Of a DNA stretch of 64,000 nt, positions 1 to 64,000 are shown one piece after another. Both the position numbers and the translations under genes were made by a program. The stretch is from an uncultured Synergistales bacterium (GTDB taxonomy: Bacteria > Synergistota > Synergistia > Synergistales > Aminobacteriaceae): NCBI GenBank assembly GCA_905235395.1, contig CAJOLN010000001.1:567-64566 (forward strand), in the 5' to 3' direction. The notes under the pieces are model-generated. The model had not been told where the DNA came from. It was given only the letters and a program-made list of their open reading frames with translations, and did not search any database. Each line of letters opens with the position of its first letter. Within the stretch, counting starts at the first letter, position 1.

Positions 1-248
1 TCGAGAAGTGGAATTGCGGAATTTCTTGCTGGGTTCTCAATGACAATATCAAGAACTTTATCGCTGTTCATTCTGAGTATCGGCTGAAGTTCTGACCAGT
101 CCCCGAAAATTATTTTGTCACCTGCACCGAATACCCTCGCGTTAGTTCCTGAAAAATCAATTTCTTCACGTTCCTTGAGAAATATTTTTACGGGAGTAAC
201 CTTCTTTGAGTTTGATATGAAACTTATTATCTCCTGTGCATTCATCAT
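1..248 (-). CDS. dapH: Tetrahydrodipicolinate N-acetyltransferase (DapH), N-terminal part; the gene runs off the left edge of the window
   Basis: Own translation of the minus strand from ATG at 248 gives MMNAQEIISFISNSKKVTPVKIFLKEREEIDFSGTNARVFGAGDKIIFGDWSELQPILRMNSDKVLDIVIENPARNSAIPLL. This matches the DapH N-terminal domain, including the RNSAIPLL motif. The start overlaps the dapB stop (ATGATGA). It is absent from the ORF track because the window edge truncates it. Confidence 0.75.
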   Translation of the reverse strand, partial: MMNAQEIISFISNSKKVTPVKIFLKEREEIDFSGTNARVFGAGDKIIFGDWSELQPILRMNSDKVLDIVIENPARNSAIPLL

Positions 249-961
249 GATATTAAATCCCTCATGTTATATAAACCTGCTGACTGTTTCACGAGCCACC
301 TTGCCGCCGATAATGCACCCTTTGCGAATAATGCTCTGTTCTTTGCGTCATGTTTCAGGGTTATGGTCTCAAGTCCATTCGAGAAAATAATCTCGTGAGT
401 TCCTACTTCAGTTCCGTATCTCAATGAATGAATTCCAATCTCATTAGCTGGTCTCTTTCCGTTTTCATGCCTGCCTATGTTGAGACTCGAATCACTTCTT
501 GCTTCCTGAATTCGTTCTGCGAGCATTAATGCTGTTCCGCTTGGGACATCGAGCTTCTGGTTGTGATGAGCTTCAATCATCTCAATATCGCAATCACCGA
601 ATATTCGTGTTATGCGTTCGGCCAAGTCAGCGAGCAATGCAACTCCGACAGACATATTAGGCGACATGAAGACAGGAATTTTTTTTGCGGCCTCATGAAT
701 GAGTTTGAGTTCTTCGGGAGTGTGTCCTGTTGATGCGATTAATACGGGAAGTTCACGTTTCACGCAATAGTCTACGAGTTCGGGAGCTGCTTTGTGATTC
801 GAGAAGTCTATTACGCAGTCAGCTTCACCGTTGAAATCTTCAAGTCTCATATAATCTCCTACAACATCAACGCCAGCCGCGATAACTTCACCTTCTTCTC
901 TGGCCATGTCAGCAAGCATATGACCCATACGACCATTTGCACCATTGATGATTATTCTCAT
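245..961 (-). CDS. dapB: 4-hydroxy-tetrahydrodipicolinate reductase
   Basis: 238-aa ORF with the N-terminal nucleotide-binding motif INGANGRMG and an EAHHNQKLDVPSGTA motif typical of DapB. It is tightly packed between dapA and dapH. Confidence 0.9.
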   Translation of the reverse strand: MRIIINGANGRMGHMLADMAREEGEVIAAGVDVVGDYMRLEDFNGEADCVIDFSNHKAAPELVDYCVKRELPVLIASTGHTPEELKLIHEAAKKIPVFMSPNMSVGVALLADLAERITRIFGDCDIEMIEAHHNQKLDVPSGTALMLAERIQEARSDSSLNIGRHENGKRPANEIGIHSLRYGTEVGTHEIIFSNGLETITLKHDAKNRALFAKGALSAARWLVKQSAGLYNMRDLIS

Positions 962-963
962 GA

Positions 964-1851
964 CTATATTAACCCCTGTTCCTGCATTAATGCTTTCAGA
1001 ACTTTCCAGTGTGATTCTTCCATTGGCACAAGAGGAAGACGGACATGATTTTCACAGAATCCCATTGCAGACATTGCCGCCTTAACTGGAATCGGATTCA
1101 CTTCACTGAAGAGCGCATTGATTAACGGAAGCATTTTGCATTGTAATTCCGCAGAACCTTTCACATCACCTGCGAAGAATTTATCGCAAATTTCCATTGT
1201 GATTTTTGGAGCGACATTTGAGAGCACAGAGATTACACCTAACCCTCCCATTGAGAGAATCGGAGTTATCTGGTCATCATTGCCGGAATATATATCGAGC
1301 CTGTCACCTACAAGCTGTGCAGTCTGTACTATCTTGCTGATGTTCGAGTTTGCCTCTTTGATTCCCTGTATCATCGGATGATGTGATAACACTTCGTATG
1401 TCTGAGGCTCAATGTTCACACCTGTGCGTGAAGGGACGTTGTAGAGGATTAACGGTTTTGATGATGCGTCTGCAATCGTTGAATACATTTTGATGAGTCC
1501 GTTCTGCGTGGTCTTGTTGTAGTATGGGGTAACAATGAGCATTGCGTCTGCACCTACATCACAGCAGTACTTCGTGAGCTGAATTGCATATCTCGTATCG
1601 TTTGAACCTGTTGCGGCTATCACCGGGCATCTTCCGTTTATGCGTTCAACTGCAAACTTCACTACTGCTTTGTGTTCTGCATCATCGAGGGTTGAACCTT
1701 CACCTGTTGTTCCTGCAATCACGAGCGCATTGATTCTCTGCTCGCACTGCCAATCGATTACTCTTCCGAATGAATCATAATCTACTCCGTTATCATTTGT
1801 CGGTGTGATTAATGCTGTAGCTACTCCCTTGAAGATTGGGTTTGTGGTCAT
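964..1851 (-). CDS. dapA: 4-hydroxy-tetrahydrodipicolinate synthase
   Basis: 295-aa ORF with the GTTGEGSTL motif and the GIKEA active-site lysine region of DapA-type class I aldolases. AGGAGA lies upstream of the ATG. Confidence 0.9.
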   Translation of the reverse strand: MTTNPIFKGVATALITPTNDNGVDYDSFGRVIDWQCEQRINALVIAGTTGEGSTLDDAEHKAVVKFAVERINGRCPVIAATGSNDTRYAIQLTKYCCDVGADAMLIVTPYYNKTTQNGLIKMYSTIADASSKPLILYNVPSRTGVNIEPQTYEVLSHHPMIQGIKEANSNISKIVQTAQLVGDRLDIYSGNDDQITPILSMGGLGVISVLSNVAPKITMEICDKFFAGDVKGSAELQCKMLPLINALFSEVNPIPVKAAMSAMGFCENHVRLPLVPMEESHWKVLKALMQEQGLI

Positions 1852-2120
1852 GAAACAATCTCTCCTTCTGAAATATGTGATATGAAAAATAAAAACTCAC
1901 AAAAAAACCGCCCCATGAATGAGCGGCTTTATGATACGAAAATCTAAATGTATCTCCGTCATTCACTGAGGCAATGTTAAATTACGCTTTATCTTCAGTG
2001 ATGACATTTTATAGGGCATAAACATTCCTAATGATTCGATTCCTCTCATGATGTTTAGGCCCTCCCTTTTTACATGTGAATTCATATTATGAGAAATAAT
2101 AACCGTGAAAATTTATTCTG
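1852..2120 (-). promoter_or_regulatory. Long dapA leader, a candidate attenuator or riboswitch (lysine-responsive class suspected but not verified)
   Basis: About 270 nt of untranslated leader contains a terminator hairpin just before the first gene of a lysine-biosynthesis operon. The 5' part (GAGAGGAAUCGAAUCAUUAGGAAUG) only loosely resembles the L-box start. Confidence 0.3.
1899..1928 (-). terminator. Intrinsic terminator-like hairpin inside the dapA 5' leader
   Basis: The minus strand reads AGCCGCUC-AUUCAUG-GGGCGGUU followed by a run of 7 U. It ends about 45 nt upstream of the dapA ATG. Confidence 0.5.
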
Positions 2121-2393
2121 TCAATCTTTCACGTCTTCATAGTGTCTGGCACATGAATATATCATTAATTCATTGTCTTCCAATCTGTATATGAGCCTGT
2201 GTTCTTCTGTTATACGTCTGCTCCACATTCCCGAAAGATTTCCCCTTAAAGGCTCAGGCTTACCTATTCCGCCTATATTGCGGCATCGTATTATGTCTTT
2301 CACGAGAGAATTTATCTTTCTCAGAATATATTTGTCTTCAATCTGCCAATCTGTATATTCTTCCCATGCGTTTTCTGTCCATGCTATTTTCAT
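2121..2393 (-). CDS. yoeB: Type II toxin YoeB/Txe family mRNA interferase
   Basis: 90-aa ORF with WTENAWEEYTDWQ, GKPEPLRGNLSGMWSRRITEEHRLIY and RHY motifs, near-colinear with E. coli YoeB. It overlaps the upstream antitoxin gene by 4 nt. Confidence 0.9.
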   Translation of the reverse strand: MKIAWTENAWEEYTDWQIEDKYILRKINSLVKDIIRCRNIGGIGKPEPLRGNLSGMWSRRITEEHRLIYRLEDNELMIYSCARHYEDVKD

Positions 2394-2695
2394 TCGTCAA
2401 CCTCTATCAGATCATGCTCAATAACTTTCCCTTCTTTGAGCTGTTGCAGACTTTGCAATATATGTTCGAGATTTGCTCCGCTGAAGTATTCATCGTATTC
2501 TGCTTTCTCTTCAATTTCCTGAAGACGTTTTCGTTCATCATAAGTCATGCCTATGCTAAATGGAATTTCCTTCTCACGTATAACTTGCCTGAGAAAAACA
2601 TTAACTGCCGTCTGAATATCAAACCCGAACTCATCAAGAAGTTCCTTTGCCCTTTCTGCTGTAATATCATCTACATATACGTTCATGATTTTCAT
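2390..2695 (-). CDS. Antitoxin combining a RelB/DinJ-like RHH N-terminus with a YefM-like C-terminal YoeB-binding tail
   Basis: The N-terminus (AERAKELLDEFGFDIQTAVNVFLRQVIREKEIPF) is DinJ/RelB-like. The C-terminus (ANLEHILQSLQQLKEGKVIEHDLIE) resembles the YefM/Phd C-terminal toxin-binding segment. Confidence 0.75.
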   Translation of the reverse strand: MKIMNVYVDDITAERAKELLDEFGFDIQTAVNVFLRQVIREKEIPFSIGMTYDERKRLQEIEEKAEYDEYFSGANLEHILQSLQQLKEGKVIEHDLIEVDE

Positions 2696-2809
2696 CTCCT
2701 TCGTGCGAATACTATCACGAAAAATTTTGTGATTGCAACTTTAACAACGTGATATAATGAGCTAGGTTTTATCAGTAAAACTTTTTTAAAATATATTTTC
2801 AAGGAAGGA

Positions 2810-4615
2810 TTGATTTTCTTGGGCATTTTCAGAAAAGTTTTTGCACTTATAATTTGTGCCTTCATACTTTCATGTTCATATGCTTATGCCGCAGAGTATC
2901 GTTATGCAACAACAAATATGACATGGGCAGAGTTCTATGCTGGGGAAGTGAATCAGACTTCATCGGCTCTCGAAGTAGAAGGTCTTGATGCAATTACTTC
3001 ACCGACTACATTCGCAATCTCTCGTTTCCCTCTCTTAGTCTCAGAATCAAATGACAACGGGAGCACAATATCGGGATTGAAAGCAGTACCGGTACGAATG
3101 ACAGAAGCAGTTTATGAATCACTCAGTAACAGAATGAGATTCACATTCTCAGATGAGACATTCAGCGAGTACAAAGATGTGAATGCAGACGGTTCATTCG
3201 GAAAAATGATAACTGAAACGACAACAGCAACAGGTGCAACATTAACACTCGGAAGCGGAGCATCAGCAACATGGGGAAACTATCAGCTCACGATTTCAAA
3301 TGCGAATATTAATATCGGACTTAGTGATGACAAGATAGCAAGAAATTATCTAGGCGCATTGATTGAAACTTCCGATGGCAAGGTTTACGGAATGAGACAC
3401 GACTGCAACCTTTGGAGCGATGCAAACACGATAGCATTCTGCGTGAACGACAAATATGTTGAACCGCACGGATTCGGAGTAGTCAGAGATTATGATTACA
3501 CAGCTTCACTCGAAGGAAAGACAATAAGCAAGATAACATTCATGCTGAAGAATATTCCTGATGTCGTAATTAACTGCAATATTTTCGTGAAACGACAGAC
3601 AGCAGCAACAGTAAAGGCAGAAGAACCTGACGGAGGATTTATAGCACCGGCAGAAAGTCCGAAGTTAAAGATGATATTTACTAATGCACCGGCAGTATAC
3701 GCAATCAAATCCGTGTACATGGGAAGCGGACGTAACAGAACGAACATAACAGACTATACATATGCAGACGGTGTACTGACGCTCAACGGAACTGTGATGC
3801 CTGGAAGCTATACGGCATTATTCGAGACGACAGATTATACAGACATATCTGCGAGCTTCACGTTCTATTCGACAGATGCAAACAGCTCTATCATCTCAGG
3901 AGATAATCTCGGTGATGTAAATTTTCTTCTCACTCCCAAAGGCGCAGTATCATCAGTAGATGCGGAGCTTGAGCGCGGAAATTTCTTGAATGCATCCGAC
4001 TACACAAGCCCCGATTTGAATCGCTCAGTTCCCCTTTCAGGAATGAAGAATCAAGTTGAAGGTTCCGGCTTCAGCTTTGACATCAAATTGAACAATCTCC
4101 CTTCAGGAAAAACTGCAGTAGTTGGATTCGGGAAAATATTTTACCTCACACCTAGTAACTGCGGTGAAAAATACTCTCAAATATACTCGTCAATCTCAAA
4201 GCTCCCAACATACCCAAGCGGATACAAATCTGTAGACGGCGATATGTTCAGGAGCATGGGACTTCGTGCAATGTCAGTTCAGAATGGCAAGACTGTTGAC
4301 GTAACAAGCTATGTAGGTGCAGGTGCAATGATAAGCGATGACGAACACATAATGATATATTACGGTGTCATGCTCGCAGATGCCAACACTGGAGAAATCA
4401 GAGAAGGAGATACATACGCATTCTCGCCTGAAGGAGAAACTCTCGTAAGTGATGGTTCGAGAGACGGACATCTGATAGCAGCATGGTACTTTGAATTATT
4501 ATCATCATCATTAAGTTCAGCAATAAGTTCATCAAGCGGAGGATGTGTGTCGTTCGGTATTTCATCAGGAATATTGTTTCCCATGCTCGCATTCATAAGT
4601 TCACGGAAAAAATAA
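2810..4615 (+). CDS. Secreted or surface protein of unknown function with a Synerg-CTERM-like C-terminal sorting signal
   Basis: 601-aa ORF with a TTG start after AAGGAAGGA and an N-terminal signal peptide (LSCSYAYA/AE). The C-terminus is SSSGGC plus the hydrophobic helix VSFGISSGILFPMLAFISS plus RKK. I recognise no catalytic motif. Confidence 0.6.
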   Translation: MIFLGIFRKVFALIICAFILSCSYAYAAEYRYATTNMTWAEFYAGEVNQTSSALEVEGLDAITSPTTFAISRFPLLVSESNDNGSTISGLKAVPVRMTEAVYESLSNRMRFTFSDETFSEYKDVNADGSFGKMITETTTATGATLTLGSGASATWGNYQLTISNANINIGLSDDKIARNYLGALIETSDGKVYGMRHDCNLWSDANTIAFCVNDKYVEPHGFGVVRDYDYTASLEGKTISKITFMLKNIPDVVINCNIFVKRQTAATVKAEEPDGGFIAPAESPKLKMIFTNAPAVYAIKSVYMGSGRNRTNITDYTYADGVLTLNGTVMPGSYTALFETTDYTDISASFTFYSTDANSSIISGDNLGDVNFLLTPKGAVSSVDAELERGNFLNASDYTSPDLNRSVPLSGMKNQVEGSGFSFDIKLNNLPSGKTAVVGFGKIFYLTPSNCGEKYSQIYSSISKLPTYPSGYKSVDGDMFRSMGLRAMSVQNGKTVDVTSYVGAGAMISDDEHIMIYYGVMLADANTGEIREGDTYAFSPEGETLVSDGSRDGHLIAAWYFELLSSSLSSAISSSSGGCVSFGISSGILFPMLAFISSRKK

Positions 4616-4649
4616 TTATCATCGATTCATACACGCAGATTCAAAATGA

Positions 4650-4684
4650 AGGAGCTTCCCAAAAATTTACGGGAGGCTCTTTTG
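4650..4684 (+). terminator. Intrinsic terminator
   Basis: Hairpin GGAGCTTCCC / GGGAGGCTC followed by TTTTG, downstream of the 2810-4615 gene. Confidence 0.55.
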
Positions 4685-4782
4685 ATTCAGTTCTGCAAAT
4701 TGTACACTTGATTTGATTCAGCAAGTGAATTAATTTGTTCACGTTCAAAAATTTTTATTGAAGGAGTTTGATTCAATAACAC

Positions 4783-6264
4783 ATGCTTAGAACTATTGAT
4801 CCGTTTCTCGTAGCAGGTCTATTATTCTTCATGAGCCTCGTTGCAGGAACATTGTCCGAAAAAATAAAATTCCCAGCATTGATATTATTCTTGGGAATTG
4901 GAATGCTCGCAGGTGTAGACGGGCCTGGAGGTTTGTATTTCAATGACGCAGAAGCAGCCAACGGTGTAGGAACGTTTGCACTTGCATTCATATTGTTCTC
5001 AGGAGGATTCCAAACGAGATGGGAGGACGTGAAGCCAATCGTAACTCAGGGTGTCGTACTCTCAACACTCGGTGTATTCTTCACTGCTGTGACAATGGCA
5101 ATACCTCTCGCTATGCTTCCTCAGTTCACATACAAAGATGCATTTCTCTTAGGCTCTATCATTTCATCTACTGATGCCGCAGCAGTCTTCTCGATTCTGC
5201 GAACTCAGAAAGTCGGCGTAAAGGGAACATTGAAACCCTTACTTGAATTTGAATCAGGAAGCAATGATCCTATGGCAGTGTTCTTAACGATAACGGCAAT
5301 ACACTGGCTGAAAAGTCCGGAAGTTCCATTGTTCGACATGGCCATTAAGTTTGTGATTCAAATGGCAGCAGGCGGAGCTATGGGTCTCATGATGGGAAGG
5401 TTAGCGTGTTATGCGATTAAGAAGCTCAAAGTCTCAAATGAAGCGTTATATCCTGTATGGGGAATATGCATTGTATTAACGACATTCGGAATGACTGAGA
5501 CAGTTTACGGCAACGGTTATCTTGCGGTGTACATCTGCGGAATCGTAATGGGAGGCGGAGATTTTCTGTACAAGTATAGTCTTCAGAGATTTCATGAAGG
5601 ATTCGCGTGGCTCATGCAGATTATCATGTTCTTAGTACTTGGCCTTCTCGTCACACCCACAGAGATAATCAGCGTGTCAGTGATCAAGACAGGAATGTTA
5701 ATATCATTCTGTCTGATGTTCATTGCGAGACCTATAGCTACGTTCATATGTACTATATTCAGCAGGTTCAATTTGCGTGAAAAACTCTTTGTATCATGGA
5801 CAGGACTCAGAGGAGCAGTGCCGATTATACTTGCGACATACCCATTAACAGAAGGACACCCGCAGGCAAGGTACATGTTCAACGTTATATTCTTCGTTGT
5901 CTTAACGTCAGTAATGATTCAGGGCAAAACTCTTGCGTATGCGGCCAAGCTCCTTAAACTTGATGCTGCTGTACGTGTGGCAAGAAACTGGACACTGAAT
6001 TTCGATATTACACCCAGTTCAGGCACAGATGAGACCCGTGAAGTTGATTTGATACCCGGTGCTGCTGCTGTGGGTCTTGCGGTTAAGGATCTGAAATTCC
6101 CTGAAGGAGTTACGATACTGCTAATAAATCGCGGAGATAAGTATATGATTCCAAAAGGCGGAACTATATTAGAAGACGGAGATACGTTATTGTTATTCGG
6201 AGACCGTGTGAAACTGTCAGACATTGAGAAGAATTTAACCAAAAACATAGAGACAGAGAATTAG
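4783..6264 (+). CDS. Cation/proton antiporter of the K+/H+ NhaP2/CvrA type with a C-terminal TrkA-C-like domain
   Basis: 493-aa polytopic membrane core of the Na+/H+-exchanger type (ESGSNDPMAV motif region). A soluble C-terminal domain follows (GVTILLINRGDKYMIPKGGTILEDGDTLLLFGD). Confidence 0.75.
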   Translation: MLRTIDPFLVAGLLFFMSLVAGTLSEKIKFPALILFLGIGMLAGVDGPGGLYFNDAEAANGVGTFALAFILFSGGFQTRWEDVKPIVTQGVVLSTLGVFFTAVTMAIPLAMLPQFTYKDAFLLGSIISSTDAAAVFSILRTQKVGVKGTLKPLLEFESGSNDPMAVFLTITAIHWLKSPEVPLFDMAIKFVIQMAAGGAMGLMMGRLACYAIKKLKVSNEALYPVWGICIVLTTFGMTETVYGNGYLAVYICGIVMGGGDFLYKYSLQRFHEGFAWLMQIIMFLVLGLLVTPTEIISVSVIKTGMLISFCLMFIARPIATFICTIFSRFNLREKLFVSWTGLRGAVPIILATYPLTEGHPQARYMFNVIFFVVLTSVMIQGKTLAYAAKLLKLDAAVRVARNWTLNFDITPSSGTDETREVDLIPGAAAVGLAVKDLKFPEGVTILLINRGDKYMIPKGGTILEDGDTLLLFGDRVKLSDIEKNLTKNIETEN

Positions 6265-6342
6265 TTTGTTGATTTTTGCTGAGACTGCGATAATATTTTT
6301 TCAAAAGAATCATAAACTTTTCACTAGTGAGGGGATTAACAA

Positions 6343-7158
6343 ATGGACACCCAGAAGATTAAAAATTTTCTCAGCGGCTTATTCACATTACGCACAGTAT
6401 GGATAGACAAAGGTCAAGGTCAATGGACAGTGAAGAAGAGAATGCATCCGTTACTGCGCGGAACACTATGGACACTTGCACTCATAGCATCGCTGACAGC
6501 ATACGCGGCACTGAAGAATGAATCGCTTCCAAAACCAGAGCAGGCAATAGCGAAAACAATTGACAACGAACAAAAGCCTTCTTCGGAACTTCAGACAACA
6601 GTACTGCCTTTGAAACAAATGGCTATAAGACGCGAGATAATTCTTCCGTCTGAAACGAATCCTGAAACAGATAAAATCATGATGCCTGTAACTAGACCGA
6701 AGACGAATGCAGAACCAAGAGTGCAAAATTTCAATATGCCTGATGACGGGAAATATAGAATCCTCGTGAACAAATCTGAATATAAATTATGGCTCTTAAA
6801 CGGAAATAAACTTGTGCATGAATATTCGATTGCAACAGGAAAGAATCCCGGAGATAAACAGAGAATAGGAGATAACAGAACGCCCACAGGAAATTTTAAA
6901 ATAGTCTCGATTGAGAATGCCTCGAATTGGTCTCATGATTTCCGAGACGGAAAAGGCAAGATTAAAGGTGCATATGGGCCATGGTTCCTGAGACTCGATG
7001 CTAAAGGCTGGAGGGGAATCGGCATTCATGGAACTCATGATCCGGATTCGAGAGGGACTAACGCAACAGAAGGATGTATACGCCTGAGCAACGAAGATAT
7101 AGATGAGCTGAAGCAGTATGCATATAAGAACATGCCAGTAATAATAAGGGAGAATTAG
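6343..7158 (+). CDS. L,D-transpeptidase (YkuD domain)
   Basis: Has an N-terminal membrane anchor. The C-terminal catalytic motif is GIHGTHDPDSRGTNATEGCIRLSNEDI (His...Gly-Cys-Ile-Arg). Confidence 0.8.
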   Translation: MDTQKIKNFLSGLFTLRTVWIDKGQGQWTVKKRMHPLLRGTLWTLALIASLTAYAALKNESLPKPEQAIAKTIDNEQKPSSELQTTVLPLKQMAIRREIILPSETNPETDKIMMPVTRPKTNAEPRVQNFNMPDDGKYRILVNKSEYKLWLLNGNKLVHEYSIATGKNPGDKQRIGDNRTPTGNFKIVSIENASNWSHDFRDGKGKIKGAYGPWFLRLDAKGWRGIGIHGTHDPDSRGTNATEGCIRLSNEDIDELKQYAYKNMPVIIREN

Positions 7159-7167
7159 AGAGAACAA

Positions 7168-8260
7168 ATGCTTAAATGCGGAATTGTAGGTTTGCCGTTA
7201 TCTGGAAAGTCAACGGTCTTCAATGTAATAACGAGAGCAGGAGCAGAGGTTAAGCCTTATGCAGGAGGAAAGACAGAACCAAATCGTGCGTTGGTGAGCG
7301 TACCTGATAAACGTTTTGATAAACTTGTTGAGATATTCAAGCCGAAAAGTGAAAAGCCCGCTGACGTTGAATTTGTAGACTTGGCCGGTTTATCTCGTGA
7401 TGCCGGAAAGGGCGCAGGACTTGGAAATTCATTTTTGTCGTTCGTGTCAGAGAGTGAAGCATTATTGCATGTCATTCGTGTCTTCAGGAATTCATCTGTG
7501 CCTCACCCTGAGAACAGTATAGACCCATTGAGAGATTATCGAATCGTTGAGGCAGAATTAATTTATCGTGATTTGGGAGTAATAAGCAACAGGTTATCAC
7601 GTCTTGATGAGAAGAAGGCAAAGAAGAAATTAACGCCTACAGAATCATCTGAACTTGAACTCCTGAAGAATTTAGAATCACATCTGCTTGATGAAAAACC
7701 ATTGAGAGAATATGAACTCACAGATGAACACTCTTTCTGGATTCGCTTTTCTGACTCTGAAACCTGAACTCGTGGTGCTGAATCTTGATGACACTCAGAC
7801 AAATGAAAATATTCCAGAGCTTTCTGGTCTCATGTCTGAAATGTCAAAGAAGAGAATCAAATCCGTGCGCGTGTACGGAGCGACAGAAATGGAACTTGAA
7901 CAGCTTGACCCTGAAGAGCGAATCGAATTCATGAATGATTTAGCCATAACTGAACCGGGAAGAGAGAGATTGATTCACGAGGCATATAAACTTTTGGGGC
8001 TAATATCATTCTTCACGTCAGGCAGTGATGAAGTTCGTGCATGGACACTCAGAGAAGGAGCTAATGCAGTTGAGGCAGCAGGAGCGATTCATTCAGATTT
8101 GGCGAGAGGTTTCATTCGTGCGCAGGTTGTTGCGTATGATGATTTCATTTCTAATGGTGCTTCTATGTCTGCTTGCCGTGATAAGGGAGTATTGAGGCTT
8201 GAAGGCAAAGAATACATCGTGAAGGACGGAGACATGATAGAGATTCGCTTTAACGTGTAG
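7168..8260 (+). pseudogene. ychF: Ribosome-binding ATPase YchF interrupted by a single-nucleotide frameshift (or a sequencing error)
   Basis: ORF 7168-7767 carries the G1 motif GIVGLPLSGKST and the N-terminal half. ORF 7712-8260, in the +1 frame, carries GFAFLTLKPELVVLNL and the TGS-like C-terminus. The two frames overlap at 7706-7767. Confidence 0.8.
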
Positions 8261-8274
8261 TGAAAGAAAATAAC

Positions 8275-8308
8275 TCCCCCGTTTTTAATTGCGGGGGAAT
8301 TTTTTTTA
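8275..8308. terminator. Bidirectional intrinsic terminator between the convergent ychF and the TamB-like gene
   Basis: Stem TCCCCCG (8275-8281) / CGGGGGA (8292-8298), flanked by an A-rich run upstream and a T-run downstream. Confidence 0.7.
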
Positions 8309-8310
8309 TC

Positions 8311-11300
8311 TTAAAATCCTAAGTTGAACAGGTTATCTATCAATTGCTTCTTGAATTGCTCCGTCGTTGATTCATCTTCCGCACTCTTCTCGCCAGGCCC
8401 TGTTGGAATTTTCAATCGTATGTTGAACTTCGCTTCCGATTTCTGTTTTTCCTCATCGTTATTCAAAACATTAATTGGCAGAAAATCTTCAATAGGCTTC
8501 GTAACTTTCAGGTTCTCGATGTTCAGATTATCCCATGAGTTAGCAAGAGTAAATGATACATTCTGAAGGTCTTTGCCCTGAAGTCCCATTGCACGGCTCG
8601 CTGCGTCCTTCAATACGTTTTTAGTCAGTCCGCCGGTCATGTACTGAAACACTCCCTTCATTGCTCCGAGAAACTGATCTAAAAGTTTAAGGTCAAATCT
8701 TCCGTCACATAACAGCTTCAATCCTTTTCCTGGTACACCGCATGAGCCGTTTATCATGAAGTATCTGTACATAGGTTCATCAATACCTGCCCGCGCTCCT
8801 GTTCCTGGATTCAGGAATACGTCACTGCCATTCCAGAAGAATGTACCGTTAATCTTCTCGAATGATATGCGTTTCGTAGGCGATATTTTCTCAATCATTG
8901 CCATTTTGTGAATATAACCTGGTGATGTTGAAAATTTTCCGTTCGCAAAGCTCATTGCCATTATTCCGCCGAAGTTCCCCTTCATGGTCACCTGCGCATC
9001 AACCTTCCCTACTAACTCTCCTTCAGGCATAAAAGGTGTCGCAAGTTTCCCGAAGTCCAGATGAGACATATCAACTTTACCTTCCCATTCTTTTTTGTTC
9101 AGGTCTAATTCAAAATCTGTATTCACTACTCCGTCATAGAGTTTTATACTTCCCTTTTTCATTCGCACTTTGTTGTTAGAGGTCACGTACATAACTGGCA
9201 TGAATATATTCTGAATTTTTATCTTGTCCATCACAGTTAAGTTTCTCGCTTTCACGTCTATATTGATATTTGAATTCGGCTTCGTACTTCCTTTTACGTT
9301 TATCGTTGCGTAGCCTTTCACCATTCCAGACATGTCCGGCATCTGTGTTTGAATTGCTGTGTCCAGATTTAGAGGCTTCGTGTCTACCTGATAAACCCAT
9401 ATTCCATTTTTGTTCTGAACATCTACATCTACTTTCGGCTCAAATTTTCCGATTCGTGCTCCTGCGTTTATCACATAATGATTCTCTGACGGCGATTTTA
9501 AATCTACGTTTATGTTTTCTATATCATAACCGCTCACTTCAATCGGTGCGTTCAGTTTTACGTTCAGCATTGGCTGTGAGATTGTCCCGCTGAGATTTAG
9601 ATTGCCGTCAATTGTTCCTCCTGCTGGTGCTTCTCCCATTGCAGCAATGAGTATCGGTTTAAGTTCGAGATCCTTCACTGACGCATTGATATTCACTCCG
9701 CTCTTCATGAAGTCTTTCTGATTCATTATCAGGCTGCCTCTGCCTTTTATGTTTGCTCCGTTGACCTTTGCAAAAAATGTTTTCACGTTCACACGCTTCA
9801 TGTTACCTGCTCCTTCAATCGCTGCTTCAGGCATATTCACGAGATTTCCGACTTTCACTCCTGAAGCATATACTCCTGCATTCACACTCGCCGTATTCAT
9901 TGGGCCTTTGATTAATGCGAAGCCTCGTACTCTTCCTGATACTGGCATGGATTTATCCTGAAGGTTGAATCCTTTGAGAAGTTCAGAGAGATTTATTCCC
10001 TGCGTTGACGCTGAAATATCGAGACCTGGATTTGATGTGTCAGCGACATTCACAGTGCCTTTGAGATTCAATGTGCCTCCTGGAAGTGATGCACTCGCGT
10101 CTGAAATTCTGAGTACGTTATCCGCGAAGCTCAATGGAACATTCAGATTGCCTATTCTCATTCCTGCATAGCCTGCGTTCTTTCCCGTTAAAGTTACATT
10201 TGCCTTTATGCTTTCGGGTCTCGTGTATTGTCCTGATGCATCAGCCTTGAGATTATATGTGCCTGATAAATCTTTGAGTTCGGGAATCGCTTTTGGGTCA
10301 AAATTATCCGCGTTCGCATTGAATGTGAATGATGAATCTTTGAGATTCGCTCTTGCTGATGCCTTCAGTGCCGCACGTCCCAAATTCGCCGAAAAACTTT
10401 CGAGACTGGCCATGTTCTTTTGGTAATCGTATTTCAGATTCGCAAGCAGTTTCGTCAATGTGATTCCGTTCACGCTTAACTTGTCTGACGTAACTTTTCC
10501 CGTAACGCTCAAATCATCTGCTATCTTCGTGTTCAATGTTATCTTTCCTGACGGCCTGCTCACACTTTTTGCCGCTTCAGGAAATGCATGAATCAGAGTG
10601 TTCAAATCCAGATTCACAATTGAAATTACCGCCTGAGGTTTGAATTCGCCGTTTTTGTCCTGCAATGCCTCTCCTCGTGCAAATAATTTCCCTCCGAATA
10701 TCTCTCCTCCCATTGAAATTTTAGGTGTCTGCTTTGGTTTTAGATTCAAATTTGCATTCAATCCTCTGATAATGTTAATCCCTGCCGCTGTTATCGAAGG
10801 AATATCTGCCTTTATGTTCGCGTTTGTACGTCCGAGAATGTCGCCGCTAAGTACTGTATCGACATCAAAGCGTATATTTCCTCCTTCACCTTTAAGGCCC
10901 GCCTCTGGTGCAAACATTCTGCCTATTTCATTCAGTGATATGTTCACAGCTTCACCCTTAGCCCGCAATTTCATGTTCTGAATGTCCATTGTGCTGCTCA
11001 GGTTCACGCTCGCAGCATCAGTGTTCAGTCTCGCATTATCAAGCTCAAAGATTCTTCCTCCGTCCCATTTGAACGGCAGCCTGAATGATAACGGAATATC
11101 CATTATGCTGGCTCTTGGCATTGATAGAATACCTGACACATTCATGATGTCGTCTTTCGTGTCTATGAATATCCTGCTGTCGATTCTTCCTGACGCATTT
11201 ATTTTTTCCGGTGAAAATTTCATAAGCTCCTCAAGTGATAATGCAATGAGATCTAATCTTACTTTCAATGGTTCAATTCTCGCTGACAATGTGCCTTTAC

Positions 11301-12165
11301 TCTTCTTGCCTATAGATAAATCTGACGAGACAATTTCTAAAGGGTCAAAATTTAAATATGCTTCTGTTCGTATGGGAAGAACTTTATCTTTTGAAATTAT
11401 CTTTGTGTAGAGTAACAGCTTTCCTGATTCATTAAGCGTAATTTTGTCTAGTGATACGTTTGCATACGGCGTTGTGAAAATTACATCATGAATTGCAACA
11501 TTGATAGGATTAATTTTCGTCAGCCTGAAAGGTTCTTCGTCTTCAGATTTTTCTTCTTCTTCGTCTTCTGTGTCTGATGAGAAATGATTCACAACCTCAA
11601 GAATGCTGTCTAAGTCAGAACGTACTCCTGTTATGTTCAACGATTTCACAAACGGTATTCCGTCATTGCCCTTCGTGATTGCCTCCCAGTCAGGCAGAAC
11701 TGAAGCATGTCTGAGAGAAATTAATTCTTCATTTTTAAAACTTGCATATACATCATTCATATAATAACCGTCAGGCTCAGTTCCATTTATGTCCTTCACA
11801 TGAAATTTTAAATCCTCAATCTCTCCGTTTATTCCACGAACGTTCACTGACTTCACAAATGGTAATCCGTTCATGCCGTCAAGGACACGACTCCAATCCG
11901 GGCTTACTGAAGCATAATCGAGAGTGAAAATATCTTTATCGCCGGAAATGATTCGCAACCCATTGAGTGAATATCCGTTGCGCATTGAGCCTTTGATGTC
12001 CTGAATCTCAAGCTGAAGAGGTGAAAGAAAAAAGTTGCCTGCCCTGCGTGCCAAAGGAAGAACTAACCATGAACCTGTATCAAACCAGAATAACGCAGCA
12101 CTCAAAGCCGCGAGTATAATCAAAAGATATATGAGATATTTTATAAGTGAGCCAAAGAATCGCAC
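8311..12165 (-). CDS. Giant N-terminally anchored envelope protein, TamB/AsmA-like (translocation and assembly module family suspected)
   Basis: 1284 aa with a single N-terminal TM helix and a long beta-rich repetitive body. The C-terminus ends in an aromatic residue (NLFNLGF), as in DUF490/TamB-type proteins. The assignment rests on architecture only. Confidence 0.5.
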   Translation of the reverse strand: MRFFGSLIKYLIYLLIILAALSAALFWFDTGSWLVLPLARRAGNFFLSPLQLEIQDIKGSMRNGYSLNGLRIISGDKDIFTLDYASVSPDWSRVLDGMNGLPFVKSVNVRGINGEIEDLKFHVKDINGTEPDGYYMNDVYASFKNEELISLRHASVLPDWEAITKGNDGIPFVKSLNITGVRSDLDSILEVVNHFSSDTEDEEEEKSEDEEPFRLTKINPINVAIHDVIFTTPYANVSLDKITLNESGKLLLYTKIISKDKVLPIRTEAYLNFDPLEIVSSDLSIGKKSKGTLSARIEPLKVRLDLIALSLEELMKFSPEKINASGRIDSRIFIDTKDDIMNVSGILSMPRASIMDIPLSFRLPFKWDGGRIFELDNARLNTDAASVNLSSTMDIQNMKLRAKGEAVNISLNEIGRMFAPEAGLKGEGGNIRFDVDTVLSGDILGRTNANIKADIPSITAAGINIIRGLNANLNLKPKQTPKISMGGEIFGGKLFARGEALQDKNGEFKPQAVISIVNLDLNTLIHAFPEAAKSVSRPSGKITLNTKIADDLSVTGKVTSDKLSVNGITLTKLLANLKYDYQKNMASLESFSANLGRAALKASARANLKDSSFTFNANADNFDPKAIPELKDLSGTYNLKADASGQYTRPESIKANVTLTGKNAGYAGMRIGNLNVPLSFADNVLRISDASASLPGGTLNLKGTVNVADTSNPGLDISASTQGINLSELLKGFNLQDKSMPVSGRVRGFALIKGPMNTASVNAGVYASGVKVGNLVNMPEAAIEGAGNMKRVNVKTFFAKVNGANIKGRGSLIMNQKDFMKSGVNINASVKDLELKPILIAAMGEAPAGGTIDGNLNLSGTISQPMLNVKLNAPIEVSGYDIENINVDLKSPSENHYVINAGARIGKFEPKVDVDVQNKNGIWVYQVDTKPLNLDTAIQTQMPDMSGMVKGYATINVKGSTKPNSNINIDVKARNLTVMDKIKIQNIFMPVMYVTSNNKVRMKKGSIKLYDGVVNTDFELDLNKKEWEGKVDMSHLDFGKLATPFMPEGELVGKVDAQVTMKGNFGGIMAMSFANGKFSTSPGYIHKMAMIEKISPTKRISFEKINGTFFWNGSDVFLNPGTGARAGIDEPMYRYFMINGSCGVPGKGLKLLCDGRFDLKLLDQFLGAMKGVFQYMTGGLTKNVLKDAASRAMGLQGKDLQNVSFTLANSWDNLNIENLKVTKPIEDFLPINVLNNDEEKQKSEAKFNIRLKIPTGPGEKSAEDESTTEQFKKQLIDNLFNLGF

Positions 12166-12251
12166 GATTGAATTTCACTTCCTGAAAAAATTTCATTAAT
12201 TATATTCTAAAATGTGGTATAAATTTACGTTGTCAAAAAAAATTTTTATGT

Positions 12252-14528
12252 ATGGGGGTAATTACGATTCCAGCATCGAGAAAAGCAGAATCATCAACTG
12301 CTGTAAAGGATACGAAGACAACTAAGAAAGCTGCCAGAACAAAATCAAAGACCTCAGCAACCACGAAGAAGAAAACATCATCAAAGACGACTTCAAAAGC
12401 CAAAAAGATAATTGCAGGTACAGCCGACAAAGGGAAAATATTAGTCATCGTTGAATCGCCGTCAAAAGCAGCAACATTATCGAGTATGCTTGGGCGAGGT
12501 TATGTTGTATGTTCAAGCAAAGGGCACATGAAAGATTTACCAAAGAGCAGACTGGCAATAGACATAGAACATAACTTTGAACCTGAATACATACTTGTCA
12601 AAGGCAAAGCAGCTCTCAAGAATGAATTACTCAAGCTCGCACATAATGCCTCACACGTTCTCTTAGCGTCTGACCCTGACCGTGAAGGTGAAGCTATTGC
12701 GTGGCACTTGGCCGACATACTCGGAGTGAATCTGAATGAGAAATGCAGAGTTCGATTCTACGAGATAACAGCCAATGCAGTAAAAGCCGCCGTGAAGAAT
12801 CCAGATTACATAGACATCAACAAAGTAGACGCACAGCAGGCACGAAGAATATTAGACCGTCTTGTGGGGTACTCGTTAAGCCCATTATTGTGGAAGAAAA
12901 TTCGTTATGGGTTATCGGCAGGACGTGTTCAGTCTGTAGCATTGAATCTGATCTGCGAACGCGAACGTGAAATCATAAAGTTCATTCCAGATCCGTATTA
13001 TGTGATTACGGTTAAGGCAGACGATTCAGACAGACATTATGAACTTAGGGCATATAAATTTGAAGGCAAAACATTAATGAAGAATAACCTGCCTCTGCTC
13101 ATAAACACAAAAGAAAAAGCTGATGAGATTATTGCGGAGATAAGAGCAAATGAACTTGTAGTACGTGAATTCAAATCTAAGAACGTATCACACTCAGCAC
13201 CTGCACCATTCAGGACGAGTACGCTTCAGCAGGAAGCCTCAAAGCGTCTGAGCATGGCACCGTCACATACTATGAGAGTTGCACAGGCACTGTATGAAGG
13301 GCTGAACATTCCGGGACGAGGCCATGTAGGATTGATCACGTACATGAGAACGGACAGCCTGAGAATTTCAGCAGAAGCATTGAACATGTGCAGAGAGTTC
13401 ATAAAGTCATCATATGCTCCTGAATATCTTCCGGCTAAACCGAACATCTTCGGGTCTAACAGCAAAACAAAAGTTCAGGATGCACACGAGGCGATTCGAC
13501 CAACAGACATAACATTAACGCCTGAGATTTTGAAAGATGCATTGACACCTGAACAGTACAAACTGTATTCGATGATATGGAATCGATTCATGGCAGGACA
13601 GATGAGCGATGCTGTAACGGCCAAGTCAACGCTGAAAGTGAAAGCAGGACGTGCTGACCTGAAGCAGGAAGGTGAGACATTAGTTTTCGATGGCTGGAGC
13701 AAGTTATGGCCACTTGAATTGAAAGGCGGAGAACTTTCAAAGATTAAAGAAGGAGAAGTGTTATCGCTTTCTGATATTCAGAATGAAAAGAAAGCAACGA
13801 AACCGCCAGCAAGATATTCAGAGGCAGGATTGATTCGCACGCTTGAAGAAAATGGTGTAGGAAGACCATCAACATACGCAACGATAGCAGGAACGTTATC
13901 CTCGCGGGACTATATCGAGAAGAATGAAGAGAAAAGATTTTATCCCACTGCACTGGGAATGATTGTAGATGAATTTCTTGCGCAGTATTTCAACCGTAAA
14001 GATTTGTCCTCGATTGTTGATGCGGGATTCACTGCACAAATGGAGAAGGAGCTTGATGAAGTTGAAGAGGCACAAAGGAAATGGCTTGATGTAGTCAGTG
14101 AATTCTGGGTTGAGTTCTCGAATACACTTGAGGAAGCACAGGAAGCCCCTAAAGTTGAATTGCCCGGCCCTGAACCAATTGGTGAAGCGTGTCCTGAATG
14201 CGGAAATGATCTTGTGAAGAAACGCGGCAGATTTGGTGAATTCATTGCGTGTTCAAATTACCCTGAATGCAAATACACTCGTCCGATATTAAGCACAATA
14301 GGCGTGAAGTGTCCGAAGTGCGGAGAAGGAGAGATAGTGAAGCGTAAGAGCAAAAAGGGAAAAACTTTTTATGGTTGTTCGAGATATCCTGAATGCGATT
14401 ATGTTGCGTGGAATCGTCCTGCCGGTGAGAGGTGTCCTGAATGCGGAGAAGAATTATTCATGAGAGGAGCGAATTTGTTCTGTGCTAAGTGCGGCTACAA
14501 GTCGCAGGGTGATGCAGTGAATGAGTAG
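12252..14528 (+). CDS. topA: DNA topoisomerase I with a Lys/Thr/Ser-rich N-terminal extension
   Basis: Toprim start ILVIVESPSKA, active-site Tyr region GLITYMRTDS, and four C-terminal CxxC...CxxC zinc-ribbon repeats. About 60 basic residues precede the Toprim domain. Confidence 0.9.
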   Translation: MGVITIPASRKAESSTAVKDTKTTKKAARTKSKTSATTKKKTSSKTTSKAKKIIAGTADKGKILVIVESPSKAATLSSMLGRGYVVCSSKGHMKDLPKSRLAIDIEHNFEPEYILVKGKAALKNELLKLAHNASHVLLASDPDREGEAIAWHLADILGVNLNEKCRVRFYEITANAVKAAVKNPDYIDINKVDAQQARRILDRLVGYSLSPLLWKKIRYGLSAGRVQSVALNLICEREREIIKFIPDPYYVITVKADDSDRHYELRAYKFEGKTLMKNNLPLLINTKEKADEIIAEIRANELVVREFKSKNVSHSAPAPFRTSTLQQEASKRLSMAPSHTMRVAQALYEGLNIPGRGHVGLITYMRTDSLRISAEALNMCREFIKSSYAPEYLPAKPNIFGSNSKTKVQDAHEAIRPTDITLTPEILKDALTPEQYKLYSMIWNRFMAGQMSDAVTAKSTLKVKAGRADLKQEGETLVFDGWSKLWPLELKGGELSKIKEGEVLSLSDIQNEKKATKPPARYSEAGLIRTLEENGVGRPSTYATIAGTLSSRDYIEKNEEKRFYPTALGMIVDEFLAQYFNRKDLSSIVDAGFTAQMEKELDEVEEAQRKWLDVVSEFWVEFSNTLEEAQEAPKVELPGPEPIGEACPECGNDLVKKRGRFGEFIACSNYPECKYTRPILSTIGVKCPKCGEGEIVKRKSKKGKTFYGCSRYPECDYVAWNRPAGERCPECGEELFMRGANLFCAKCGYKSQGDAVNE

Positions 14529-15822
14529 CATAAAGATAATTGGAGGAGGACTCGCAGGGTGTGAAGCGTCATGGCAGATTGCGAATCGAGGTTATGATGT
14601 TGAACTTTACGAAATGCGTCCGAAACTCTTAACCCCAGCACATAAAACAGGAATGCTCGCAGAAATTGTATGCAGTAATTCATTAGGCTCAGAGAACAAA
14701 GACGACAGAGTAACAGCGTCAGGGATACTCAAAGAGGAACTTGAACTTGCAGATTCACTAATACTTTCATGTGCAAAAGAATCAAGAGTGCCAGCAGGAG
14801 GAGCATTAGCAGTTGACCGTGAAAAGTTTGCAGGTCTTGTTACGCAGAAGATTTCATCACACAGAAACATTCACATAATACGCGAAGAGTATACGAATAT
14901 TCCAGATGAAACAGCGATAATATCATCAGGGCCTTTAACATCAGATTCACTTGCTGAGGCCATGAAAGAAATTGCCGGTGAGAGAATCTATTTCTATGAT
15001 GCAGTAGCACCCGTGATAATGCGTGAGAGTATAGACATGTCGAAAGTTTTTGTGTCAGGGCGTTATGGTCGAGGCGATGATTACATTAACTGCCCAATGA
15101 ACAAAGACGAATATCTGAAATTTTATGATGAACTTTTACATGCAGAACGTAATTTGCCCCACGACTTTGAACGCAATAAATACTTTGAAGGCTGCATGCC
15201 TGTAGAAGCACTTGCAGAACGAGGAACAGATACATTGAGGTTCGGCCCGATGAAGCCCAGAGGACTCATTGACCCTCGAACGAACAGAGAACCATACGCG
15301 GCAGTTCAGCTCAGACAGGACAATTCAGACGGAACGCTGTACAACATCGTAGGCTTTCAGACGGGACTCAAATGGCCTGAACAAAAACGTATATTCTCAA
15401 TGATACCGGGACTTGAAGGCGCAGAGTTTGCGAGACTGGGAGTAATGCACCGAAACACAAGCGTGAATGCTCCTGCTGTACTTGATGAATGGCTAAGACT
15501 TCGAGAACGCAATAATATTTTCCTGGCCGGACAGATTACGGGAGTTGAGGGTTATATGGAGAGTACAGCAATGGGATTAGCATCAGGAATAAACGCATCA
15601 AGAATACTTTCATGTAAAAATTTAACTTCATGGCCGCGAGAAACAGCAATAGGTTCACTGATTCATTATCTTATGACGACAAGCCCTTCACATTTTCAGC
15701 CGATGAATATAAATCTCGGACTGTTCCCTGAACTTACGAACATACGAGGCAAAAAGGAACGTGCAAAATTTCACAGAGACCGTGCAATCGAATCAATGAA
15801 GGAATTTCTGAATTCATTATGA
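14521..15822 (+). CDS. trmFO: Methylenetetrahydrofolate--tRNA-(uracil54-C5)-methyltransferase TrmFO
   Basis: 433 aa with the FAD motif IIGGGLAGCEASWQ and Gid/TrmFO-like colinearity. The topA-trmFO order matches Bacillus. Confidence 0.9.
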   Translation: MSSIKIIGGGLAGCEASWQIANRGYDVELYEMRPKLLTPAHKTGMLAEIVCSNSLGSENKDDRVTASGILKEELELADSLILSCAKESRVPAGGALAVDREKFAGLVTQKISSHRNIHIIREEYTNIPDETAIISSGPLTSDSLAEAMKEIAGERIYFYDAVAPVIMRESIDMSKVFVSGRYGRGDDYINCPMNKDEYLKFYDELLHAERNLPHDFERNKYFEGCMPVEALAERGTDTLRFGPMKPRGLIDPRTNREPYAAVQLRQDNSDGTLYNIVGFQTGLKWPEQKRIFSMIPGLEGAEFARLGVMHRNTSVNAPAVLDEWLRLRERNNIFLAGQITGVEGYMESTAMGLASGINASRILSCKNLTSWPRETAIGSLIHYLMTTSPSHFQPMNINLGLFPELTNIRGKKERAKFHRDRAIESMKEFLNSL

Positions 15823-16541
15823 TATATGTAGTAGGGATTGGGCCGGGAGGAATTGATGAGATTACACCGAAGGCACTTAAAGCACTTAACGACTGCGAGA
15901 TAATTTCGGGATATTCAAGATACATTGAACTGATTCGTTCACATTTTCCAGGAAAAATTTTCATGTCATATTCAATGCGTGAGGAACTCAAACGTTGTCA
16001 TGATGCATTAGCTCTCTCACGTGAAAATAAAAACGTTGCACTAATCTCAAGCGGTGATTCAGGAGTTTACGGAATGGCAGGCTTAATGCTCGAAGTTGCT
16101 TCAGGTTCAGACGAAGAGATTCAAATCATATCAGGGATAACTGCGGCGAATTCATGCGCGTCTATTCTCGGTGCACCATTGATGAATGACTATGCAAATA
16201 TCAGCCTTAGTGATTTACTCACGGACTGGTCAATCATAGAACGAAGATTAATCTGTGCATGTGAAGGTGATTTTGTGATATGCATATACAATCCAGCGAG
16301 CAAACATAGACCTGATAATTTCACAAGGGCATGTGAGATTCTGATTCATCACGGCAAATCAGAGAGCACGATTGCAGGTTATGTTCGCAATGTGGGACGT
16401 GAAGGTGAAATCAGAAAAGTAACAACGCTCGGAGAAATCAAAAATGAAGATATAGATATGCTGTGCACGGTCATAATAGGAAACTCAAAAACTTATGTTT
16501 CAAACGGAAAGATGATTACGCCGCGAGGATATAAGCTATGA
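15819..16541 (+). CDS. cbiH: Precorrin-3B / cobalt-factor III C17-methyltransferase (CbiH/CobJ family)
   Basis: 240-aa tetrapyrrole-methylase fold with VVGIGPGG, SGYSRYIELI and SSGDSGVYGMAG motifs. The ATG overlaps the trmFO stop (ATGA). Confidence 0.75.
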   Translation: MIYVVGIGPGGIDEITPKALKALNDCEIISGYSRYIELIRSHFPGKIFMSYSMREELKRCHDALALSRENKNVALISSGDSGVYGMAGLMLEVASGSDEEIQIISGITAANSCASILGAPLMNDYANISLSDLLTDWSIIERRLICACEGDFVICIYNPASKHRPDNFTRACEILIHHGKSESTIAGYVRNVGREGEIRKVTTLGEIKNEDIDMLCTVIIGNSKTYVSNGKMITPRGYKL

Positions 16542-16931
16542 GAGTATGTTCATGCCTTCTGTGATGTCTCTTATGTGTTCAAGCTCAAAATTATTTCTGT
16601 CGTTTTTATTCCGAAGGGTTATGCCAATGACATCAATGCGCCAGAAGCCGAACCAGTCAGAAGAATTCACGAACTCACGAGCGGAATTGATGAGTGTACG
16701 TAATTTTTTCGGGCCGATTGAATCGAACGGTGATTGAATCATTCCGAGTGTTCTGCATCGAACTTCAACGATAACGAGTTCTTCAGGTCTGCTTATTCTG
16801 TCCAGTGCAGCGACATCTAATTCTCCGTATTCATTGCGTAAGTTTCTTCCGATTATGAGCCAGTTCAATGACCGCAAATAATCTGCGGCGATGTCTTCAG
16901 CAAAACGTCCGAGTTCCTGTGCAAGCGTCAT
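16536..16931 (-). CDS. yraN: YraN family (UPF0102) endonuclease-like protein
   Basis: 131 aa with the GRFAEDIAADYL...GELDVAALD...LVIVEVRCR pattern typical of YraN. Confidence 0.8.
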   Translation of the reverse strand: MTLAQELGRFAEDIAADYLRSLNWLIIGRNLRNEYGELDVAALDRISRPEELVIVEVRCRTLGMIQSPFDSIGPKKLRTLINSAREFVNSSDWFGFWRIDVIGITLRNKNDRNNFELEHIRDITEGMNILS

Positions 16932-16934
16932 ATG

Positions 16935-17216
16935 TTATCTTGCTTCCTTGTCGAGTTTGTATACCCATGCAAGAACTCTCGCGACAACTTCATAGAGTTC
17001 AGAGGGAATTTCTTCGCCGAGTTCGAGAGATATCAAGGCGGAAACGAGAGCGGCATCTTCAACAATGGGAACATCAGCTTCAATTGCACGTTCAACAATT
17101 TTTCGTGCAATGAAACCTTCTCCTTTAGCTGTTACTTTTGGAGCAGCCATTTGTTTATTGTCGTATTTAACTGCGACTGCTTTATCTGGTTTTGTGCCTT
17201 TATTATTGTCTGCCAT
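16935..17216 (-). CDS. FlhB C-terminal-domain-like protein (YlqH / EscU-YscU family, no membrane domain)
   Basis: From the internal ATG the translation is MADNNKGTKPDKAVAVKYDNKQMAAPKVTAKGEGFIARKIVERAIEADVPIVEDAALVSAL...LAWVYKL. This has the NPTH-less but otherwise typical YlqH layout. The start was chosen at 17216. Confidence 0.75.
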   Translation of the reverse strand: MADNNKGTKPDKAVAVKYDNKQMAAPKVTAKGEGFIARKIVERAIEADVPIVEDAALVSALISLELGEEIPSELYEVVARVLAWVYKLDKEAR

Positions 17217-17611
17217 GATGATATTATACTTCACAAGTTCATATCTCAAAGTATATATGCTAAAATACTTTAAAATAAATTTTTCAAGAAAGGACTTGAC
17301 AAAAAAGAAAATGACTTCCATAATTTACCAGACCAGACCAGCCTAATTATGACCTTTTATATGATAAGGAATATTACAGCAAGTCAATTCATATAAACCA
17401 TTTCGTAAATACAGAATTAAATTTCAGAGTTGTTAATGACTGTTATATACTGCCTTTTAATTCCCCATTTCATAAAGGCGGGTTATTCGACAGCAGGGGG
17501 ATTTATGTTGAGAGGAGCAGTTTCATAGAAGGAGGCGGATTTACTAATGACCGTGAAAAAATTTCAGGAAAGAGCTTAGATAAATTCGTAACAGCACAGG
17601 AATTTTCAGAA

Positions 17612-18625
17612 GTGCCATGCGAACATAAAACAGTAGTGTATCTTGGATTGTTTATACGTGTATGGGGACACTTCATTACGGATACTATGAGGTTAATATG
17701 GTTTCTGAAATCAAAATACTTCCGTGAAAATTTTTATGACTGTGAGCTTGTATATCTTCCTGCAAAAAACTTTAAACTTGAGGGCAATTACAGAAGGATG
17801 TTTGAGATACTAGGAGTGAATATCTCAAACATGAAACCAGTTACAAGGCTCACAAAGTATGACAAAGTCATTCTGCCTGACGAATGCTTTTTTATCTCTA
17901 AAGAAGGTATACGTACATTTACTCCCGAGTACATTACATTAATTGATGCCATAAGAAATTATGCTTCTGAACATTCGTATCCATGTCCATCACGTAAAGT
18001 ATATTATTCCTACTCAGGATATAGAAATTGTGTTGCTGTCGGAGAAGATAAACTCGAAAAATATTTTGCGTCCAAAGGCTACACTATCATTCACCCTGAA
18101 AAATTATCACTTGATGAACAGCTTAACCTATTAATCGGGTGTGAGAGCTTTGCATCAACAGTTGGTTCATGTTCTCATAACATGCTGTTTCTGCGTGATG
18201 ATACTGAAGTGATATTGATCCCACGTGCAAATTACCTGGCAAGCTACCAGACCGTGATAGATCAGGTTCACAGAATGAGAATCAACTATGTGGATTCCTC
18301 ATTTTCTATTTTTTCTGGCAAATACCCTTATGCTACTCCTTTTTTATTTTTCATCAGCAGTAATCTCAGAAAATTTTTTCATGATGAGGATACAGAAAGC
18401 ATAGTTGATGTAAAAGATTTCAAAAAATATTTTCGCATATCTTCAGGATGTTCTATGAGCAAGATAGTTGCATATGCAGATAACCCAAACACTTACAGAT
18501 ATTACAGTGTCGTTGCCGCCGATTATTTCAGTAAGCTGTTTGCTTCAATCTGGATCGTAAGACTCAAAAAATGGCTGAAGACAATTCCGGCAATACGAAA
18601 AATCTTTGGGAAGCCACCAAAATAG
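17612..18625 (+). CDS. Glycosyltransferase family 61 (DUF563)-like protein; the start is uncertain because the frame is open from 17324
   Basis: Contains the VWGHFITDTMRLIWFL motif (GT61 GHF signature). It is the only plus-strand gene inside a minus-strand operon. The in-frame upstream 96 codons look coding but lack an ATG, GTG or TTG. Confidence 0.6.
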   Translation: MPCEHKTVVYLGLFIRVWGHFITDTMRLIWFLKSKYFRENFYDCELVYLPAKNFKLEGNYRRMFEILGVNISNMKPVTRLTKYDKVILPDECFFISKEGIRTFTPEYITLIDAIRNYASEHSYPCPSRKVYYSYSGYRNCVAVGEDKLEKYFASKGYTIIHPEKLSLDEQLNLLIGCESFASTVGSCSHNMLFLRDDTEVILIPRANYLASYQTVIDQVHRMRINYVDSSFSIFSGKYPYATPFLFFISSNLRKFFHDEDTESIVDVKDFKKYFRISSGCSMSKIVAYADNPNTYRYYSVVAADYFSKLFASIWIVRLKKWLKTIPAIRKIFGKPPK

Positions 18626-18637
18626 TCTTAATTTATC

Positions 18638-19753
18638 TCATACGGTAATGTCTAATCCTCTGCCCGCAATTAATACATCACGTTCTGTTTCTGGTGCTCG
18701 TCTTGATATTCCGATGAAGCTCACAGGTATTGTTAATCCCTGAAGCTCTTTTCGGAGTTCTCTCCTTCTGCGCTCAAGGATTCTGCATGTCTCTTGCTTC
18801 TCCGCATTCAGTGTAAGGTTACAGCTCTTCCCGTCACTCTCAACTAACCCGCCTACCTCACCAAGTATCGAACCCGTTATCCCAAACCCTACCTGCCAGT
18901 ATCGTTGACCTTCTTCATCATTTGAAGCTGAATGTCCAACATAAACCCTCGCTGTCATGTTCTGTGACGCATTATCCATTAGCGGCCAGAAAGGTGCAGC
19001 AAGTAATGCAGGATTCACTTCATTTCGAGGAGACTTCATTAGAATCGATTGTGCCTGAAGAAATTTCGCAATGTCATCACTGCCTTCTTTCATGTTCTTC
19101 AATGCCTTCACTGGGTCTTCTCCTTTTGATGTCCTCTCTTTGAGTTCTTTGCGAATTCGATTCCAGATTTCAGTCGCCTGATTCCCATTCATGGCCGCAT
19201 ATTGTGATAGCAAACTCGCATTTTCAATCGTCATTGGAACATCACGCGCCCAAAGTTCAATGAATGATGATAATTCACTTTCACCTGAACCAGATTTACG
19301 CCACGCATCTTTAATCGCACTCAACACTTCATCTGATAATGGCAATCCTCGTGCAAGCAATGCAGTCGCAAGTTCACGGTCTCTCGCCGGAATCTGTGAT
19401 AAGAATGACAACTCACCCTGCGATAATCTCAGCACCGGCACTCCGTCAGGCCCAGACGCATCCCACACTGCTCTGAAGTGTTCGCCGGGAATCAATGAGA
19501 GTGTTGCACGTGCTCGAAGTTCTTGAGTCGTCCCATTCACATCAACACGCACAAGATATGTTTCGTCTGAATTCTGCGATAACACACTCCCTTCAACGAC
19601 CATTCCAGTGCGTATTCCCGCAAGACGTGCCGCAATCTGTGAAGGATGTTGTATCTGCGGCTGTGTTGAAATCTGTCCCTGCCTCGCGTTAGTACTTATG
19701 TTCTGCTGGGCCTGGCTGTATCCGTTTTCTATCTGGACGTTAATCGGCGGCAT
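18638..19753 (-). CDS. Hypothetical protein, FliK (hook-length control) C-terminal-domain-like, YlqG-type
   Basis: The N-terminus is Q-rich. The C-terminal segment GSILGEVGGLVESDGKSCNLTLNAEKQETCRILERRRRELRKELQGL fits the Flg_hook pattern. It sits downstream of rnhB, as ylqG does in Bacillus. Confidence 0.4.
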   Translation of the reverse strand: MPPINVQIENGYSQAQQNISTNARQGQISTQPQIQHPSQIAARLAGIRTGMVVEGSVLSQNSDETYLVRVDVNGTTQELRARATLSLIPGEHFRAVWDASGPDGVPVLRLSQGELSFLSQIPARDRELATALLARGLPLSDEVLSAIKDAWRKSGSGESELSSFIELWARDVPMTIENASLLSQYAAMNGNQATEIWNRIRKELKERTSKGEDPVKALKNMKEGSDDIAKFLQAQSILMKSPRNEVNPALLAAPFWPLMDNASQNMTARVYVGHSASNDEEGQRYWQVGFGITGSILGEVGGLVESDGKSCNLTLNAEKQETCRILERRRRELRKELQGLTIPVSFIGISRRAPETERDVLIAGRGLDITV

Positions 19754-20453
19754 TTATGTTTTCACTCCTCCTGTACTGCAATAGTTTCCGGCAGAATGAT
19801 TCTCGGTGTATTTCCGTTATCCCTATATCCCTTATCGTTTCCATGTGCTGCATAGTCGGATAGCCTTTGTTCCGTTTGAAGTTGTAGCCGGGATATTTCA
19901 CATCAAGTTTCATCATGAGCCTGTCTCGAAGCACTTTCGCTATCACTGATGCCGCTGATACTGACGGAATGAATTTATCTGCCTGTATCAGTACCCATTG
20001 AGGATATTTCAGGTCAGGGATTCTTTCATTGCCGTCTACTATCACACATGCAGGTTCATTCTCAAGAGCACGTGATAATCTCTCTACACACATCTTCATT
20101 GTCCATAGTGAAGCCCAAAGAACATTATCGCGCTCTATCCTCTCAATACTTCCCATGTACGCACGCCACTTTATACCCATATCATTCATTGCTGTAAATA
20201 ATTTCTCGCGGTTCAATGGTGTCATCAGCTTTGAGTCACGGAGCTTCATTGAGAGTAATTCATGTTCCTGTTCGGGAGTGAGATATACTGCCGCCGCAAC
20301 TACAGGCCCGGCTAATGCTCCTCTTCCTGCTTCATCTGTGCCGATTATGATTCCTCGTTCCCGAAGACGTTTCATTAATCCGTCTGATTCTTCATGAGAT
20401 TCAACGCGAGGTGTCAGAATCAAATCATCAGTCAATGTTAGCTGCCTCATCAT
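19740..20453 (-). CDS. rnhB: Ribonuclease HII
   Basis: GTDEAGRGALAGPVV catalytic motif. The ORF is open to 20552, but a start at Met34/35 (20453/20450) fits the rbgA stop at 20428 better. Confidence 0.85.
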   Translation of the reverse strand: MMRQLTLTDDLILTPRVESHEESDGLMKRLRERGIIIGTDEAGRGALAGPVVAAAVYLTPEQEHELLSMKLRDSKLMTPLNREKLFTAMNDMGIKWRAYMGSIERIERDNVLWASLWTMKMCVERLSRALENEPACVIVDGNERIPDLKYPQWVLIQADKFIPSVSAASVIAKVLRDRLMMKLDVKYPGYNFKRNKGYPTMQHMETIRDIGITEIHRESFCRKLLQYRRSENINAAD

Positions 20454-21267
20454 GAAAATCAATCGCTCGTCCTTCATCTGGAACTTCAAGACACACTTGG
20501 CCAAGTCTGCCGGAACTGAATGCCTCAATGAATTTCTGTCCTGCAAGTTCAAAATTCACTCTGCCTCCTGAAATCAGACAGCCGTATTTTTTCCCTATTC
20601 TCTCAAGCGTAGTCTGCGGTGCTTCATCTTCTTCATGTTCAACAGGAATATATGTATCAAGATTCTTTGCGTTCAGGAATCGAATCAAACTCACTGATGC
20701 ATTTTCCCAGCCTCCTACAACATCTGCCTTCGCACACCCAAGCCACGAAAGCATAAGATGTGCTCCTTCTTCAGCATGAGGGTCTAATATGCCTGGTGAA
20801 TCTACGATAAGCATTCCGTCATTACGATACCAGCTTACAGATTTCGTTATGCCCGGTATGTTTCCGACTGACGCATTCGATTTCGATATTAGAGAGTTAA
20901 GCAGAAGAGATTTTCCTACGTTTGGTATTCCCACAACTGCGAGTCTGACTTCTCTATGTGAAGGTTTGAACTTCATGATTGCCTTGCGGATATTCGCTAC
21001 TCCATTCTGTTTGCGTAAGTCTGCCGCGTATGTGTGCTTTAATTTTTGAAGCCAGAGTTTTAATTTTTCAGTGTCAGCTAAATCTTTGCGTGATAAAACG
21101 TGAATGACGGGTTTAATTTTCTCAAGTGATTTAATGAGAGGTGATGATGTTGACGAAGGTGCGCGTGAATCTCTGACTTCGACAACAACATCAAGTTTTG
21201 ATACAAGCTCATATAACTTTCTCGTTCCCTTTGCCATGTGGCCGGGATACCAAACTGTTCTCGGCAC
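20428..21267 (-). CDS. rbgA: Ribosome biogenesis GTPase A (YlqF/RbgA)
   Basis: WYPGHMAKG start and circularly permuted GTPase motifs (LSRKD then GIPNVGKS). Confidence 0.9.
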   Translation of the reverse strand: MPRTVWYPGHMAKGTRKLYELVSKLDVVVEVRDSRAPSSTSSPLIKSLEKIKPVIHVLSRKDLADTEKLKLWLQKLKHTYAADLRKQNGVANIRKAIMKFKPSHREVRLAVVGIPNVGKSLLLNSLISKSNASVGNIPGITKSVSWYRNDGMLIVDSPGILDPHAEEGAHLMLSWLGCAKADVVGGWENASVSLIRFLNAKNLDTYIPVEHEEDEAPQTTLERIGKKYGCLISGGRVNFELAGQKFIEAFSSGRLGQVCLEVPDEGRAIDFHDEAANID

Positions 21268-21274
21268 GGTCTCA

Positions 21275-21820
21275 CTACTTCGGGATTCCGATTCTGTTCA
21301 GCGGCCAGTAACGGAAGAATACAGGCCCTCTCATGTCTTTAAGTTCCGCATAACCCCAATATCTGCTGTCCTGTGAATTTGAACGGTTATCGCCAAGCAT
21401 GAAATATTTTTTTTCGGGAACTTTGAACGGAACTTCAGGAAAGAATCTGTTTGCTCTCATCGTATATCTGTCATGATGTGTAACATAATCTTCCTGTATT
21501 GGCTTCCCATTGATATATACTACTCCGTCTTTCATGTCTACAATGTCTCCTGGTACAGCGATAACTCTCTTCACAAAATCTCTGTCAGGATCCATTGGAT
21601 ATTTGAACACATATAATGAACCTCTTGAAGGCTCAAAGAACCAGTTCCAGAATTTAGCGACAAGTACACGGTCATTCACTTCTAATGTAGGAATCATTGA
21701 ACCGCTTGGTATCCAGAATGCCTGAACTATGAACGTGCGAATTATCATCGCGAGAACAAATGCCCATACGATTGTTTCAATTGTCTCGCGCCACCATGGT
21801 TTTACGGCCTCAGCTGCCAT
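21275..21820 (-). CDS. lepB: Signal peptidase I
   Basis: IPSGSMIPTL (Ser box), VKRVIAVPGD (Lys box) and GDNRSNSQDSRYWG motifs. Confidence 0.9.
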   Translation of the reverse strand: MAAEAVKPWWRETIETIVWAFVLAMIIRTFIVQAFWIPSGSMIPTLEVNDRVLVAKFWNWFFEPSRGSLYVFKYPMDPDRDFVKRVIAVPGDIVDMKDGVVYINGKPIQEDYVTHHDRYTMRANRFFPEVPFKVPEKKYFMLGDNRSNSQDSRYWGYAELKDMRGPVFFRYWPLNRIGIPK

Positions 21821-21902
21821 TTATATTTTTTCCCTCCGTTTTTGCAGTCTCTTGTTCTTTTTTTCAAATCATAACGCCTAACACTTTTTCAGGCAATCTT
21901 TA

Positions 21903-22778
21903 CTACCTTGTGTTCGCCTTTCTATATGTTCCGTCTGGATTGTATATGTATGTCTCTGCACGTCTGGAATTCGGATTCACTATGCCTAAGTCTTTGCCAT
22001 TCAGAATTACCTGTGCTGCCGTTGGTCTTCCGAATGAAACTCTAGCCGGTGCAGTCAAATCCCATTTCATCATTTCACCGCGTTTGAGTGTCCTTCTGTA
22101 AATTGGCTGTGCATTTCCAAAAGCTACACTCAGCCACACATCATTGACCGCATGAATCTCAAGTGAAGGCGTTGGTTCAGGTTCAGGTTCTTCTGATACA
22201 ACCTCATCAACGGAAACAGGAGTACCAATATCTTCACTCGCAATAACAATTTCATCTGACGAAATATTTCCTGATGTCATTGGGCCGCCTGCTCCACTGA
22301 AATTAAAGAGTTTCATGTTCTTCAGGTCTAATCCTCCGTATGTTACTGCATACCAGACGTAAGCAGCAGTTCCTACAAGAGCAGCAACAAGCACAAGGAA
22401 CAGCCAGAAGTGCGAGGCAGGTTTGAATCCTTTCGGCATAGTTGAGCCGCTTCCTAAAATATTATTCTTTCTCTTTGCTGTCTTATCACTTTTATGTTCG
22501 TGATTGTCTGACTTCCTTGTTCCCTGTGTCCTGTCAAGCTGAGTCATGAACTCTTCCTGCAAGTCTTCTGCTCCGATTAATTTCAGATATGTACGGATAA
22601 ATCCCTTGATGTAAACCATTTCAGGAAATCCTGTGTAATCTCCTTCTTCAATGCCGCGAAGATATTCAGGCCGTATTTTCGTTCTGTCAAATACAGTCTC
22701 AAGTGTCATTCCTATACTCTCGCGTCTCTCTGAAGCCTGCTTCCCTAATTCTTTGAGCGCATTATCTCGTTCCGTCAA
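21903..22778 (-). CDS. RodZ-like HTH membrane protein (DUF4115 C-terminus)
   Basis: N-terminal HTH with IRPEYLRGIEEGDY, a central TM helix, and a C-terminal beta domain. Confidence 0.65.
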   Translation of the reverse strand: MTERDNALKELGKQASERRESIGMTLETVFDRTKIRPEYLRGIEEGDYTGFPEMVYIKGFIRTYLKLIGAEDLQEEFMTQLDRTQGTRKSDNHEHKSDKTAKRKNNILGSGSTMPKGFKPASHFWLFLVLVAALVGTAAYVWYAVTYGGLDLKNMKLFNFSGAGGPMTSGNISSDEIVIASEDIGTPVSVDEVVSEEPEPEPTPSLEIHAVNDVWLSVAFGNAQPIYRRTLKRGEMMKWDLTAPARVSFGRPTAAQVILNGKDLGIVNPNSRRAETYIYNPDGTYRKANTR

Positions 22779-23457
22779 TGTTACTTAATGCCTCCTTCAT
22801 TTTTCCTTTCACTGACTTCAGCCATTCATCTGGTCTGTCATTATTGAACACTGCACTGCCTGCCACAATCACATCACAGCCAGCTAATGCAGCCTTCGTA
22901 ATGTTATTCTCATTTATGCCTCCGTCAATCTCTATCACGTATTCATGTTTATATGCCTCTCTGAGACTCACAAGCTCACGTACTTTATCTAATGAACTCT
23001 CAATGAATTTCTGACCTCCAAAGCCAGGTGTAACTGACATCACAAGAACCAGATCTGCAAGTTCAAGAACAGGTTTTATGCTCGCGGCCTGTGTCGGAGG
23101 ACATAAAGATATTCCCGTTTTAATTCCTGCGTCCTTAATACGGCTCAGTGACGCGTGAAGCAAATGTGATTCTGTCTCCGCATGAATCGTTATGAGTGAT
23201 ACTCCCGCCTTCATGAACAATGGAAGAATAACATCAAGCTCATCAATCATAAGGTGAGTATCAATGAATGCATCAGGATAACGTTTCCTTAATGCACGTG
23301 CGAATTCCGGCCCGAAAGATAAATTTTTCACAAAATGACCGTCCATTATGTCGAGATGTAACCAGTCGTAATTATTTCTGAGCGATTCAATTGAGCCTGA
23401 GATGTTAAGAGGATCTGCCCCTAAAAGTGACGGAGCTAACAAAACATTTCTTGTCAT
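22762..23457 (-). CDS. rpe: Ribulose-phosphate 3-epimerase
   Basis: APSLLGAD, HLDIMDGHFV and VMSVTPGFGGQKF motifs. Confidence 0.9.
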   Translation of the reverse strand: MTRNVLLAPSLLGADPLNISGSIESLRNNYDWLHLDIMDGHFVKNLSFGPEFARALRKRYPDAFIDTHLMIDELDVILPLFMKAGVSLITIHAETESHLLHASLSRIKDAGIKTGISLCPPTQAASIKPVLELADLVLVMSVTPGFGGQKFIESSLDKVRELVSLREAYKHEYVIEIDGGINENNITKAALAGCDVIVAGSAVFNNDRPDEWLKSVKGKMKEALSNIDGTR

Positions 23458-23463
23458 TATTCT

Positions 23464-24708
23464 CTACCTGTACCTTTCCTGCCATACCTGCTGGCCGCCT
23501 AAATATATCGTTACAACGCATTCATTAGAATAGCCTGATGATGCGCTTACATTCTCTCCGCTCTTGACCTGCTTGTCCATTACTGTACGTTTGCCTGATG
23601 GATCTGTAATTTCAATTTTCAAATTCATCGGCTGTGCTATGGGCGGCACTACGTAACGAATTCTTGCGGTCTTGTTTCCTCCTGATGAAGCTGGCTGTGA
23701 TGATGCTGGTGCTGTTGTTGGTTTTGCTGTTTGCGAAGCCGTCTGCGGTCTTGATGATGATGTGCTGGTTTTGGGTGCAAGTGATCCTTCGTAATCATCA
23801 CCAATGAAAACGTCTTCTTGTCCCTTCACTGATACCGTAACATTTCGGTTTGAAGTCTGAGTTTGTGGTTTCGGCTGTGTCTTTGCAGTTGTAGTTGATG
23901 ATTCTTTGGGCTTATCTTCATTCGTAGTTACGCGTCTGACATTCTGATTCGATTTCCCGTCCATGAATCCCGCCGGCCTTCTCTGTGTTGCAAGTTTCAG
24001 AATCACTCCCTCTCCTGCTCTCAATCTGCTTCCTGCCGCTGGTCTCGTTTCAATCGCAAGTCCCTCTGGCAATAACGGACTGTATACTTTATCAACCGCC
24101 TGAACTTTCACTCCGCTGGTCTCAAGTACATTACGTGCTTCTGATTCCGTCATTCGATTCACATCAGGCACAACTACACTTCCGTCTGAGGCTGCACCGT
24201 CCTGAACGAGCAAATCAATTTTTCTGCCTGCATTCACTTCTGCGGGTGAGGCAGGGCTTTGTGCAATTACAATTCCTGCTTCAAATCCTGATTCACGAAT
24301 CTTTATCACATCTCCAAGTGCAAATCCGTTATCTCGTATTATTTTTTGTGCATTCGCAAGTGTCTTACCTTTCACATCAGGGACTTCATGAAGTTCTCCG
24401 TTCCTCGATACCTGAATTACTATCACCTGACCTTTTCGTAATTCCGTTCCTGATTCTGGTGACTGCGCTAACACTTTTCCCTCCGGCATTGTCGATGCAA
24501 CATTCTCAAGCTGAACAACAAGGCCAAGTTTTTCTGCCTCAGATACTGCTTCAACAACTGACTTGCCAGTTAAGGCCGGAACCTGCGACCTCTTTTCCGG
24601 TTTTATGAATACCGTGTACACTGCTATTGCCCCTGACATGAATATCAATGCTACGGCCATGAATACAAGCCAAAGTACTATTCCTCCTTTTTGTTTTCTC
24701 ATTCTCAC
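23464..24708 (-). CDS. Membrane-anchored PASTA-repeat protein without a kinase domain
   Basis: Has an N-terminal TM helix and three PASTA-like repeats (VPALTGKSVVEA, VPDVKGKTLANA, VPDVNRMTESEA). A T/S/P/Q-rich linker and a C-terminal beta domain follow. No Ser/Thr kinase motifs are present. Confidence 0.75.
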   Translation of the reverse strand: MRMRKQKGGIVLWLVFMAVALIFMSGAIAVYTVFIKPEKRSQVPALTGKSVVEAVSEAEKLGLVVQLENVASTMPEGKVLAQSPESGTELRKGQVIVIQVSRNGELHEVPDVKGKTLANAQKIIRDNGFALGDVIKIRESGFEAGIVIAQSPASPAEVNAGRKIDLLVQDGAASDGSVVVPDVNRMTESEARNVLETSGVKVQAVDKVYSPLLPEGLAIETRPAAGSRLRAGEGVILKLATQRRPAGFMDGKSNQNVRRVTTNEDKPKESSTTTAKTQPKPQTQTSNRNVTVSVKGQEDVFIGDDYEGSLAPKTSTSSSRPQTASQTAKPTTAPASSQPASSGGNKTARIRYVVPPIAQPMNLKIEITDPSGKRTVMDKQVKSGENVSASSGYSNECVVTIYLGGQQVWQERYR

Positions 24709-24717
24709 CCCTCCATA

Positions 24718-26046
24718 TTATTTTTTCATTATTAACGAGCAATAGAAACCATCAAGCCATGAGTTACACGACATGATATACAGCCCGTAAGGTTTTCCAC
24801 GTCTGAATGCTTTTCCCTTAACGTCAATCAAATTCGAGACCTCTATACATTCAGAATGATTCAATATTACATCTGCAATTACGTTTTCATTCTCCTGCTT
24901 CAGCAAACTGCACGTGATATATAGAACATGGCCTCCTGATTCACTAAGACTAACTGCACGTTCAAGAAGTTTCTTCTGCGAATCAACAAGCGAATCTAAT
25001 TTCCTCCAGTTCAAACGCCATTTCGATTCGGGCTTGCGATTCCATGTGCCTGAACCCGAACACGGAGCATCAAGCATAATGAATGAAGGCGATTCATCAG
25101 GCTCAAGTGTAAGTGCATCTCCTGTTTTAAGTTTTGCACGCTCAATCACTTTCAGACGTTCAAGTTCACGTTCTGCACTCTTGCTTCTGTTCTCTGAAAT
25201 CTCCCAGCATTCCAGATTTGCTGATTCATTTTCCTGAAGTAACTGGCCTGCCTTCACTCCTCTTCCTGAACACATATCGAGAATCATTCCATGACCAGAA
25301 TAAAATTTTTTCACGAATGACGCAGCTATGATTGAACTCTCTGACTGCACCGTACATTTTCCCTCGCTGAATCCCGGAACACTCACGGGAAGTATGCTTT
25401 GATTAAGCCGCAATGCATGCGATATATCAGAAGGGTATGCATGTATGTCTGACTCATTCAAAATTTTCATCATCTCGTCTGTATGCCCCGTTGAAACTCT
25501 CAGTGATGTATACGTTGGTTGATTCATCGTGTCAAAAATTTCCTGAAGTTCTGGTTTGCTCCACGTCTTCAGCCATGCAGGCAATGACCACACAGGAACT
25601 CCTGCGTATAATGCTCTCTCTTCTGTCAGAGATGAATTCTTAATGCGATTCAGAATCTCCTCGCTGTTCTCTGAGACTTTGCGCAAAACTGCATTCACCA
25701 TACCTGCATACTTGATGAGTGATTTATTCTTCCTGAGCTGCTCTACTATTCCGTTGATTAATACTCCCTCCGAAAATCTGCGAAGCTCAATTAATCCTCC
25801 TGTTCCCATTATCATGCTCATGTATACTCGTTCAGGCAGCTGCTCCTGTGCACGAATGAACCTGCCTGCAATTTTCTGCCAGAGTTCCTTACGCCTCATC
25901 ACGATGTATATCAATGATGACGCAAGTGTTATATCCGGAGCTTTCATGCGTTCACGGTCTGCGAGTTTTCGGAGTGATTCTGAAGCAAAAGGGCCGTTAT
26001 TCTCTCCTGACGTTAATATTTTCAGTGCAGCTTCTATTCCCCGCAA
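24718..26046 (-). CDS. rsmB: 16S rRNA (cytosine967-C5)-methyltransferase RsmB
   Basis: 442 aa with an NusB-like N-terminus and the SAM methyltransferase motifs DMCSGRGVK and MLDAPCSGSGTW. Confidence 0.85.
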   Translation of the reverse strand: MRGIEAALKILTSGENNGPFASESLRKLADRERMKAPDITLASSLIYIVMRRKELWQKIAGRFIRAQEQLPERVYMSMIMGTGGLIELRRFSEGVLINGIVEQLRKNKSLIKYAGMVNAVLRKVSENSEEILNRIKNSSLTEERALYAGVPVWSLPAWLKTWSKPELQEIFDTMNQPTYTSLRVSTGHTDEMMKILNESDIHAYPSDISHALRLNQSILPVSVPGFSEGKCTVQSESSIIAASFVKKFYSGHGMILDMCSGRGVKAGQLLQENESANLECWEISENRSKSAERELERLKVIERAKLKTGDALTLEPDESPSFIMLDAPCSGSGTWNRKPESKWRLNWRKLDSLVDSQKKLLERAVSLSESGGHVLYITCSLLKQENENVIADVILNHSECIEVSNLIDVKGKAFRRGKPYGLYIMSCNSWLDGFYCSLIMKK

Positions 26047-26050
26047 TTAA

Positions 26051-26740
26051 TCAACGCCTCCGAGACCTGCTGATTAAGATTAAACGCAGTAACTGAAGCA
26101 CTGCCATTAATGCCGAAGCTATATATGTCCATGCCGCCGCCGTTAATACTTTCTTTGCTCCTGATAATTCATCGGGTGCTAATGTGTGTGTCTGTTCGAG
26201 AAGAGCTAATGCCCTTGAACTTGCGTTTATCTCAACAGGAAGCGTAATTAGATGAAACACTAATGCACCTGCGAATAATATTATTCCCAGATTAACGAGC
26301 ATTCCGTTTCCCATAAGAAGACCGATGAAGAATAACGGCATTGATGCAGTCGAACATACATTGACGGCAGGAACAATCCCATTCCGAAGCATAAGAGGCG
26401 CATATGATTCGTGATGTTGAATCGCATGACCTACTTCATGTGCCGCTACTCCTATTGAGGCTATGCTCCTGTTGCCGTAAACTCCGTCTGAGAGATTCAG
26501 TGTTCGGTTTCGCGGATCATAATGGTCTGTGAGATTCCCTGATACATGATTTATGGGCATGTTCGACATTCCGTAGAGCGTTAAGAGCATTCGTGCTACA
26601 CTGTCCGCTGTAACGTTTCCTCTTGCGGCTATCCTGCTGTACTCATTGAACGTTGACTGCACTTTTGACTGTGCCCACATTGATAATAAAACTGCCGGAA
26701 TTAAGATTATCATCGTAGGGTCTAAAGCGTAACCTAACAT
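26051..26740 (-). CDS. Zinc metallopeptidase, YugP-like
   Basis: The start was moved to the internal ATG preceded by AGGAGG. Shows the TDHYDPRNRTLNLS and GVAAHEVGHAIQH (HExxH) motifs. Confidence 0.8.
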   Translation of the reverse strand: MLGYALDPTMIILIPAVLLSMWAQSKVQSTFNEYSRIAARGNVTADSVARMLLTLYGMSNMPINHVSGNLTDHYDPRNRTLNLSDGVYGNRSIASIGVAAHEVGHAIQHHESYAPLMLRNGIVPAVNVCSTASMPLFFIGLLMGNGMLVNLGIILFAGALVFHLITLPVEINASSRALALLEQTHTLAPDELSGAKKVLTAAAWTYIASALMAVLQLLRLILISRSRRR

Positions 26741-26789
26741 ATTATTTCCTCCTGTAATGTGAAAATTCAATATAGTATAACAAACACAT

Positions 26790-27368
26790 TTATTTAGACC
26801 ACAAACCCCTTTTTGCACTCTTCGCTTCACTCTCAAATTTCCTGAAGAGAGCTTCATATTTTTTATTGGGCTTGATTATCATGACCTTCGCATAACCTTC
26901 AAGCAGCAACTTCGCATTGAACATCTCATTGCGCATTGCTGATTCTGTTACGCTTCTTGGCTTTGATGTCCATATGTACGCAAGGTGTCTGTTGTATCTG
27001 TCAGTCGGTGATGAATCATATTCAAGCCATACTGTTTTGCCCGTCAGAGATTCCTTTGTGAAATTGCTCGCTTCCTTTCCGTAATACTGCACGGGTTTAT
27101 TCGGGTGTACTGTCTCAGGAGTATCAACACCTAGAAAACGTACTCTCCTGTTCTGGCCTCCGACTCTCACATCCGCAGTATCACCGTCAACAACCCTCGT
27201 AACAACTCCCGATATGAAATCACCGTCTGAATCTGATGATGTTTCAGTCAGCACATTTCCTCCGAAAAAGTACACGCAGACTGCCGCAATAAAAAGCATG
27301 ATTAATTTCTTTGGGCCAAGTCTCATTAAGTCTTCTATCGTTACGTTTTGCTTATTCCTTCTGGCCAT
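26790..27368 (-). CDS. Thermonuclease (staphylococcal nuclease) family protein, membrane-anchored
   Basis: VVDGDTADVRV...RVRFLGVDTPETVHPNKPVQYYGKEAS...DRYNRHLAYIW. A start at 27368 follows GAGGAG; a TTG at 27389 is also possible. Confidence 0.85.
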   Translation of the reverse strand: MARRNKQNVTIEDLMRLGPKKLIMLFIAAVCVYFFGGNVLTETSSDSDGDFISGVVTRVVDGDTADVRVGGQNRRVRFLGVDTPETVHPNKPVQYYGKEASNFTKESLTGKTVWLEYDSSPTDRYNRHLAYIWTSKPRSVTESAMRNEMFNAKLLLEGYAKVMIIKPNKKYEALFRKFESEAKSAKRGLWSK

Positions 27369-27385
27369 TATTGAATCACTTCTCC

Positions 27386-29131
27386 TCAATGGAATTTCTG
27401 TACCTGTATTCTCACCGTACCCGCATGTGTATTCCCGTTCTCATCAGTCATCTTCATGTACAGGTCAGTGAAACACGGAACAGCATTATCAATCCATGAA
27501 CCTGAATCAAATTCAAGCTCCGTATACTTTCCATTCTCTTTTATGACTTTGCACTTCGACCATTCAGATTGATTCTCATATGAAGGCCCGCATATACATT
27601 CCGTTATCCTGAAGTCCTGAGTGTGAAATCTTACTTTGAACGTATCACCCTGTATGACATCATTCAATGCCTCTGCTGTTATTACTCCGAGCTTATCCTT
27701 AATCTCATTCATCAGTGCTTCTGATTCTTCTGTGCTCAATATAACTGCCGCTTCCATCATCGCACGTGCAATATCAGGATCATTCCGCAGACGCAATTCA
27801 ATTTGAGAATCAAGAGTTTTCAATTTCAATTCTTCATGCGATTCAATTTCTGCAATCTTTGAACGAACATACTCTCCCTTCTCGCGGTAAAGAATATCGC
27901 AGAATGCCTGAAGTTCCATTGCTCTGAACCATGCGTTATTTTTGTAGTCCATATCTGACGGCATGGTGTGAAAATGATTCTCTAGTGATGAATCTGCATT
28001 CATTTCCTCGTAACCTTCAGGAAGCTCTGTGATCCCGCAGTACCATATGATATATGGCGAGAAGCATGGCCGTCCTAATGCGCGTCTTAGAATTATTCTG
28101 TCAGGATTATGCCGAATCTCTGCTATCGTGCTCTCAAGCGTATCACAGTTGCATACCGTTAATGGCTTTGCAAAATGCGGATTGCTGTTCTCTGAATATG
28201 ATGACGTATCTTCAAAGTGAGTCCGCAGAATCTTCTTGAGCGTCTTAATGCTTACCTTATGTGCTGGCTTTATTGAGAACGGAATAGATTCGCATTTCTG
28301 ATTCAGAAGACCGGATAAATCTTTCTCAAGCAGTATCTCTAATGCTCTGACATGTCTGTGTGTATTCTTCTCAATTCCGTATGAATCTTCTGACTGATAC
28401 ACCTTCGCAAAATCAAAAGTTCCGTCATCAGGTTTATACCAGCCTCGTCTGACTGCATAGTTCAGAAGTTCATCATAACCTCGTGAATTAATGTCGGGTT
28501 CATGAATCGTATAGTGATTCGGAATCACGCATACTTCATCATCAGGCACTCTCTTAATTGCATAGTGCTTACCGTGAACTATCTGCATAACGTAAATTTC
28601 TTCTTTGTCCGCGAACGCATAACTTCTTCCGCTTGATGCATATCCGTACTTCTCTACAAGCTCACATGCTATGCTCAATGCCTCCTTTGCACTGTGTGAG
28701 CTTTCGGCTGTCAGTCTTCTTAATCCGTAACCTATACCTCCGTTCAGAAGTTCTGGTTTATCTTCTCTGGAATGTGTGCAGTTGTTTGAACATATAACTA
28801 CACCGTATTCATTGACGTAGAAATCACAAAATGCGGAATCAGAATCATCATTGCTGTATGTCTTTGCTTCAGACCAAAAGAGATTTGTGCATGAAGCTGA
28901 AAGTTCAAGTTCAGCTAAATCAGATTCAAATTTTATTTTTGTGCCTGGATGTCTTCTTCGCTTCTTCACAAGATGAGTCTGCATTGTGAATCTTCCTGGT
29001 GCATCTTCATTGTGCCCTATGAGAATTTCTTCTGTTAGTGATGCTTTCTTACCGACAAGAATGGTCATACATGCTGAAGAAGTTTTTGTGAATGTGAGAA
29101 TGAATAGTATCAGGAAAAAAATGAATACCAT
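27386..29131 (-). CDS. C69 family dipeptidase with a C-terminal extension
   Basis: A signal sequence is followed by the nucleophile Cys in SSACMTILVGKKAS...GHNEDA, typical of peptidase C69. Confidence 0.8.
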   Translation of the reverse strand: MVFIFFLILFILTFTKTSSACMTILVGKKASLTEEILIGHNEDAPGRFTMQTHLVKKRRRHPGTKIKFESDLAELELSASCTNLFWSEAKTYSNDDSDSAFCDFYVNEYGVVICSNNCTHSREDKPELLNGGIGYGLRRLTAESSHSAKEALSIACELVEKYGYASSGRSYAFADKEEIYVMQIVHGKHYAIKRVPDDEVCVIPNHYTIHEPDINSRGYDELLNYAVRRGWYKPDDGTFDFAKVYQSEDSYGIEKNTHRHVRALEILLEKDLSGLLNQKCESIPFSIKPAHKVSIKTLKKILRTHFEDTSSYSENSNPHFAKPLTVCNCDTLESTIAEIRHNPDRIILRRALGRPCFSPYIIWYCGITELPEGYEEMNADSSLENHFHTMPSDMDYKNNAWFRAMELQAFCDILYREKGEYVRSKIAEIESHEELKLKTLDSQIELRLRNDPDIARAMMEAAVILSTEESEALMNEIKDKLGVITAEALNDVIQGDTFKVRFHTQDFRITECICGPSYENQSEWSKCKVIKENGKYTELEFDSGSWIDNAVPCFTDLYMKMTDENGNTHAGTVRIQVQKFH

Positions 29132-29239
29132 AAAAATTTATTCCCCCGTTAAAAATTATTTGATGATGTGATGCATGTAACTATATCATGTTTTATAGCT
29201 TATAATTGCATAGAAACTTGACAGTAAAAATGTCAGACA

Positions 29240-31174
29240 TTGAGGAGCGTGATTATTTTGCGGGATGATCTCGACAATGTGAACAAATTCTTTATGCCTG
29301 CACGTCTCCTACGTAAGCGTATGCCCAAAGCACAGCTTAAACGTGTCCGTAGAGTAAGACTCATGAGAAGATTTATCACATTCTCGTTGATAGTGATTGC
29401 CGCAGTATTTGTTACTGTATCTTTTGCAGATATAGGAAGTAATATGATGCTCGCACTTGCAAACAATTATGTCTGCGAAAATATGAATCTGAATCTCAAA
29501 GTAGAAAGCGTAACAGGAAACCCGCTGAAGGGTTACATAATGAACGGTGTATACATAGAAGACGAAAACGGAAAGAAGATTCTCACAGCCAAATCTTTAT
29601 CATGGTACGTCAGTTTCTCTTCGCTGATGAAAGGCAGTCTGAGGTTCAGAAAAATTATTGCTGAGGCAGTATCAGTTGACGCAGAAGGCATAGTTGATGC
29701 GATTGATAATTTTGAAGGTCATTATGAAGCTCACGATGTCATAAACTTTTTTTCTTCTCCTGCTTTTGCTTCTGAATACGAAACAAATAATGCATATGAG
29801 ATACCAGCAGACAGAATCACAATAACGGGAGGAAAAATAAACTCGCGATATACAGTGATGAATATAAAAACGATTGATGCGGATATGAATACTTCAGAGG
29901 CTGATATAGACGGTGACATCAATGGAGTAATGCTGAAGGGAAAAGTGAAATTTACCGGAGAAGACAAAATGAAGGGAATAAATATTTCAGATATGACTTT
30001 AGGTTCAGGAAAGGTAACAGCAATAGGAGGATTATTTGATAATGACATATTTGATGTTCATGCTGTAATTGACGACCTGGAACTTAAAGACCTGACAGCG
30101 ATATTCCCGCAGGCATTAAGCTCAAAAGATTTTGACGGCATATTAGATCTCAATATTGATATTACGGGAGTGAAAGAGAATCCCAAAGTCTTTGGTTCAA
30201 TTGACTACAAAGGCTCAAAGTTTTACGGTTTTCCAATTGAGAGAATGAGTGCAAATTACAATTATGACCCCGAAGAAAAAAATTTCGCTTTGAATAATAT
30301 TCAGACATCATTTTTCGACATTCCGATTCAGGGAGAGATTTCAGCAATGAATCTTTTCAGCAAAGATGTACAGCTCAGAGTGAAACTTGACGGAAGCGAG
30401 ACGAATCTTGAAAGGCTTGATGAGATTCTGAACATTCCAGAACTGAAGAGTATAGGGGGCAAGATAGAAGCATTCAACATAAACATAAGCGGGAGCATAG
30501 AATCACTAAGCGGTCTGATAAACATAAATGCTCCTAAAATATCGTATGGTTCGAGGACATTTTCAAACATAAGACTGCAAATGAAACTGGCGCAGAGCAG
30601 TACGGCAAACGTGGAGGGGAAATTTACATTTGAAGAAGCGAACGGATTTATTCAGGGGAATGTAGAATCGCTTCTCAGAGATTCAAATATGGATATCACA
30701 ATCAAGATTGCGGACATAGATATAAAACGCGTTGAGAGTGTTATACCAGATTACCCGAACTATAAACTAGAAGGAAAGATAACAGCTTTGATGACTGTGA
30801 AGGGCAGTGCATTAAAGCCAGTCATAAGGGGATCACTGAGAAGTGAAGAATTCGATGTGAGGTCTTATAGAGTGATGAAGCCTGTGATAAATTTTTCGAT
30901 TTCTGACAGAACATTAAAGATTGATGAGACAGAGGGAACAATAAACAGCAAACCGTTTGCAATAATTGGGACATTGAGACCGATACCTTCATCTAATCCT
31001 GAGCTTGATATAAAGGCTGTACTAAATGAAACACTCAATGCAGGAATCAGAATCACGGGCACGCTCAATAATCCGTCAATAAAAATTGAGGGTACATCAC
31101 GAGATGCAGAACCAGTAAGCACAGAAACGAATCAAAAGGAGGAAATATCAAAAGATGAGGACGCTTCTAAATGA
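29240..31174 (+). CDS. N-terminally anchored AsmA/TamB-like envelope protein (start uncertain)
   Basis: 644 aa with a basic N-terminus, a TM helix and a beta-rich repetitive body. Its N-terminal module resembles that of the 1284-aa protein at 8311-12165. Confidence 0.4.
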   Translation: MRSVIILRDDLDNVNKFFMPARLLRKRMPKAQLKRVRRVRLMRRFITFSLIVIAAVFVTVSFADIGSNMMLALANNYVCENMNLNLKVESVTGNPLKGYIMNGVYIEDENGKKILTAKSLSWYVSFSSLMKGSLRFRKIIAEAVSVDAEGIVDAIDNFEGHYEAHDVINFFSSPAFASEYETNNAYEIPADRITITGGKINSRYTVMNIKTIDADMNTSEADIDGDINGVMLKGKVKFTGEDKMKGINISDMTLGSGKVTAIGGLFDNDIFDVHAVIDDLELKDLTAIFPQALSSKDFDGILDLNIDITGVKENPKVFGSIDYKGSKFYGFPIERMSANYNYDPEEKNFALNNIQTSFFDIPIQGEISAMNLFSKDVQLRVKLDGSETNLERLDEILNIPELKSIGGKIEAFNINISGSIESLSGLININAPKISYGSRTFSNIRLQMKLAQSSTANVEGKFTFEEANGFIQGNVESLLRDSNMDITIKIADIDIKRVESVIPDYPNYKLEGKITALMTVKGSALKPVIRGSLRSEEFDVRSYRVMKPVINFSISDRTLKIDETEGTINSKPFAIIGTLRPIPSSNPELDIKAVLNETLNAGIRITGTLNNPSIKIEGTSRDAEPVSTETNQKEEISKDEDASK

Positions 31175-31772
31175 TCCTGTGAGGTTATTGCTGACGATAC
31201 CGGCATTGTTATGGGCATTATCGTTTCATGAATTCTGTCACGGATTTGCGGCCAAAATGGTTGGAGACCCAACAGCAGAACGTTACGGAAGGTTGTCATT
31301 GAATCCGTTTGCGCATTTTGATTTAATCGGGACATTGATGTTATTGTTCGTGGGATTCGGGTGGGCAAAGCCAGTACCGATTAACATGAGGTACTTTAAA
31401 CATCCGACACGAGATTTGATTATCGTATCGCTTGCTGGTGTTGCAGGGAATATCTTAACGGCAGTATTAACTGTTCTGTTCATTCGTTACTGCGGAGAAT
31501 GGTGGTATAGTTTAACTGGGCGTGCGGGTCTAATGGTATTGCTTCAGATGATAAATATCAATATGGGATTAGCGGCATTCAATTTGATTCCGATTCCTCC
31601 GCTTGACGGTTCGAGAGTTCTAGAGGCATTTCTTCCGTATAAGTACATGTATATATACTATTGGCTTGAGAGATACGGAATGATAATTCTGCTTGTGTTA
31701 TTGATGACAGGAATCATAAATGTATTCTTTGACCCAATCATAAATTTTCTCTGGCATTTTCTCCCGTACTAA
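31155..31772 (+). CDS. Site-2 protease family (M50) membrane metalloprotease
   Basis: HEFCHGFAAK (HExxH) within a TM helix, plus a downstream NLIPIPPLDGS motif. Overlaps the upstream gene by 20 nt. Confidence 0.8.
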   Translation: MRTLLNDPVRLLLTIPALLWALSFHEFCHGFAAKMVGDPTAERYGRLSLNPFAHFDLIGTLMLLFVGFGWAKPVPINMRYFKHPTRDLIIVSLAGVAGNILTAVLTVLFIRYCGEWWYSLTGRAGLMVLLQMININMGLAAFNLIPIPPLDGSRVLEAFLPYKYMYIYYWLERYGMIILLVLLMTGIINVFFDPIINFLWHFLPY

Positions 31773-31820
31773 ATATAATTCTTAGTTGCAAAATTTTTTT
31801 GAAAGAAGGAATCCCATAAT

Positions 31821-33053
31821 ATGACGGAGAAAAAAGGAAAGGCAGTGCTTGCGTACAGCGGAGGACTTGATACTTCGGTTGCAGTAATGTGGCTCACAGA
31901 ACAGGGCTATGATGTGATAACGATGACAGCGGACGTAGGACAGAAAGACGTAGACCTTCAGGCGGCAAAGGCAAAGGCACTTCACAGCGGAGCAGTGAAA
32001 GCGTATATCTTTGACCTGAAGAAGACATTCGTTGAAAATTATGTTTACCCGTCACTGAAGGCTAATGCGATGTATCAGGGAACATATCCGTTAGTCTCTG
32101 CTCTGTCTCGTCCATTGATTGCGAAGACACTCGTAGACATTGCGAACAAAGAAGGTGCGGTTGCGGTTGCACATGGCTGCACAGGAAAAGGCCAAGACCA
32201 AGTACGAATCGAAGTGTGTGCTACAGCATTGAATCCAAAAATCAAAGTTCTTGCTCCGGTTCGCGATTGGCATTTCACGAGAGAAGCAGAGATTGAGTAT
32301 GCAGACAAGCACGGAATACCAGTGAGAGCTACAGCAGGATCACCATACAGCACGGACGATAATTTATGGGGACGATCAATTGAATGCGGAATGCTCGAAG
32401 ATCCATGGAATGAACCTCCGGAAGATGCATACGAGATGACAGCTAACCCAATTGAAGGCCCAAATGCACCTGAATTCATAGAGATAACATTTGAGGGAGG
32501 CATACCTTCTGCGCTTAACGGTGAAAGAATGCACGGAGTTGAATTGATTCAGAAGCTCAATAAGATATCAGGCCGTCATGGAATCGGACGCATTGATATG
32601 GTTGAAGACAGGCTTGTAGGATTCAAATCACGAGAGGTTTATGAATGTCCCGGTTCAACAACACTTCTTGCAGCTCATCGTGCAATGGAGACATTGACTC
32701 TCGATAAGCAGGTTTTGAGAACGAAACGCGAACTTGAAACACGTTTTGCAGAACTCACATACGAAGGTTATTGGTTCTCTCCGTTACGTGATGCGATAAA
32801 TGCGTTCATCAATGACACACAGAGATATGTGAACGGCACAGTGAAGATGCGTTTGTTCAAAGGGCAGGCAGTAGTTCGCGGACTGAAGGCATCGAAGAGT
32901 ATATATCGTCATGACCTCGCAACATATTCAGAGGGTGATGCATTTGATCATTCAGCGGCAGTAGGGTTCATTAACATCTGGGGAATGCCAGTAAGAACAT
33001 GGACATCGACATGGCCAAGACAGGACGAGGCAGAAATTCCGATTGAAGCATAA
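31821..33053 (+). CDS. argG: Argininosuccinate synthase
   Basis: AYSGGLDTS ATP-binding motif and full-length ArgG colinearity (410 aa). Confidence 0.92.
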   Translation: MTEKKGKAVLAYSGGLDTSVAVMWLTEQGYDVITMTADVGQKDVDLQAAKAKALHSGAVKAYIFDLKKTFVENYVYPSLKANAMYQGTYPLVSALSRPLIAKTLVDIANKEGAVAVAHGCTGKGQDQVRIEVCATALNPKIKVLAPVRDWHFTREAEIEYADKHGIPVRATAGSPYSTDDNLWGRSIECGMLEDPWNEPPEDAYEMTANPIEGPNAPEFIEITFEGGIPSALNGERMHGVELIQKLNKISGRHGIGRIDMVEDRLVGFKSREVYECPGSTTLLAAHRAMETLTLDKQVLRTKRELETRFAELTYEGYWFSPLRDAINAFINDTQRYVNGTVKMRLFKGQAVVRGLKASKSIYRHDLATYSEGDAFDHSAAVGFINIWGMPVRTWTSTWPRQDEAEIPIEA

Positions 33054-33072
33054 AGATTAAGATATAAAAAAT

Positions 33073-33110
33073 CCCCTGCTCAATTTCAAACAGGGGAATT
33101 ATTTTTCTTT
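33073..33110. terminator. Bidirectional intrinsic terminator between argG and the adaptor gene
   Basis: Stem CCCCTG (33073-78) / CAGGGG (33091-96), with an A-run before and a T-rich run after. Confidence 0.65.
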
Positions 33111-33117
33111 ATCGCGG

Positions 33118-34404
33118 TTATGGTCTTCCTCCTCTTCCTCCTCCGGTCATTCGTCTCGTTTGTCTCATCATGCCTCCCGTAGTTGTTACTCCTGTCTTCA
33201 CTCCTGCCTGAGCATTTATCACAAGTTCTGTTCCTTCACGCAATATAGGACGTGCATCTCCAGATTTCTCTCTCACAAGCTCAACATGTTTGTTGTCAGA
33301 TACTCCTGTTTCAACCTGCACAGGTATCATCATAATACCGTCCTCTTCAGGCCATAATGTACCGCTTTTAAGGGTCTTCCTCTGAGTCAGAATCTCGCGG
33401 TCGAATGAAATCGTATCAAGCAGTTCTTCAGGAGGCGTGAATCTCAATGCTGCAACAGGTATGCACAAAACATTCTTGACCTTCGCTGTTACAATCGAAA
33501 CGTTAGCTGTCATTCCGGGCTTCAATTTTAATTCTGAATTATCAACATGAATTATCACTGTGTACGTTACAACATTATCGCTCTTCGACGGTGCAATTCG
33601 TACCTGCACAACTTTTCCGCTGAAGTTTTCCTCAGGAAATGCGTCAACTCTGAACGTCACATCCTGGCCTTCTTTCACTGTTCCTATGTCAGCCTCATCA
33701 ACTTTCGTCTCAATCTGCATTCTCGTTAAGTCTCTTGCAACCTTGAAGAGTGTCGGTGTCTGATAGCTCGCCGCAACTGTCTGACCTACATCAACTTGTC
33801 TGTCTATTATTATGCCGTCCACTGGTGATGTGATTCTCGTATGCCCCAAATCAGTTTTTGCTTTCTCTACTGCTGCTCTCCCGTTCAGTACTCGTGAACG
33901 TGCTTCATTCAGGGTTGCCTTCTTCACTGCAACGTTCGTCTCACTCGTATCTACTGTGCTTCTCGCAACCAATTTCCTGTTAAATAATTCTCTGTTTCTT
34001 GCAAGCTGACGTTCTTCATCTCTCAATGAGGCCTGTGCACTCCGCATTGATGCTTCATATCCCGCTAACGTTGCCTCCTGCTGTTTGAGTGTCTGCTCTG
34101 CATTCGACGGATCAATCTGTGCGAGTAGCTGCCCCTTCGTTACTTCCGAATTGAAATCAACAAACAGTTCTCGAATCGTTCCGGATACTTCCGTTCCTAC
34201 TGTTACAACATTCAATGCGTTCAATTCTCCTGTTGCTGTTACTGTCGATGTTATATCTCCCCTCGTTATCGGTGATGTGGTGAGACCGTAAACTGTAGGC
34301 TCCTTATGAAGAAAGAAATAATATACTGCGTAACCTATGCCTGCAATTACTGCAAGTAAGAATAATTTTTTGAGTCCTGCTCTCATTCTGTGTTTCACTC
34401 CCAA
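33118..34404 (-). CDS. Efflux periplasmic adaptor subunit (HlyD/MacA-like membrane fusion protein)
   Basis: N-terminal TM helix, lipoyl-like motifs (VGTEVSGTI, ITSPVDGII), a coiled-coil hairpin and a beta-barrel domain. Confidence 0.8.
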   Translation of the reverse strand: MGVKHRMRAGLKKLFLLAVIAGIGYAVYYFFLHKEPTVYGLTTSPITRGDITSTVTATGELNALNVVTVGTEVSGTIRELFVDFNSEVTKGQLLAQIDPSNAEQTLKQQEATLAGYEASMRSAQASLRDEERQLARNRELFNRKLVARSTVDTSETNVAVKKATLNEARSRVLNGRAAVEKAKTDLGHTRITSPVDGIIIDRQVDVGQTVAASYQTPTLFKVARDLTRMQIETKVDEADIGTVKEGQDVTFRVDAFPEENFSGKVVQVRIAPSKSDNVVTYTVIIHVDNSELKLKPGMTANVSIVTAKVKNVLCIPVAALRFTPPEELLDTISFDREILTQRKTLKSGTLWPEEDGIMMIPVQVETGVSDNKHVELVREKSGDARPILREGTELVINAQAGVKTGVTTTGGMMRQTRRMTGGGRGGRP

Positions 34405-35253
34405 TTATATTATTTTCATAATGCTCAGTCTTTCTGGCGGCACTATTATATTTTCTGCGTTCAGTTTACCCAATGGGATTTTTTTATTCCCACCGTGATA
34501 GTCACTTCCTCCTGAGACATATAGCCCGTTGTGATTCGCAATTGATTCAAGATGTTCACATGTCGCATAGTCATACTTAGAGTAAAAGCATTCGAGGCCA
34601 TGAAGACCATATGATATTAATTCGCTTAGTGTACTTTCAAATCTATCTTCTGAAAGTTCACTCTCTCCTTCGCCTCCAAGTGGATGCGCCCACACCGCAA
34701 TACCTCCCGAAGAACGTATTGCACGAATCACAAAATCAGCATTCAATCTGTCATTTCCAATCCTGCATTTGTTCACATAACGGTTAATCGCGTCCTGTTT
34801 ATCATGAGCCAATCCCTTTGAGACTATCATGTTCGCTATGTGAGGCTTACCTACACTCTGAATCTTCATCAGCGATTCAATTTCTTCATTCGTGAATGTA
34901 ATTTCAAATTCATCACGCAAAATCTCAATTCGCTTCCAGAATTTTTTGTGACGCATTTCTTCTCCTGTCCTCAATGCATTAATGAATTCCGCATTACATG
35001 AATCATAATTCAGGCCAAGTATGTGGCACTTAGTATTAGTTTCTGGTGTCCTGCATGAAAATTCTATGCCTCGAATAAATTTCACATCATCGTGAATCAT
35101 TTTGCTCATCTCAAGCGCACCCGTTATCGTATCATGATCTGTTACTGCGAATGTCCTTATGCCTGCGTCACGAATCTTCATCAATAATTCTTCAGGCGTA
35201 TCTGTTCCGTCTGAAGCTGTCGTGTGAATATGCAAGTCTGTTATGCTGTTCAC
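34405..35253 (-). CDS. PHP-domain phosphoesterase (TrpH/YciV-like)
   Basis: DLHIHTTASDGTDTPEELL and VTDHDT motifs, with C-terminal GGSDYHG. Confidence 0.75.
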   Translation of the reverse strand: MNSITDLHIHTTASDGTDTPEELLMKIRDAGIRTFAVTDHDTITGALEMSKMIHDDVKFIRGIEFSCRTPETNTKCHILGLNYDSCNAEFINALRTGEEMRHKKFWKRIEILRDEFEITFTNEEIESLMKIQSVGKPHIANMIVSKGLAHDKQDAINRYVNKCRIGNDRLNADFVIRAIRSSGGIAVWAHPLGGEGESELSEDRFESTLSELISYGLHGLECFYSKYDYATCEHLESIANHNGLYVSGGSDYHGGNKKIPLGKLNAENIIVPPERLSIMKII

Positions 35254-36545
35254 TAATTCACCTCCGGCGGAAAATGTCCAAGTGCTTCATCTAAATCTGC
35301 TCGTGCCTTCTGTGCATCATGAAGTGCCTGATAGTATGTGTATCTCGCAGTCGCAAGTTTCGACACTGCATCACTGACCGCAAGAGAATTTCCTACACCT
35401 ACCTCATAGCGTCCGCGTTCAAGTTCAAGGCTTTCCTCTGCATATTTCACACTGTCCTCTGATGATCTCACCAGGTCAATCGCATTCGTGAGTTCTAAGA
35501 CTGCCTTGCGGATATCATATGTCAATGACTGCCTCAGAGTTTCAATTGATGCTTCGTTTTTTTCCAGCGCTGCACGTTTTGATTCTATTGATGCCTTCAT
35601 TGCTCCGCCGTCCTCAAGCGGAACTGTCATGCTCACTGCAAAATTGTATGTCTCTGTTGCTTTGTTCTTCTCTGAGTTTGATAATGATGTTCCTGCACTG
35701 CCCGTTATCGTTGGTGAATTCGTCCGTGCCGCATCAATTATCGCTAGCTCTGCGCCCCTGTGATCGTGCTGAAGTTTTATGTAGTCTGGCCTGTCCTGAA
35801 GTGCCCGCGCAATTAAAACGTTCACATCATCTGCCGGTTCAGGAAGCAAAAGTTTAGTTGATAATGCAATATTGAACGGGCCGTTTATGTCCGTACCCAT
35901 TGCAACACGAAGAGCCTCCTGCGATACGAGAATATCATTTTCAGCCTTAATCAGTGAGACCCTTGCACTTGATACATCTGCCTGTGCCTTTGTTATATCA
36001 ATATACGGACTCGTCCCAACTTCATACATTCCCTGTGCATTCTTTAATTGTTCTTCTGAATGCCTCAGCTTTTCTTGTGCAACATCACGATTCAGAAACT
36101 TCAGAACCAAATCATAATATGCTCTCTTCGCATTGGCCGCAACTTTTATCTCTGCCTGACGTTCGGATTCAAGTGAGCCTTTGATATTCTCTTCAGCAAT
36201 TTCCCTTTTGAGCCTGTTACGTCCTGTATCATATAGCGTCTTCGTTGCTTCAAGTCTCAATGAAGTACTGTTATCACTTTCATCAAAACGTTCATACGCA
36301 CCTGAATGTGTTAGTGAACCTGTGAGATTCACTTTTACCCTGTTGGCTGCCCTTACCGTTTCAATCTGTGCCTCAAAATCCCTCGTTGAACTCTTTGCAG
36401 TCTTCAATGAAGGGTGATTCCTCAATGCAAGTGCTATGCATTCCTCAATAGTAAGACCGTCAATGTTAACTTCAGAAGAGTACGCGAGGCTGATAAATGA
36501 TAGTAAGAACATGACCGTGAACAACAAGAAATAAATTCTTCGCAT
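35253..36545 (-). CDS. TolC family outer-membrane channel
   Basis: The start was chosen at the Met preceding the signal peptide MRRIYFLLFTVMFLLSFISLAYS. Shows a two-repeat OEP architecture with coiled segments. Confidence 0.75.
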   Translation of the reverse strand: MRRIYFLLFTVMFLLSFISLAYSSEVNIDGLTIEECIALALRNHPSLKTAKSSTRDFEAQIETVRAANRVKVNLTGSLTHSGAYERFDESDNSTSLRLEATKTLYDTGRNRLKREIAEENIKGSLESERQAEIKVAANAKRAYYDLVLKFLNRDVAQEKLRHSEEQLKNAQGMYEVGTSPYIDITKAQADVSSARVSLIKAENDILVSQEALRVAMGTDINGPFNIALSTKLLLPEPADDVNVLIARALQDRPDYIKLQHDHRGAELAIIDAARTNSPTITGSAGTSLSNSEKNKATETYNFAVSMTVPLEDGGAMKASIESKRAALEKNEASIETLRQSLTYDIRKAVLELTNAIDLVRSSEDSVKYAEESLELERGRYEVGVGNSLAVSDAVSKLATARYTYYQALHDAQKARADLDEALGHFPPEVN

Positions 36546-36571
36546 GATAATAAAACTCCCGGAAATAAAAT

Positions 36572-36612
36572 TACAAAAAAACCTCATGAAGCATATTTTA
36601 AATCACGAGGTT
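36572..36612 (-). terminator. Intrinsic terminator downstream of the PP2C gene
   Basis: Stem AACCTCATGA / TCACGAGGTT (one mismatch), followed on the minus strand by a U-run. Confidence 0.4.
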
Positions 36613-36658
36613 ATTATATGATTTGCGTCTGTGAAAGTTGTGAAGTATATTGCTGAAT

Positions 36659-37456
36659 TTATGGCATAATTTCATCGTTATGAAAATCAATAACTATGCA
36701 TGTTACGTTGTCATGTCCTCCATTATTCAGCGCAAGGTTCACAAGTTCATTCACAATTTCTGAAACATCTTCATCTCTCTTCATGATTTCAGCAATTTCT
36801 TTATGTGTGAGCATGTCCGTCAATCCGTCTGAACATATCATTGCACGATTACATTCAATAAAAGGAAATACTCCGCATAGATCCGGTGACACTGAAAATG
36901 AATCACTCATGCCCAAGCAACGCGTAAGAACATTTCTGTATCTGTCAGTCATGGCCTGCTTAGGTGTAATCTTTCCTGCTCTCAGTTTCTCAGCCGTCAC
37001 AGTATGATCATCTGTAACTTGTATCACCGTGTCTCCCTTGCGCACATACACGCGTGAATCTCCGAGATTGAATACTGCAAATGATTTTGTTCCCGAAGAT
37101 ATTAATGCAAGTGTCGTACCCGTCTGAATGTTCTGCTGTTTCATGATTGAGAGCAGCTTTGCGTTTGCGTCATGAGCAAATTGATTCATGTCTTCAAATG
37201 TTCCGTGATTGATTCGTTCTGCATGTCCGCATAATGATTCTGCCGCTGTGAGTGATGCAAGTTCTCCGCTGTCCATTCCTCCCATGCCGTCGAAGACAGC
37301 AAAGACACACGGAGCTTCACATATTCCATTTATGAAAAATGGTTTATCTCTCTCGTTCTCTTTCATGATTACGCCGTTGCAGAAGAGATTATCTTCATTG
37401 TTCTTTCTGAAATAACCGACTTCTGAACGTGCCGCAAATTTAATTTTTGATGTCAT
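36659..37456 (-). CDS. PP2C-family Ser/Thr protein phosphatase
   Basis: RSEVGYFRKNNEDN, FAVFDGMGG, and C-terminal CSDGL and GGHDNVT motifs. The start was chosen at 37456. Confidence 0.85.
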   Translation of the reverse strand: MTSKIKFAARSEVGYFRKNNEDNLFCNGVIMKENERDKPFFINGICEAPCVFAVFDGMGGMDSGELASLTAAESLCGHAERINHGTFEDMNQFAHDANAKLLSIMKQQNIQTGTTLALISSGTKSFAVFNLGDSRVYVRKGDTVIQVTDDHTVTAEKLRAGKITPKQAMTDRYRNVLTRCLGMSDSFSVSPDLCGVFPFIECNRAMICSDGLTDMLTHKEIAEIMKRDEDVSEIVNELVNLALNNGGHDNVTCIVIDFHNDEIMP

Positions 37457-37517
37457 TGATTCATTTCTGCCTTCATGAAAAAATTTTGTGTAATTATAAT
37501 CGCAGGAGCGTATACAC

Positions 37518-38096
37518 ATGAAGAAACTTGAACGTAAATTTTATATCAGAGACGTTAATCTTGTTGCGCGAGATTTAATCGGAAAAATTCTTGTGCATGA
37601 ATCAAATGAAGGTATCACTTCGGGAATCATAATTGAGACTGAAGCATACAAAGGCCCGGAGGATAAAGCTGCTCACACATACAATAACAGGAGAACGGAA
37701 CGAACAGAGATTCAATTTCATGAAGGAGGATATGTTTACGTGTATATGATTTACGGAATGCATTATTGTTTTAACATCACGGTTAATACTCCTGATAAAC
37801 CCGAAGCTGTTTTGATTCGTGCGTTAGAACCTCATGAAGGAATCGAACTCATGAAAGCCAGACGAAAAACTGAATCGCTAAGAAATCTATGCAATGGGCC
37901 GGGCAAATTGTGCTGTGCAATGGGAATAACGAAAATGCATTATGGAATCGATTTATGCGGAGATAAATTGTATCTGCTTGATGATGAACGTCCTGCTCCA
38001 GTGATAATGACTTCACCGAGAATCAATATTGATTATGCAGAGGAGTACGCCTCAATGAAATGGAGATATGTGGCCAGCAATGACACTGACCACTGA
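37518..38096 (+). CDS. mpg: DNA-3-methyladenine glycosylase (Mpg/AAG family)
   Basis: IIIETEAYKGPEDKAAH, YVYMIYGMHYCFNI and VLIRALEP motifs. Confidence 0.85.
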   Translation: MKKLERKFYIRDVNLVARDLIGKILVHESNEGITSGIIIETEAYKGPEDKAAHTYNNRRTERTEIQFHEGGYVYVYMIYGMHYCFNITVNTPDKPEAVLIRALEPHEGIELMKARRKTESLRNLCNGPGKLCCAMGITKMHYGIDLCGDKLYLLDDERPAPVIMTSPRINIDYAEEYASMKWRYVASNDTDH

Positions 38097-38104
38097 CTGC
38101 AAAA

Positions 38105-38746
38105 CTATTTTGGTTCTTTTCCCCAGAGTCCTCTCTTTGCTTCTCTTGCTTCCCTCTGGAAATGCACAAAGAGATTTGAATATCTGGAGTTCGGCTGAAT
38201 CGTCATGAGCTGTGCGTAACCGTCAAGCAATAACTTTGCGTTGAACATGTATTTTCGTATTGCTTTCTCATCATCGAGGTCTTTCTTGCTGGGTTCTTTC
38301 AGCCATACATACGCGAGCATTCTGTCATATCTGTCTTTTGTACCTACGTCAGTCTGAAGCCAAACGATTTTATCTGTGAGTTGTGCTTTAGTGAAATCGC
38401 TTGCCTCTTTGCCGTAAAACTGAACGGGTTTATTTGGATGAACTGTTTCTGGAGTATCGACACCTAAGAAGCGAACACGTTCTTTCTGATACTTGCTGCC
38501 GTCATCAAATTCAAATGATACTATTGCTGTATCACCGTCAACTACACGTAATATCTTGGCCTTGTAGACGGTATTGCGTCTGAGTTCGAGAGTTTCGAGA
38601 GCATTCGGGCCTTTGTGATAATGATACTCGCCTGTCTCTTTATCATAATGTCCTCCGTTTTTGTCGAGCTTTCCGGGATGAGCGAATGAGACTGACGATA
38701 AGGCCAGTACAACGAGAACTGCAAGAATGAATTTTAACTTACGCAT
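38105..38746 (-). CDS. Secreted thermonuclease paralog with an N-terminal YHYH motif
   Basis: Has a signal peptide and GGHYDKETGEYHYH, then VVDGDTAIV...RVRFLGVDTPETVHPNKPVQFYGKEAS...DRYDRMLAYVW. The DNA is recognisably similar to 26790-27368. Confidence 0.85.
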   Translation of the reverse strand: MRKLKFILAVLVVLALSSVSFAHPGKLDKNGGHYDKETGEYHYHKGPNALETLELRRNTVYKAKILRVVDGDTAIVSFEFDDGSKYQKERVRFLGVDTPETVHPNKPVQFYGKEASDFTKAQLTDKIVWLQTDVGTKDRYDRMLAYVWLKEPSKKDLDDEKAIRKYMFNAKLLLDGYAQLMTIQPNSRYSNLFVHFQREAREAKRGLWGKEPK

Positions 38747-38772
38747 TGATGAATCAAATCCTTTCTGTGAAA

Positions 38773-39543
38773 TTAGAAAACTAAATCATAAATTACCCGC
38801 ACAAAAAATAATGCGAGCACTATTAGTATAACAGGCCGTACAGTTTTAGCTCCTCCCTTCTCAAAGAATCTTGCGCCGATGTAATTTCCCATTATGCTGA
38901 AAATTCCTGCCGTAACTCCCATTTGCCATATGACTTTACCATTGAAGAAATACACAACGACAGCCGCAAAGTTTGTCGCAAAATTAATCGCCTTCGCAAC
39001 ACCGTTAGCCTTCTGCACACTCAGTCTCGCTGCACCAGCCATGAGCAGCAACATGAATGTACCAGCACCAGGCCCGTAGAAGCCGTCGTAGAATCCCGTA
39101 CAGAACGCAACAACCACACACACAATGTATGTTCGTGTCGTAATGTCATCATGAGTGTCCCGTTCCTCGGTGAGCAAATTTTGACTCTTGAAAACGTAAT
39201 ATGCAGTTACAGGAAGAATAACGAGCATTAGAATCTTGAATGCATAATCGCTTATGAGTAATGCTGTCTGTGCTCCTAGTGATGAACCCGTGAGTGCGAA
39301 GACAATTCCGAAGAGTGAAAGTTTCAGGGGCATATAACCGTCTCTCATGAACTTTGTGAATGCTATTGATGTTCCCATTACGGAACTTACTTTGTTGGTG
39401 CCCATTGCGAAGTGTACAGGAAAGCCTGCAATCATGAAAGCAGGAAGAGTAATTAAACCTCCGCCTCCTCCTATTGCGTCAATGACTCCTCCGATGAAGA
39501 CTAGCGGGCAAATGATAAATAGCTGTGAAAAATGCCAATCCAA
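38773..39543 (-). CDS. TSUP (TauE/SafE) family anion exporter
   Basis: 256-aa polytopic protein with duplicated GGGGG-containing halves. Confidence 0.7.
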   Translation of the reverse strand: MDWHFSQLFIICPLVFIGGVIDAIGGGGGLITLPAFMIAGFPVHFAMGTNKVSSVMGTSIAFTKFMRDGYMPLKLSLFGIVFALTGSSLGAQTALLISDYAFKILMLVILPVTAYYVFKSQNLLTEERDTHDDITTRTYIVCVVVAFCTGFYDGFYGPGAGTFMLLLMAGAARLSVQKANGVAKAINFATNFAAVVVYFFNGKVIWQMGVTAGIFSIMGNYIGARFFEKGGAKTVRPVILIVLALFFVRVIYDLVF

Positions 39544-39637
39544 TTTTTAAATCTCCTGCATGATCATGATAAAATTTTCTGAGTTTCAAAATACAACACT
39601 CATTTAATTTTGTACAGAATACAAGGAGTGATGATTA

Positions 39638-40843
39638 ATGCGCATACTTCACACATCAGACATTCACACAGGCAGAAGACTTAAAGAACATGAACGCACA
39701 GAAGAATTCCAAAAATTTTTTTGCTGGCTCGAATCTCAAATTGTGAATCAAAACATTGATACGCTGCTCATATCCGGCGATATATTCGACAATACCACAC
39801 CTTCAGTTACAGCTCAGAACATCTATTACTCATTCTTAGCCCGCATAGCAAACTCTTCACTCAGGCACACGGTCATAATATCAGGCAATCATGATTCACC
39901 TTCATTCATTGACGCACCTTCAGACATTCTCAAACTCTGCAAAATTCATGTTATAGGCCAGGCATGTGATAACCCTGAAGACGAAGTGATACCCCTTTAT
40001 GATTCCGAAGGCAGGCTTGAATTAATTGTGTGTGCAGTTCCATTCCTGAGAGACAAAGACGTTAGGAAAGTTAGTGCTGAAGATTCATTCAGTGATATAG
40101 ACAGGGCATTACAGGCCGGCATAAAGAATCACTATGAACGAGTATTTGAACATGCAAGAAGTTTGCGAGGTGATAATGACATTCCAATAATAGCAATGGG
40201 TCATTTGTTCCTGAAAAACGGAAAGACACGTGAAGGTGACGGTGTACGTTCGCTTTATGTAGGGACATCTGTTGAAATTGGAAGCGATATATTCTCTGAG
40301 GACATTGCATATACTGCACTGGGTCATCTTCATTCATCGCAGAGCATAGGGCGAGAGAATATACGTTACAGCGGATCACCAATTGCAATGGGATTTAGTG
40401 AGGCAGAACAAAAAAAGAGCGTGAGCATAATTGAATTTGAAGGAAGAAATTTCGTGAGCGTTAATGAGATTCGTGTTCCTGTTTTTCAGAGGCTTGAAAG
40501 AATTTCAGGAAGCATTGAAGAAATTGAATCCCAAATATCAAAACTTGGCCTTGAAAACGAATCAATATGGCTTGAAGTTACACACAAGGGAGAATTAGAA
40601 ATGAATCTTCAGGAAAGAGTAAATGAATGTGCGAAGATTTATCCCAACATTGAAATTATGAGCCTCTATGATGAAAGCAAAAGCACAAATGGGAATACTG
40701 TTGATGTTCCAAATCTTGAAAGCATAACTCCTGATGAAATGCTGAAACTATGTTTTGATTTCAACAACACGCCTGAAGAACAGAGAGAAAAATTTATTCC
40801 GCTGTATCACGAAATATTGAGGAGTCTGGAGGTTGATTACTAG
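39638..40843 (+). CDS. sbcD: Exonuclease SbcD (Mre11 family)
   Basis: MRILHTSDIHTG, SGDIFD and GNHDS phosphoesterase motifs. Confidence 0.85.
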   Translation: MRILHTSDIHTGRRLKEHERTEEFQKFFCWLESQIVNQNIDTLLISGDIFDNTTPSVTAQNIYYSFLARIANSSLRHTVIISGNHDSPSFIDAPSDILKLCKIHVIGQACDNPEDEVIPLYDSEGRLELIVCAVPFLRDKDVRKVSAEDSFSDIDRALQAGIKNHYERVFEHARSLRGDNDIPIIAMGHLFLKNGKTREGDGVRSLYVGTSVEIGSDIFSEDIAYTALGHLHSSQSIGRENIRYSGSPIAMGFSEAEQKKSVSIIEFEGRNFVSVNEIRVPVFQRLERISGSIEEIESQISKLGLENESIWLEVTHKGELEMNLQERVNECAKIYPNIEIMSLYDESKSTNGNTVDVPNLESITPDEMLKLCFDFNNTPEEQREKFIPLYHEILRSLEVDY

Positions 40844-40844
40844 C

Positions 40845-43436
40845 ATGAAGATATTAGACATACGATTGAAGAATTTGAATTCATTGCGCGGAGAATGGCA
40901 CATAGACTTAACGAACAGAGAATACACTTCAGAAGGAATATTTGCGATAACTGGCCCAACTGGTGCAGGCAAAACTACAATCTTTGACGCTGTATGTCTC
41001 GCACTTTACGCGCAAACTCCCAGACTTGGACGTATAGGCGGACAGTCAAATGAAATCATGTCTAAGCACACGAAAGAATGTTACGCTCAGGTAGTGTTCG
41101 AGACATGCGGAGAGAAATATATATGCTCATGGAGACAGAACAAACTCGGCAAAAATTCTCAGCTTCAGACAGCTAAACATGTACTCTCTCATTATTCTGG
41201 TGAAATAATCTCAGCACAGAAACTCAGCACAACATTGCAGGAAGTTGAACGCATAACAGGAATGAACTTCAAGCAATTCACTCAGGCAATGATGCTCGAA
41301 CAAGGCGGCTTTGACGCGTTCCTCAGTGCAAGTTCAGGGGAACGTTCAAAAATTCTTGAGCTGATCACTGGAACAGAAATATACGGAAGAATATCAACTG
41401 AAGTGTACGAGCGTACATCAAGGGAAGAACGAAAACTTGATGACATAAAAATACGAATTGATTCAATGAAGCCTAATGATGATTTCGGAAGTGATGAAGA
41501 AATTCACGCTGAACTTTCGAGACTTCAGGCTGAACAAGAGAGTCTGACATCAAAGCATAAGGCCATGAAAGAAGCTATAGATTGGCTGAGAGGAATTCAA
41601 AGGCTCAAAAATGATCGTGAAAGCAATAACAGAGATGAAATTGAACTCATGAAACGCATTGATATGTTCAGCAGTGACAATGCGAAACTTGAAGCTGCAT
41701 TACGAGCAAATGAGATTATTGCATTTCACAGAGAATTGAACGAAAGACGAAGAAGATTTGAAACACTCAGCAGGAAATATGAAGTATACAAACGCGACCT
41801 TATGAAAAGCACAGCAGAACTCTCAGACATAGAGACAGGTAAGATGAATGAACTTGAAATTGAACTTAAACGCATAAGACGCGATACAACAGAATCTCCA
41901 GAGGCAATAAGAAGCGAAATCGAATCACTGATAAAAATTTTCGAGGAGAGAAAAGAGGAAGCATTGAAAGCAGGAGAGGAAAAAGCAAAAATTCAATTAT
42001 CTCTTCAAACTGCACAGGCAAAATTTCAAACTGCTGATGAAAAATACAAAGCTGTACTCGATCATTATGAAGAAGCTGTGTTAGGCAAAGCAAGAATGAA
42101 TCTGAAACCTGGCGAACCATGCCCTGTATGCGGATCTGTTGAACACCCTGCGGTAAATCACGTTAATCCTCAAAGTGAATCTGAAAGCATAAGGCCAAGT
42201 TTTGAAGCAGTGAGCAAAGAGGTTAGAATTGCACAGTCAGAATACACGATGTACAGGACGCAGTATGAGAAGTGCATAAAGGATTTTGAATCGAAGAGTA
42301 ATCTTGCAGAGACAGCAAAGAGAGCAGTTTTTAAAGCATGTGAACCTCTTGGCATATTCGATATGGTCTCGTCAAAGGATGCCCGTGATCGCGTAAGAGC
42401 GTGGGCAAATGCAGTGCGAAAACTTGAGGACGATATAGAAAGTATGAGGCAACAAATGCTAAAACTTAGGCCTAAGATTGAGGAATTGCAGAAATATCTA
42501 AATGATAATGCTGCTGAACTTGAAATTCTGAAGAGCGAGCTTGAATGTTTAGAGAGCGATTTCAAAATCAAACTTGCGGAGAAAAATTTTGCTGACGAGA
42601 ATCAATTCAAGGCATCAATACTCAGTGACAATGAGCTGAAAAAACTTCAGGACAGGAAGCAGTATCTTGAAGACAACAAGCGCAGACTAGAAGCATTAAA
42701 AAATAATATCATTGAGAAATTGAATACTGAAGAAGCAAAAGCAATAACTCAGCAGACACTTGAAGAATTGAATCCCCTGTTTGATGAAGACGAACGTATC
42801 ATTGCATTCATTCAGAAGAAGACAGGTGCACTTGAGGCGACAATAGATTCGAGGAGAAGACTTAAAGCTGAACTTGAAGAATTGAACGAGAAATATAAAT
42901 TGCAGGCAGTAATATATTCTGACTGGTCAGCACTGAATGAGTTAATCGGCAACAAGAACGGCAACAGATACAGAATATTTGCCCAGCGCGTAACACTCGG
43001 AATGATGATAAACCTTGCGAACATTCAGCTTTCAAAACTCAGCGGAAGATACGAACTCATAGCGGACACAAAAGAGAATGAATTAGAACTCAGTGTGAGA
43101 GACAGAGAACAGGCAAATGCAATTCGACCTACAAGTAATTTATCAGGCGGTGAAAGATTCATTATCAGTCTTGCACTTGCGCTTGGACTTTCTCAATTAT
43201 CAGGCAGTAAGGCACGTGTTGATTCATTATTTCTTGATGAAGGATTCGGTTCACTCGATGACGAAGCACTTAGCACAGCACTGGAAGCACTTGGTGAAGT
43301 TCGCAGAGAGGGACGCATGATAGGGATCATATCGCATGTTCAGGCACTGAAGGAAAGAATAGCGGCACAGATTAATGTTATTCCCAAGCGGGAAGGAACA
43401 AGCATAATAGAAGGGCCAGGCTGCACAGGAAAATGA
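40845..43436 (+). CDS. sbcC: Exonuclease SbcC (Rad50-like SMC ATPase)
   Basis: Walker A GPTGAGKTT, a long coiled coil with the central zinc hook CPVCGS, the signature LSGGERF and Walker B LFLDEGFGSLD. Confidence 0.85.
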   Translation: MKILDIRLKNLNSLRGEWHIDLTNREYTSEGIFAITGPTGAGKTTIFDAVCLALYAQTPRLGRIGGQSNEIMSKHTKECYAQVVFETCGEKYICSWRQNKLGKNSQLQTAKHVLSHYSGEIISAQKLSTTLQEVERITGMNFKQFTQAMMLEQGGFDAFLSASSGERSKILELITGTEIYGRISTEVYERTSREERKLDDIKIRIDSMKPNDDFGSDEEIHAELSRLQAEQESLTSKHKAMKEAIDWLRGIQRLKNDRESNNRDEIELMKRIDMFSSDNAKLEAALRANEIIAFHRELNERRRRFETLSRKYEVYKRDLMKSTAELSDIETGKMNELEIELKRIRRDTTESPEAIRSEIESLIKIFEERKEEALKAGEEKAKIQLSLQTAQAKFQTADEKYKAVLDHYEEAVLGKARMNLKPGEPCPVCGSVEHPAVNHVNPQSESESIRPSFEAVSKEVRIAQSEYTMYRTQYEKCIKDFESKSNLAETAKRAVFKACEPLGIFDMVSSKDARDRVRAWANAVRKLEDDIESMRQQMLKLRPKIEELQKYLNDNAAELEILKSELECLESDFKIKLAEKNFADENQFKASILSDNELKKLQDRKQYLEDNKRRLEALKNNIIEKLNTEEAKAITQQTLEELNPLFDEDERIIAFIQKKTGALEATIDSRRRLKAELEELNEKYKLQAVIYSDWSALNELIGNKNGNRYRIFAQRVTLGMMINLANIQLSKLSGRYELIADTKENELELSVRDREQANAIRPTSNLSGGERFIISLALALGLSQLSGSKARVDSLFLDEGFGSLDDEALSTALEALGEVRREGRMIGIISHVQALKERIAAQINVIPKREGTSIIEGPGCTGK

Positions 43437-43490
43437 AAGCTGTTGTAAAATTACGAACATAAAATTTTAACTGAGGAGTTGAATCTCATC

Positions 43491-44720
43491 ATGAAGAAAA
43501 TGTCCCTCCTTTTGAAAATCTCAATCGGTTTTGTTCTCGGAATCATTTTCGGTTTCGCTATCGGCCCTGTCGTTGAGAGTTCCACAGTCCTTAGCACTTA
43601 CGTCATGCCCTTCATTGATCTCATCGGCAAAATATTTCTCAGGCTCTTAATGATGCTCATCGTTCCGTTAGTCTTTTCTTCTCTTGTTGCAGGTGCGGCA
43701 TCAGTCGGAGATGTTCACAAGCTCGGACGCATAGGTATCAAGACACTTGCACTCTATCTCATCACAACGGCAGTTGCAATCATAATAGGGCTTGCATGCG
43801 GAAATATTTTCAATGCAGGAGCAGGAATGAACATTCCCGCAGGACTTCAGGCAAGTGCAAGGGAAGCAAAACCTCTCGTTGATGTTATTCTCGATATCTT
43901 CCCAACGAATCCAATTGCCTCAATGGTGAATGCCAACATGTTGCAGATAATCGTGTTCGCATTATTCTTCGGTATCGCGTGCATACTCGCGGGTGAAAGA
44001 GGCAGGAAAGTTGCAGATTTCTTCGAGAGCGTTGCAAATGTCATGTACTCAGTTACGCATATCGTAATGAATTTTGCTCCTTATGGTGTCTTCGCATTAA
44101 TCTCAATCACTGCGACCAAGTTCGGATTTTCGATTCTTGCTCCGTTTGCGAAGATCATAGCTGCTGTTTACATTGGCTGTGCGATTCATGCGATCCTCAT
44201 CTATTCAACTATGGTTGGAATGTTCTGCAAGAGATCTCCTATGTGGTATTTCAGGGGCATTCGTGAATCTGCAATTACGGCATTCGTTACGCGTTCAAGC
44301 TCTGGTTCTCTTCCTGTTACTCTCTCAAACGTCCGCGATAATTTAGGCGTATCTGAAGGAGTGAGTTCATTCGTTCTTCCATTGGGTGCGACAATCAACA
44401 TGGATGGCACAGCATTGTATCAGGGAGTATGCGCGTTATTCGTTGCACAGGCTTTCAATGTTCCTCTTACGCTTCAAATGCAGCTTGGCATAGTCATTAC
44501 TGCTACCCTTGCTTCAGTCGGTACAGCCGGTGTTCCCGGTGCAGGTTTAATCATGCTCACACTCGTTCTCACAAGCGTAGGGCTTCCCATTGAGGGCATT
44601 GCACTTCTCGCGGGCATAGATGTAGTTCTTGATGCGGCTCGTACATGCGTAAACGTAATGGGCGATACGGCAGTGTGTGCTGTAGTTGCGTCTACTGAAG
44701 GCGAAGATTTGAATGTTTGA
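43491..44720 (+). CDS. Dicarboxylate/amino acid:cation symporter (DAACS, GltP/SstT-like)
   Basis: TRSSSGSLP and NMDGTALYQG motifs. The ATG at 43491 follows GAGGAG. Confidence 0.8.
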   Translation: MKKMSLLLKISIGFVLGIIFGFAIGPVVESSTVLSTYVMPFIDLIGKIFLRLLMMLIVPLVFSSLVAGAASVGDVHKLGRIGIKTLALYLITTAVAIIIGLACGNIFNAGAGMNIPAGLQASAREAKPLVDVILDIFPTNPIASMVNANMLQIIVFALFFGIACILAGERGRKVADFFESVANVMYSVTHIVMNFAPYGVFALISITATKFGFSILAPFAKIIAAVYIGCAIHAILIYSTMVGMFCKRSPMWYFRGIRESAITAFVTRSSSGSLPVTLSNVRDNLGVSEGVSSFVLPLGATINMDGTALYQGVCALFVAQAFNVPLTLQMQLGIVITATLASVGTAGVPGAGLIMLTLVLTSVGLPIEGIALLAGIDVVLDAARTCVNVMGDTAVCAVVASTEGEDLNV

Positions 44721-44757
44721 CGTAAATTTTATCGCATGATAGAATTCTGACGTTTTA

Positions 44758-44835
44758 CGGGACGTAGCGCAGTCTGGCGAGCGCGCATGGTTCGGGTCCA
44801 TGAGGCCGGAGGTTCAAATCCTCTCGTCCCGACCA
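44758..44835 (+). tRNA. tRNA-Pro (anticodon CGG), CCA encoded
   Basis: Folded by hand: acceptor CGGGACG/CGTCCCG, D stem GCGC/GCGC, anticodon stem CATGG/CCATG with loop TTCGGGT, T arm GGAGG-TTCAAAT-CCTCT, discriminator A, CCA. Confidence 0.9.
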
Positions 44836-44856
44836 GAATATAAGAAAAGATAATGA

Positions 44857-44896
44857 GAGTCGAAGATACTTTGAAGAAATCTTCGGCTCTTTTTTT
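44857..44896 (+). terminator. Intrinsic terminator after tRNA-Pro
   Basis: Stem GAGTCGAAGAT / ATCTTCGGCTC followed by a run of 7 T. Confidence 0.7.
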
Positions 44897-44964
44897 GAAT
44901 CTCTTCACAAAAAAAGAAACCCCGCAAAGTTTTTATGCTCTGCGAGGCTTTTTTTGTTTTTGTC

Positions 44965-45780
44965 TTACTTCTTTCTTATGTGAAAATATTTCGTCCAGTC
45001 GTAATATGAATCAGAAAGTATTACCCCTTTAGGTACGTCTGGCTGTACTCCTTCTCCCATTCTGACCTGGAACCAGAAAACTACATCTGCTCTTCCTGAT
45101 GTTAAAGCTGCTGCTCTTGCTCCAGCGTTAATATTAAAAAGCTCGATGTTAATTTTAAGACGTTTTCCTATCTCCGCTAGTATCGCCGTATTGAATCCCG
45201 CAGGTGTTCCGTCTGCCGCTATGAAATCTATCGGCGGAAGATCTCCAGTAACTGCTATTTTGATTGTCTCTGCTCCGTCAAATTTTTGAAATTCAGCAGG
45301 CTTAGGCATATTTATTCCGGGATTAACAAGATACTCAGCGTGAAGAAGTGCAAGTGTCTTATCTTCCTTCATGGCCTTCAATGCCTCGTTGAACTTTGCA
45401 CACAGAGTTTCGCCTCTTTTCTCCTTGAAGCCGAATGCAAAATATACTGGTTTTGATATTGCCACTGCCGCAACCGAATAATCACTGTTTGTGTTGATGA
45501 CATATTCACCGACAGCTTCAGGAAGGTCTATCTCATCAACTGCGCCTTTGTTCAGTGCCATCTGCATTTCAATCAGCGAATCATAAAACACAAAAATTGC
45601 CGGTTCTCTGTTGCTTGCAGAAAACAATGTCCACAGCCCTGAAGACAATGCAGCATCCATATATGTCTGGAACTCTGCCTGTGTCATGTTTAGCTGTGTT
45701 AGAAGACCAACATTGACATCAGCATATGACGCACCCACAAAACACGTGAGCATAACTAAAACGCACAAAAACTTTTTCAT
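44965..45780 (-). CDS. Family-3 solute-binding protein with circularly permuted domain order
   Basis: Has the signal peptide MKKFLCVLVMLTCFVGASYA. The segment that is normally C-terminal (ALNKGAVDEIDLPE...FAFGFKEK...LKAMKEDKTLALLHAEYL) comes first. The normally N-terminal segment (IKIAVTGDLPPIDF...GFNTAILAEIGKRL...ALTSGRADVV) comes second. Confidence 0.65.
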   Translation of the reverse strand: MKKFLCVLVMLTCFVGASYADVNVGLLTQLNMTQAEFQTYMDAALSSGLWTLFSASNREPAIFVFYDSLIEMQMALNKGAVDEIDLPEAVGEYVINTNSDYSVAAVAISKPVYFAFGFKEKRGETLCAKFNEALKAMKEDKTLALLHAEYLVNPGINMPKPAEFQKFDGAETIKIAVTGDLPPIDFIAADGTPAGFNTAILAEIGKRLKINIELFNINAGARAAALTSGRADVVFWFQVRMGEGVQPDVPKGVILSDSYYDWTKYFHIRKK

Positions 45781-45886
45781 TATAAAAAACACCTTCTTGT
45801 TAGATTTATTGTGTTTATTGTACAACACAATTCTTTTCAGAAGGTGATAAAAAGTTTTCTTATGTGTGTCTTAGAACAAAAAACAA

Positions 45887-45938
45887 AATCCTCCTGTGTA
45901 AATTTTTTTTTTGCTTAAAACTTTACACTCAGAGGATT
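45887..45938 (-). terminator. Strong hairpin terminator directly after the precursor-peptide gene
   Basis: Arms are 45887-45902 (AATCCTCCTGTGTAAA) and 45922-45938 (TTTACACTCAGAGGATT). The minus strand continues with TTGTTTTTTG. Confidence 0.6.
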
Positions 45939-45954
45939 CTATTCACAAATTAAT

Positions 45955-46146
45955 TTAGCAAAGTTCGGGGTGACATTGCTTCATGTGAACGTTAAGTTCT
46001 GACATTCTTGTGGACTCGAAAGCGCAACCTGCTACGGGGCACTTGGCCATAAGTCTTGATATATCAAAACCGCCGCTGATGCTGTACATCATTTCTTCCG
46101 TAAGCTCATTCTCCAATTGTACTTCTGATTTCTTTTTTCTTGGCAT
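45955..46146 (-). CDS. Double-glycine-leader precursor peptide (bacteriocin or signal-peptide-like) with a Cys/His-rich core
   Basis: MPRKKKSEVQLENELTEEMMYSISGG|FDISRLMAKCPVAGCAFESTRMSELNVHMKQCHPELC. The leader fits LSxxELxxIxGG. The gene lies divergent from an operon encoding a C39-peptidase ABC exporter. Confidence 0.6.
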   Translation of the reverse strand: MPRKKKSEVQLENELTEEMMYSISGGFDISRLMAKCPVAGCAFESTRMSELNVHMKQCHPELC

Positions 46147-46374
46147 GATATCTTCACATCCTTTCTCAACTTCTTATTTTTTTTTTGTAGATTCAAAACG
46201 TAATAAGTTTACAACAATTGTACATTCTTTTCAAATGTTTTTCTATTAAAAAACAAAATTCTCAGTTAAAATTTTTTATATATAAACAAAAATTCATTAT
46301 TAAATTGATATTTCGTTTCAGCAATTGTAAAATACATGCAATAGTTAAAACACAAGGGGGCTTGTAATACTTTG

Positions 46375-47166
46375 ATGAAATTTCTTGTAATTGAAAAAGA
46401 CAAAACCAGTCTTAAAAATTTAATCAGCACTGTCAAGGAAGCAGAACCAGAGGCAAAAGTTGTAGAGGCGCGTGATTTTGAAGAGGCATTGAAATTCAAA
46501 GATGAAGAATTTGATGTAGCTCTTATAGACGCGGATCAGAATTCAGCGGCAAATTTTGTTGAGGGACTCAAAGCTAAATTCAGAGACACGCATGTGATCT
46601 TTATGTCGAACTCTAAAGAACACATGGCTGATGCGTTTCACGTTCATGCAGATTCATATTTGCTCAAGCCAGTCCAACCTGAAGACATCAGCAGAGAAGT
46701 GGAATATCTGACGAATCATTATCCTGCACCTTTGAGACGCGTAAAAGTTGCAGTGAAGACATTCGGAGGATTCAATGTGTATGTCCGGGGCAGAAGGTTA
46801 TTATTCAAGAGGAGCAAGTCAAAGGAGCTTCTTGCGATACTGGTTGATCATCGCGGACTTGGACTTACAACAAGGCAAGTGTGTTCATTGTTATTTGAGG
46901 GCAGAGAATATAATGAGCTTCTGCTAGGCTATTATCATGTCGTACTGACATCATTGAAGTCTACGCTGAGTGAAGCTGGAGTGAGAGGAATAATTCAGAA
47001 ATCAATGAATTACATCGCAATCAACCCGGACATTATAGACTGCGATATGTACAAATACCTCAAAGGAGATCCTGAAGCACTGAAAAGCTATCACGGGGAT
47101 TATATGGCGGGCTACAAATGGTCGGAACGTTCACGCAGAAACGAGAAAAAGAGGAGTAAACGTTAA
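46375..47166 (+). CDS. Orphan response regulator: REC domain plus a SARP/BTAD-like winged-helix DNA-binding domain
   Basis: REC landmarks are FDVALIDAD (phospho-Asp), IFMS and YLLKP. These are followed by VKTFGGFNVYVRGRRLLFKRSKSKELLAILVDHRG. No histidine kinase lies nearby. Confidence 0.7.
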   Translation: MKFLVIEKDKTSLKNLISTVKEAEPEAKVVEARDFEEALKFKDEEFDVALIDADQNSAANFVEGLKAKFRDTHVIFMSNSKEHMADAFHVHADSYLLKPVQPEDISREVEYLTNHYPAPLRRVKVAVKTFGGFNVYVRGRRLLFKRSKSKELLAILVDHRGLGLTTRQVCSLLFEGREYNELLLGYYHVVLTSLKSTLSEAGVRGIIQKSMNYIAINPDIIDCDMYKYLKGDPEALKSYHGDYMAGYKWSERSRRNEKKRSKR

Positions 47167-47363
47167 TGCCATCGAATTTGGAGATGAGAATCCAATCACC
47201 AGAGCAATTGGATAACTATATACGGGTAACATCTTCTGGTGTATGGGTTATATTGTCAGCAATCATAATAGTGCTTGCAGGTTTTGTATTCTGGATATTC
47301 ACCGGAGAGATTGAAACACAGAATAAAGAAATCATACGGCCTATTTCGTTTTTTCTGAAGTGA
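47166..47363 (+). CDS. 65-aa membrane protein resembling only the N-terminal anchor of an NHLM-type HlyD secretion protein
   Basis: SPEQLDNYIRVTSSGVWVILSAIIIVLAGFVFWIFTGEIET matches the SPEQLD...TM...G-I-T start of bacteriocin-system HlyD adaptors. The ORF then stops 9 nt before the ABC gene. Its start overlaps the regulator's stop (TAATG). Confidence 0.5.
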   Translation: MPSNLEMRIQSPEQLDNYIRVTSSGVWVILSAIIIVLAGFVFWIFTGEIETQNKEIIRPISFFLK

Positions 47364-47372
47364 AGCAAAAAA

Positions 47373-49562
47373 ATGTTTACGCGCAGCAAAATAAAGCAAA
47401 CAGTTAAAGAAGGTGTTGTGAAAGTTCCTGTCGTGATACAACTGGAGGCACTCGAATGTGGAGCGGCAGCGTTGTGTATGATACTTGCGTATTTCGGAAA
47501 ATGGGTTCCTCTTGAGCAGTTAAGAAAAGAATGCGGAGTATCAAGAGACGGTTCAAATCTTTGGAATATATATCAGGTTAGCAGGAAGTATAAGCTGAGT
47601 ACGAGAGCGTTTCAGTGTTCAGCGAATCAATTGAGGGAAAAGGCAACATTTCCGTGTATAGTGTTCTGGAACTTCAATCACTTCATTGTTGTAGACGGTT
47701 TCAAAGGGAAGAATGTATATATCAATAACCCAAGCGGCGGAGAGATGACCATAACCTTTGAAGAGTTCAGCAGGTCGTATTCAGGGATATGCATGATGTT
47801 TGAACCCGAAGATGATTTTGAGACAGGAGGACAGCCTGAATCGATTCTGAAGTTTGCAGGAGAAAGACTGAAGGGTACAATGCCCGCGATAGTGCTTGTA
47901 ACGCTCACGGCATTGATTGCGTCAATAATAGGAATGATTACGCCAGCGTTTTCGAGATTCTTTGTTGATAATATTCTCACTGGAAAATATTCTGACTGGT
48001 CATTGCAATTTTTCCTTTTGCTTGGAGCATTAGCGTTATTTCAGATAATTTCGCTGTGCATAAAGTCTTTGTATCTGTTAAAGCTGCAAGGGAAGACGGC
48101 AATAATAGCAAGCACAAAATTTCTGTGGCATATGCTGAGGCTGCCTGTTGAATTTTTTGAGCAGAGAATGGCAGGAGACATAATACAACGTTATGCATCG
48201 AATCAAAAAATTGCAGACACTCTAATAAACACGTTAACGCCGTTAGTTCTTGATATTTTGAGTATGATTCTAAATCTTTGCATAATGATGAATTACAGTC
48301 CTCTTCTCGCGTGCATGGGAATAATCTCTGTGATACTGAGCATAATTGCGGCAGATTACATATCGAAGAAGCGAGTGAACATAACACGAGTTCAGATGAC
48401 AGAAATGGCCAATCTCGCAGGGACGACAATGCAGGGAATAAATATGATAGAGACGATAAAGTCAGCGGGAGCAGAACACGGATTTTTCATGAGATGGTCA
48501 GGATTTCAGGCGAATGCGAACATGCAGACGGTGAAATTTGCGAAGCTCAACAGCATTCTAGGACAAATTCCGCTGCTTCTCTCAATGCTTGCGTCATACA
48601 TCATATTGTTCTTGGGAGTGAGGCTTGTGATTCATGGAGAATGGACTATCGGACTTATCTCCGCATTCACTGGTTACCTTACAGCGTTTCAGACTCCGGC
48701 ACAGAATCTCGTACTTGCAAGTCAGCAGATTCAGGAGATGCGCACAAACATGGAACGAGTGCAGGATGTCTTCAAGTATCCTGTTGATGTGAATGTTGAA
48801 GACAGGACGCAGTCTCAAGATTTTGAAGAGGACATGAATAAATTATCAGGGCTTGTTGAAATGAAAAATGTAAAATTCGGATATAACAAGCTGGATGACC
48901 CTCTTATTGAGAATTTTTCACTGAGAGTTGAAGCAGGCAAAAGCGTTGCACTTGTTGGAGCGTCAGGGTGCGGAAAGTCAACAGTAGCGAAATTACTCAC
49001 TGGTTTATATCCTGCGTGGGAAGGCGAGATACTCTTTGACGGTAAGCCGATAAGCCAGATAAATCGAAGTATATTCACTGGATCAGTAGCATGTGTTGAC
49101 CAGAACATAACGCTCTTTGAAGACACGATAGCAAATAATATAAGGCTATGGGATAAATCAATTAAAAACTTCGAGGTCATTTTAGCGGCTCGTGATGCAC
49201 TGATTCATGATGAGATAATTCAGAGGGAAGGAGATTATTCATCAGAAGTCAAAGAAGAAGGAAGGAATTTTTCAGGAGGGCAGCGTCAGCGTATAGAGAT
49301 TGCGAGAGTGCTTGCGCAAGACCCAACGATAATAATTCTTGACGAGGCAACAAGCGCATTGGACTCGAAGACGGAATACGAGCTTATGAAGTTAATTGGG
49401 AACAGAGGAATAACCCGAATTATAATATCTCACAGACTTTCAATCATAAGGGACTGCGAAGAAATTATAGTGATGAAAGACGGAAAGATTTTAGACAGAG
49501 GGAACCACGGCGAATTAGTGCGGAAATGCGAATATTATTCTGAACTGATAACGAATGAATGA
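47373..49562 (+). CDS. Bacteriocin/peptide ABC exporter with an N-terminal C39 peptidase domain
   Basis: C39 motifs QLEALECGAAAL (Cys) and NHFIVVDG (His), six TM helices, Walker A GASGCGKST, signature FSGGQRQR and Walker B IIILDEATSALD. Confidence 0.85.
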   Translation: MFTRSKIKQTVKEGVVKVPVVIQLEALECGAAALCMILAYFGKWVPLEQLRKECGVSRDGSNLWNIYQVSRKYKLSTRAFQCSANQLREKATFPCIVFWNFNHFIVVDGFKGKNVYINNPSGGEMTITFEEFSRSYSGICMMFEPEDDFETGGQPESILKFAGERLKGTMPAIVLVTLTALIASIIGMITPAFSRFFVDNILTGKYSDWSLQFFLLLGALALFQIISLCIKSLYLLKLQGKTAIIASTKFLWHMLRLPVEFFEQRMAGDIIQRYASNQKIADTLINTLTPLVLDILSMILNLCIMMNYSPLLACMGIISVILSIIAADYISKKRVNITRVQMTEMANLAGTTMQGINMIETIKSAGAEHGFFMRWSGFQANANMQTVKFAKLNSILGQIPLLLSMLASYIILFLGVRLVIHGEWTIGLISAFTGYLTAFQTPAQNLVLASQQIQEMRTNMERVQDVFKYPVDVNVEDRTQSQDFEEDMNKLSGLVEMKNVKFGYNKLDDPLIENFSLRVEAGKSVALVGASGCGKSTVAKLLTGLYPAWEGEILFDGKPISQINRSIFTGSVACVDQNITLFEDTIANNIRLWDKSIKNFEVILAARDALIHDEIIQREGDYSSEVKEEGRNFSGGQRQRIEIARVLAQDPTIIILDEATSALDSKTEYELMKLIGNRGITRIIISHRLSIIRDCEEIIVMKDGKILDRGNHGELVRKCEYYSELITNE

Positions 49563-49577
49563 GGAGCACGAATAAAA

Positions 49578-51704
49578 ATGTCAGGCTGGTTTGAAGAACA
49601 GTTACACGAAAGAATACGTGCAGATGAAGAAACGTTCTCGAATGCGTTTTTAGAAATATCTGAAGTTTTGACGGGGAAGTCATTAACGGAAAGTACTAAG
49701 AATGCTCTTCAGGAGATTGCAAAGTTCTATAACGTTGAAGTTGCGCCAGATGATGTTCTGAAGTCAGGATTGCTTATGCATAGGACAGTCAGGCTCAGTG
49801 AAGGCTGGTACAAAGATGCATCGGGAGTTTATCTTGCGACGACGAAAAACGGAACATATGCGGCACTGATTCCGAAACGCAATGTATATTACTATCAGGA
49901 TTATGAATCAGGAAAGACGATACGAATAGACGCATTGACGCAGAAGAATCTGAATCCTGAAGCAGAATGTTTTTACAGGCCGTTTCCTGCAAGAAAGTTA
50001 TCGGTCAGGGATTTATTCATCCATGCATTGAAAAGTTTATCACCCTATGACCTCGTATATATTGCATCAATCACAATGGCTATGACTCTTGCCGCGATGA
50101 TACCGCCGTTCATGACACGTATAATATTTTCTCATGTGATATTTTCTAAAAACGTACAGCCGCTTTTAGCCATTATAGTGTTCATGATAAGTGCAGGGCT
50201 TGCAAGTATACTTTTTCAGGCTGTGAGGGATTTAGCACTATCGAGGATACAGGAAAAGACAAATGTGTCATTAATGGCAGCAGTAATGATGAGGCTGATA
50301 AACCTTCCGGTTGAGTTTTTCGGGAAATATTCATCGAGTGAACTTGCAAATGCGGCCTCAGCAATGAATATGCTGTGTAATTTTTCGATGAATGTTGTAT
50401 TTTCTGTGGGGCTTACTGCGTTTCTTAGCCTGATGTATGTGGTTGAGATATTTAGATTCTCGAATGCTATGGTTATTCCTGTACTCTGTATCATGATGAG
50501 CATGTTTGTATTCTCAATGACTGCCGCAAAAATTCAGGCAGGGATACTCAAGAGGGTATTGAAGATACAAGGCAAGGAGAGTGGAATACTATTTGCATTC
50601 ATAAACGGGATTCAGAAAATCAAATTAGCTGGAGCAGAACGAAGAGCCTTTGCGAAATGGGCATCATGTTACAAGGAAGATGCAAATCTGGCATATAACC
50701 CGCCGCTGTTTGTGAAGTTAATTCCAGTTTTTCAGCCTGCAATAACTTCAATTGGAATGCTTGTGATTTATATGAGTGCATATAATTCAGGAATAAGCAT
50801 TGATAATTACATGGCCTTCATAGCAGCTTACGGAATGATATCGGCTGCATTCAATGCGCTGTGTATGTCAGTTATGTCAATCGCCTCAATAACTCCGATT
50901 ATAGATTTGATTCGTCCAATACTGGAGGCAACCCCAGAGCATTTATCATGGGATATGTCTTTGAAGCTGAGAGGAGGTGTAGAAGTCAGCAATCTATCAT
51001 TCAGATACACATCAAAATCTCCGTTAGTGCTCGATCATATTTCGTTCAAGATAAGGCCCGGCGAATACATAGGAATAGTAGGCAAAAGCGGCTGCGGAAA
51101 GAGTACGCTGATGCGTTTGCTACTTGGATTTGAGAGAACATACAGCGGAGTTATATATTATGACGGTAATGACATAAGGCATCTGAATCTCAAAGCATTA
51201 CGGAGCAATATCGGATCAGTAATGCAGGAGAGCAAATTGTTTCCCGGAAGCATATACTCGAACATCACGATAACTGCACCGGAACTCACGGAACAAGAAG
51301 CATGGAGGGCAGCCGAGACAGCAGGAATAGCAGAAGATATTCGGAAGATGCCCATGATGATGAATACGATGATAAGTGAAGGGACAAGTACGCTCTCAGG
51401 AGGACAGGTTCAAAGGATAGTGATAGCACGGGCAGTAGCACCGAAGCCGAGAATATTATTGTTCGATGAAGCGACAAGTGCACTTGATAATATCACTCAG
51501 AAGTTAGTTGCAGATTCACTTGATCATCTGAAGTGCACAAGGATAGTAATAGCACATAGACTTTCAACGGTGAGGAACTGCGGAAGAATTTTGGTGATTG
51601 ACGGAGGGCACATAGTAGAAGAAGGAAGCTATGATGAACTCATGAAGCAAAACGGACTTTTTGTATCACTTGTTGAACGTCAGAGATTAGGACAGGAGTT
51701 TTAA
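49578..51704 (+). CDS. Second ABC exporter subunit with a non-peptidase N-terminal domain (NHLM ABC2-like)
   Basis: A 150-aa N-terminal domain without the Cys/His motifs, a TM domain, Walker A GKSGCGKST, signature LSGGQVQR and Walker B LLFDEATSALD. Confidence 0.8.
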   Translation: MSGWFEEQLHERIRADEETFSNAFLEISEVLTGKSLTESTKNALQEIAKFYNVEVAPDDVLKSGLLMHRTVRLSEGWYKDASGVYLATTKNGTYAALIPKRNVYYYQDYESGKTIRIDALTQKNLNPEAECFYRPFPARKLSVRDLFIHALKSLSPYDLVYIASITMAMTLAAMIPPFMTRIIFSHVIFSKNVQPLLAIIVFMISAGLASILFQAVRDLALSRIQEKTNVSLMAAVMMRLINLPVEFFGKYSSSELANAASAMNMLCNFSMNVVFSVGLTAFLSLMYVVEIFRFSNAMVIPVLCIMMSMFVFSMTAAKIQAGILKRVLKIQGKESGILFAFINGIQKIKLAGAERRAFAKWASCYKEDANLAYNPPLFVKLIPVFQPAITSIGMLVIYMSAYNSGISIDNYMAFIAAYGMISAAFNALCMSVMSIASITPIIDLIRPILEATPEHLSWDMSLKLRGGVEVSNLSFRYTSKSPLVLDHISFKIRPGEYIGIVGKSGCGKSTLMRLLLGFERTYSGVIYYDGNDIRHLNLKALRSNIGSVMQESKLFPGSIYSNITITAPELTEQEAWRAAETAGIAEDIRKMPMMMNTMISEGTSTLSGGQVQRIVIARAVAPKPRILLFDEATSALDNITQKLVADSLDHLKCTRIVIAHRLSTVRNCGRILVIDGGHIVEEGSYDELMKQNGLFVSLVERQRLGQEF

Positions 51705-51793
51705 ACTCGAAGAAATTTTTGCATTTCTAATGCAGATGTAAATGATAAGTGCTTTTGCAATATAATGCACATTCAAAGGAGGTAGATTTTGAT

Positions 51794-52357
51794 TTGAGTA
51801 TCAAAAAGTTTGTAGCAGAATTAACCCTCGTATGCATCATTTCACCGTTAATTGAAGTCAGAACATCAAGTGCAGCGAGACTCATGACTGATGAAGCATC
51901 CAGAATTGAACGTTTGAGTACAGTGCGTGAAAGAGAACGCCGTGAACAAGCTCGCTGGGAAGCCGAACGCAGACAGCGAGAGCGTAATGAACGTGAACGC
52001 AGGGAACGCGACCGCAGAGAACGCGAACGTCGTGAAGAAGAACGCCGCGCAGAAGAGCGTCGTGCTGCAGAGCGCCGAGCTGCAGAGCGTCGAGCAGAAG
52101 AACGCCGAGCAGCAGAACGTCGTGAAGCAGAGCGCCGCGAAAGAGAAAGACGCGATTGGGAAAGGGAACAGAGTTACAGAAGAGAACGTGAGCGCAGAGA
52201 ATGGGAACGTTACGAACGCGAACGCAGAGATTATGAGAGACGCGAGAAACAGCGCGAAGAAGATGAACTTGTTGCTGACATAATCGGAGAGCTTATCAAG
52301 GAAGGTCTCAAAGAAGAAGCCAGACAAGAAAGAGAAAGAGAAAGAAGACGCTATTAA
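51794..52357 (+). CDS. Anchored or secreted Arg/Glu-rich polyampholyte protein (unknown function)
   Basis: A TTG at 51794 lies 11 nt after AAGGAGG (the ORF track starts at GTG 51749). The N-terminus SIKKFVAELTLVCIISPLIEVRTSSAA is hydrophobic. About 110 residues follow that are almost entirely R/E/A, with ERRA[AE] pentapeptides. Confidence 0.55.
   Translation: MSIKKFVAELTLVCIISPLIEVRTSSAARLMTDEASRIERLSTVRERERREQARWEAERRQRERNERERRERDRRERERREEERRAEERRAAERRAAERRAEERRAAERREAERRERERRDWEREQSYRRERERREWERYERERRDYERREKQREEDELVADIIGELIKEGLKEEARQERERERRRY
51926..52264 (+). repeat. Purine-rich low-complexity coding tract (ER repeats, 15-nt periodic core at about 52037-52138)
   Basis: The units gagcgccgagctgca / gagcgtcgagcagaa / gaacgccgagcagca / gaacgtcgtgaagca encode ERRAA/ERRAE/ERRAA/ERREA with varied synonymous codons. 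At least three of the six frames are open here (two plus-strand frames and one minus-strand frame). Confidence 0.8.
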
Positions 52358-52386
52358 TTCACATTAACATAGGAGGAATAATCATC

Positions 52387-53148
52387 ATGATGAAAAAAAT
52401 TTTGGCATTGATGCTCGTCATCGCTTCAGCTTCAATGTGCTGGGCAGGCGTTGAGAAACTTGAAGATCTTAGGACAGCGAAGATAGGTTTGCTGTCAGGA
52501 TCATCGACTGAGGTAACAATTCACGAATTCCTTGACGGGAAAACAGAGAACGTTTCAGAATATGAAACATTTGCGAGCCTGATCAATGCACTCAAAGAGG
52601 GAAAGATCGATGCGGCAGTTATGGATTTATCTCCGGCAACATATTTTGCGAAGGAAGACAAAGCAATTAAAATTCTCGATCAGTTTTTGAAGAATGAGGA
52701 CTACGGAATAGCATTCAAGAAGGGTAACCCATTGAAGGCAGAAGTTGAAAAGGCACTTTCTGAAATCAAAGCAGATGGCACACTTTCATCAATCATAGCG
52801 AAATACAGAACAGATTATGTTGACCCAGAGGCAATAGATTACAACCTGGAAGCAAAGAACGGTTATTTGTGGATGGGCTGTGATGCGGCATTTCCTCCGT
52901 ATGATATAAAGACAGCTTACGGTTTTGTAGGCGTTGATATTGAGATATGTGCTGCAATTGCAAAAAAGTTAGACAGGACATTAATTGTTGCTGATTATAC
53001 GTTTAAGACACTTCCAATGGCACTCAATGACGGACGTATTGATATGATATGTTCAGCATTCAGGATAACTGATGAGCGTAAAACTACGATGGACTTCACA
53101 GAAGCATATGCGTCAGATTTTGAAGCAGTAGTTGTGCTCAGTAAGTAG
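52387..53148 (+). CDS. Family-3 solute-binding protein with circularly permuted domain order
   Basis: Has a signal peptide. LEDLRTAKIGLLSGSS...LKEGKIDAAVMD...EDYGIAFKKGNPL...IKADGTLSSIIAKY (normally the C-terminal half) comes first. GCDAAFPPYDIK...FVGVDIEICAAIAKKL...LNDGRIDMICSAFRITDERKTTMDFTEAY (normally the N-terminal half) comes second. Confidence 0.7.
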   Translation: MMKKILALMLVIASASMCWAGVEKLEDLRTAKIGLLSGSSTEVTIHEFLDGKTENVSEYETFASLINALKEGKIDAAVMDLSPATYFAKEDKAIKILDQFLKNEDYGIAFKKGNPLKAEVEKALSEIKADGTLSSIIAKYRTDYVDPEAIDYNLEAKNGYLWMGCDAAFPPYDIKTAYGFVGVDIEICAAIAKKLDRTLIVADYTFKTLPMALNDGRIDMICSAFRITDERKTTMDFTEAYASDFEAVVVLSK

Positions 53149-53155
53149 AAAGACA

Positions 53156-54415
53156 ATGAGAAAGTTTATCATGACAAAAAAAAGCTCGCGGTTAATTTTA
53201 ACTGCGGGCATTCTTTTACTGATATGCACACAGCTTAACGCGGAGATATTGCCAGGCAATACTGATTTTGATTCATATCTTCCATTGATTGAAGGCAAAA
53301 GGACAGCGATATTCACGAACATCTCAGGGATATTAACACCCTACTCTGAAAAGATAGATGATGAATCACTTCCTGAACAGCCCGAAGGAGAACACATACT
53401 TGATGCTCTTCTTGAACGCGGAGTGAATGTGTCATGCGTATTAACTCCCGAACATGGCTTCAGAGGAGACCATGACGCAGGAACAGTAGTATCAGACGGA
53501 AAAGACAGCCGTACAGGAGTGAAGACTATCTCGCTTTACGGAGTGGACGCAGATTATGCATTAGGCAAGGCAGTGAAAGAATTCGATGTTGTGCTTGTAG
53601 ATATTCAGGATATAGGTCTGAGATTCTACACGTACTACGTAACAATGATGCGCCTGATGAATGTCTGTGCAGAAAATGGCAAGCCCGTAATCATATTAGA
53701 CCGTCCGAACCCTAACGGATATTATGTAGACGGCCCATTGCTTGATAACAGGTACAGGTCAAACGTAGGAGCATTGAGAATACCAGTAGTGCATGGCCTG
53801 ACACTTGGAGAGATGGCGAGAATGATGAACGGTGAAGGCTGGCTGAGAGGCAAGCGGAAATGTGATCTTCACGTGATACCCTGTAAAAATTATTCGCACT
53901 CAATGAAATTCAAACTGAATTGCAGACCATCGCCGAACATAAAATCAATGCGTGCAGTGTACCTTTATGCCTCACTATGTTACTTTGAAAACACTCTTGT
54001 GTCTGTGGCACGCGGAACTGAATATCCGTTTGAGATGTATGGATCACCATTACTAAAAGGTGAACGCGGCTATGAATTCAAATTTGTTCCTAAGAGCATG
54101 ACAGGAGCAAAAGATCCTCAGTACATGAATCAGGAATGTTACGGTCACGATTTGAGGCAGTTAACGCTTGAGGAAATGCAGACCAACAGAATAAACATAA
54201 GTTATTTAATCCGTGCATATAAAGCAATAGGACAGAGAAACTTCTTTGGCCGTTCAACTCGCGGACGCTACTGGATAGATTTGCTTTTCGGAACTGACAG
54301 AGTGAGGAAAATGATTCAGGCTGGAAAGACTGAAGATGAAATCAAAAAGTCATGGGAGAAAGATATAAACGAGTTCAAGGAAACACGCAGGAAGTATCTT
54401 ATCTATGACGACTAA
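53156..54415 (+). CDS. DUF1343 family protein (exo-beta-N-acetylmuramidase NamZ-like)
   Basis: A signal peptide, then PEHGFRGD, ISLYG, VDIQDIGLRFYTY and ILDRPNP motifs. Confidence 0.75.
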   Translation: MRKFIMTKKSSRLILTAGILLLICTQLNAEILPGNTDFDSYLPLIEGKRTAIFTNISGILTPYSEKIDDESLPEQPEGEHILDALLERGVNVSCVLTPEHGFRGDHDAGTVVSDGKDSRTGVKTISLYGVDADYALGKAVKEFDVVLVDIQDIGLRFYTYYVTMMRLMNVCAENGKPVIILDRPNPNGYYVDGPLLDNRYRSNVGALRIPVVHGLTLGEMARMMNGEGWLRGKRKCDLHVIPCKNYSHSMKFKLNCRPSPNIKSMRAVYLYASLCYFENTLVSVARGTEYPFEMYGSPLLKGERGYEFKFVPKSMTGAKDPQYMNQECYGHDLRQLTLEEMQTNRINISYLIRAYKAIGQRNFFGRSTRGRYWIDLLFGTDRVRKMIQAGKTEDEIKKSWEKDINEFKETRRKYLIYDD

Positions 54416-56054
54416 AAAGGGAATGATTTATTTGTTACGTAAGTTGTTGACAGTATCATTATTGCTGCTATGTTTCATTGTTCCGTCATACGGAGCAGCA
54501 CCAGATAAAGATATTATTATTGTGTACACTAATGATGTTCACTGCGGAGTTGAAGATCATATCGGCTATGCAGGCCTCGCACTCTACAGAAACGAAATGA
54601 GGGAACTAACTCCGTATGTTACAACGGTAGACGCAGGAGACTTTGCACAGGGAGCAACAATAGGAATGATTGCGCAGGGACGCTACATAGTCGAAATCAT
54701 GAATGCAGTCGGCTATGACATAGTAGTACCCGGCAATCACGACTTCGATTATTCAATTGGAATGATAGAGAGCTTCAATAGGAATCTATCGTGCGGATTA
54801 ATCTCATGCAACTTCAAGACAGTCGCAGATGATAAACCAGTCTTCAATCCTTATAAGATACTCACATACGGAGACACTAAGATTGCCTATATCGGAGCAA
54901 CGACACCTGAAACAATCGCGAAGTCAATACCTTCATACTTCATGGATAACGCAAGAGAGAATTTCATTTACACTTTTGACGGAGATTTAACCGGCGAGAA
55001 ATTGATTGCGGATATTCAGAATACAGTCGATAAAGTTCGTGCAAAGGGAGTAGATTATGTTATCGTTGTGGGTCATCTCGGCGAATATGAAGACGTAACA
55101 GAGGTGTGGAGTGCACCGTTCATAGCGGCAAGGACACGAGGAATTGATGTATTCATTGACGGACATTCACACGAAGTTACTCCTGAGATGAAAGTGAAGA
55201 ATGCAGACGGAAAAGACGTAATCATCACGCAGTCAGGAACGGAATTAGCGCATATCGGACAGGTTACGATTGCTTCTGACGGAAAAATATCATCGAAACT
55301 CATTGATTCATCGAACGGAAAAGATGAAGAAGTAGATATAGCAATCCAGAAGATAAAAGGACGTTTCGAGGATACACTGACGGCACATCAGGGGCATACG
55401 AATTTTGATTTGAGAGCTATGGATGATGAAGGCACATGGTTACTCAGAGATGCTGAGACGAATTTATGCGACCTCGTTGCAGATGCTCTTCTTGATTCAG
55501 CCTCAATGACGAAGACGGGTAAAGCAGATCTCTCGCTGATGAATGCGGGAGGAATGCGTACAAACATAATGGCAGGAGATATTATATTCAATGATGTTCT
55601 TTCGGTACTCCCATTTGGAAACACTGTGTGCATTGCCGAAGTATCAGGTCAGGTTATCCTTGATGAACTTGAAATAGGAGCACGTTTAGCCCCTCAGAGA
55701 AGCGGAGGATTACTTCACGCATCAAGACTTACATACACGATAGACACGAGAATACCCACGCCCGTGAAAATGGACAAGACCGGAATGTTCTCAAGCATGG
55801 AAGGAGAAAGGAGAGTAAAAGATGTAAAAGTAAACGGTGAAGTCATTGACCCTGATAGAATCTATAAGGTTGTTTCAATAAACTATGTACTGCTTGAACA
55901 TGGAGACGGTCATATGTTCAAAGGAGCAAAAATTATAGAATCGAATTATGCAGTTGCTTCTGATGTTTTAGGACGCTACATAAGGAAACTTGGAGAAATT
56001 CCGGAAGTGTATGAGAACATCGGCGGGCAAGGAAGACTAACTATAATTCAATAG
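54405..56054 (+). CDS. Bifunctional metallophosphatase / 5'-nucleotidase (UshA-like), secreted
   Basis: YTNDVHCG, DAGDFAQG, GNHDFDY and GHLG motifs plus a C-terminal 5'-nucleotidase substrate-binding domain. Confidence 0.8.
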   Translation: MTTKKGMIYLLRKLLTVSLLLLCFIVPSYGAAPDKDIIIVYTNDVHCGVEDHIGYAGLALYRNEMRELTPYVTTVDAGDFAQGATIGMIAQGRYIVEIMNAVGYDIVVPGNHDFDYSIGMIESFNRNLSCGLISCNFKTVADDKPVFNPYKILTYGDTKIAYIGATTPETIAKSIPSYFMDNARENFIYTFDGDLTGEKLIADIQNTVDKVRAKGVDYVIVVGHLGEYEDVTEVWSAPFIAARTRGIDVFIDGHSHEVTPEMKVKNADGKDVIITQSGTELAHIGQVTIASDGKISSKLIDSSNGKDEEVDIAIQKIKGRFEDTLTAHQGHTNFDLRAMDDEGTWLLRDAETNLCDLVADALLDSASMTKTGKADLSLMNAGGMRTNIMAGDIIFNDVLSVLPFGNTVCIAEVSGQVILDELEIGARLAPQRSGGLLHASRLTYTIDTRIPTPVKMDKTGMFSSMEGERRVKDVKVNGEVIDPDRIYKVVSINYVLLEHGDGHMFKGAKIIESNYAVASDVLGRYIRKLGEIPEVYENIGGQGRLTIIQ

Positions 56055-56064
56055 GAGGTATATC

Positions 56065-56736
56065 ATGAAGAAAATTATTTGTGCACTCGTAATTGTTGGT
56101 TTGGTATCAGGCGTATCATTTGCGGCAACATCAGCGGAACGTATAATCACAAACTCACTCTCAATGTTAGACGAGATAACAGCGCAGGATGATGTTTCAG
56201 GTATGGCAGAGACGGTGAGAGGAGCATACGCAGTCGCATTCGTTCCCTCAATGGTGAAGGCAGGATTCATTCTCGGCGGACAATACGGCGAGGGATTGAT
56301 ACTGAGACACGAAAAAGGGAAATGGTACGGGCCAAGTTTCTATAACATCGGAGGAGGCTCATTCGGACTTCAGATAGGTGCACAGAGCATATCGCTGCTT
56401 CTTGCAGTCATCAATCAGCGTGGAGTTGAGGCATTCACAAGCAGCAGGACGGAACTGGGAGCAGATATAGGAATTGCGGCCGGGCCAGCAGGAAGACGTG
56501 CAGAGGCAGCAACTGATGCACAAGCAAAGGCATCGATATACAGCTACTCAATCGCAAAGGGACTGTTCGCAGGTGTATCACTTCAGGGAGCAGTACTAAG
56601 CATAAGTGTGAAGCGAAACACTGAGTACTGGGGAAAGACAATGTCAGCAAAAGACGCACTCAATACACCAGCGAATGACAAGAGAATTCAGCCGCTAATC
56701 AAGGAACTTGAATCACTGATGAAGAAAGCAAAATAG
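56065..56736 (+). CDS. SYLF (DUF500, Ysc84-like) lipid-binding domain protein, secreted
   Basis: A signal peptide, then AGFILGGQYGEGL...GGGSFGLQIGAQS...GLFAGVSLQGAVL. Confidence 0.7.
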   Translation: MKKIICALVIVGLVSGVSFAATSAERIITNSLSMLDEITAQDDVSGMAETVRGAYAVAFVPSMVKAGFILGGQYGEGLILRHEKGKWYGPSFYNIGGGSFGLQIGAQSISLLLAVINQRGVEAFTSSRTELGADIGIAAGPAGRRAEAATDAQAKASIYSYSIAKGLFAGVSLQGAVLSISVKRNTEYWGKTMSAKDALNTPANDKRIQPLIKELESLMKKAK

Positions 56737-56740
56737 GACA

Positions 56741-57679
56741 ATGGATATCACATATTTGCTCTGGCTTCAGGAGTTCAGGAACGCAACTGATAATGTTCTT
56801 TCTCCGTTCCTTATGTGGATATCAGATTTCGCTGCAAATTCATTAGTTCTCATTCCAGTATTCATTTACTGGGCAGTGAATAAACGTGATGGTCTGTTTA
56901 TCCTCATTGCCTATTCATTAAGCAATGTCATCAATGGTGTAGTTAAACTCACGTTTTGCGTATATCGTCCGTGGATAAGAGATACGAGAGTGATTCCTTA
57001 CGGCAATGCGATAAAAACGGCAGGAGGATATTCATTCCCAAGCGGGCACGTAATGGACTCATCTCCAGTATACGGAGGCATAGCTGTTCTCACCAGAAAG
57101 AAAGCACCATTAGTCATGTGGGTGTGTATTCTGGGAATAATTCTCACTGCATTATCACGGAATTATCTCGGAGTTCATACTCCTCAGGATGTCATCATCG
57201 GAACTATTTTAGGTCTGCTGTCAGTCTGGCTGGCCTCAAAAATAACAGGTTACATCTATGCACGTCCTGAACGCGAGAATATGATTCTTCTTGCTGGTCT
57301 GATAATCATTGCACTGTCAGGAGCATATATAGCACTGAAACCGTATCCGATAGATGAAATTGACGGAAAAATTATCGTAGATCCGAATAGCATGATACTC
57401 AGCAGCATAGGCCCGCTCGGAATGTTAGCAGGAATGATTCTCGGAAGATACATCGAGAAGAGATATATAAACTTCAAGGCAGAAAGATTGACGATGAAGT
57501 CAGGCATTCTCGCAGTGATAGGACTTGTTCCGCTTGCATTTATGGATCATGGTATAAGAGTGTGGCTGTCATTCATCGGGAAAGAACCAGCAAAGTTAGT
57601 TGAGAGATTCATTCTTGGATTGTTTGTCATGGCGATATGGCCTATGGTCTTAAAGTTATTCAAGGCAGGAGAAAATTAA
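56741..57679 (+). CDS. PAP2 family membrane phosphatase
   Basis: KLTFCVYRP, SFPSGHV and SRNYLGVHTPQDV motifs (the KxxxxxxRP / PSGH / SRxxxxxHxxxD signature). Confidence 0.8.
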   Translation: MDITYLLWLQEFRNATDNVLSPFLMWISDFAANSLVLIPVFIYWAVNKRDGLFILIAYSLSNVINGVVKLTFCVYRPWIRDTRVIPYGNAIKTAGGYSFPSGHVMDSSPVYGGIAVLTRKKAPLVMWVCILGIILTALSRNYLGVHTPQDVIIGTILGLLSVWLASKITGYIYARPERENMILLAGLIIIALSGAYIALKPYPIDEIDGKIIVDPNSMILSSIGPLGMLAGMILGRYIEKRYINFKAERLTMKSGILAVIGLVPLAFMDHGIRVWLSFIGKEPAKLVERFILGLFVMAIWPMVLKLFKAGEN

Positions 57680-57683
57680 TATC

Positions 57684-60137
57684 ATGAAAAAATTTGCAAC
57701 ACTAATATTCATTTATGCTCTGTTCATCTCTTCGTCTCATGCAGAAGTTAGTATAAACGCGCTGAATTTTCCAGATGAAACATTCAGGAATTCAATCAAA
57801 CAGCGAGACAGCAACAATGACAATATACTTAGTGATTCAGAAATTGCACTTGTGGATATAATTAACGTATCAGGAACAGGAGTAAAATCTCTTCAGGGCA
57901 TAGAAAATTTCACGTCATTGAAGACGCTTTACTGCGACAAAAATAATCTTGAGAATCTGAACGTCAGCAAAAACACAAAACTTGAATCGCTGATATGTTC
58001 AGAGAACTCAATTTCATCACTGAACACATCAAACCTGAACAATTTATCGCGTCTATGGTGCTGGAATAACAATCTGACGAATCTGAATCTCAATGACAAT
58101 ATCAATCTTAGTTCACTGAGAGCAGACAATAATCTTCTGAGTGATATTGACTTCACGAATCAGCTTAATCTTGCAGAACTCTCGCTGAAAGGTAATAACA
58201 TAACAAGTTCAGGAGTCTTAGAGAGCATATCCTCATTCAAACAGTCAGGAAACTCTGTAACGTTCAACAACGTATCAGAATACAATAACATTCTTCCTGA
58301 CAGCGTGAAGGGGTATGCATCTGACGGCACACTTCTGAATCTTTTATCATTCGGAAATGGCACAGCAGAATTTGAATCAGCTCCCTCAATTGTGAGCTAT
58401 GAATATGATACAGGAATCGATTCACTGACGCTGAAATCTACATCAGTATCTGAAAATATCAATAACGTGGTCATGACTGACAACGGATTATTTTCAGGCG
58501 TAACAGAAGAAGGTGTAACATCATGGAAGGGAATTCCATTCGCAAAGGCACCTGTAGGCAGCCGCAGGTGGAGAGCACCGGAAGCACCGGAAGACAGCGC
58601 AAAATTGTACATGGCAAATGAATTCGCATACATACCGTTACAGCAAAAATCTCCTGCGAATCCTGACTCTTACTTCAGAACTTCCGAAGATTGTCTGTAT
58701 CTCAATGTCTGGGCATCAAATACATATAGGACAGCTTCGCGTCCCGTAGTCGTATGGATATACGGAGGAGCATATGATTCAGGAGCAACATCGAACCCAT
58801 ACTATGACGGCGCAAATTTCGTGAAGGATAACCCTGACATAATATTTGTTTCAATCGCATACAGGCTCGGCATAATGGGCTTCATAGACCTCTCGAATGT
58901 CATAGGCGGAATAAGTTATACGGACAGCACGAACTTGGGACTGCTTGATATGATGCAGGCACTTCGATGGATTAAGGCGAACATATCATCATTCGGAGGG
59001 GACAGCAATAACATAACGTTAATGGGGCAGTCAGCAGGTGCAGCTTCAATCTCACTGCTTATGACAATGCCGGAGAGCAAAGAACTCTTCCAGAAGGCAA
59101 TACTTGAAAGCGGTGCAGTATCACAGACAACACGAAAAGCTGACGCTCAGAAACTCACAGAGAAATTTCTTCAGGTTACCGGCAAGACAGACATGAACGG
59201 CTTGAATTCACTGACCGTTGATGAACTCAATGATGCGATTGACGCTCTTGGGACATACATAAACTTTCCGATATTAGACGGTCGTATATTATCAACTGAT
59301 ATTTACGGAGCGTTTGAGGAAAACTCAGGGAACTTTGATATGCTCATTGGTTCAAATGCAGATGAGCTTAACTATTGGAAAATTACAATGGGAAAAGAAA
59401 GTTTTGACCAGTTTGTGCCCTATTCGTTCAGAATGACTCGTGAGGCAATAAGTCGTTACAGTTTAGAAGATGCCACATTGGCTGATGATTTCATAAAACT
59501 AGTTGAAGAAGATTACGCGGAATTCTTCAATGATTTGTTGTTCAGAGGCCCTGCAATTGCTCAGGCAGAATCGCATTCAGGAAAGACATTCATGTACTAT
59601 TGGGAATATCCTGTACAGCTAGGTTTAGTAGATGGTCTTGAGGCATGCCATTGTTCAGAGACAGCTTACTTTCTGAATAATGATTATCATCCTGTAACGC
59701 TAGTTGTTGATTCAAATCTCAGAAGAAAATTTAACCCCTTAATCGCAAATTTCATCAGGACAGGTAACCCTTCATCAGGTTCTGTAACATGGCCTGAATA
59801 TAACGATCGGACTAGGCAGACGTTCATAATAACAGAGGCAGGAGACTTCATAACAGATTATGCACCTCTTGATGATCAGCGTGAACTAATCATGCCGTTA
59901 TTGAAATGGGGAGTATCAGGTCGCGAGATGATAACAGGAAATTTTGAAAACGGAATCAGTGTAGACCCTGATGCGTCACAAAAATCAAAACCTGACCCAG
60001 ACATCGAACCTGATCCGGACAATAGAGACAATGAAGGTATTGCAAGAAGTTCCGGCGGAGGAGGCTGCAATTCTGGAATGTCATTCATGAATGCATTTGC
60101 TCTCGTGATGTTCATGATGTGGAAAAAGAAATCTTAA
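57684..60137 (+). CDS. Surface protein: LRR domain fused to a type-B carboxylesterase, with a Synerg-CTERM-like tail
   Basis: A signal peptide and about seven 22-aa leucine-rich repeats (LxxLxCxxNxLxxLNxSxNxx). Then GIPFAKAPVGSRRWRAPE, EDCLYLNVW and GQSAGAAS esterase motifs. The C-terminus is SSGGGGC plus a hydrophobic helix plus KKKS. Confidence 0.8.
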   Translation: MKKFATLIFIYALFISSSHAEVSINALNFPDETFRNSIKQRDSNNDNILSDSEIALVDIINVSGTGVKSLQGIENFTSLKTLYCDKNNLENLNVSKNTKLESLICSENSISSLNTSNLNNLSRLWCWNNNLTNLNLNDNINLSSLRADNNLLSDIDFTNQLNLAELSLKGNNITSSGVLESISSFKQSGNSVTFNNVSEYNNILPDSVKGYASDGTLLNLLSFGNGTAEFESAPSIVSYEYDTGIDSLTLKSTSVSENINNVVMTDNGLFSGVTEEGVTSWKGIPFAKAPVGSRRWRAPEAPEDSAKLYMANEFAYIPLQQKSPANPDSYFRTSEDCLYLNVWASNTYRTASRPVVVWIYGGAYDSGATSNPYYDGANFVKDNPDIIFVSIAYRLGIMGFIDLSNVIGGISYTDSTNLGLLDMMQALRWIKANISSFGGDSNNITLMGQSAGAASISLLMTMPESKELFQKAILESGAVSQTTRKADAQKLTEKFLQVTGKTDMNGLNSLTVDELNDAIDALGTYINFPILDGRILSTDIYGAFEENSGNFDMLIGSNADELNYWKITMGKESFDQFVPYSFRMTREAISRYSLEDATLADDFIKLVEEDYAEFFNDLLFRGPAIAQAESHSGKTFMYYWEYPVQLGLVDGLEACHCSETAYFLNNDYHPVTLVVDSNLRRKFNPLIANFIRTGNPSSGSVTWPEYNDRTRQTFIITEAGDFITDYAPLDDQRELIMPLLKWGVSGREMITGNFENGISVDPDASQKSKPDPDIEPDPDNRDNEGIARSSGGGGCNSGMSFMNAFALVMFMMWKKKS

Positions 60138-60148
60138 AACAAAATGTA

Positions 60149-60188
60149 ATTAGAGGTTGTGTAAAAATCACAGCCTCTAATTTTTTTT
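60149..60188 (+). terminator. Intrinsic terminator
   Basis: Stem ATTAGAGGTTGTG / CACAGCCTCTAAT followed by a run of 8 T. Confidence 0.75.
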
Positions 60189-60239
60189 GCACTCTCTGCT
60201 ATACTTTCACGAAATATAAAGAAAGGAAACAAAGAAGAA

Positions 60240-61757
60240 ATGCTTTTAGGTGCATTAGCAGGAGACATAATAGGCAGTCCTTATGAGTTCAAGCGCAATA
60301 ACATCAAGTCTACGGAATTTCCTCTAATATCAGAACGTTCACGCTTCACTGATGATTCAGTGATGACAATGGCAATTGCTCATGCATTAACGAAATGGAA
60401 GAAGGGCGATGAAATTTACGAATCAGAATTTGAAGACGCAGTTAAAGAATCAATGCTTGAATTCGGCAGAACGTATCCATATGTAGGTTACGGCTTTAAA
60501 TTCGCAAAATGGTTAGGCTCAAGAGACCCTCAGCCATATGGGAGCTTCGGCAATGGTTCAGCAATGAGAGTTTCACCAGTTGCATGGTACTTCGATGACT
60601 TAGAGACAGTTGAAAGATTCGCGGCGGCATCAGCGAGACCCTCACACAATCACCCTGAAGGCATTAAAGGTGCACAGGCAACAGCGGCAGCAATCTTCTT
60701 GGCCAGAACAGGAAAATCAAAGGCAGACATTAAAAGCTATATATCAATCAGATACGGCTATGATTTGAATCGAACACTTGATGAGATTCGACCTGATTAT
60801 GAATTTGATGCAACGTGTCAGGGGAGCGTACCAGAGGCAATGATTGCGTTCCTTGAAGGAAATGATTTCGAGGACACAATTAGAAAGGCAGTATCAATCG
60901 GAGGAGATTCAGATACGATTGCGGCAATTGCAGGTTCAATAGCACAGGGCATGTACGGAATACCAGACGAAATTGAACAGCAGGTTCTTCCTGTTCTTGA
61001 TGAGTTCATGACTGATGAGCTTAAACGCTGGGACAATGCATTGAACGCAAAAGCTGAAGACGAATCACCTCTTGAAAAAATTAAAAACGGAATCACTGAA
61101 ATGGTATTCATTCTCGACAGAAGCGGATCAATGGCTGGTCTTGAAAATGATACGATAGGCGGCTTCAATTCCATGATTGAGAAACAGAAAGCAGAACCAG
61201 GTGAAGCATATGTATCTACAGTTCTGTTTGATGACAGGCATGAAGTCTTACATAACAGAGTGAAGCTGAGTGAAATTCATAAATTGACGGAAAAAGATTA
61301 CTGGGTGAGAGGCTCTACAGCTTTACATGACGCGATTGGCAGAGCGGTAAATCATATCGTGAATGTGTACAGGCATTCCAAACCTGAAGACGTTCCGGAA
61401 AAGACGGTATTCACGATAATCACTGACGGATTTGAAAACGCAAGTCGTCAGTATTCAGGCCGTGACATAAAACGCATGATTGAACACGAAAAAGCAAAAT
61501 ACGGCTGGGAATTCCTGTTCATCGGAGCAAATATCGATGCAATCACTACGGCTGAACATCTCGGTATCGACAGAAGCAGGGCAGTTAATTACATGGCAGA
61601 CAGTCAGGGAACAGGCGCAGTATTCAGAAGTGTGAACAGGGCCATGTACAACATGAGGTATGAAGCAAGCATATCGGACGACTGGTGTGAGGAAATTAAT
61701 GAAGATTACACTTCAAGGAGTAAGCCTTCCTTCACCGAAGATATATCTGAAAACTAA
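60240..61757 (+). CDS. ADP-ribosylglycohydrolase domain fused to a von Willebrand factor A domain
   Basis: The N-terminal 270 aa carry GALAGDIIGSPYEF, FTDDSVMT, GNGSAMR and GGDSDTIAAIAGS (ARH family). The C-terminus carries VFILDRSGSM (MIDAS DxSxS), GSTALHDA and IITDGFEN. Confidence 0.75.
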   Translation: MLLGALAGDIIGSPYEFKRNNIKSTEFPLISERSRFTDDSVMTMAIAHALTKWKKGDEIYESEFEDAVKESMLEFGRTYPYVGYGFKFAKWLGSRDPQPYGSFGNGSAMRVSPVAWYFDDLETVERFAAASARPSHNHPEGIKGAQATAAAIFLARTGKSKADIKSYISIRYGYDLNRTLDEIRPDYEFDATCQGSVPEAMIAFLEGNDFEDTIRKAVSIGGDSDTIAAIAGSIAQGMYGIPDEIEQQVLPVLDEFMTDELKRWDNALNAKAEDESPLEKIKNGITEMVFILDRSGSMAGLENDTIGGFNSMIEKQKAEPGEAYVSTVLFDDRHEVLHNRVKLSEIHKLTEKDYWVRGSTALHDAIGRAVNHIVNVYRHSKPEDVPEKTVFTIITDGFENASRQYSGRDIKRMIEHEKAKYGWEFLFIGANIDAITTAEHLGIDRSRAVNYMADSQGTGAVFRSVNRAMYNMRYEASISDDWCEEINEDYTSRSKPSFTEDISEN

Positions 61758-61810
61758 ATTAGCACACAAAAGAGGCCGGTAGATTTTTTCCTATCAGCCT
61801 CAGATTATTT

Positions 61811-62143
61811 TTACTGAAGATGTGCTTCTTCCGTCTTTATCTCCCAGTGAATCAGGAACGTCAATGCGCCTCTCAGAACGATAACTGCTCCAAGTATTGC
61901 AAGTTCACTCCATTCACGAACAATTACTGTCCTCAAAACCTCGCCGCCAAGTTTGAATTCAAGTGCAAGCGCAATCCCTTTCGCAAGTATCAGCCTGACG
62001 TTAGTATCACGCTTAATACATGCCCATATGCTTTTTACTGTCGTCAGCAGAATCGTACATACCCCAGCAAATTCAAGAAGCAATATCCCCGACTGAACAA
62101 GAAAATGAAAAATTTCATCAACCTGATTCAAAAGCTCATGCAT
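61811..62143 (-). CDS. DUF1622 family small membrane protein
   Basis: 110 aa with two or three TM helices and LALEFKLGGEVLRT and VIVLRGALTFLIHWE motifs. Confidence 0.6.
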   Translation of the reverse strand: MHELLNQVDEIFHFLVQSGILLLEFAGVCTILLTTVKSIWACIKRDTNVRLILAKGIALALEFKLGGEVLRTVIVREWSELAILGAVIVLRGALTFLIHWEIKTEEAHLQ

Positions 62144-62161
62144 ACATAAACACCTCCGAAA

Positions 62162-62740
62162 TTATTTCATGATTTGATATGCACACCACAATAATATAAT
62201 TCCCATGATGATATTAAACGGCCTGTAGTATCTCGTCAGGAACTTCTGCAATATCCCTCCAACTGCTCCCCACATGCACCAGCTCACCGAACTTATCGAT
62301 AAGATGAATGCCGCATGAAGAATCATGTCATAGAGACCTGCCTCTGAGGGAATGATGTACGCCGTGAATATCGTGATGAGATAGAGAATGACCTTCACGT
62401 TTGAGACCGCAAGAATGAAACCAGACGTGAAACTTATCGGATGCGAATCTAAATTTGATTGTACACTGAAGACGATATGATATGCAAGCCAGATTATATA
62501 TGCCGCTCCGACATAGCGAAGATATTTTACGAGTTCAGGAACATAAACGGAGAGTTCATGACAGAATAATAGAACAGCAACTATGAGACATGAGAAGCCT
62601 GCGAAAATTCCGAAAATGACATTGCGAGCTTTAGACCATCCGGCAGTACTCACGGAATATAACGACATTAAATTATTCGGGCCTGGTGTGAAAGTTGTGA
62701 TGAGAGCGTAGGGAAGATATGAGAGAAGAACATCAAGCAT
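62162..62740 (-). CDS. LysE/RhtB family amino-acid exporter
   Basis: 192 aa, six TM helices, N-terminal TPGPNN motif. Confidence 0.75.
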   Translation of the reverse strand: MLDVLLSYLPYALITTFTPGPNNLMSLYSVSTAGWSKARNVIFGIFAGFSCLIVAVLLFCHELSVYVPELVKYLRYVGAAYIIWLAYHIVFSVQSNLDSHPISFTSGFILAVSNVKVILYLITIFTAYIIPSEAGLYDMILHAAFILSISSVSWCMWGAVGGILQKFLTRYYRPFNIIMGIILLWCAYQIMK

Positions 62741-62871
62741 TGAGATTAAAAGCCTCCTGAGAAAAAAATTTTCATGTAACTATAGCACATAAATTTGCAT
62801 ATTGATTTAGTGTGTAATTCGTGGCATAATGACCACATCAATAAATTCCAAAACATGAGGTGAAACAGTAA

Positions 62872-62943
62872 ATGCATAGCGTCAATCATAATAATGCACT
62901 CATCATGAAGGCACTATGCTGTTGTTGTTGTTTCACATTCTGA
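62872..62943 (+). promoter_or_regulatory. Upstream ORF with five consecutive Cys codons, a candidate cysK leader peptide
   Basis: GAGGTG lies 8 nt before the ATG. The translation is MHSVNHNNALIMKALCCCCCFTF-stop, and it ends 102 nt before the cysK ATG. Confidence 0.5.
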
Positions 62944-63045
62944 TTCTTTCACGTTAATTTTTCACGCGCAAATTTAAATCACAAAATCGTATCCTGATTC
63001 ATTCAGGTATACACGCACATATATACAATAAGGAGAGATATTAAG

Positions 63046-63978
63046 ATGTCAAAGATTTACACGTCAATTGATCAGCTAATCGGGCGCACACCACTGCTTG
63101 AACTTTCACACATTGAGAAACATTTTGACCTGAAGGCAAAAGTGCTCGCAAAACTTGAATACTTCAATCCGGCAGGAAGCGTTAAAGACAGAATCGCGAA
63201 GGCCATGATTGATGATGCAGAGGCAGCAGGTCTTCTCAAACCGGGCAGTGTGATCATTGAACCTACAAGCGGCAATACAGGAATCGGATTGTCATCGGTG
63301 GCAGCAGCACGAGGTTACAGAATCATAATCGTAATGCCCGAAACGATGTCGATAGAACGCAGACAGCTCATGAAAGCATACGGAGCAGAATTAGTTCTGA
63401 CGGAAGGCAGCAAGGGAATGAAAGGAGCAATTGAGAAAGCCTCAGAACTTGCCGCAGAGATACCTGACAGTTTCATAGCTGGTCAGTTTGTGAATCCCTC
63501 GAACCCTAAGATTCATCGTGAGACTACAGGCCCTGAAATCTGGAATGATACAGACGGATTCGTTGATGTGTTCATTGCAGGCGTAGGAACAGGAGGAACA
63601 TTGACAGGTACAGGCGAATATCTGAAGTCGAGAAATCCGAATGTGAAGATTATTGCAGTTGAGCCTTTTGGATCACCAGTTCTGTCTGCGGGACGTTCAG
63701 GTTCACATAAGATTCAGGGAATTGGGCCGGGATTCATTCCTGAAGTGCTGAACACGAGAATTTACGATGAGATTATCACAGTTCATGATGAAGATGCATT
63801 TGCAACCGGAAAATTAATCGGACGCATTGAAGGTTTCCTTGTCGGAATATCATCGGGTGCAGCAGCATTTGCGGCAATCGAAGTTGCGAAGAGACCAGAG
63901 AATGCCGGAAAGAACATCGTTGTGATTTTGCCGGATACAGGAGAGCGTTATCTTTCAACAACTATGTTTTCAGAATAG
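63046..63978 (+). CDS. cysK: Cysteine synthase A (O-acetylserine sulfhydrylase)
   Basis: NPAGSVKDR (PLP lysine), TSGNTGIGL and [10 protein letters not shown] motifs; 310 aa. Confidence 0.92.
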
Positions 63979-64000
63979 AAGCATGAATATAGGCGAAGCA

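Follow-up and report, generated by a model that had tools for sequence, protein, structure and literature searches.

Export of double-glycine-leader peptides by C39-ABC transporters is well established, and the cargoes described to date comprise bacteriocins, RiPPs, short pheromones and a few proteins. The classical C2H2 zinc finger is seen as a module that belongs essentially to eukaryotes and acts inside the cell. The bacterial Ros/MucR proteins are cytoplasmic transcription factors with the spacing C-X2-C-X9-H-X3-4-H and a larger globular DNA-binding domain. Like the peptide considered here, Ros/MucR are bacterial proteins with Cys2His2-type zinc coordination (PMC9779718). On the export side, the peptidase LahT150 requires hydrophobic residues at positions -4, -7 and -12 (PMC6363468), and PCAT transporters select their cargo through the leader only and have a transmembrane cavity of ~15,000 cubic angstroms (PMC6959990).

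In this section, we compare these systems with a locus of an uncultured Synergistales bacterium, located in a 64-kb stretch of DNA, called the window hereafter (Table 1). A small gene encodes a precursor whose predicted leader precedes a core with C2H2 ligand spacing. As in PCAT/AMS systems (LahT, ComA/ComC, PCAT1/CtA), a GG at -2/-1 is combined with hydrophobic residues at -4, -7 and -12 and with an adjacent C39-ABC gene. In contrast to those systems, the cargo would be a classical zinc finger instead of a membrane-active bacteriocin or a short linear pheromone, neither an immunity gene nor a histidine kinase is present, and the exporter is a two-gene pair, ABC1/ABC2, accompanied by a vestigial adaptor only.

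Table 1. Features of the peptide locus (window coordinates)
Feature	Position	Strand	Remarks
Precursor gene, double-glycine leader and C2H2 zinc-finger core	45955..46146	(-)	63 aa and stop codon
Leader, residues 1-26, MPRKKKSEVQLENELTEEMMYSISGG	46069..46146	(-)	predicted cleavage site after G26
Predicted mature core, 37 aa, FDISRLMAK...HPELC	45958..46068	(-)	sequence and family alignment
C2H2 zinc finger C36-X4-C41-X12-H54-X4-H59	45970..46041	(-)	invariant columns, predicted fold, profile matches
Intrinsic terminator, long hairpin then U-run	45870..45944	(-)	folding versus shuffles
Candidate sigma-70-like promoter hexamers	46206..46245	(-)	weak; 225-nt divergent intergenic region
Response regulator, receiver and unassigned C-terminal domain	46372..47166	(+)	divergent from peptide; Response_reg E = 4.3e-8
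65-aa protein, N-terminal transmembrane part of NHLP-system HlyD adaptor	47166..47363	(+)	
ABC1, C39 peptidase domain and ABC exporter (TIGR03796, NHLP family)	47373..49562	(+)	
ABC2, partner ABC permease/ATPase without peptidase domain (TIGR03797-like)	49578..51704	(+)	

The translated ORF reads MPRKKKSEVQLENELTEEMMYSISGG followed, past the predicted cleavage point, by FDISRLMAKCPVAGCAFESTRMSELNVHMKQCHPELC. Counted back from G26, it carries I-4, M-7, E-9, E-10, T-11 and L-12, so that the minus-strand ORF and the leader residues listed in a preliminary description, including the acidic pair at -9/-10, were all recovered. The 63-aa ORF is a real gene on which purifying selection acts. It is predicted by gene callers on 5 independent metagenome contigs, and the dN/dS of the peptide gene is 0.115 between the window and L007 and 0.166 between L007 and L082. 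These estimates drew on L005, L007 and L082 and not on the same-species contigs L001-L004, where the ORF DNA is identical throughout and therefore uninformative on selection. Directly past the stop codon lie the long hairpin, already noted as a terminator in the preliminary description, and its U-run. Direct folding of the hairpin (~45881-45944) gave a dG of -23.6 kcal/mol (z = -4.6), a stability reached by none of 200 shuffles; a simple terminator scan came up empty because the hairpin loop exceeds 8 nt. In the six frames of the window, there is one case of a leader motif with a C2H2 motif behind it, against 0 in 100 shuffles. Outside the large proteins, the peptide is the only ORF of the window with a double-glycine leader motif. 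The small size of the ORF and its weak promoter and ribosome-binding-site matches are what a chance ORF would also display. That reading is effectively refuted by conservation of the peptide in ~45 clusters of sequences, by a dN/dS of about 0.1-0.2, by the presence of the terminator and by the conserved gene neighbourhood.

Searching proteins by word index with the window peptide as sole query recovered nothing but the query. The family emerged by an exhaustive phmmer search and then a profile search, which gave 45 short homologous proteins forming a single peptide family. Those members that are named all belong to Synergistaceae, and the whole family carries the annotation hypothetical. Scanning metagenome DNA with the family profile added 4 loci, all from one assembly. 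Pfam and NCBIfam hold no model for the family and a literature search found no paper describing it; it was previously unnamed. The MAG names point to anaerobes of the gut or rumen as the probable hosts. One member of 43 aa (P0084) is probably truncated, and P0085, without leader and with E = 0.013, was treated as a doubtful member. A weak tblastn match in L031, ACPVSSCGFRSTEGVERIAHVR, was rejected as a member, being part of a long ORF and giving an E-value of 0.07 with the family HMM. The nearest relative outside the family, P0004, is found on a 6-kb metagenome contig that it shares with another Ank/C2H2 gene.

Only four columns, C36, C41, H54 and H59, are invariant in the alignment of the 45 sequences, and at least 90% of members share G25, G26, P37, V38, F43, E44 and N52. 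The cleavage site that the preliminary description had proposed for the window peptide recurs in this family of short homologues, as GG or rarely AG, in 43 of the 45. Both the leader motif and the C2H2 motif are retained in ~43 homologues, and the alignment indicates that leader and core are conserved as a unit across them.

Leader length varies from 16 to 35 aa. Position -12 is L or M in 31/43 members, -7 is L or M in 36/43, -4 is V, I or Y in 34/43 and -1 is G in 43/43. AlphaFold predicts a helix over leader residues 17-23. Curated leader models gave a divided answer to the earlier assignment of the window peptide to double-glycine precursors. Sub-threshold matches were obtained with TIGR03949 in 12/45 members (best E = 0.0015), PF10439 in 11/45 (best E = 0.018) and TIGR01847 in 7/45 (best E = 0.023), but no member exceeded a cut-off, and the window peptide itself matched none of these three models at E <= 1. 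The family profile matched the leader of pre-carnobacteriocin B2 with E = 0.011.

The locus also resembles the NHLP/Nif11 system. The exporter is of the same family, ABC1 scoring above the TIGR03796 cut-off, and the last ~12 leader residues are alike: the leaders of Nif11-type precursors in sister loci end with ...SEDEMKAVAGG, and those of the zinc-finger peptides from the same loci with ...LSEDMLGDFTGG and ...LSEDFLESVAGG. Genuine Nif11-type precursors and rSAM maturases are present in these sister loci. Unlike NHLP/Nif11 precursors, however, the short leader of the family contains no Nif11/NHLP domain. The homology domains TIGR03798 (Nif11) and TIGR03793 (NHLP) were found in 0 of the 45 members, window peptide included; the Nif11-type precursor of L073, used as a control, matched TIGR03798 at 8.6e-12. 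A further difference is that HlyD is truncated and that no modifying enzyme is encoded in the window.

ABC1 scores 859.6 bits against TIGR03796 (cut-off 853.3) and matches Pfam Peptidase_C39 with E = 3e-33, and ABC2 reaches 666.4 bits against TIGR03797, below the cut-off of 709.4. As judged by an E-value of 2e-55 with LahT150 (6MPZ), the peptidase domain of ABC1 is a close relative of this characterised double-glycine protease. Its active-site residues are Q23, C29, H103 and N119. The Cys-His-Asp triad is incomplete, since the third residue is Asn119 in this species (5 contigs) and Asp in 66 other loci. In papain, Asn is the natural third residue of the triad, and the substitution need not therefore abolish C39 activity. 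The HlyD-like protein matches TIGR03794 over positions 1-44 of 421 only (E = 1e-6), and its orthologues in related loci are 65-156 aa long. With an HlyD-type adaptor of only 65 aa, the locus does not account for how the peptide would cross a diderm's outer membrane.

ABC1 starts 1227 nt from the start codon of the peptide gene and on the opposite strand, as expected from the divergent exporter that the preliminary description had placed 1.2 kb away. Co-occurrence with C39 exporters also extends to other loci: an NHLP-type pair lies within a few kb of the peptide gene in 10 of 15 distinct loci, and exporter and peptide share an operon in L080. This arrangement indicates that an exporter of the right kind is genetically linked to the peptide. 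No exporter was found within the available flank in 5 of the 15 loci, 2 of which are on short contigs.

The core shows the ligand spacing C-X4-C-X12-H-X4-H, with L51 three residues ahead of H54. The preliminary description had given this same pattern for the window peptide, and its four ligands proved to be the invariant columns of the family. CX4C and HX4H are each present in 41/43 members, and L/M51 is conserved together with F43. The two extra Cys that it had also reported do exist in the window peptide (C58 and C63) but neither is conserved in the family. In many members, a fourth Cys (C45) is conserved and another Cys is found at the C-terminus, and the number of Cys per core ranges from 3 to 5.

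Several searches connected this core with C2H2 fingers. Eukaryote-type multi-finger proteins were returned by phmmer from 1.8 billion proteins, and the family profile matched fingers of ZFAT (E = 1.4e-4), ZFP91 and CTCF. Pfam Zn_SUZ12 matches 33/45 members and zf-C2H2 (PF00096) 28/45 (best E = 6e-4), members with listed scores reaching ~14-15 bits for a PF00096 gathering cut-off of 25.2. The window peptide matches zf-C2H2_12 only, with 15.6 bits for a cut-off of 27.3. The AlphaFold model is in keeping with the finger suggested by the preliminary description: a beta-beta-alpha fold is predicted, in which the strands span residues 34-35 and 44-45 and the helix residues 48-58 (pLDDT 81-86). The top Foldseek matches are all C2H2 fingers, with single-finger rmsd of 0.6-1.5 A and non-significant E-values, as expected for ~28 residues.

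The predicted core thus resembles eukaryotic C2H2 fingers (PF00096; ZFAT, CTCF, ZFY, ZFP91) in spacing, Leu position, predicted fold and search matches. An aromatic residue is located two positions past the second Cys, which we take to be the 'aromatic-swap' variant of ZFY- and CTCF-type fingers. It differs from eukaryotic fingers in being bacterial, single, ~37 aa in total and preceded by a secretion leader and, unlike DNA-binding C2H2 fingers, the peptide has no basic surface or flanks and family members stay below the PF00096 cut-off. Differences from Ros/MucR are the X4/X12/X4 spacing and the leader, which Ros/MucR lack; ROS_MUCR is not among the 25 Pfam families listed for the peptide family.

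A double-glycine leader, a C39 exporter and several Cys in each core would equally be found in an ordinary unmodified class II bacteriocin, disulfide-stabilised and metal-free, and some members do show weak matches to class IIb and IIc bacteriocin families. These matches, however, span the leader and leave the core uncovered. Variation is seen in the remaining Cys of the core but at none of the two His and two Cys of the C2H2 motif. Cores across the family are hydrophilic, with a net charge close to neutral (-4 to +3), and contain no hydrophobic or amphipathic segment. No immunity-like gene was found at the peptide locus, the peptide gene being followed on its 3' side by the terminator and then by a gene for a solute-binding protein. 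Disulfide bonds are moreover disfavoured in anaerobic gut or rumen settings, where the hosts probably live. We consider a bacteriocin of this kind improbable. We consider it more likely that the peptide acts as a signal or effector, in a manner analogous to induction peptides, which share exporters with bacteriocins, than as a membrane-active bacteriocin.

The conserved Cys and His might alternatively be modification sites of a RiPP precursor, the enzyme being an rSAM/SPASM maturase or DUF7005. This would fit with the many members carrying C45 and the C-terminal Cys, with the rSAM/SPASM genes present in 4/15 loci, and with DUF7005, an HExxH protein encoded directly upstream of the peptide gene in 8/15 loci and overlapping it in L077. 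But the rSAM genes each adjoin a Nif11-type precursor of their own, whose core is rich in Cys and Gly. In the whole 64-kb window, neither a radical-SAM enzyme nor a Nif11-type precursor nor a DUF7005 gene was found, which upholds and extends the earlier observation that the locus lacks a modifying enzyme; the peptide is nevertheless intact and under selection there. In addition, a modification motif would need neither F43 and L/M51, which are residues of the hydrophobic core, nor the exact spacing of a folded finger, all of which are conserved. As for DUF7005, its weak fold matches are zinc peptidases and not known RiPP maturases. A modified precursor therefore appears to us quite unlikely. 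DUF7005 has no sequence match in PDB, no NCBIfam match and no literature that we could find; its AlphaFold model is confident (pLDDT 92) but without a significant neighbour among known structures, and the weak matches are to gluzincin peptidases only.

Beyond the exporter, the most constant neighbour of the peptide gene is the response regulator-like gene, adjoining it in 14/15 loci. It is more constant than the C39 exporter on which the preliminary description had focused. In its receiver domain, the acidic Asp pair that such domains usually carry is missing, as judged by manual reading of the sequence. In L079, L081, L085 and L086, the regulator gene is directly upstream of the peptide gene on the same strand, and the exporter is absent from the flank. 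No histidine kinase (HisKA/HATPase_c) adjoins the module in any of the loci examined. The sole kinase seen, ~6 kb away in L081, is paired with its own OmpR-type regulator. Without a histidine kinase in any locus, the signalling circuit is incomplete.

These features could also be accommodated by a small cytoplasmic zinc-finger protein acting as a co-regulator or anti-activator of the adjacent regulator-like transcription factor. Its leader-like N-terminus would then be unused, or export would serve to remove the protein, as in export-coupled regulation (cf. FlgM). The constancy of the regulator gene, its unusual receiver with no kinase nearby and the four same-strand loci with an exporter-less flank are compatible with such a protein, as is the fact that C2H2 fingers normally bind nucleic acid or protein inside cells. 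On the other hand, the periodic conservation of -12, -7, -4 and GG, with variable residues in between, is a C39-recognition signature, which an unused tail would have no cause to keep. A lone, near-neutral finger is unlikely to bind DNA alone, and the basic PRKKK N-terminus is absent from distant family members. The linkage to the exporter in two thirds of the loci is a further argument against a purely cytoplasmic protein, which we judge unlikely, if less so than a bacteriocin or a RiPP precursor.

An exported signal would have a parallel in the induction peptides ComC, BlpC and PlnA of quorum-regulated bacteriocin loci. There as here, a double-glycine peptide gene adjoins a response regulator, and the C39-ABC exporter is shared with a separate antimicrobial peptide system, in this case the rSAM/Nif11 pair of sister loci. 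Unlike in those systems, no locus includes a histidine kinase, and the core is longer, predicted to be folded and strongly conserved, whereas ComC, BlpC and PlnA are short and diversify into pherotypes.

Taken together, these results lead us to favour, with some confidence, a single C2H2 finger that would be cleaved from its leader and exported, and whose role as a signal or effector would be linked to the atypical response regulator encoded next to it. An amphipathic leader helix would dock L-12, M-7 and I-4 into a hydrophobic groove of the ABC1 C39 domain, which would cut the precursor after G26. ABC1 together with ABC2 would then move the core across the inner membrane, and the core would hold Zn2+ via C36, C41, H54 and H59 and retain the finger fold. 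If the host is a strict anaerobe, as we assume to be probable, the surroundings are probably reducing and the finger would keep its Zn2+ and its fold. Cleavage, export, zinc binding, destination (periplasm or outside of the cell) and role are all things that we infer from sequence. Asn119 of the C39 domain, the 65-aa adaptor, the exporter-less loci and the sub-threshold matches to curated models count against an exported finger, as does the fact that zinc fingers are typically intracellular.

The peptide family probably represents an undescribed kind of bacterial peptide, whose export is probable. A more extended proposal, about which we are rather more doubtful than convinced, is that the leader-cleaved exported fingers of gut and rumen Synergistaceae would be the first extracellular or periplasmic classical fingers of bacteria, kept in shape by probably anoxic surroundings, perhaps acquired from a eukaryote-type gene, and serving as signals or effectors of the response regulator. 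If true, the cargo range of C39-ABC exporters would be widened to a metal-stabilised mini-domain, bacteria would provide a rare example of a classical finger, and zinc-dependent folding outside the cytoplasm of an anaerobe would become a testable question. The family also opens a way into the study of three uncharacterised proteins that accompany it, namely the response regulator without a kinase, DUF7005 and the short HlyD-like protein.

The candidate promoter of the peptide gene consists of two overlapping 9-of-12 hexamer matches, which are not above shuffle expectation, and no alignment was obtained between the regions upstream of distant homologues. An Rfam scan of the whole window gave tRNA-Pro only. 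The repeats in the divergent region between the peptide and response regulator genes are AT-rich and of low complexity.

The 63-aa precursor MPRKKKSEVQLENELTEEMMYSISGG-FDISRLMAKCPVAGCAFESTRMSELNVHMKQCHPELC consists of a predicted 26-residue leader and 37-residue core. The preliminary description had proposed a double-glycine leader joined to a C2H2 zinc finger, and reading of the sequence bears out both parts: I, M, T and L occupy positions -4, -7, -11 and -12 (counted back from G26) with glutamates at -9 and -10, while the ligands are spaced C36-X4-C41-X12-H54-X4-H59, with L51 and the two extra cysteines at 58 and 63. In a six-frame translation of the 64-kb window, a double-glycine leader motif with a C2H2 motif behind it was encountered once, and in 0/100 shuffles; the second leader-like motif lies within an 827-aa ORF and there are no others. 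The hairpin terminator noted 3′ of the gene was also found (-23.6 kcal/mol, then a U-run; z-score -4.6, equal folding in 0/200 shuffles).

A word-indexed search of 5.8 billion clusters recovered the query alone. Exhaustive phmmer of 1.8 billion representatives gave five short relatives, together with many long eukaryote-type multi-finger proteins aligning to residues 33-62, including P0006 and P0012, which contain HTGERPFKC linkers, and P0004, in which ankyrin repeats are combined with seven fingers. A profile built from these short sequences brought up 45 proteins (43-88 aa), all named members being "hypothetical protein" of Synergistaceae. Conservation of the core Cys and His had been put forward as a check, and C36, C41, H54 and H59 are indeed the only invariant columns of the 45-sequence alignment; G25, G26, P37, V38, F43, E44 and N52 are conserved in at least 90%, and Cys58 and Cys63 are variable. 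Invariant histidines, variable extra cysteines and a hydrophilic core all argue against a disulfide-bonded bacteriocin. A leader is recognisable in 43 members, with L/M at -12 in 31 and at -7 in 36, V/I/Y at -4 in 34 and G at -1 in all 43; CX4C and HX4H are each present in 41/43. The linker from GG to finger ranges from 7 to 17 residues and the core net charge from -4 to +3. Values of dN/dS were 0.115 and 0.166 for the orthologues in contigs L007 and L082, synonymous sites being saturated in the remaining pairs. As judged by sequence comparison, the ORF is a real gene and a member of this family, and a chance ORF is excluded.

Leader and finger were each recognised by models. Against PDB sequences, the family profile matched human C2H2 fingers with the core (ZFAT, 1.4e-4; ZFP91, ZNF64, CTCF) and the pre-carnobacteriocin B2 precursor with the leader (E = 0.011). 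Zn_SUZ12 and zf-C2H2 of Pfam matched 33/45 and 28/45 members, all below curated cut-offs. The search with double-glycine leader models gave a mixed outcome: Bacteriocin_IIc (Pfam, 11/45), bact_IIb_cerein (NCBIfam, 12/45) and bacteriocin_sig (NCBIfam, 7/45) matched part of the family, but none reached its curated cut-off. AlphaFold2 with the family alignment predicted a core of two short strands (34-35, 44-45) and a helix (48-58) with pLDDT 81-86, and a leader helix at 17-23. The best 50 Foldseek matches in PDB were C2H2 fingers nearly throughout, with rmsd 0.6-1.5 Å across 22-28 residues for single-finger superpositions; their E-values did not reach significance, which the small size of the domain leads one to expect.

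Four genes run divergently from the peptide gene, the first starting 225 nt away (see table). Among them, the exporter ABC1 scored 859.6 bits against TIGR03796 (cut-off 853.3), and its C39 domain is a close relative (E = 2e-55) of LahT150 (PDB 6MPZ), a characterised double-glycine protease from a rumen Lachnospiraceae. For LahT150, leader positions -4, -7 and -12 have to be hydrophobic, and -3, -5 and -8 can be varied (PMC6363468). The peptide leader carries I, M and L at these required positions. The LahT150 triad is Cys27/His101/Asp117, where ABC1 has C29, H103 and Asn119, and also Q23; Asn119 is present in all five same-species contigs and Asp in 66 other loci. Papain carries Asn at the position equivalent to the triad Asp, so that by analogy activity of the ABC1 C39 domain is plausible. 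The HlyD-type adaptor is cut down to a 65-aa N-terminal transmembrane piece in the window. Its orthologues elsewhere in the Synergistaceae, at 65-156 aa, likewise fall far below the 421 model positions, and the shortening thus looks like a clade feature rather than a fresh pseudogene.

Co-occurrence with the exporter was another proposed check: among 15 distinct loci, the ABC1/ABC2 pair lies within a few kb of the peptide in 10 (the window, L005, L007, L073, L075, L077, L080, L082, L083 and L084). In L080 peptide, response regulator (RR), short HlyD, ABC1 and ABC2 follow one another on the same strand. An RR-like gene adjoins the peptide in 14/15 loci; in L079, L081, L085 and L086 it precedes the peptide directly in the same orientation, the available flank showing no exporter. 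Behind the RR-like gene of L079, a Synergistaceae contig, stand two tandem zinc-finger peptide genes with identical leader ends and cores. A DUF7005 gene is immediately upstream of the peptide in 8/15 loci (8-nt overlap in L077), and four of the 15 carry a radical-SAM (rSAM)/SPASM maturase with its own Nif11-type precursor inside the exporter operon. This rSAM/Nif11 pair also occurs in L006 and L045, both lacking the zinc-finger peptide. Leader ends at the same locus are alike (Nif11-type ...SEDEMKAVAGG, zinc-finger ...LSEDMLGDFTGG or ...LSEDFLESVAGG), and one exporter could serve both. The 64-kb window contains no DUF7005, rSAM gene or Nif11 precursor, in line with the earlier statement on modifying enzymes, which leaves the zinc-finger peptide as sole candidate substrate near the exporter. 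With no maturase in the window, a modified RiPP is an unnecessary assumption.

The best-supported reading of these sequences is that the C39 domain of ABC1 would recognise and cut off the leader, and that ABC1 and ABC2 would export the 37-aa core. A purely cytoplasmic regulator agrees with the constant RR partner but leaves unexplained why the leader is conserved with a C39-type periodicity. Structural work on PCAT1 places specificity in the leader, and its transmembrane cavity of ~15,000 cubic angstroms holds a 66-residue cargo (PMC6959990), so that a 37-residue finger would fit. Given that four ligands are invariant, the hydrophobic core is conserved and a beta-beta-alpha fold is predicted, we argue that the exported product would be a domain of this fold with zinc bound. 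Family hosts were sampled from gut and rumen and are probably anaerobic; free thiolates could persist outside their cytoplasm. Since the adaptor is vestigial, the peptide may either stop in the periplasm or cross the outer membrane. A signal or effector coupled to the RR seems to us likelier than a membrane-active bacteriocin, because the peptide has a hydrophilic core close to neutral, an immunity gene is absent, an RR-like gene accompanies it constantly and the separate rSAM RiPP of sister loci could be the antimicrobial.

No histidine kinase was found near the window RR, leaving an RR-peptide circuit incomplete. This RR retains phospho-acceptor Asp53 and the conserved Lys, and in place of the usual acidic Asp pair around residue 10 it has E-K-D (D-H in L005 and L007); its C-terminal domain has no Pfam match. 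The altered pair and the missing kinase suggest an atypical, possibly phosphorylation-independent RR.

The peptide would behave as a PCAT/NHLP-type exporter cargo with a double-glycine leader, and its core resembles classical C2H2 fingers. A missing homology domain excludes it from the Nif11 and NHLP precursors, and a different finger spacing from the Ros/MucR proteins; nor is it a class II bacteriocin of the typical kind or the pheromone of a three-component system. It falls under no curated family, and the literature searched describes neither a double-glycine-leader zinc finger nor DUF7005. The two elements in one peptide make a surprising combination.

Coordinates of the precursor, its partner genes and related features
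Feature	Locus	Position	Strand	Remark
Zinc-finger precursor ORF	window	45955..46146	minus	
Response regulator	window	46372-47166	divergent to peptide	Pfam: receiver domain only
65-aa membrane protein	window	47166-47363	divergent to peptide	first 44 of 421 NHLP-system HlyD model positions
ABC1	window	47373-49562	divergent to peptide	C39 peptidase, ABC membrane and ABC ATPase domains
ABC1 residue 119	window	47727-47729		
ABC2	window	49578-51704	divergent to peptide	no peptidase; TIGR03797 666.4 bits, under cut-off 709.4
Glu/Arg-repeat protein	window	51749-52357	+	ERRERERRE...; 3′ of ABC2, conserved
Public 118-aa call	window	51927-52283		other frame
tRNA-Pro(CGG)	window	44758-44835		near peptide locus
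Glu/Arg-repeat homologue	L005	7667-8242		
Glu/Arg-repeat homologue	L007	14759-15247		
Tandem peptide genes	L079	10001-10183; 10225-10455		
rSAM/SPASM + Nif11-type	L073	7678-9443		
rSAM/SPASM + Nif11-type	L077	6962-8847		
rSAM/SPASM + Nif11-type	L083	1803-3652		
rSAM/SPASM + Nif11-type	L006	7926-9681		
rSAM/SPASM + Nif11-type	L045	7931-9719		
DUF7005 (PF22541)	L007	7888-8679		
DUF7005 (PF22541)	L005	1237-2034		
DUF7005 (PF22541)	L071, L075, L077, L082, L083, L084, L045			
P0004 region	L087	1094-5825		JGI metagenome 3300028603

The Nif11-type cores of sister loci are Cys/Gly-rich (e.g. GGGLCVCDGSGTGNATHGFCFCADSG), and the rSAM/SPASM and Nif11-type pair appears to form a so far uncharacterised RiPP system of Synergistaceae. 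In DUF7005, H154, E155, D174 and E175 are invariant and H158 nearly so, giving an HExxH...E motif. Its AlphaFold model is confident (pLDDT 92) and has no significant neighbour in PDB, only weak matches to zinc peptidases (M1 and M9); Lachnospiraceae and Butyrivibrio also encode close relatives.

The Glu/Arg-repeat protein has a signal-peptide-like N-terminus in L005 and L007, and it is this frame, rather than that of the 118-aa public call on same-species contigs, which is conserved between species. The interval from tRNA to peptide holds a solute-binding protein gene in the window, two further genes in L007 and none in L005, which makes it a variable spot. Outside the family, the nearest relative of the finger is P0004. 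Its C2H2 fingers are of the CxIxGCxY type, and a 1003-aa Ank/C2H2 protein is encoded next to it across a 73-nt gap, a prokaryote- or virus-like spacing.

Follow-up and report, generated by a model that had tools for sequence, protein, structure and literature searches.

Short ORFs with consecutive cysteine codons are known from mycobacteria, where leaderless poly-Cys sORFs (Ms5788A, the 'Cys ribulon') attenuate Cys operons (Canestrari et al. 2020, bioRxiv 10.1101/834739 / Mol Microbiol 114:93), and this published system is the precedent to which a sequence-only reading of the present locus had pointed. Within the literature searched, experimental proof that ribosomes stalling on Cys codons control cysteine biosynthesis comes from mycobacteria only. 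Terminator-less candidate Cys leader peptides were predicted, on a computational basis only, 5' of cys/cbs operons in Mycobacterium, Propionibacterium acnes and Bifidobacterium longum, and the pyrimidine-rich spacer behind them led the authors to suggest a tna-like Rho-dependent attenuation (Seliverstov et al. 2005, PMC1262725). A further arrangement is the uORFC-8-2 motif 5' of cysS in Rhodobacterales, with tandem Cys codons at about codon 14-15 inside the first stem and a U-run terminator (Brewer et al. 2021, PMC8632094).

The locus described here belongs to a rumen/gut bacterium of the Synergistaceae (Synergistota), one of a group apparently represented by metagenome assemblies only, and lies in a 64-kb window, i.e., the whole stretch of DNA that was analysed. 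With the mycobacterial systems it shares a short ORF with consecutive Cys codons (at least two) heading a cysteine-metabolism operon and the absence of an intrinsic terminator, and, as proposed below, it would also share ribosome pausing at limiting Cys-tRNA and RNA pairing of the sORF region as part of the switch. The mycobacterial sORFs are actinobacterial and leaderless, whereas the Synergistota leader ORF (uORF) has a 5' UTR of about 20-35 nt, counted from a predicted transcription start, and a strong Shine-Dalgarno sequence (SD). As in the leaders described by Seliverstov et al., the Cys run is found near the stop of a short ORF 5' of cysteine genes and a terminator hairpin is absent; a conserved hairpin was unreported there, in contrast to the predicted hairpin P1 and the repeated TTTCAC motif found here. 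As in uORFC-8-2, the Cys codons are located within the first stem (here the first Cys at codon 15-18, inside P1), but the gene there is cysS, preceded by two Cys codons and a U-run terminator, whereas here cysK-cysE is preceded by 3-5 Cys codons and no terminator.

Results

The cysK leader region and its neighbors

The intergenic region 5' of cysK is 305 nt long and carries the uORF. The cysK gene itself (cysteine synthase A; 63046-63978, + strand; PF00291; TIGR01139 with 453 bits against a cut-off of 351) is the first gene of cysK-cysE, with a serine O-acetyltransferase (cysE-like) gene coming next and beginning just beyond the window end, and its RBS (AAGGAGAG, 63030-63037, + strand) and start codon (63046-63048) are conserved in the relatives. 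A divergent LysE-family gene (62162-62740, - strand; PF01810) shares the intergenic region with cysK, a synteny that is retained in most uORF-bearing relatives. Its best NCBIfam match is a cysteine/O-acetylserine transporter model at 114 bits, below the cut-off of 193, and the gene is possibly a candidate cysteine/O-acetylserine exporter.

Using a consensus scan, a promoter of the cysK leader was predicted at 62802-62830 (+ strand), consisting of the -35 element TTGATT (62802-62807), a 17-bp spacer and the extended -10 element TGgCATAAT (62822-62830). The transcription start inferred from this promoter is at approximately 62837, about 35 nt 5' of the uORF AUG. All uORF-bearing relatives retain the promoter block ATTGATTTAG...TTCGTGGCATAAT, the -35 side of which is also common to L001, a lineage lacking the uORF.

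The uORF (62872-62943, + strand) starts with ATG, comprises 23 codons (MHSVNHNNALIMKALCCCCCFTF) and ends with TGA, and the five-codon run TGC TGT TGT TGT TGT, the presumed sensing codons, is located at 62917-62931 (+ strand), precisely as the sequence-only reading had described it. That reading had further assigned an SD GAGGTG with an 8-nt spacer. The strong SD is present at 62857-62862, but the gap between GAGGTG and the ATG is 9 nt and becomes 8 nt only when the element is read as GAGGTGA. Together with the invariant flank AGGTGAAACAG (62858-62868), which has a single exact match in the 64-kb window, the SD covers 62857-62868 (+ strand), contains GTGAAA and forms the base of the 5' arm of P1. 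Nowhere else in the 64 kb than in the Cys run do more than three TGY triplets follow one another; P(TGY) is around 0.03 per codon from base composition, which gives an estimate of about 2e-8 per position for five in tandem. Other short ORFs with Cys runs in the window turned out to be out-of-frame strings within genes or to lack context (e.g., 52947-52994 inside the ORF 52387-53148). An alternative poly-Leu ORF in the +1 frame, with an ATG/GTG overlapping the first Cys codon, was dropped because its length varies (MLLL-stop in L092).

Conservation of the uORF among relatives

Relatives were sampled as 12 Synergistaceae CysK clusters with a CysK 84-92% identical to that of the window, and an ORF of 22-24 codons was present at the uORF position in 11 of these 12, which is the conservation of a Cys-rich uORF in related genomes that had been called for as a check. 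The leader comparison set comprised 12 distinct leader variants from loci with a CysK in the same identity range (84-92%), all of which keep an ORF of 22-24 codons with frame 0 open, the other two frames being stopped in nearly all. The variants contain 3-5 Cys codons, the first at codon 15-18, and the stop follows 7-9 codons after the first Cys. Changes of Cys codons between variants are synonymous (TGT/TGC), and the first three Cys positions show only such Y/Y changes, plus one Phe codon in two lineages. The indel observed among the variants amounts to one whole codon. In contrast to the Cys codons, the other residues drift, with 8, 7 and 11 variable sites at codon positions 1, 2 and 3 in the close group, which fits the expectation for a leader ORF. 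At the uORF SD, AGGTGAAACA(G/A) is invariant in the 12 leader variants, and the invariance of the 11-nt AGGTGAAACAG exceeds what an SD requires.

The leader was absent from the cysK upstream regions of the closely related L001/L096 lineage (L001 being the closest GTDB species) and of the P0023 loci. It is not universal in the clade, and its absence from so close a lineage is a point against the attenuator reading. A metagenome scan with the pattern AGGTGAAACAG, a gap of 38-56 nt and TGYTGYTGY yielded 120 stretches, nearly all of them chance matches; it added one new family member (L127), also located 5' of cysK, and revealed no target genes other than cysK. In other phyla, terminator-containing Cys uORFs were found 5' of cysK in Oscillospiraceae and Eggerthellaceae MAGs, and mini-uORFs of the type '...RC-stop' 5' of cysK in Clostridia and Eggerthellaceae.

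Predicted hairpin P1

The predicted hairpin P1 (62857-62940, + strand; minimum free energy -23.7 kcal/mol) is composed of a 5' arm (62857-62883) containing the uORF SD, the AUG and the first codons, and a 3' arm (62910-62940) containing codons 13-23 including the Cys run. The 12-bp helix with two G-U pairs between GTGAAACAGTAA (62860-62871) and TTGTTGTTTCAC (62925-62936), which had first been recognized by eye, was recovered with these very pairs as the base of P1 in the minimum-free-energy fold. Each of the 12 variants is predicted to fold into this architecture, with 17-26 pairs and with the uORF SD, the AUG and the Cys codons enclosed, and in the nine variants tested against shuffles the z-scores ranged from -1.3 to -4.5.

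Formal covariation support for P1 is weak. Covarying pairs are few: one pair of the alignment fold occurs as U-A, U-G and C-G, and the predicted fold of L223 can be read as a change from AACAG:CUGUU to AACAA:UUGUU. The RNAalifold consensus reaches just -4 kcal/mol with two compensatory pairs, because the UGY repeats permit register slips. Cognate compared with non-cognate pairing of the arms is marginal (p=0.04 for all variants, 0.18 for the divergent lineages). The arms are largely conserved in sequence, and other constraints, namely the SD and the Cys codons, could explain this conservation. Since P1 would join the uORF SD/start to the Cys codons, a ribosome stalled on these codons would prevent it from closing, and we lean slightly towards P1 being part of the switch.

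The spacer and the search for a terminator

From the uORF stop to the cysK SD runs a spacer of 86 nt (62944-63029, + strand) with 9% G and 22% C, a candidate Rho-loading region. By G content it falls within the bottom 0.4% of 85-nt windows across the 64 kb as a whole and within the bottom 3% when intergenic ones alone are considered. The C/G ratio is 1.3-10 in the eight variants measured, and the spacer of L100, at only 61 nt, is short for a stand-alone Rho-loading site. Three copies of TTTCAC (+ strand), each complementary to GTGAAA of the uORF SD flank, are found at 62931-62936 within the uORF and at 62947-62952 and 62960-62965 past the stop; the first two had been correctly located in the sequence-only reading, while the third had been placed one base off, at 62959. 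Based on the window-wide hexamer rate, an estimated 0.02 copies would be expected per such 35-nt stretch. TTTCAC is also the most widely shared hexamer of the spacers: 8 of 11 lineages contain it, whereas shuffling leads one to expect about 0.05 copies in a spacer. When the freed 5' arm of P1 was paired with the spacer, neither duplex energies nor pairing probabilities were better than with shuffled spacers, and the enrichment of TTTCAC is the one observation that speaks for an alternative helix between the two.

A second hairpin, P2 (62989-63012, + strand; GTATCCTGA-TTCAT-TCAGG(T)ATAC), has no U-tract after its stem. The stem CCUGA...UCAGG, with variable loops, recurs in most relatives, is replaced by GUCUG/CGGAC in L223 and is absent in L083/L084 and L100. 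In agreement with the earlier failure to find a terminator before cysK, no terminator-like site was detected in 62100-64000, and inspection by eye of the relatives' leader sequences gave no hairpin with a clear U-run. The lack of a leader terminator carries weight, since this genome does carry canonical ones elsewhere in the window (e.g., 60148-60182). T-box features, which had not been recognized before, were also absent from the Rfam search of 60000-64000: even at a permissive E<=10 no T-box, S-box or other family was obtained, only chance snoRNA/CRISPR-repeat matches far below gathering scores, and the search of seven other cysK leaders at a permissive threshold returned nothing relevant.

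Discussion

Because a Cys-run ORF in front of the cysK operon is conserved in the relatives, the uORF most likely lets the ribosome report cysteine shortage. The frame and the synonymous conservation of the Cys codons support the original idea that cysK is controlled through a leader ORF whose Cys codons sense cysteine, and on this sequence evidence we are rather confident that the uORF is a Cys-sensing leader ORF. With somewhat less confidence, we consider it probable that the uORF acts as a ribosome-mediated, cysteinyl-tRNA-sensing attenuator of cysK-cysE, the output of which would most likely be Rho-dependent. The inferred elements of this proposal are translation of the uORF, ribosome stalling at its Cys codons, the sense in which the operon is regulated, and a role for Rho.

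According to the proposed mechanism, transcription would begin about 35 nt 5' of the 23-codon leader ORF with its strong SD. When Cys-tRNA(Cys) is plentiful, the ribosome would pass the five Cys codons and exit at the stop, whereupon the uORF SD/AUG region would pair with the Cys-codon region to form P1, leaving the leader ORF closed and the G-poor TTTCAC spacer bare. When Cys-tRNA(Cys) is scarce, the ribosome would stall on the Cys run in the 3' arm, P1 would be blocked, and GGUGAAA of the freed 5' arm could pair with a downstream UUUCAC. Rho-dependent premature termination would take place in the bare spacer under cysteine-replete conditions and be relieved on stalling. Rho is our favored but tentative guess for the output, as the latter is visible neither as a terminator nor as an SD-sequestering helix. 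More speculatively, the leader may represent a three-way switch, in which the SD/AUG is paired to the Cys codons, stalling frees GGUGAAA to capture UUUCAC and thereby hides a Rho-loading or RNase-sensitive spacer, and the sensor ORF closes itself after one round. For steric reasons it would be awkward for a helix to span a stalled ribosome, which counts against the proposed mechanism.

Compared with the described attenuators, the locus combines several features of leader-peptide control: a short ORF with its own RBS, tandem Cys codons before a cysteine-synthesis operon, and codons and frame that are kept while the rest varies. As in trpL, hisL, leuL and thrL, an SD-led short ORF with tandem codons for the end product is located 5' of the biosynthetic operon, and the hairpin includes the regulatory codons. 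These classical leaders of the trp/his type have a terminator/antiterminator pair, whereas here neither an intrinsic terminator nor an antiterminator was found, and the partner of their regulatory codons is located downstream, whereas here it is located upstream, comprising the uORF's own SD and AUG. Closing of the own initiation region by a uORF is an unusual design. With tnaC-tnaA and mgtL-mgtA the locus shares the absence of an intrinsic terminator and, as proposed, the principle that ribosome occupancy of the leader ORF would decide on Rho access to a C-rich unstructured spacer. The 86-nt spacer also has the composition expected for a tna-like system (C-rich, G-poor and poorly structured RNA extending for some 70 nt or more behind the leader ORF, no terminator); in those systems stalling is brought about by an arrest peptide, whereas here it would come from tRNA starvation.

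The same sensor could also be read out in other ways. In a translational output, as in Ms5788A, the sequence at or after the uORF stop would pair with the cysK SD, and a ribosome stalled on the Cys run would cover this sequence and free the SD. No other mechanism has been proven experimentally for poly-Cys sORFs (Canestrari et al. 2020, bioRxiv 10.1101/834739). In the minimum-free-energy fold of the window, UGAUUCUUUC, located at the uORF stop, is base-paired to GGAGAGAU.AUUA in the cysK initiation region. Placing a ribosome at that stop raises the predicted accessibility of the cysK SD from 0.33 to 0.74, and in about half of the lineages this SD has its likeliest partner in the end of the uORF or within the 20 nt that follow. 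However, pairing of the uORF end with the cysK initiation region was not above shuffles (mean z +0.37 over 11 lineages, duplexes of -3 to -10 kcal/mol), the whole spacer likewise did not exceed shuffles, and a ribosome on the Cys codons gave no consistent rise in SD accessibility in the partition function. The SD partner in L083/L084 is a local element, the SD of L090 is predicted to be open, and weak SD pairing is expected of any pyrimidine-rich spacer. Whereas the mycobacterial sORFs sequester the downstream RBS, the conserved helix here joins the Cys codons to the start region of the uORF itself, and the counterpart of the mycobacterial duplex is a weak pairing predicted in the window and about half of the lineages, neither conserved nor above shuffles. 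Accessibility and duplex tests of the relatives' leaders found no conserved partner sequestering the cysK SD. Of the translational and Rho-dependent mechanisms between which the sequence-only reading had not chosen, the SD-sequestration version of the former is weakened by these results, and we regard it as unlikely. Alternatively, the P1 duplex (17-26 bp) could be an RNase III-type site or the opening for decay, and a stalled ribosome would stabilize the cysK-cysE mRNA by blocking P1 or by shielding the 5' region. Such stabilization by a stalled ribosome is established for ermC of Bacillus subtilis and counts in favor of this reading, as does the fact that P1, with the Cys codons inside, is the only structure common to all variants, while neither a terminator nor a conserved SD sequestor was found. 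Yet P1 is interrupted by internal loops and bulges, and the TTTCAC enrichment and the G-poor spacer would be left unexplained; we regard an output via mRNA stability as improbable.

Explanations without a ribosomal sensor fare worse when confronted with the pattern of conservation. If the leader were a non-coding structure with P1 bound by a protein or metabolite, or if cysK were purely under transcription-factor control at the promoter, the UGY repeats would be kept to pair AACAG and the open frame would be incidental. Both P1 arms are indeed conserved at the nucleotide level, and the promoter block is strongly conserved and partly common to the uORF-less L001. But all 12 variants keep the frame open, with the others closed in nearly all, start and stop positions are kept with an indel of one codon, the first three Cys positions vary synonymously save for the one Phe codon seen in two lineages, a strong SD stands at the proper distance from the start, an Rfam family match is absent, and independent Cys-rich uORFs occur 5' of cysK in other phyla, leaving very little probability for this explanation. 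Conservation of the ORF, its SD and its length would also be compatible with a functional Cys-rich micropeptide, metal- or redox-active or modified and merely co-transcribed with cysK. Here, conservation is limited to the Cys run and the length, with a Cys count varying from 3 to 5, while the other residues diverge almost completely (e.g., MHSVNHNNALIMKAL vs MTDREIFTATFEAV vs VYHYIFVSAIHEVL), substitutions are spread across all codon positions and every example found is tied to cysK, so that a micropeptide is hardly credible.

The cysK genes of Firmicutes are usually under T-box, S-box or CymR control, and the poly-Cys ribosomal switch, known from mycobacteria, would be new for the phylum Synergistota. 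A conserved SD-led poly-Cys leader in Synergistota, if true, would extend the mechanism past Actinobacteria, as would the classical Cys leaders of Oscillospiraceae and Eggerthellaceae, and the leaders of all three groups together point to repeated independent invention. The terminator-less leader offers a compact 200-nt system for asking how a stalled ribosome is read without a terminator or SD sequestor, a question that the 2005 work on actinobacterial cys leaders did not settle (Seliverstov et al. 2005, PMC1262725). At the level of annotation, the uORF would constitute an unannotated 23-codon gene missed by gene callers, and its pattern is usable for annotating rumen and gut MAGs. If true, and taken together with the Cys leaders and mini-uORFs of Clostridia and Eggerthellaceae, the finding would imply that ribosomal cysteine sensing is widespread in gut anaerobes and evolved several times.

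Results

The intergenic region at 62741-63045 separates a divergent LysE-family gene (62162-62740, minus strand) from cysK (63046-63978, plus strand), which scores 453 bits with TIGR01139 (cut-off 351). As longer contigs from this species show, a serine O-acetyltransferase gene starts 4 nt after cysK, and the region therefore serves as leader to a cysK-cysE operon. Transcription of the leader likely starts near 62837, from a predicted promoter of sigma-70 type whose -10 is extended (TTGATT, 17 nt, TGgCATAAT; 62802-62830, plus strand), giving a length of about 210 nt. It contains the upstream ORF (uORF; 62872-62943, plus strand), whose 23 codons encode MHSVNHNNALIMKALCCCCCFTF and include the five Cys codons (62917-62931, plus strand) described in the sequence-only reading. 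Five tandem TGY codons are expected by chance at about 2e-8 per position from the base composition, and this run of five is the sole one in the 64-kb window. GAGGTG stands as the Shine-Dalgarno (SD) sequence of the uORF with a gap of 9 nt to the ATG instead of the 8 nt first read, and the TTTCAC copies noted downstream are present, the third starting at 62960 and not 62959.

The LysE-family gene, whose best NCBIfam match is a cysteine/O-acetylserine transporter model at a score below the model cut-off, is possibly a candidate Cys/O-acetylserine exporter. Minus-strand TGCTATAGT (62779-62790, and 62753-62757) resembles an extended -10 for this gene, and relatives keep this candidate -10 as TATAGC/TATAAC. 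With the predicted promoters back to back, the candidate exporter and cysK-cysE might share a regulator. Regarding gene annotation, the database protein P0001 (419 aa, on a 2.9-kb contig) outscores the 310-aa CysK proteins with 722 bits and probably reflects either a wrongly called start or a fusion upstream of cysK. Several other CysK clusters measure 321-349 aa, which suggests that some gene-caller predictions of cysK run on into the leader.

The best CysK matches with a name are labelled Synergistaceae, and many stem from metagenome assemblies of rumen and gut. Two contigs on which CysK is identical carry an almost identical leader and were uninformative; the sample comprised loci of eleven CysK clusters (84-92% identity) and one further locus (L127) from a metagenome pattern scan. 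The leader ORF, which the sequence-only reading had proposed to look for in related genomes, is kept at the same position in 11 of 12 CysK clusters (the window's own and the eleven fetched). Including L127 and L084, a second variant within one cluster, there are 12 distinct leader variants, encoding MHSVNHNNALIMKALCCCCCFTF (window), MHSVNYSNAVIMKALCCCCCLTF (L083 and L089), MHRVSYSNAVIMKALCCCCCLTF (L084), MHSVNYKNLSIVEVLCCCCCLTF (L087), MHSVKNINAVIMKALCCCCCPVF (L090), MHNHKPFNLIIKASCCCCSFGL (L092), MHNMRTLNAKFEAVCCCCPFTF (L127), MTDREIFTATFEAVCCCRPLTL (L099), VYHYIFVSAIHEVLCCCRHTSL (L100), MHSYSFLAAYYEVVCFCCRFCTL (L222), MHNNLSYAARSEAVCFCCPLCTL (L226) and MLNRNYETLKAIHEGFVCCCRFPF (L223). All 12 are 22-24 codons long, with the first Cys at codon 15-18 and the stop 7-9 codons later; the frame is open in every variant, both other frames are stopped in nearly all, the sole indel is exactly one codon, and the Cys codons vary between TGT and TGC only. 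The non-Cys part of the peptide has diverged almost wholly, with substitutions at every codon position. Judged from this comparison, the pattern is the signature of a leader ORF, for which translation, length and regulatory codons would matter and the product would not. The conserved frame, length and Cys codons thus support the earlier proposal, and we consider it quite probable that the uORF is a Cys-sensing leader ORF.

A poly-Leu ORF in the +1 frame (62914-62955, MLLLLFHILILSR in the window) was rejected, its length being variable and reduced to MLLL before the stop in L092. In all variants an A or G precedes the first Cys codon, creating ATG or GTG, and an AGG is invariant 7-8 nt upstream; this AGG is explained more simply by [K/E][A/V] codons and pairing within the hairpin P1 than as a +1-frame SD.

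One lineage (L001 and L096-L098) has the same -35 region but lacks the uORF, its UTR measuring only about 45 nt, indicating that the element can be lost or replaced; the whole leader has been gained or lost inside the clade. L001 (2930-3000) represents the closest GTDB species (CysK 88% identical), has a different upstream neighbour gene and shares the ATTTGCATATTG-TTTAGT -35 block. Covering the -35 and sequence upstream of it, this block may serve as a transcription-factor site.

Folded at minimum free energy, the segment from uORF SD to stop is predicted to form a single long hairpin, P1 (62857-62883 and 62910-62940 in the window), in each variant, and the 12-bp helix proposed earlier is only the base of this hairpin. 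Its predicted 5' arm runs from the uORF SD through the invariant flank GGUGAAACAG and the AUG into the first codons, and its predicted 3' arm holds codons 13 to 22, Cys run included. P1 comprises 17-26 pairs at -19 to -29 kcal/mol across variants, with z-scores of -1.3 to -4.5 against dinucleotide shuffles (nine variants tested). The 11-nt AGGTGAAACA(G/A) is invariant across leader variants, exceeding what an SD requires. Compensatory changes comprise one pair found as U-A, U-G and C-G among variants (alignment fold) and AACAG:CUGUU becoming AACAA:UUGUU in L223 (read from the predicted fold). The RNAalifold consensus is weak (-4 kcal/mol), because UGY repeats permit several registers, and cognate arms differ from non-cognate arms with p=0.04, or 0.18 for the divergent lineages only. 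Formal covariation is therefore weak, and P1 is in our view well supported through its consistency and its thermodynamics but unproven.

The spacer between the uORF stop and the cysK SD (62944-63029) aligns poorly among variants. In the window it contains 9% G and 22% C, its G content ranking in the bottom 0.4% among all 85-nt windows and the bottom 3% among intergenic ones; the eight variants measured have a C/G of 1.3-10. TTTCAC, which is exactly complementary to GTGAAA within the invariant uORF SD flank, is the most widely shared spacer hexamer (8 of 11 lineages, at varying positions; about 0.05 expected per spacer), and the window has three copies inside 35 nt. A second hairpin, P2 (62989-63012, GTATCCTGA-TTCAT-TCAGGTATAC), lies some 20 nt before the cysK SD; its CCUGA/UCAGG stem recurs with differing loops in most relatives (GUCUG/CGGAC in L223) but not in L083/L084 or L100, and a clear U-run never follows the hairpin in the variants. 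No terminator-like site was detected in the leader region and no Rfam family, T-box and S-box included, matched it, in agreement with the earlier reading by eye as regards a terminator and T-box features. This genome does use canonical terminators: textbook ones occur within the same 20 kb, among them an intrinsic terminator at 60148-60182 (14-bp stem and T7) directly after an 817-aa LRR/carboxylesterase gene; a weak Rfam snoRNA match at 60142-60254 (minus strand) is this terminator hairpin and spurious.

A different Cys-rich uORF occurs at three of 80 cysK loci from other species; two of the three lie in Oscillospiraceae MAGs (L008, 2722-2848, MRRAIVNRMMCCDMCCERRVCFAIPI; L013, 2758-2900, MQKIFYIGMICCDARCENRVNCVIPI) and one in an Eggerthellaceae genome (L046, 2726-2863, MKSKLNSVCCECCMCACVAVPAIPETI). 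These uORFs have 26-27 codons, 4-6 Cys codons, a good SD and a canonical intrinsic terminator 20-30 nt past the stop, and a near-consensus promoter is present at L046 and was read from the upstream sequence at L008 and L013. At L008 and L013, sequence just after the stop is complementary both to the uORF SD and to the 5' arm of the terminator. The three leaders match no Rfam family and look like classical Cys attenuators. A second class, found at eight of the 80 loci, consists of mini-uORFs 45-75 nt upstream of cysK (L013 2918-2944, L031 2921-2938, L072 2906-2944, L003 2885, L074 2897, L032 2896, L047 2904, L008 2910), each preceded by an SD-like purine run. Their peptides end in or contain R-C(-C) and include MFLLKERC, MFKRC, MKIHRKERCCRG, MKMEKHASSVFRC and MKQISSGFRC, each followed by a stop; possibly they form a further uORF family of Cys-sensing or arrest type. 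Ribosome-based cysteine sensing ahead of cysK thus seems, from these leader sequences, to have arisen repeatedly in gut anaerobes.

Discussion

The sensor part of our model follows established knowledge of leader-peptide attenuation, in which the ribosome waits on Cys codons when Cys-tRNA(Cys) is limiting. Under such limitation, a ribosome would halt on the Cys run of the uORF, and since this run belongs to the 3' arm of P1, it would keep P1 open and the uORF initiation region exposed. Once a ribosome finishes the uORF and departs, P1 would close, which would also stop further uORF initiation.

As the read-out we tentatively favour Rho-dependent premature termination in the cysteine-replete state, relieved on stalling, when the ribosome would block P1 and the GGUGAAA arm would occupy the UUUCAC elements. 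This reading is favoured because the leader has no terminator in a terminator-using genome, because the spacer is G-poor and C-rich, and because the same circumstances were considered for cys leaders of Actinobacteria by Seliverstov et al. (PMC1262725). Pairing between the freed P1 5' arm and the spacer is argued for by TTTCAC enrichment only, its energy being no better than chance. Translational control of cysK after the mycobacterial model, where the footprint of the stalled ribosome overlaps a helix that hides the downstream SD, appears less likely: in the window UGAUUCUUUC is predicted to pair weakly with the cysK SD, and about half of the lineages show a similar pairing, but complementarity to this SD is no better than in shuffled sequence (mean z +0.37), and placing a ribosome on the Cys codons computationally does not consistently open it. 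An output through mRNA stability, via the long P1 duplex or shielding by the ribosome, is improbable.

The mycobacterial polycysteine attenuators named in the sequence-only reading are real: cysteine operons of Mycobacterium smegmatis are attenuated at the level of translation through leaderless poly-Cys sORFs (Canestrari et al. 2020, bioRxiv 10.1101/834739), which is cited as current knowledge in 2026. Terminator-less Cys leader peptides were predicted in 2005 in Mycobacterium, P. acnes and B. longum, with Rho suggested (Seliverstov et al., PMC1262725), and uORFC-8-2 of Rhodobacterales combines a Cys-codon uORF, with Cys codons 14-15 inside the first stem, and a terminator before cysS (PMC8632094). 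The cysK leader would work like these, yet it is a member of none of them: unlike the leaderless mycobacterial sORFs its uORF is SD-led, unlike uORFC-8-2 it has no terminator, its conserved predicted helix links the Cys codons with the initiation region of the uORF itself, and the element occurs in Synergistota. Our literature search found no description of this cysK leader element. It extends a known principle with an altered architecture and is thus of moderate interest, as a compact system in which to study what translates a ribosome stall into an output when no terminator exists.
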